Part shown: positions 1-8,389 of the stretch, in pieces | Layout of the letters: each line of letters starts with the position of its first letter | Numbering within the stretch: the first letter of the stretch is position 1 | Assembly (NCBI GenBank): GCA_964496765.1 | Contig: CAZCAP010000002.1 | Coordinates: forward strand, 98,476 to 106,864 | From: an uncultured archaeon | GTDB lineage: Archaea > Iainarchaeota > Iainarchaeia > Iainarchaeales > CSSED10-239 | Reading direction: 5' to 3' | Length of the DNA: 8,389 nucleotides | Made by a program: the position numbers and the translations under genes | Notes under the pieces: model-generated | What the model saw: the letters and a program-made list of their open reading frames with translations, nothing else | What the model was told of the DNA's origin: nothing | The model's database searches: none

Positions 1-2
1 GT

Positions 3-803
3 CTTTCAATAAATGATAATGTGGTTGCTCTCAAGACATTGGTTGCCTCTGCAAGAATTGCAGATGCATCAAGAATAAATTTAATTCTTCCATCCTTTCC
101 CTATGCAAGACAGGACAAGGCATGGGGTAGAGAAGGAATAACCGCAAAAATGTTTGCTCGTGAGCTTGAGCTTTGTGGTGCAAATACAATAATAACGCTT
201 GACATTCATAATCCAGCAATTGTTGGTTTCTTTGATAAGTGTGTTGTTGAAAATCTAAAAGGATTCAGAGATTTATACAAATACATTTTAGAAAACATAG
301 ATTCTCCTAATCTTGTTATTTCCAGTCCAGATGTTGGTGGAATAAAGAGAGCAACTCTTTTTGCAACTGAACTTAAAAGAAATCTAATAACAATCTATAA
401 GGAAAGAAGTTATGAAAAAGTAGATTGTATTGATAGAATGGAAGTTATTGGTGATGTTAAGGGGAAGGATGTTCTTCTGGTTGATGATATGATAGATACT
501 GGTGGGACAGTTTACAATTCTGTTAAGATCCTAAAAGAAAAAGGAGCAAACAAGATCTACTTTGCATGTTCCCTTCCCTTCTTTAATGGTAAAGCACTAG
601 TAAGAATGGAAGAACTCTATGCAACCAAGTCTTTAGAAAAAATAATTGGAACAAATGCAGTTTACCATGAGTCAAACTTTGCAAAAGAGCATCCTTGGTT
701 TGTTTCTGTTCCAGTTGATGATTATTTTGCAAAAGTTATTTTCAATATGTACACATCAAGATCAATAAGTAATCTTCTTAATGATATTAGAAAGAAAAAA
801 TAA
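3..803 (+). CDS. prs: Ribose-phosphate pyrophosphokinase (PRPP synthetase), 5'-truncated by the window edge
   Basis: The frame is open from nt 3, reading LSINDN upstream of the track's GTG at 21, so the true start lies outside the window. It carries the hallmark 'PYARQDK' motif, a 'LDIHN' segment, and the PRPP-binding loop 'VLLVDDMIDTGGT'. Stop is TAA 801-803. Confidence 0.9.
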   Translation, partial: LSINDNVVALKTLVASARIADASRINLILPSFPYARQDKAWGREGITAKMFARELELCGANTIITLDIHNPAIVGFFDKCVVENLKGFRDLYKYILENIDSPNLVISSPDVGGIKRATLFATELKRNLITIYKERSYEKVDCIDRMEVIGDVKGKDVLLVDDMIDTGGTVYNSVKILKEKGANKIYFACSLPFFNGKALVRMEELYATKSLEKIIGTNAVYHESNFAKEHPWFVSVPVDDYFAKVIFNMYTSRSISNLLNDIRKKK

Positions 804-828
804 AGTTCAAGTACTTAAAATTAAAAAG

Positions 829-862
829 ATGTGTCGTAACACAAAATACACAAATGTGTTAC
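829..862. promoter_or_regulatory. Perfect 8-bp inverted repeat GTAACACA (836-843) / TGTGTTAC (855-862) with an 11-nt spacer, plus ATGTGT direct repeats at 829-834 and 854-859; possible operator or prs 3' hairpin
   Basis: Read directly from the sequence. It sits immediately upstream of a TATA-like box and 32 nt upstream of the PIN gene ATG. The downstream operon encodes a ribbon-helix-helix protein, a class that usually binds such palindromes. Confidence 0.35.
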
Positions 863-863
863 A

Positions 864-876
864 TTTATATTTTTTT
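864..876 (+). promoter_or_regulatory. TATA-like box TTTATAT followed by a T-run; candidate promoter for a leaderless PIN-operon transcript and/or oligo-T terminator of prs
   Basis: TTTATAT at 864-870 lies 24 nt upstream of ATG 894, which fits archaeal TATA-to-start spacing. The T7 run at 870-876 fits an archaeal oligo-T terminator. The AT-rich background makes such calls weak. Confidence 0.3.
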
Positions 877-893
877 CTATTTATCATATATAT

Positions 894-1394
894 ATGAAAC
901 TAGTTGTTGGAGATGCATCATCATTAATACTTCTTGCAAAAGCAAACATTCTTGTTGATTTATTAAAATTTGTAGAAATATTAATTCCAACCATTGTATA
1001 CCAGGAAATTCTGAAAGGTAAAGAAAAAAATAAACAAGATGCATTCTATATCGAGCAACTAATAAATGCAAACGAAATAGTTGTGGTAGATGCAAATGAA
1101 AAAATAATTTCCCAGATAAGACAAATTTATAGGTTGGATCTTGGCGAAACACATGCAATCGCTCTTGCAAAAGAAAAAAATATAGATATATTGATTGATG
1201 ATAGAGCTGGAATTATTGTTTGTAATAAATTAAATATAGATATATTTACTGCATTATTAGTTTTAGAAGAACTAACCATTAAAAAATTAATTCCTATTGA
1301 AAAAAGTAAATCTGCACTTGCACTGTTTATTCAGGAAGGTAGATATAAAAAAAAAGAAATAGATAATTTAAAAGTAGGTGGTTTTTATGAATAA
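894..1394 (+). CDS. PIN-domain ribonuclease toxin (COG2405/DUF3368-like VapC-type)
   Basis: 166 aa. The acidic PIN quartet is readable: D7 ('VVGDASSLI'), E38 ('VYQEIL'), E85 ('LGETHAIALAKE') and D102-D103 ('ILIDDRAG'). The overall pattern matches my recollection of the DUF3368 PIN consensus (GEaeaiaLA ... liDDr). Confidence 0.8.
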   Translation: MKLVVGDASSLILLAKANILVDLLKFVEILIPTIVYQEILKGKEKNKQDAFYIEQLINANEIVVVDANEKIISQIRQIYRLDLGETHAIALAKEKNIDILIDDRAGIIVCNKLNIDIFTALLVLEELTIKKLIPIEKSKSALALFIQEGRYKKKEIDNLKVGGFYE

Positions 1395-1788
1395 CATGCA
1401 TTTAACAATAAGGATAGATAAAGATCTTTTAGAAAGTATAGATAAAATTGCAAAATATAGGTATCTTGATAGATCTGCAATTGTAAGGCAAACAATAAGA
1501 ATCGGTGTTCAAGATGAATTAACAGAGCTAGCAATTAAATTATATTCTGAAGGTGAATTGACTACTTCAGGTGGGGCAAAGTTTTGTGATATGTACATAG
1601 GGGATTTCATGAGTCTTCTTGCAAAAAGGGGGGTTCCCAACGATATTCCTGATGAAATTATAGAGAAGATGCATAAAAATATAGGTAATTTAATTCCAAT
1701 AAAGGAGAAATCAGTTTTAGCATCTCCTAAGCAGAAAATAAAGTATTCTCTATCAAAAACAAAAAAGAAGAAAAAGATATCAAAATAG
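1387..1788 (+). CDS. Putative antitoxin: N-terminal ribbon-helix-helix (CopG-like) fused to a UPF0175/COG2886-like HTH domain, with a Lys-rich tail
   Basis: 'MHLTIRIDKDLLESIDKIAKYRYLDRSAIVRQTIRIGV' shows a beta-strand/helix/helix RHH pattern. 'LAIKLYSEGELTTSGGAKFCDMYIGDFMSLLAKRGVP' resembles the UPF0175 consensus (Y..g.lS.g.AA...g....F...L...gi). Candidate starts are GTG 1378, ATG 1387 (AGGTGG at 1376-1381 upstream; overlaps the PIN stop) and ATG 1396. Stop is TAG 1786-1788. Confidence 0.7.
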   Translation: MNNMHLTIRIDKDLLESIDKIAKYRYLDRSAIVRQTIRIGVQDELTELAIKLYSEGELTTSGGAKFCDMYIGDFMSLLAKRGVPNDIPDEIIEKMHKNIGNLIPIKEKSVLASPKQKIKYSLSKTKKKKKISK

Positions 1789-3069
1789 AGTTTTTTGTTC
1801 TATCTTTATTTTTGTTTCTTCATCTATTTCTTTCTGTTTTTTTATTTTTTCCTGTTCAGAGAAGCAAATAAAAGGTACTCCATAGAATCCAGCTCCTCCT
1901 GGCTTGAATACAACTAGATCTTTTCTAAAAGCTAGAATATATTTAGTTATTTCTTTATCTATCCTATTTAGTTCATCTTCAGAAAGATTAAGCATAACAC
2001 CTATTTCTGTGTTCTCTTTAATAAATAATTCATATTTTTCAATAACGTTCTTTGAGTCTATGTTCTTTTCCTTAAGAGCAAGCTGAATAACCTGTGCTAG
2101 AGGGATTAGGTACTTGTATTCTGGTCTTTTATCAATATCTTTTAACTCTTTATTTCCTTGTAATCTAGCAATCTCTATAACCCTATCAGCAACTCCTTTT
2201 TTAACAATTCCTTTACATTTAATACATCTCCAATTGTTCTTTTCTGCTTGATCAATTGAATGAATTTGGGAGCACACTCTACAGGCTGTTCTATTGTACT
2301 TACCTTCATTTGGATTAAATCCAACATTGTATTCAATTTTATTTTCTTTCTTTTTATTTAGTAGATTAAGAAACGAATCAAAGTTTGGTGCATCTAGATT
2401 CATTGCAACATACTCTCTTCCAATCCTATAGCTCATTGGGGAATGTGAATCAGAGAATGAGAAAAAATTAATTCCTGAGAGATCAGGTATCTTGTTTGCT
2501 ATCCTGCTATCTGCTGATAGTCCTAGTTCAATAAACTTAATATATTTATAATTCTTACCATAGGCTTCCTTGAGTGTATCAAAATGAGAATAAACTCCAA
2601 AATAGGGAGTGAATGCATGTGCTGGTCCAATTGGAACATCTAATTCTTTGCAAATATCAATTAACTGTTCTGCATCTATTGGAATTCTTGGTCTTCCATC
2701 TCCGTACTTCTCTGGGCCTTTCTTATATTTATTAAATTCAATCTTAAATAGATCAACATGTTCAAAATCTTTAAAATAAAGAAGATGGTGAACTCTCATA
2801 ACAGTTTCAACCTCGCATCCAAGAAGAAAGTTAGTTCTTTTGTTTTCAGGTAAATCCTTATCTTCTTTGAAAAAGAATGTTCCATCTTTATCTTTTACTA
2901 GATTTTCCTTAACATGCTCATACCATTTTGAATGAAGAATGTCAGCGCTTGTTAATAGATTAAGTCCCTTCTTTTTTGCTTCTCTTGCCAAGATAGGAAT
3001 AGATATGTTCTTTGCACAGGCAGCTGCATAGGGAGAATGATAATGAAGATCAGAATTATATATACTCAT
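1780..3069 (-). CDS. endoQ: Endonuclease Q (PHP-domain, TIGR00375-family nuclease for deaminated bases and AP sites)
   Basis: 429 aa. The N-terminal PHP metal motif is 'DLHYHSPYA'. Further His/Asp ligand motifs are 'RVHHLLYF', 'GPAHAFTPY' and 'FSDSHSP'. A C-x2-C-x15-C-x2-C zinc finger reads 'CRVCSQ...CIKCKG'. Size and domain order match characterised Thermococcales EndoQ as I recall it. The C-terminus 'EQKTLF' is PIP-box-like. Confidence 0.75.
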   Translation of the reverse strand: MSIYNSDLHYHSPYAAACAKNISIPILAREAKKKGLNLLTSADILHSKWYEHVKENLVKDKDGTFFFKEDKDLPENKRTNFLLGCEVETVMRVHHLLYFKDFEHVDLFKIEFNKYKKGPEKYGDGRPRIPIDAEQLIDICKELDVPIGPAHAFTPYFGVYSHFDTLKEAYGKNYKYIKFIELGLSADSRIANKIPDLSGINFFSFSDSHSPMSYRIGREYVAMNLDAPNFDSFLNLLNKKKENKIEYNVGFNPNEGKYNRTACRVCSQIHSIDQAEKNNWRCIKCKGIVKKGVADRVIEIARLQGNKELKDIDKRPEYKYLIPLAQVIQLALKEKNIDSKNVIEKYELFIKENTEIGVMLNLSEDELNRIDKEITKYILAFRKDLVVFKPGGAGFYGVPFICFSEQEKIKKQKEIDEETKIKIEQKTLF

Positions 3070-3082
3070 GTTTATTTTCCAT

Positions 3083-3364
3083 TTAAATTATTCCAAAAAA
3101 CTTTAATATTAGCATGGTTCCAAGTCCAGCGAGTCCAAAGATAGCAGAAACAATAAGAGTGATTACAAATGGAAGCTTAATCCCTATAAGTGTTAAAACA
3201 AATAATCCTGCAACCCCAATAATACTGTTTACAATAAAATGCTTAAGGAAATACATAATCAATAGGGTTATTCCAATTAATATGATTCCAAGAACTAAAA
3301 TCTTTGGATTATGAACTAAATTAATAACCTTTTCTGTTCCCTGAGCAATAATGTTTGCATCCAT
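3083..3364 (-). CDS. Small integral membrane protein, BofA-family-like (pro-sigmaK processing inhibitor family homologue)
   Basis: 93 aa with three hydrophobic segments. The C-terminal part 'NSIIGVAGLFVLTLIGIKLPFVITLIVSAIFGLAGLGTMLILKFFGII' resembles the Gly-rich BofA (PF07441) pattern. It ends 13 nt upstream of the endoQ ATG on the same strand, so it is probably co-transcribed. Confidence 0.55.
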   Translation of the reverse strand: MDANIIAQGTEKVINLVHNPKILVLGIILIGITLLIMYFLKHFIVNSIIGVAGLFVLTLIGIKLPFVITLIVSAIFGLAGLGTMLILKFFGII

Positions 3365-3477
3365 ATTAATATTATATGTACTCCCTTTTTTAAATATTAG
3401 ATTTTTTCCTTATCTTTATATACTTATCTAATATTAATATATATATTAAAATAAAAGTAAGATAAAAGTGAAATTAT
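3365..3477. promoter_or_regulatory. Divergent promoter region between the BofA-like/endoQ operon and the 228-aa gene
   Basis: Minus-strand TATA-like 'ATATTTAAAAAA' (plus coordinates ~3387-3397) lies 22 nt from ATG 3364, suggesting a leaderless transcript. Plus-strand 'TTTATATA' at 3415-3422 and further TATA-like runs at 3439-3450 precede ATG 3478. An AGTGA Shine-Dalgarno-like element sits at 3467-3471. Confidence 0.3.
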
Positions 3478-4164
3478 ATGACCAGAGAAACAATCGAAGA
3501 AGAAACAACTTCTTTTAAAGATGATGAACTTAAAAAGAACCTTTCAATACTTGATCTTAGAAATCTAGTAGCTAAGAACCTCTCAACAGGAGATAAAACA
3601 GAGGATGATCTTAAGAAACTAATCCCTGGAGCAACCTATGAACAACTTGTTCTTGCATTAAAGAACATGCTAACTTTAAAGCTTATTAAGAAAGAGGGTT
3701 TTCCAATTAAGTATTCTCTATCTTCAGATATTAAGGAAAGGCTTCTTAGAAGAAAGGATGTATCAAATACTGATTCAAACCCAATAAGAGTATCAATAAT
3801 GATTGAATCAATGGCTAATGACAAGAGTGCCTTGAGAACAGCAATGGAGCAGATACTTGAAAGATTAAAGGCAGATACTAATTATAAGATTTATGAATCA
3901 AGCCTAGCGGAGGTAGTGGTTCATGAATTAACAGGGTTGTTTTCTACATATATCGAAGCAGAAGTGTCCTGTTCTAACTTTCAATCCCTATTAAAGCTAA
4001 TCTATTATTATGGGGTAACTTCAATTGATGTAACTAAACCAGAAAAGTTAACTCTTTCAATCTCTGATCTTCAAGAAGGACTTTTTGCCATAGTTGACAT
4101 GACCCATGGGTATGCTGATATGGTTTACAAGCTACAGCAGGAGCTCAAACATTTAAAGAAATAA
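3478..4164 (+). CDS. Hypothetical protein: acidic N-terminus, probable winged-helix segment, C-terminal alpha/beta domain of unknown function
   Basis: 228-aa ORF whose GC and codon usage resemble the housekeeping genes. 'YEQLVLALKNMLTLKLIKKEGFPIKYSLS' looks like a recognition helix plus wing. The C-terminal ~110 aa alternate predicted strands and helices in a beta-alpha-beta-beta-alpha-beta pattern. I recognise no family. Confidence 0.65.
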   Translation: MTRETIEEETTSFKDDELKKNLSILDLRNLVAKNLSTGDKTEDDLKKLIPGATYEQLVLALKNMLTLKLIKKEGFPIKYSLSSDIKERLLRRKDVSNTDSNPIRVSIMIESMANDKSALRTAMEQILERLKADTNYKIYESSLAEVVVHELTGLFSTYIEAEVSCSNFQSLLKLIYYYGVTSIDVTKPEKLTLSISDLQEGLFAIVDMTHGYADMVYKLQQELKHLKK

Positions 4165-4227
4165 GAAGAAATACTGTGTTATAATTAGTGCTTATTTAGT
4201 GGGGGAATTATATCAAAAACCGAATGA

Positions 4228-4235
4228 TTTATATA
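4228..4235 (+). promoter_or_regulatory. TATA box TTTATATA for the wHTH-NTase operon
   Basis: This is the consensus archaeal TATA octamer, 22 nt upstream of ATG 4258, which favours a leaderless start at 4258. TTAGTG direct repeats at 4185-4190 and 4196-4201 (11-nt spacing) lie just upstream and are possible operator half-sites. Confidence 0.35.
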
Positions 4236-4257
4236 TTATTTGGATAATAATATAATT

Positions 4258-5127
4258 ATGACTCTAACCACAACACAACTAAGTGTATTTTATGAAATTA
4301 TAAATGAAAATAACAAACTATCATCTATATCTGATGCTCTTAATAAAAATAAAACACATATAAGTGAAATCCTAAGTATATTAATCAAAGAAAAGTTAAT
4401 CCACAAAAATAAAAATCAATTTATAATATCAAATTACCCCTTTACTATTAAATTACGCTTCTTGTTGTTAACAAATAAAAACCTAATCAATATACTGTGC
4501 GATTCTGGTATTGATATATTATTGTTATTGTTAAATAAATCAACTATAAAAGAAATTGCAACTAAGTCTGGATTAAAAGAAATAACAATTAGAAAATTTC
4601 TTCAAAAATCAAAAAATATGTCTATTATATCTAAAGAAAATAGTTATTTTTCATTAAATGAAGAAGTTTGGGGAAATTTAAAAGAGTTTTTATTGGATTA
4701 TAAATCCTTTCAGGATAGTTATGATAATAGGATCCCTCTCGGTTCAGTGATTTATTTTAAAAATAAAAAGGAAATTATTTTTTCTTATAATAAAGAACTA
4801 GACTCTGCGAGCCCAACAGCATTTACTATATTTAAAAAATATGATATATTAATATTTAGTAATGTTTGCTATTATTATTTACCTAAAAAATCATTAACTA
4901 AAAAGGATATATTAGAGCACACTCTAAAGATTGTATCTAAAACAATGGACTTTAGGGATATATTGCATCTTTCATTATTTTATATTAAGTATAAATCTGA
5001 ATTTAAAGACGTACACCATGAGATACTAGCTAATCTAAATAAGATACTTATTGGCGAAAAAGTGAATGGTTATCCCCCATTAAAAGAAATTAAAGAAAAA
5101 TTAATATTATATAATATAAGGATGTGA
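4258..5127 (+). CDS. Tandem winged-helix (2x wHTH) DNA-binding protein with a ~150-aa C-terminal domain; AbiEi-like putative regulator/antitoxin
   Basis: wHTH 1 is 'QLSVFYEIINENNKLSSISDALNKNKTHISEILSILIKEKLIHKNKNQFIIS' (aa ~7-58 from M at 4258). wHTH 2 is 'GIDILLLLLNKSTIKEIATKSGLKEITIRKFLQKSKNMSIISKENSYFSLN' (aa ~84-134). I prefer ATG 4258 to the track's TTG 4240, which is only 5 nt from the TATA box. Stop TGA 5125-5127 overlaps the next gene's start. Confidence 0.7.
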   Translation: MTLTTTQLSVFYEIINENNKLSSISDALNKNKTHISEILSILIKEKLIHKNKNQFIISNYPFTIKLRFLLLTNKNLINILCDSGIDILLLLLNKSTIKEIATKSGLKEITIRKFLQKSKNMSIISKENSYFSLNEEVWGNLKEFLLDYKSFQDSYDNRIPLGSVIYFKNKKEIIFSYNKELDSASPTAFTIFKKYDILIFSNVCYYYLPKKSLTKKDILEHTLKIVSKTMDFRDILHLSLFYIKYKSEFKDVHHEILANLNKILIGEKVNGYPPLKEIKEKLILYNIRM

Positions 5128-5804
5128 TAAGTCTTATGGAAGAATATATATCTGATTTTAAACAAGTAATTAATAAATTTGAAGACATTGATAAAGCAGT
5201 AAACCGAAAACTTAATATTTATTTAATTGGTGGTGCTGTTCTACTATATGCAAAACTAAAATCAGGAACTAAAGATATAGATTTAGTTGTAAATAATAAG
5301 AAAGATTATGAACTATTAACAACTGTTTTAAAGAAATTAAATTTTTTAATAGAAAAACCAACAAAAGAGTATAATCGGTTTAATTTAGAAAATATATTAG
5401 TTAAAGATAACTATAGGATAGATATCTTTAATAAGATAGTTTGTAAGAACTTATTTTTAAGTAGGAATATGATTAAAAGAGCAAAGCTAGTTAAGGCCTA
5501 TAATAATATACAATTATATGTTTGTTCAAACGAGGATATCCTTGTTTTTAAAACAATAACTGATAGAGAAGGGGATATTGATGATTGTTATAATCTTTCC
5601 CTTCAAAACCTAAATTGGGATACAATCCTATCTGAGATCAAATACCAAGTAACTAAGAGCGGAAACGAGATATGGGTTACTTGGTTTGAGGAGAGATTAA
5701 ACCTCCTCGAAGATCGTAAGATCTATATTCCAATAATTAATGAGATAAGGAAGTTAAGTCACACCTATTACACAAAGCTAAAAGCAAAGCTAAATGAAGA
5801 ATAA
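5124..5804 (+). CDS. Minimal Pol-beta-superfamily nucleotidyltransferase (AbiEii / DUF2204 / DUF6036-like)
   Basis: NTase signature 'YLIGGAVLLYAKLKSGTKDIDLVV': G36-G37 (nt 5229-5234), then D51-x-D53 (nt 5274-5282). The third acidic residue is D100 in 'YRIDIF' (nt 5421-5423). The downstream helix 'EDILVFKTITDREGDIDDC' resembles the K..A.R.KD..D motif of AbiEii-type NTases. Start is GTG 5124 within ATGTGA (4-nt overlap), or ATG 5136. Confidence 0.7.
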   Translation: MISLMEEYISDFKQVINKFEDIDKAVNRKLNIYLIGGAVLLYAKLKSGTKDIDLVVNNKKDYELLTTVLKKLNFLIEKPTKEYNRFNLENILVKDNYRIDIFNKIVCKNLFLSRNMIKRAKLVKAYNNIQLYVCSNEDILVFKTITDREGDIDDCYNLSLQNLNWDTILSEIKYQVTKSGNEIWVTWFEERLNLLEDRKIYIPIINEIRKLSHTYYTKLKAKLNEE

Positions 5805-6055
5805 GTAAGTTAAATGATGTAATAGGTTAGTTATTTAATTCCTTACAGATCCTATATTATATATATAAATAAAAAACTAAAGTACTGTACTCTTTCAACC
5901 AATAGGTGTATACATAATACTGCCCATAATCAGGGTGCTTTCCTACTCTTATTCCTTTAAAAACCTATTGTTGCCTTTCCGAAATAGTAAGCTTTTTAAA
6001 TAAAACTCCTCCTTAATTATCTTACTAGGATCTGCTTTAAGGTTAGGACTTTTGA

Positions 6056-6063
6056 TTTTTTTT
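6056..6063 (+). terminator. Oligo-T (T8) tract, candidate archaeal terminator inside the long intergenic region
   Basis: T8 read directly from the sequence. Archaeal RNA polymerase terminates at oligo-T runs. Its function here is untested, and it could equally be background AT-rich sequence. Confidence 0.2.
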
Positions 6064-6158
6064 GTTCTCCTACAAATATCATACTGTAAATAATTTCGCA
6101 GGTTCAATCTTAATATCAAACAAAAAACAAATCTAGAAAGAAAAAAAAATCAAATCTT

Positions 6159-6195
6159 TTTAGATAAAAAACAAAAAAACAAAACACATGAGGTG
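6159..6195 (+). promoter_or_regulatory. Proximal promoter and ribosome-binding region of the S-layer gene: TATA-like TTTAGATA (6159-6166) and Shine-Dalgarno GAGGTG (6190-6195)
   Basis: GAGGTG lies 7 nt upstream of ATG 6203 and matches the conserved 16S 3'-end complement. The TATA-like box lies about 22-27 nt upstream of position ~6188-6193. Confidence 0.45.
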
Positions 6196-6202
6196 TAAGA
6201 AA

Positions 6203-6289
6203 ATGAAAAACATAAATGTAAGGAAAGTAGTAGCTGGAGTAGCTGCACTTGGTATTTCAGCAATGTTCGCTGGTGCTGTAGTAGCTGCT
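6203..6289 (+). other. Sec-type signal peptide of the S-layer protein
   Basis: 'MKNINVRK' is a basic n-region and 'VVAGVAALGISAMFAGAVVAA' is the hydrophobic core. The small-residue cleavage context is VVA-A / VAA-N, around aa 28-29. Confidence 0.7.
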
Positions 6290-8389
6290 AACGTTACAGA
6301 TGCTACATGGATAGCTCCAAACGCTTTAACCAAAGCTGACCTTTTCACAAACGGAGTTCCTGCATATAACATCGTACTTGGATCAATGGCAATGCCAGTT
6401 GACGTAGTATGGGCAGGTAACATCGCAGCAGCTATCGGAAAGAAAGCATACACAACAACATCTGCAGGCGGATCAGCAACTTTAGGCGACGTTGTAGTTG
6501 AAGTTGGAACATCAGGAGCAACAACAATATCTGGTGACGGTAAGTTATTTAATGACTGGGTACTAGGAACCGCTTCAGAAGAAACACTCGATGATTCTGA
6601 CTACACATTATTAAAGGATTATGATGTAAAAGTTGATGATTCATTGTTTACAGATGATTCTGAGAATGTAAAAGATAAGATTGGATTAACTGCAACAATT
6701 GCATTCGATTCTGACAAAGATGTTGCTGATTTAACAGCTACAATCCTAAAGAAAAATATCGATTACAATATAGAATTTACTCCTGCAATAAAATTGGGTG
6801 CTGATGATTCTGGAAGTCCAGATATGAAGTTCAATTTAATGGGTAAGCAATATACTGTTGAAGATTGGGATGGTGCTGTTTTAAAGTTAGTTCAAAATAA
6901 AGCAACTACACCATATTCTGTAGGAGATACTTTTGAATTAGAAGGATATACAATTGAAGTATTAACAATCCTTGAGGCATCATCAGCAGGATCTACATTT
7001 GAAGTTGAAATGTCTATAAGTGAAGATGGCGTAGTTAAAGCAACAGAAGTATACGCTGATGGAGAAACAATATTTGATGAATTCTTAACAATTGATACAT
7101 CTATTGATACTGTATACAATACAAGAATAACTGTTGTTTCTGGAACTAGTGCAAGAATGACCATAGAAAATGGAAAAGTTATTAAAGATTTCCCAAATAC
7201 AGGTGATAAAATCTGGTTTGCTGATTTAACAGAAGATGGATCTAATGGTTTATCAAAAATTAACATCTACAATAACGATGTAGATATTCAATGGAAAGAT
7301 GAAGATGCATTAAGAGTTGGAGATAAGATAACTTTACCAAACGACTTTGCTGAAATTGAATTCCTTGGATTAACAGAGGAATCTTCAAAAGTAGTAACTG
7401 TTGAAAACAATGTTTTATCATACACAGATATTACAGATGATGACCATGATTTATTTGTTTATGAAGAAGACACAGGAACATATAATTCAGGTGACACATA
7501 TACAACAACTAGTGAAATTGATGGTAAGAACTTGTATTTCACATTCACTACAGCAGTAGAAGCTGCAGTTGGAACATGGGATACCTGGGCAAACGGTGCA
7601 GATTCACCATATGGTGTAATTAATACAGGAACACAACAAGATGGTTATTTCACTGTTCAGTTAGATGATACAGATGGAAAGTACTTAACTGCAGATGCAG
7701 CAAACCCAACAACATGGACATGGGCAACAGAAGCAGTAGCTGGAACACCAGACATCTTACAAAAGATAGTTTACAACTCAGATGAATTTACTTCATTAAT
7801 GATACCATTATACAATAATGAAGCAAGAAAAATTGCATATGGTGTGTATGTAAGCGAATCTAGTAATTTAGTAATAGACCAAATTGGTATTGGTTTAGCT
7901 GAAGGTGCAGTAGGAACAATGGAAACAGGACAAACATGGACTGTTGGAGATATCTATATTGGAATAGATTCTGCTACAACAAAAACAGGTACATTCGTTG
8001 GTTCTACTACAGCAGTAACTGATGCAACAATCGCTAGTACAGATATGAAATCAATGTTTGAATTAAAAGTTACAGACGGTACAGATACAGCTGTAGCACA
8101 TATTGATGCATATACTGGTGATCTTGTAGATACAAGTGACAATGATTATTTCACTGGGTTACCTAACCAAGTTGAAATCGACACTGGTACAGATTATGCA
8201 TTAAACCAAGATAACTCTGATGATTTAACATGGGGTTATACAGAATTTGGTTCAAAGATTGAAGTTGATGGTGGATTATTCACTGCAACAGTTCCTGAAA
8301 AACAACTTTACGGACAAATCTTCATTGGTGGTGGAACATCATCTTCAACCACATTAAATGGTGGAGAAGTAACTTTAACAACTGTTGGC
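6203..8389 (+). CDS. S-layer-type surface protein precursor (S_layer_N-like N-terminal domain), 3'-truncated by the window edge
   Basis: I read all 729 codons from ATG 6203 to nt 8389 and found no stop. It is not in the supplied ORF track. There is an N-terminal signal peptide, followed by 'KADLFTNGVPAYNIVLGSMAMPVDVVWAGNIAAAIGKKAY', which matches the conserved N-terminal block of Methanococcales/Thermococcales S-layer proteins (PF05123) as I recall it. The protein is acidic, rich in Thr/Asp/Gly/Val/Ala and Cys-free. Codon bias is strong (GCA/GCT, GTA/GTT, ACA, GGT/GGA, GAT, GAA). An alternative in-frame ATG at 6188 would add MRCKK. Confidence 0.85.
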   Translation, partial: MKNINVRKVVAGVAALGISAMFAGAVVAANVTDATWIAPNALTKADLFTNGVPAYNIVLGSMAMPVDVVWAGNIAAAIGKKAYTTTSAGGSATLGDVVVEVGTSGATTISGDGKLFNDWVLGTASEETLDDSDYTLLKDYDVKVDDSLFTDDSENVKDKIGLTATIAFDSDKDVADLTATILKKNIDYNIEFTPAIKLGADDSGSPDMKFNLMGKQYTVEDWDGAVLKLVQNKATTPYSVGDTFELEGYTIEVLTILEASSAGSTFEVEMSISEDGVVKATEVYADGETIFDEFLTIDTSIDTVYNTRITVVSGTSARMTIENGKVIKDFPNTGDKIWFADLTEDGSNGLSKINIYNNDVDIQWKDEDALRVGDKITLPNDFAEIEFLGLTEESSKVVTVENNVLSYTDITDDDHDLFVYEEDTGTYNSGDTYTTTSEIDGKNLYFTFTTAVEAAVGTWDTWANGADSPYGVINTGTQQDGYFTVQLDDTDGKYLTADAANPTTWTWATEAVAGTPDILQKIVYNSDEFTSLMIPLYNNEARKIAYGVYVSESSNLVIDQIGIGLAEGAVGTMETGQTWTVGDIYIGIDSATTKTGTFVGSTTAVTDATIASTDMKSMFELKVTDGTDTAVAHIDAYTGDLVDTSDNDYFTGLPNQVEIDTGTDYALNQDNSDDLTWGYTEFGSKIEVDGGLFTATVPEKQLYGQIFIGGGTSSSTTLNGGEVTLTTVG

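Follow-up and report, generated by a model that had tools for sequence, protein, structure and literature searches.

A putative two-gene regulator and DUF6036 nucleotidyltransferase cassette of archaea, organized like AbiE/MenAT toxin-antitoxin systems

The window, the 8,389-nt stretch of DNA from an uncultured archaeon that was analyzed here, carries two adjacent genes on its forward strand. Gene 1 (4258..5127, +) encodes a 289-aa protein with two winged-helix domains and a C-terminal domain, and gene 2 (5136..5804, +) encodes a DUF6036 nucleotidyltransferase (NTase) of 222 aa when read from ATG 5136 or 226 aa when read from GTG 5124; its residues are numbered below from GTG 5124. The gene 1 start at ATG 4258 is backed by the N-termini of homologs and by a separate gene prediction for the source contig, which likewise gives 289 aa, and the TTG at 4240 taken from an ORF listing was dropped as a start on the same evidence. 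The gene 1 ORF terminates in ATG-TGA (5122-5127, stop codon 5125-5127). The original prediction described an ATGTGA overlap at this point, with gene 2 beginning at GTG 5124. That GTG is present and in frame, but the start of gene 2 is most likely ATG 5136: close homologs begin M-[EQ]-E-Y-I, and gene prediction on the source contig placed the start at the equivalent of ATG 5136 (222 aa), so the overlapping start was set aside and the junction likely consists of an 8-nt spacer. An SD-like sequence, GGATGTGAT (5120..5128, +), is a candidate ribosome-binding site; it includes the stop codon of gene 1 and precedes ATG 5136 by 7 nt. The proposed translational coupling agrees with the wider family, in which tight spacing is a general feature (most loci have gaps of -4 to +10 nt).

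Modeled with AlphaFold (pLDDT 94), gene 1 has winged helices at approximately residues 1-60 and 84-133 and an alpha/beta domain at 136-289, matching the two winged-helix modules and ~150-aa C-terminal domain first read from the sequence. Winged-helix domain 1 (residues 1-60; 4258..4437, +) comprises H5-15, H21-28, H32-44, E48-51, and E54-57. It matches TrmB, HTH_27, and Lrs14, all below threshold, and has a profile match to PDB 2lvs. Winged-helix domain 2 (residues 84-133; 4507..4656, +) comprises H84-90, H97-104, H108-120, E124-127, and E130-133, and residues 84-146 match Csa3-type wHTH models. Sequence and profile comparison of gene 1 with PDB chains retrieved generic wHTH regulators only. 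The C-terminal domain (residues 136-289, 154 aa; 4663..5124, +) is the most conserved part of the protein, ahead of the winged helices. All invariant columns of gene 1 lie from residue 134 onward (N134, Y166, F175, F189, Y206, P273, and Y285), and the domain also contains the near-invariant Y207/Y272 and a YYYLPKK motif. It matches only 335 cluster representatives of 1.84 billion, nearly all with the same architecture. Profile and structure-library searches detected no relatives of known function for this domain, and outside the wHTH parts the gene 1 model had no PDB or BFVD fold match among the top 50 matches listed. The sole family signal for the domain was a weak, sub-threshold match to PF24271 (HVO_2833_C), and the gene 1 search also gave a sub-threshold match to HTH_Cmi2_C (PF24270). 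No mention of HVO_2833 was found in the literature searched, and searching for Cmi2 in archaea returned unrelated papers only. The idea that the C-terminal domain is a degenerate NTase paralog was ruled out by comparison of the two (hhalign probability 0.3%).

Immediately upstream of gene 1 lies a 52-bp imperfect nested palindrome (4206..4257), a putative operator that is centered at 4231/4232 and ends at the start codon. Its arms (4206-4231 versus 4232-4257) are 73% complementary, with 19/26 positions pairing, a value that 0 of 200 shuffles reached. The outer half-sites, AATTATAT (4206..4213) and ATATAATT (4250..4257), are complementary at 8/8 positions, the right one directly abutting ATG 4258. 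The inner half-sites, AACCGAA (4218..4224, overlapping the expected BRE position) and TTTGGAT (4239..4245), are complementary at 5/7 positions; in a relative that is 89% identical (L107), the inner pair is a perfect CCGAAT/ATTCGG. The center of the palindrome falls inside the TATA box TTTATATA (4228..4235, +). This consensus element is present as originally claimed, but the octamer by itself carries no significance (the window has 3 matches, with 2.2 expected); it is significant because its position is conserved across loci. Archaeal TATA boxes are centered ~26-27 nt upstream of the transcription start. Given that this one is centered 26.5 nt upstream of the A of ATG 4258, a leaderless transcript is predicted. 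Of 68 homologous loci, 55 have their best palindrome center between -26 and -28 relative to the ATG. Two Halobacteria plasmid promoters were also examined, and both show the nested, TATA-centered layout with a different sequence.

The outer arms vary between loci yet pair within a locus, at 5.66/8 positions compared with 3.84 +/- 0.15 when the right arms are permuted among loci. The same permutation lowers within-locus arm complementarity from 15.93/25 to 13.18 +/- 0.24, and in-register pairing of 13.66/22 drops to 6.5-9.3 if the partner arm is shifted by 1-3 nt. Partial Mantel tests, in which, as in the other covariation tests on arms and winged helices, shared ancestry is not fully removable, associated the inner arm with winged-helix 1 (r = 0.235, 0/500 permutations) and the outer arm with winged-helix 2 (r = 0.231, 0/500 permutations), whereas the cross terms (0.037 and 0.020) were not significant. 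The outer arms co-vary with the recognition region of winged-helix 2. Because the arms co-vary with both winged-helix domains, a gene 1 dimer very probably binds the operator. Since the TATA box, the expected BRE position, and the transcription start would all be covered, the bound dimer should repress the operon. Negative autoregulation by gene 1 at its own promoter, predicted from this covariation, is thus probable, and the promoter of the operon itself is the sole conserved operator found.

Gene 2 matches Pfam DUF6036 (PF19502) with 36.9 bits, above the gathering cutoff of 23.6. All 45 aligned homologs (gene 2 plus 44) match this family, and 14 of them also match DUF2204 (PF09970). The profile check proposed with the original prediction therefore bears out its placement of the protein among DUF2204/DUF6036-type NTases. 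The complete Pol-beta NTase signature was likewise confirmed: G36, G37, D51, D53, D100, R148, D151, and D154 are invariant across the 45 sequences, in which T49 also never varies and K50 has a conservation of at least 90%. Motifs I and II (5229..5282, +) consist of G36-G37, 11 residues, and T49-K50-D51-I52-D53, and the invariant third catalytic acid, D100, is encoded at 5421..5423 (+). The sequence FKTITDREGDIDD (5550..5585, +) holds K143, R148, D151, and D154, all four invariant, in an order analogous to motif III (K...R) and motif IV (D) of DUF1814. The AlphaFold model of gene 2 (pLDDT 91) places T49 on the loop preceding strand E51-56.

Ranked by E-value, the best Foldseek match of this model in the PDB is the toxin MenT1 (8an5_B, E 2e-6), and JHP933 and TglT/MenT3 are also within the top 13 PDB matches. 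The TM-scores of TM1012, LnuA, and ANT(2'')-Ia (0.45-0.50 / 0.60-0.62) are, however, equal to or better than those of MenT1 (0.45 / 0.54); fold similarity fails to separate toxins from harmless NTases. No match to gene 2 emerged from sequence and profile searches of PDB chains, and no mention of DUF6036 was found in a literature search. With LnuA (4fo1, TM 0.45/0.61) and ANT(2'')-Ia (5cfu, TM 0.50/0.62) matching as well as toxins do, the repressor-plus-enzyme layout would also fit a resistance operon, in which the gene 1 C-terminal domain senses an antibiotic or metabolite and relieves repression while the NTase inactivates the compound in the manner of Lnu(A) or ANT(2'')-Ia. We consider such a function quite improbable, as gene 2 resembles the Lnu and ANT(2'') families at the fold level only, with no sequence or profile match to them, PDB chains included. 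A fusion of sensor and enzyme, of the kind described below, would be unexpected in a resistance operon. The occurrence of at least two copies with insulated operators in one genome also speaks against this function, and no plausible drug common to plasmid replication backbones and DPANN symbionts is apparent.

The synteny of the two genes, which the original prediction had proposed to check, is complete: the wHTH gene lies directly upstream of the NTase gene, in the same order, in 72 of 72 homologous loci having upstream DNA. These loci derive from DPANN archaea, Methanosarcina, and Methanofastidiosum, together with two bins that bear the bacterial labels Omnitrophota and Nomurabacteria, possibly as a result of binning. 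Haloarchaeal and Methanohalobium plasmids carry the same pair with a 4-nt overlap. The upstream "MarR" protein in these plasmids is a homolog of gene 1 (E 4e-22; C-terminal domain, E 6e-6), and the haloarchaeal NTases bear an additional C-terminal winged helix. In at least five cluster representatives, both genes are fused into one protein of 518-555 aa with the architecture wHTH-wHTH-CTD-DUF6036-wHTH and intact catalytic motifs; here the gene 1 C-terminal domain is joined directly to the NTase. This domain probably contacts the NTase, and gene 1 can be regarded as a putative autorepressor and a putative partner or neutralizer of the enzyme.

MNT antitoxins AMPylate a tyrosine of HEPN toxins, and the relationship between the two proteins could be conceived the other way around on this model, with the NTase as an antitoxin that nucleotidylates a growth-inhibiting gene 1 C-terminal domain, as in type VII HEPN-MNT systems. 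The conservation of the C-terminal domain above that of the winged helices speaks for such a reversal, as do its invariant Y166, Y206, and Y285, its near-invariant Y207/Y272, and the YYYLPKK motif. A DNA-binding autorepressor is normally the antitoxin, however, and neither Pfam nor a fold search revealed any HEPN likeness in the C-terminal domain. The NTase active site is, moreover, of the MenT/AbiEii rather than the MNT type, a neighboring MNT having GS...SDFD. Reversed roles are therefore highly improbable. The statement that a HEPN partner is lacking was confirmed among those window ORFs, gene 1 included, that were scanned against Pfam.

In syntenic relatives, MJ0538 is followed directly by the S-layer gene, or other cargo occupies the site. 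Because such relatives lack the pair, the pair is an inserted cassette, that is, an indel between relatives. Composition had been offered as a sign of accessory origin. The raw GC content of the pair is indeed lower than that of the window (0.246 versus 0.305), but GC3 is not anomalous (0.186 for gene 1 and 0.224 for gene 2 versus 0.218 for prs and 0.212 for the MJ0043-like gene), so composition alone is no proof of foreign origin; the empty-site comparison does show it. The Halobacteria copies of the pair lie in plasmid backbones, next to either orc4 and polB or an integrase, and one contig (L002) carries two pairs that have different operators and different recognition helices. Gene neighborhoods are heterogeneous, with 123 Pfam families among 149 neighbors, including Fic, ParE, HEPN/MNT, Cas4, and AbiEi. 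The neighborhood survey suggested by the original prediction gave no signature of defense-island association: neighbors are a mixture of housekeeping and toxin-antitoxin or defense genes, no conserved third gene was found, and no single family accounts for more than 4 of the 149 neighbors. The fused form and many DPANN copies reside in housekeeping contexts. A search with the NTase found no homologs in viral contigs or phage genomes. Decay of the NTase is rare, with 1 of 72 genes frameshifted (L010) and those at L025, L039, and L084 intact or masked; with L010 alone frameshifted, toxin decay was uninformative as an indirect sign of toxicity.

Much of this distribution would suit a non-toxic enzyme-repressor complex following the logic of BirA or NadR. 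The NTase would bind or convert a nucleotide or metabolite and tune DNA binding by gene 1 via the C-terminal domain, and the complex would regulate the operon that encodes it and possibly also genes for replication or maintenance of the carrier element. Single-polypeptide fusions with three winged helices, the extra winged helix of haloarchaeal NTases, and the location of the pair beside orc4 and polB in plasmid backbones all favor such a complex, as do the housekeeping contexts of the fused form and of many DPANN copies and the great rarity of NTase pseudogenes. We nevertheless consider it an unlikely, though not negligible, account. The confinement of the conserved operator to the operon's own promoter argues against it. 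Operators and recognition helices diverge strongly between paralogs on the same contig, and the pair is present or absent among close relatives, both patterns being typical of selfish cassettes and not of physiological regulators. In addition, the T-x-D-x-D, K, D core matches that of toxin NTases.

The explanation we favor, with a probability of roughly one-half, is that the pair may constitute a toxin-antitoxin module similar to AbiE/MenAT, made up of a new pair of families, that is self-contained, horizontally mobile, and autoregulated. As modeled in silico, a single leaderless bicistronic transcript would begin at the gene 1 ATG, with the TATA box at the exact center of the 52-bp palindrome. 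A gene 1 dimer would sit on the operator, winged-helix 1 on the inner half-sites and winged-helix 2 on the outer ones, and would thereby repress the operon. The gene 1 C-terminal domain would bind gene 2, a predicted Pol-beta-type NTase with intact catalytic residues, and hold it inactive; gene 2 always follows gene 1 directly and is in some cases fused to this domain. Inactivation may proceed by sequestration and/or by induced auto-phosphorylation of T49, as for MenA/AbiEi with MenT/AbiEii. Free NTase would then nucleotidylate essential RNA, with tRNA 3' ends as the likeliest target, leading to translation arrest, and its release might be triggered by loss of the element (plasmid addiction) or by viral shut-off of host gene expression. 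The toxin-antitoxin reading is weakened because an NTase with its own winged helix, as in Halobacteria and the fusions, is unusual for a toxin. The rare NTase decay and the housekeeping contexts in DPANN archaea could reflect a domesticated, non-toxic role, which has also been argued for a DPANN MNT-HEPN fusion (PMC6393860). The more specific proposal that DUF6036 and the wHTH2-CTD protein form an unrecognized archaeal NTase toxin-antitoxin family (or a fused, autoinhibited defense family), with control by T49 auto-phosphorylation and a four-half-site operator straddling the TATA box, is tentative, and we would put it at somewhat less than even odds.

Known defense and toxin-antitoxin systems are sparse in Archaea. 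A conserved cassette with an obligatory partner would provide DUF6036 with its first functional context and would represent a candidate system missed by current detectors (PADLOC). The toxin/antitoxin, plasmid-stability, and virus-defense predictions are directly testable because the Halobacteria plasmid hosts are cultivable and genetically tractable. The 68 promoter variants offer ready natural material for working out a winged-helix recognition code, pairing inner arms with winged-helix 1 and outer arms with winged-helix 2, and the operator serves as an example of predicted repression through direct occlusion of an archaeal TATA box at a leaderless gene. If T49 auto-phosphorylation proves true, antitoxin-induced auto-phosphorylation of NTases would be older and more general than DUF1814. 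If the more specific proposal above proves true, the "type VII" mechanism of MenT/AbiEii would extend to another NTase family, to DPANN archaea, and to haloarchaeal plasmid maintenance backbones.

Judged from sequence, the pair is organized like AbiE/MenAT toxin-antitoxin systems and built from different protein families. The original description of a divergent AbiE-like candidate stands as to layout, with the regulator first and a tightly coupled NTase second in an accessory module, but not as to membership in the AbiE family. Gene 2 had no match to PF08843 (AbiEii) at E <= 1, and the list of the 25 families most often matched by the 45-member alignment did not include it at E <= 0.1. Neither protein matched AbiE, MenAT, or any other PADLOC model (E <= 1), and gene 1 had no AbiEi match (COG5340 families) in Pfam or PADLOC. 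The PADLOC AbiEi models do match 2 of the 149 neighboring archaeal proteins at ~1e-24; since these genuine AbiEi neighbors are recognized, the models work on such genomes. AbiEi (6y8q) was not among the top 50 fold matches of the gene 1 model, and no similarity of the C-terminal domain to AbiEi or MenA domains was detected. DUF6036, the family to which gene 2 belongs, and DUF2204 are annotated as "nucleotidyltransferase of unknown function," with neither a function nor a partner nor regulation described, and no annotation of either was found with a wHTH2-CTD partner, operator, or mobile-cassette behavior.

HEPN-MNT (type VII) systems are likewise two-gene accessory modules with a Pol-beta-fold NTase and are common in the same genomes and in the neighborhoods of the pair. 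The pair analyzed here, by contrast, has no HEPN partner, and its NTase, which includes a helical C-terminal domain, is twice as large as an MNT. Its active-site motif is GG...TKDID versus GS...SDxD in MNT, and a neighboring MNT antitoxin carries a different motif, GS...EDSDFD. MenAT1 and MenAT3 of Mycobacterium tuberculosis are similar in that the MenT proteins, which are tRNA nucleotidyltransferase toxins, are of comparable size (~190-220 aa) and have the conserved T-[KR]-D core, the catalytic Lys, and the downstream Asp. Sequence identity between gene 2 and MenT is 13-16%, with TM-scores of only 0.41-0.54. Unlike gene 1, MenA1 is a 7-kDa helix protein without a DNA-binding domain, and MenAT1 is not autoregulated.

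The AbiE system of Streptococcus agalactiae and Lactococcus (COG5340 plus COG2253/DUF1814) is also bicistronic, with a wHTH-plus-CTD regulator followed by a Pol-beta-type NTase, and shares carriage on mobile elements and a plasmid-stabilizing context. AbiEii and gene 2 have the motif order GG/GS, [ST]-x-D-x-D, K...R, D in common. By motif, and with different III/IV spacing, T-K-D-x-D, K143, and D151/D154 match the core residues of AbiEii (T65, D67, D69, K173, R180, and D192; PMC3985639) and MenT1 (T39, R40, D41, K137, and D152; PMC11375011). Two residues before D51, T49 corresponds in position to the phospho-acceptors MenT1 T39, MenT3 S78, and AbiEii T65 (PMC11375011; bioRxiv 10.64898/2026.01.19.700257; PMC3985639), a correspondence drawn from motif comparison rather than residue-level structural alignment. 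The "type IV" label originally attached to AbiE is dated, as the system is now argued to belong to type VII, acting through antitoxin-induced toxin auto-phosphorylation (bioRxiv 10.64898/2026.01.19.700257). Relative to AbiEii, gene 2 is shorter (222 aa), belongs to DUF6036 rather than DUF1814, and spaces motifs III and IV differently. Relative to AbiEi, gene 1 has two winged helices instead of one and a dissimilar 154-aa C-terminal domain. Autoregulation via promoter inverted repeats has been demonstrated for AbiEi, whereas here it is predicted from covariation at a single nested palindrome centered on an archaeal TATA box, in a family that, unlike AbiE, includes fused single-protein forms.

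Gene 1 and gene 2 lie in an AT-rich window (GC = 0.305). The gene order on the source contig is DnaK, DnaJ, RtcB, Prs, DUF3368/PIN, RHH-UPF0175, MJ0043-like, a small membrane protein, MJ0538-like, gene 1, gene 2, and a large secreted S-layer-like protein. Gene 1 runs on the forward strand from ATG 4258 to the stop codon at 5125-5127 (289 aa). A TTG at 4240, the start in an ORF listing, was dropped, as homologue N-termini and an independent gene call both give 4258. Although an open reading frame for gene 2 begins at GTG 5124, as originally predicted, the ATGTGA overlap proposed as the junction is disfavored. Close homologues start M-[EQ]-E-Y-I, the source-contig gene caller begins gene 2 at the equivalent of ATG 5136 (222 aa), and an SD-like GGATGTGAT (5120-5128, forward strand) precedes this ATG by 7 nt; an 8-nt spacer is therefore the most likely junction. 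The first genes of adjoining transcription units lack an SD-like motif such as GGATGTGAT. Tight coupling is a family trait, with 4-nt overlaps or 1-10 nt gaps in other members.

Of the 92 related loci in our collection, 80 came from archaeal and bacterial assemblies represented by one genome per species and the rest from plasmids and metagenome assemblies. A gene 1 homologue lies directly 5' of the nucleotidyltransferase (NTase) gene, on the same strand, in 72/72 loci with sufficient upstream DNA, which bears out the predicted synteny. Two of these fell outside the automatic adjacency rule and were accepted on inspection (L039, an overlap artefact; L010, a frameshifted NTase). Among the 72 loci, no intact NTase of the gene 2 subfamily without a partner was found. 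The sole disrupted copy, in L010 (6005-6674), is frameshifted inside the GG motif region and may reflect a MAG assembly error. In at least five cluster representatives (P0272, P0273, P0274, P0277, and P0283; 518-555 aa), the whole of gene 1 is fused to the NTase and a third winged helix (wHTH-wHTH-CTD-DUF6036-wHTH), with intact catalytic motifs. Such natural single-chain proteins, classical fusion evidence, argue that the C-terminal domain of gene 1 and the NTase act in physical contact. The fusions also speak for a non-toxic enzyme-repressor complex, as do the rarity of decay and the additional winged helix that NTases of some lineages carry; we regard this main alternative as rather unlikely. 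P0273 (L093 4001-5653) is flanked by genes for an Lhr-type helicase and a metallo-beta-lactamase-fold protein, with a histone gene nearby.

Winged-helix matches to gene 1 in profile searches were all sub-threshold. The tandem winged helices and unassigned C-terminal domain of the original prediction are nonetheless recovered in the AlphaFold model (pLDDT 94), where two winged-helix modules precede a 154-residue alpha/beta domain. When gene 1 homologues are aligned, the invariant positions lie from residue 134 onward. Of 1.84 billion cluster representatives, a profile of the C-terminal domain matched just 335; almost all of these have the same ~285-aa architecture, and some are ~220-aa one-wHTH variants. 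In five shorter relatives of 216-228 aa (P0161, P0221, P0225, P0239, and P0266), the domain is preceded by only ~70 residues that probably form one winged helix, which would bring these predicted forms nearer to the domain plan of AbiEi. The best 50 hits contained no PDB or BFVD fold match to the C-terminal domain, and its sole family signal, PF24271 (HVO_2833_C), is sub-threshold. The domain is essentially without annotation. Direct comparison found no relationship between this domain and the NTase.

Gene 2 exceeds the Pfam threshold for DUF6036 (36.9 versus 23.6 bits), with no match to AbiEii (PF08843) in Pfam or to any PADLOC model. All 45 members of the gene 2 alignment match DUF6036 and 14 also match DUF2204, while PF08843 is absent among the families listed. 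The DUF6036/DUF2204 kinship first proposed for the NTase stands; membership in AbiEii is not supported. PADLOC did not detect the pair, and a literature search found no paper mentioning DUF6036. Counting from GTG 5124, the residues invariant across the 45 sequences are G36, G37, T49, D51, D53, D100, R119, E137, D138, K143, R148, D151, D154, W165, E171, Q175, W184, and R191; these include the complete Pol-beta NTase signature and third Asp (D100) noted from the sequence.

In the AlphaFold model of gene 2 (pLDDT 91), a helical bundle follows the NTase alpha/beta core. Foldseek against the PDB ranked the Mycobacterium tuberculosis toxin MenT1 first (8an5_B, E 2e-6), followed by TM1012, LnuA, JHP933, ANT(2'')-Ia, and TglT/MenT3. 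TM-scores place the small-molecule NTases and TM1012 (0.45-0.50 / 0.60-0.62) no farther from gene 2 than MenT1 (0.45 / 0.54); the modeled fold alone therefore gives no verdict for a toxin. Such scores would suit an NTase for a drug or metabolite alongside a sensing repressor, an explanation we find improbable. The active-site pattern, T49-K50-D51-I52-D53 followed by K143 and D151/D154, appears more telling. It mirrors the conserved core of MenT1 (T39, R40, D41, K137, and D152; PMC11375011) and that of AbiEii (T65, D67, D69, K173/R180, and D192; PMC3985639; bioRxiv 10.64898/2026.01.19.700257). In these toxins, the Ser/Thr two residues N-terminal of the first catalytic Asp is auto-phosphorylated upon antitoxin binding (PMC11375011; PMC3985639; bioRxiv 10.64898/2026.01.19.700257). 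T49, modeled in the loop preceding the catalytic strand, is also invariant in haloarchaeal homologues at 32% identity and in divergent paralogues. By contrast, the genuine MNT antitoxin of a neighboring HEPN-MNT pair carries GS...EDSDFD, unlike gene 2, and a reversed type VII arrangement is the least probable explanation that we considered. Divergent DUF6036 paralogues adjoin canonical pairs in L016 (4374-5033), L045 (2676-3335), and L070 (6666-7325, minus strand); they match the gene 2 profile at E 1e-23 to 1e-32 with intact catalytic motifs, and no recognizable gene 1-type partner was seen for them in these loci.

A putative operator that the original prediction did not include, a 52-bp imperfect palindrome (4206-4257), lies 5' of gene 1. 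Its center, between 4231 and 4232, falls in the middle of the TATA octamer TTTATATA (4228-4235), and its right end abuts the ATG. The outer arms (AATTATAT / ATATAATT) are complementary at 8/8 positions and the inner arms (AACCGAA / TTTGGAT) at 5/7; L107, a relative at 89% identity, has a perfect inner pair (CCGAAT / ATTCGG), and its similarity to the window starts near the outer arm. The predicted TATA box is unremarkable as an octamer in so AT-rich a window (3 found versus 2.2 expected); it is the palindrome architecture that is significant. A second TTTATATA (3415-3422) lies 56 nt 5' of the MJ0538-family gene (PF27325; 3478-4164), a spacing that implies a leadered transcript there, unlike gene 1, and a third (5862-5869, minus strand) lies in the gap 3' of gene 2.

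When the 90 nt 5' of gene 1 were searched without restriction in 68 loci, the best palindrome center fell at -26 in 40, -27 in 10, and -28 in 5. Archaeal TATA boxes are centered ~26-27 nt 5' of the transcription start, and from this spacing the gene 1 transcript should be leaderless. Arm sequences vary by locus (ATGCGAA/TTCGCAT, ACCGAA/TTCGGT, CCGCTAAA/TTTAACGG, CCACTAAA/TTTAGTGG, GTATAC/ATATAC, and others). Within loci, arm complementarity averaged 15.93/25, versus 13.18 ± 0.24 (maximum 14.04) after permutation of right arms across loci; corresponding values for the outer arms were 5.66/8 and 3.84 ± 0.15. Shifting the partner by 1-3 nt lowered complementarity from 13.66 to 6.5-9.3 of 22. Both haloarchaeal plasmid promoters examined share the design in another sequence: GTAAC, CGAAACTT, ct, TTATATA, ca, AAGTTTCG, GTTAC, then the start codon.

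Operator variation follows the gene 1 protein domain by domain. With C-terminal-domain identity controlled (500 permutations), inner-arm similarity correlated with the winged-helix 1 recognition region (partial r = 0.235; 0/500) and not with winged-helix 2 (0.037), while outer-arm similarity correlated with the winged-helix 2 recognition region (0.231; 0/500) and not with winged-helix 1 (0.020). Shared ancestry inflates these statistics, but does not predict such a double dissociation. This covariation is a self-standing additional result. A protein dimer on the palindrome would span the start site, the TATA box, and the place where a BRE is expected, making autorepression by gene 1 a straightforward inference. 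L002 carries two pairs 4 kb apart with different operators and recognition helices; other multiple copies include a tandem arrangement in L075 and one copy on each of two contigs of one MAG.

Homologues occur in 94 PLSDB plasmids, nearly all from Halobacteria (31-34% identity among the matches listed). An annotated "MarR family" gene precedes the NTase in 7/8 plasmids examined, overlapping it by 4 nt in six; in the eighth, from Methanohalobium, an unnamed gene 1 homologue lies 2 nt 5' of the NTase. The pair is close to orc4 or orc1/cdc6 in four of the eight and adjoins an integrase in one. The backbone around the pair is conserved in L085, L087, L088, and L092, and its usual order is type-B DNA polymerase (PolB), Orc4 or orc1/cdc6, a 107-aa hypothetical protein, the MarR-like-DUF6036 pair, a SWIM-like protein (271 aa, CxCxnCxH motif), and an ArdC-like or ImmA/IrrE protein; several are assigned to type MPF_T. 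In the seventh plasmid with a "MarR family" gene, L091 (2661-5771; Halobaculum roseum plasmid NZ_CP082287.1), regulator and NTase are separated by an inserted TnpB gene (RNA-guided endonuclease family), which cuts an apparently intact NTase gene off from promoter and partner. No homologues were found in viral contigs or phage genomes. Halobacteria offer tractable hosts for the functional steps, which rest on inference from sequence and structure.

Comparative evidence marks the pair as an accessory, mobile cassette. Composition, the sign of accessory origin first put forward, does not show it, with a lower raw GC (0.246) but ordinary GC3; the evidence is instead the empty site in relatives that retain prs-MJ0538-S-layer synteny (MJ0538 83% and 57% identical) and lack the pair. 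The MJ0538-S-layer interval is a variable hot spot (window 4165-6187; L098 5685-6873; L100 3627-5836; L107 204-2041). Where the window has the pair, L098 has a 295-aa protein lacking Pfam matches, L100 an AAA_14/DUF4143 ATPase, and L107 the pair together with an ATPase; in L102-L104 there is just a 340-626-nt gap. The S-layer-like ORF (6188-8389; at least 730 aa, running past the window end) begins with the signal-like MRCKKMKNINVRKVVAGVAALG; its identity to relatives drops quickly from 75% to 31%, while flanking housekeeping genes stay conserved. A PIN-like DUF3368 gene (894-1394) overlaps an RHH/UPF0175 gene (1378-1788) by 17 nt, toxin-like gene first. This couple is present in L098-L100 (prs ~90% identical) and missing from the more distant syntenic relatives L102-L106, whose MJ0043-like gene comes immediately after prs; given this distribution, it looks like a second inserted TA-type cassette of the region. 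Across loci, the flanks of the gene 1-gene 2 pair are unrelated (123 Pfam families in 149 neighbors, none in more than 4), mixing housekeeping genes with Fic, ParE, HEPN/MNT, Cas4, and true AbiEi.

We put at about 0.5 the probability that the pair is an NTase toxin that the gene 1 C-terminal domain would hold in check by sequestration and/or induced T49 auto-phosphorylation; by analogy, the toxin would most likely act on tRNA 3' ends. This reading is favored because the layout matches AbiE/MenAT3 and the active site bears the hallmarks of that toxin group. Caution comes from DPANN archaea, in which an MNT-HEPN fusion is conserved in housekeeping contexts and has been read as possible domestication (PMC6393860). 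Unlike AbiE, neither gene belongs to AbiE families by profile, and the antitoxin-side domain of gene 1 lacks detectable known relatives. Like AbiE and MenAT3, the pair combines a putative autorepressor gene with a tightly coupled NTase gene, evidence of contact between the two products, operator specificities that are insulated from one paralogue to another, occurrence in some close relatives and not in others, and residence in plasmid maintenance regions. The pair is better described as a candidate that would work like AbiE/MenAT than as AbiE itself.
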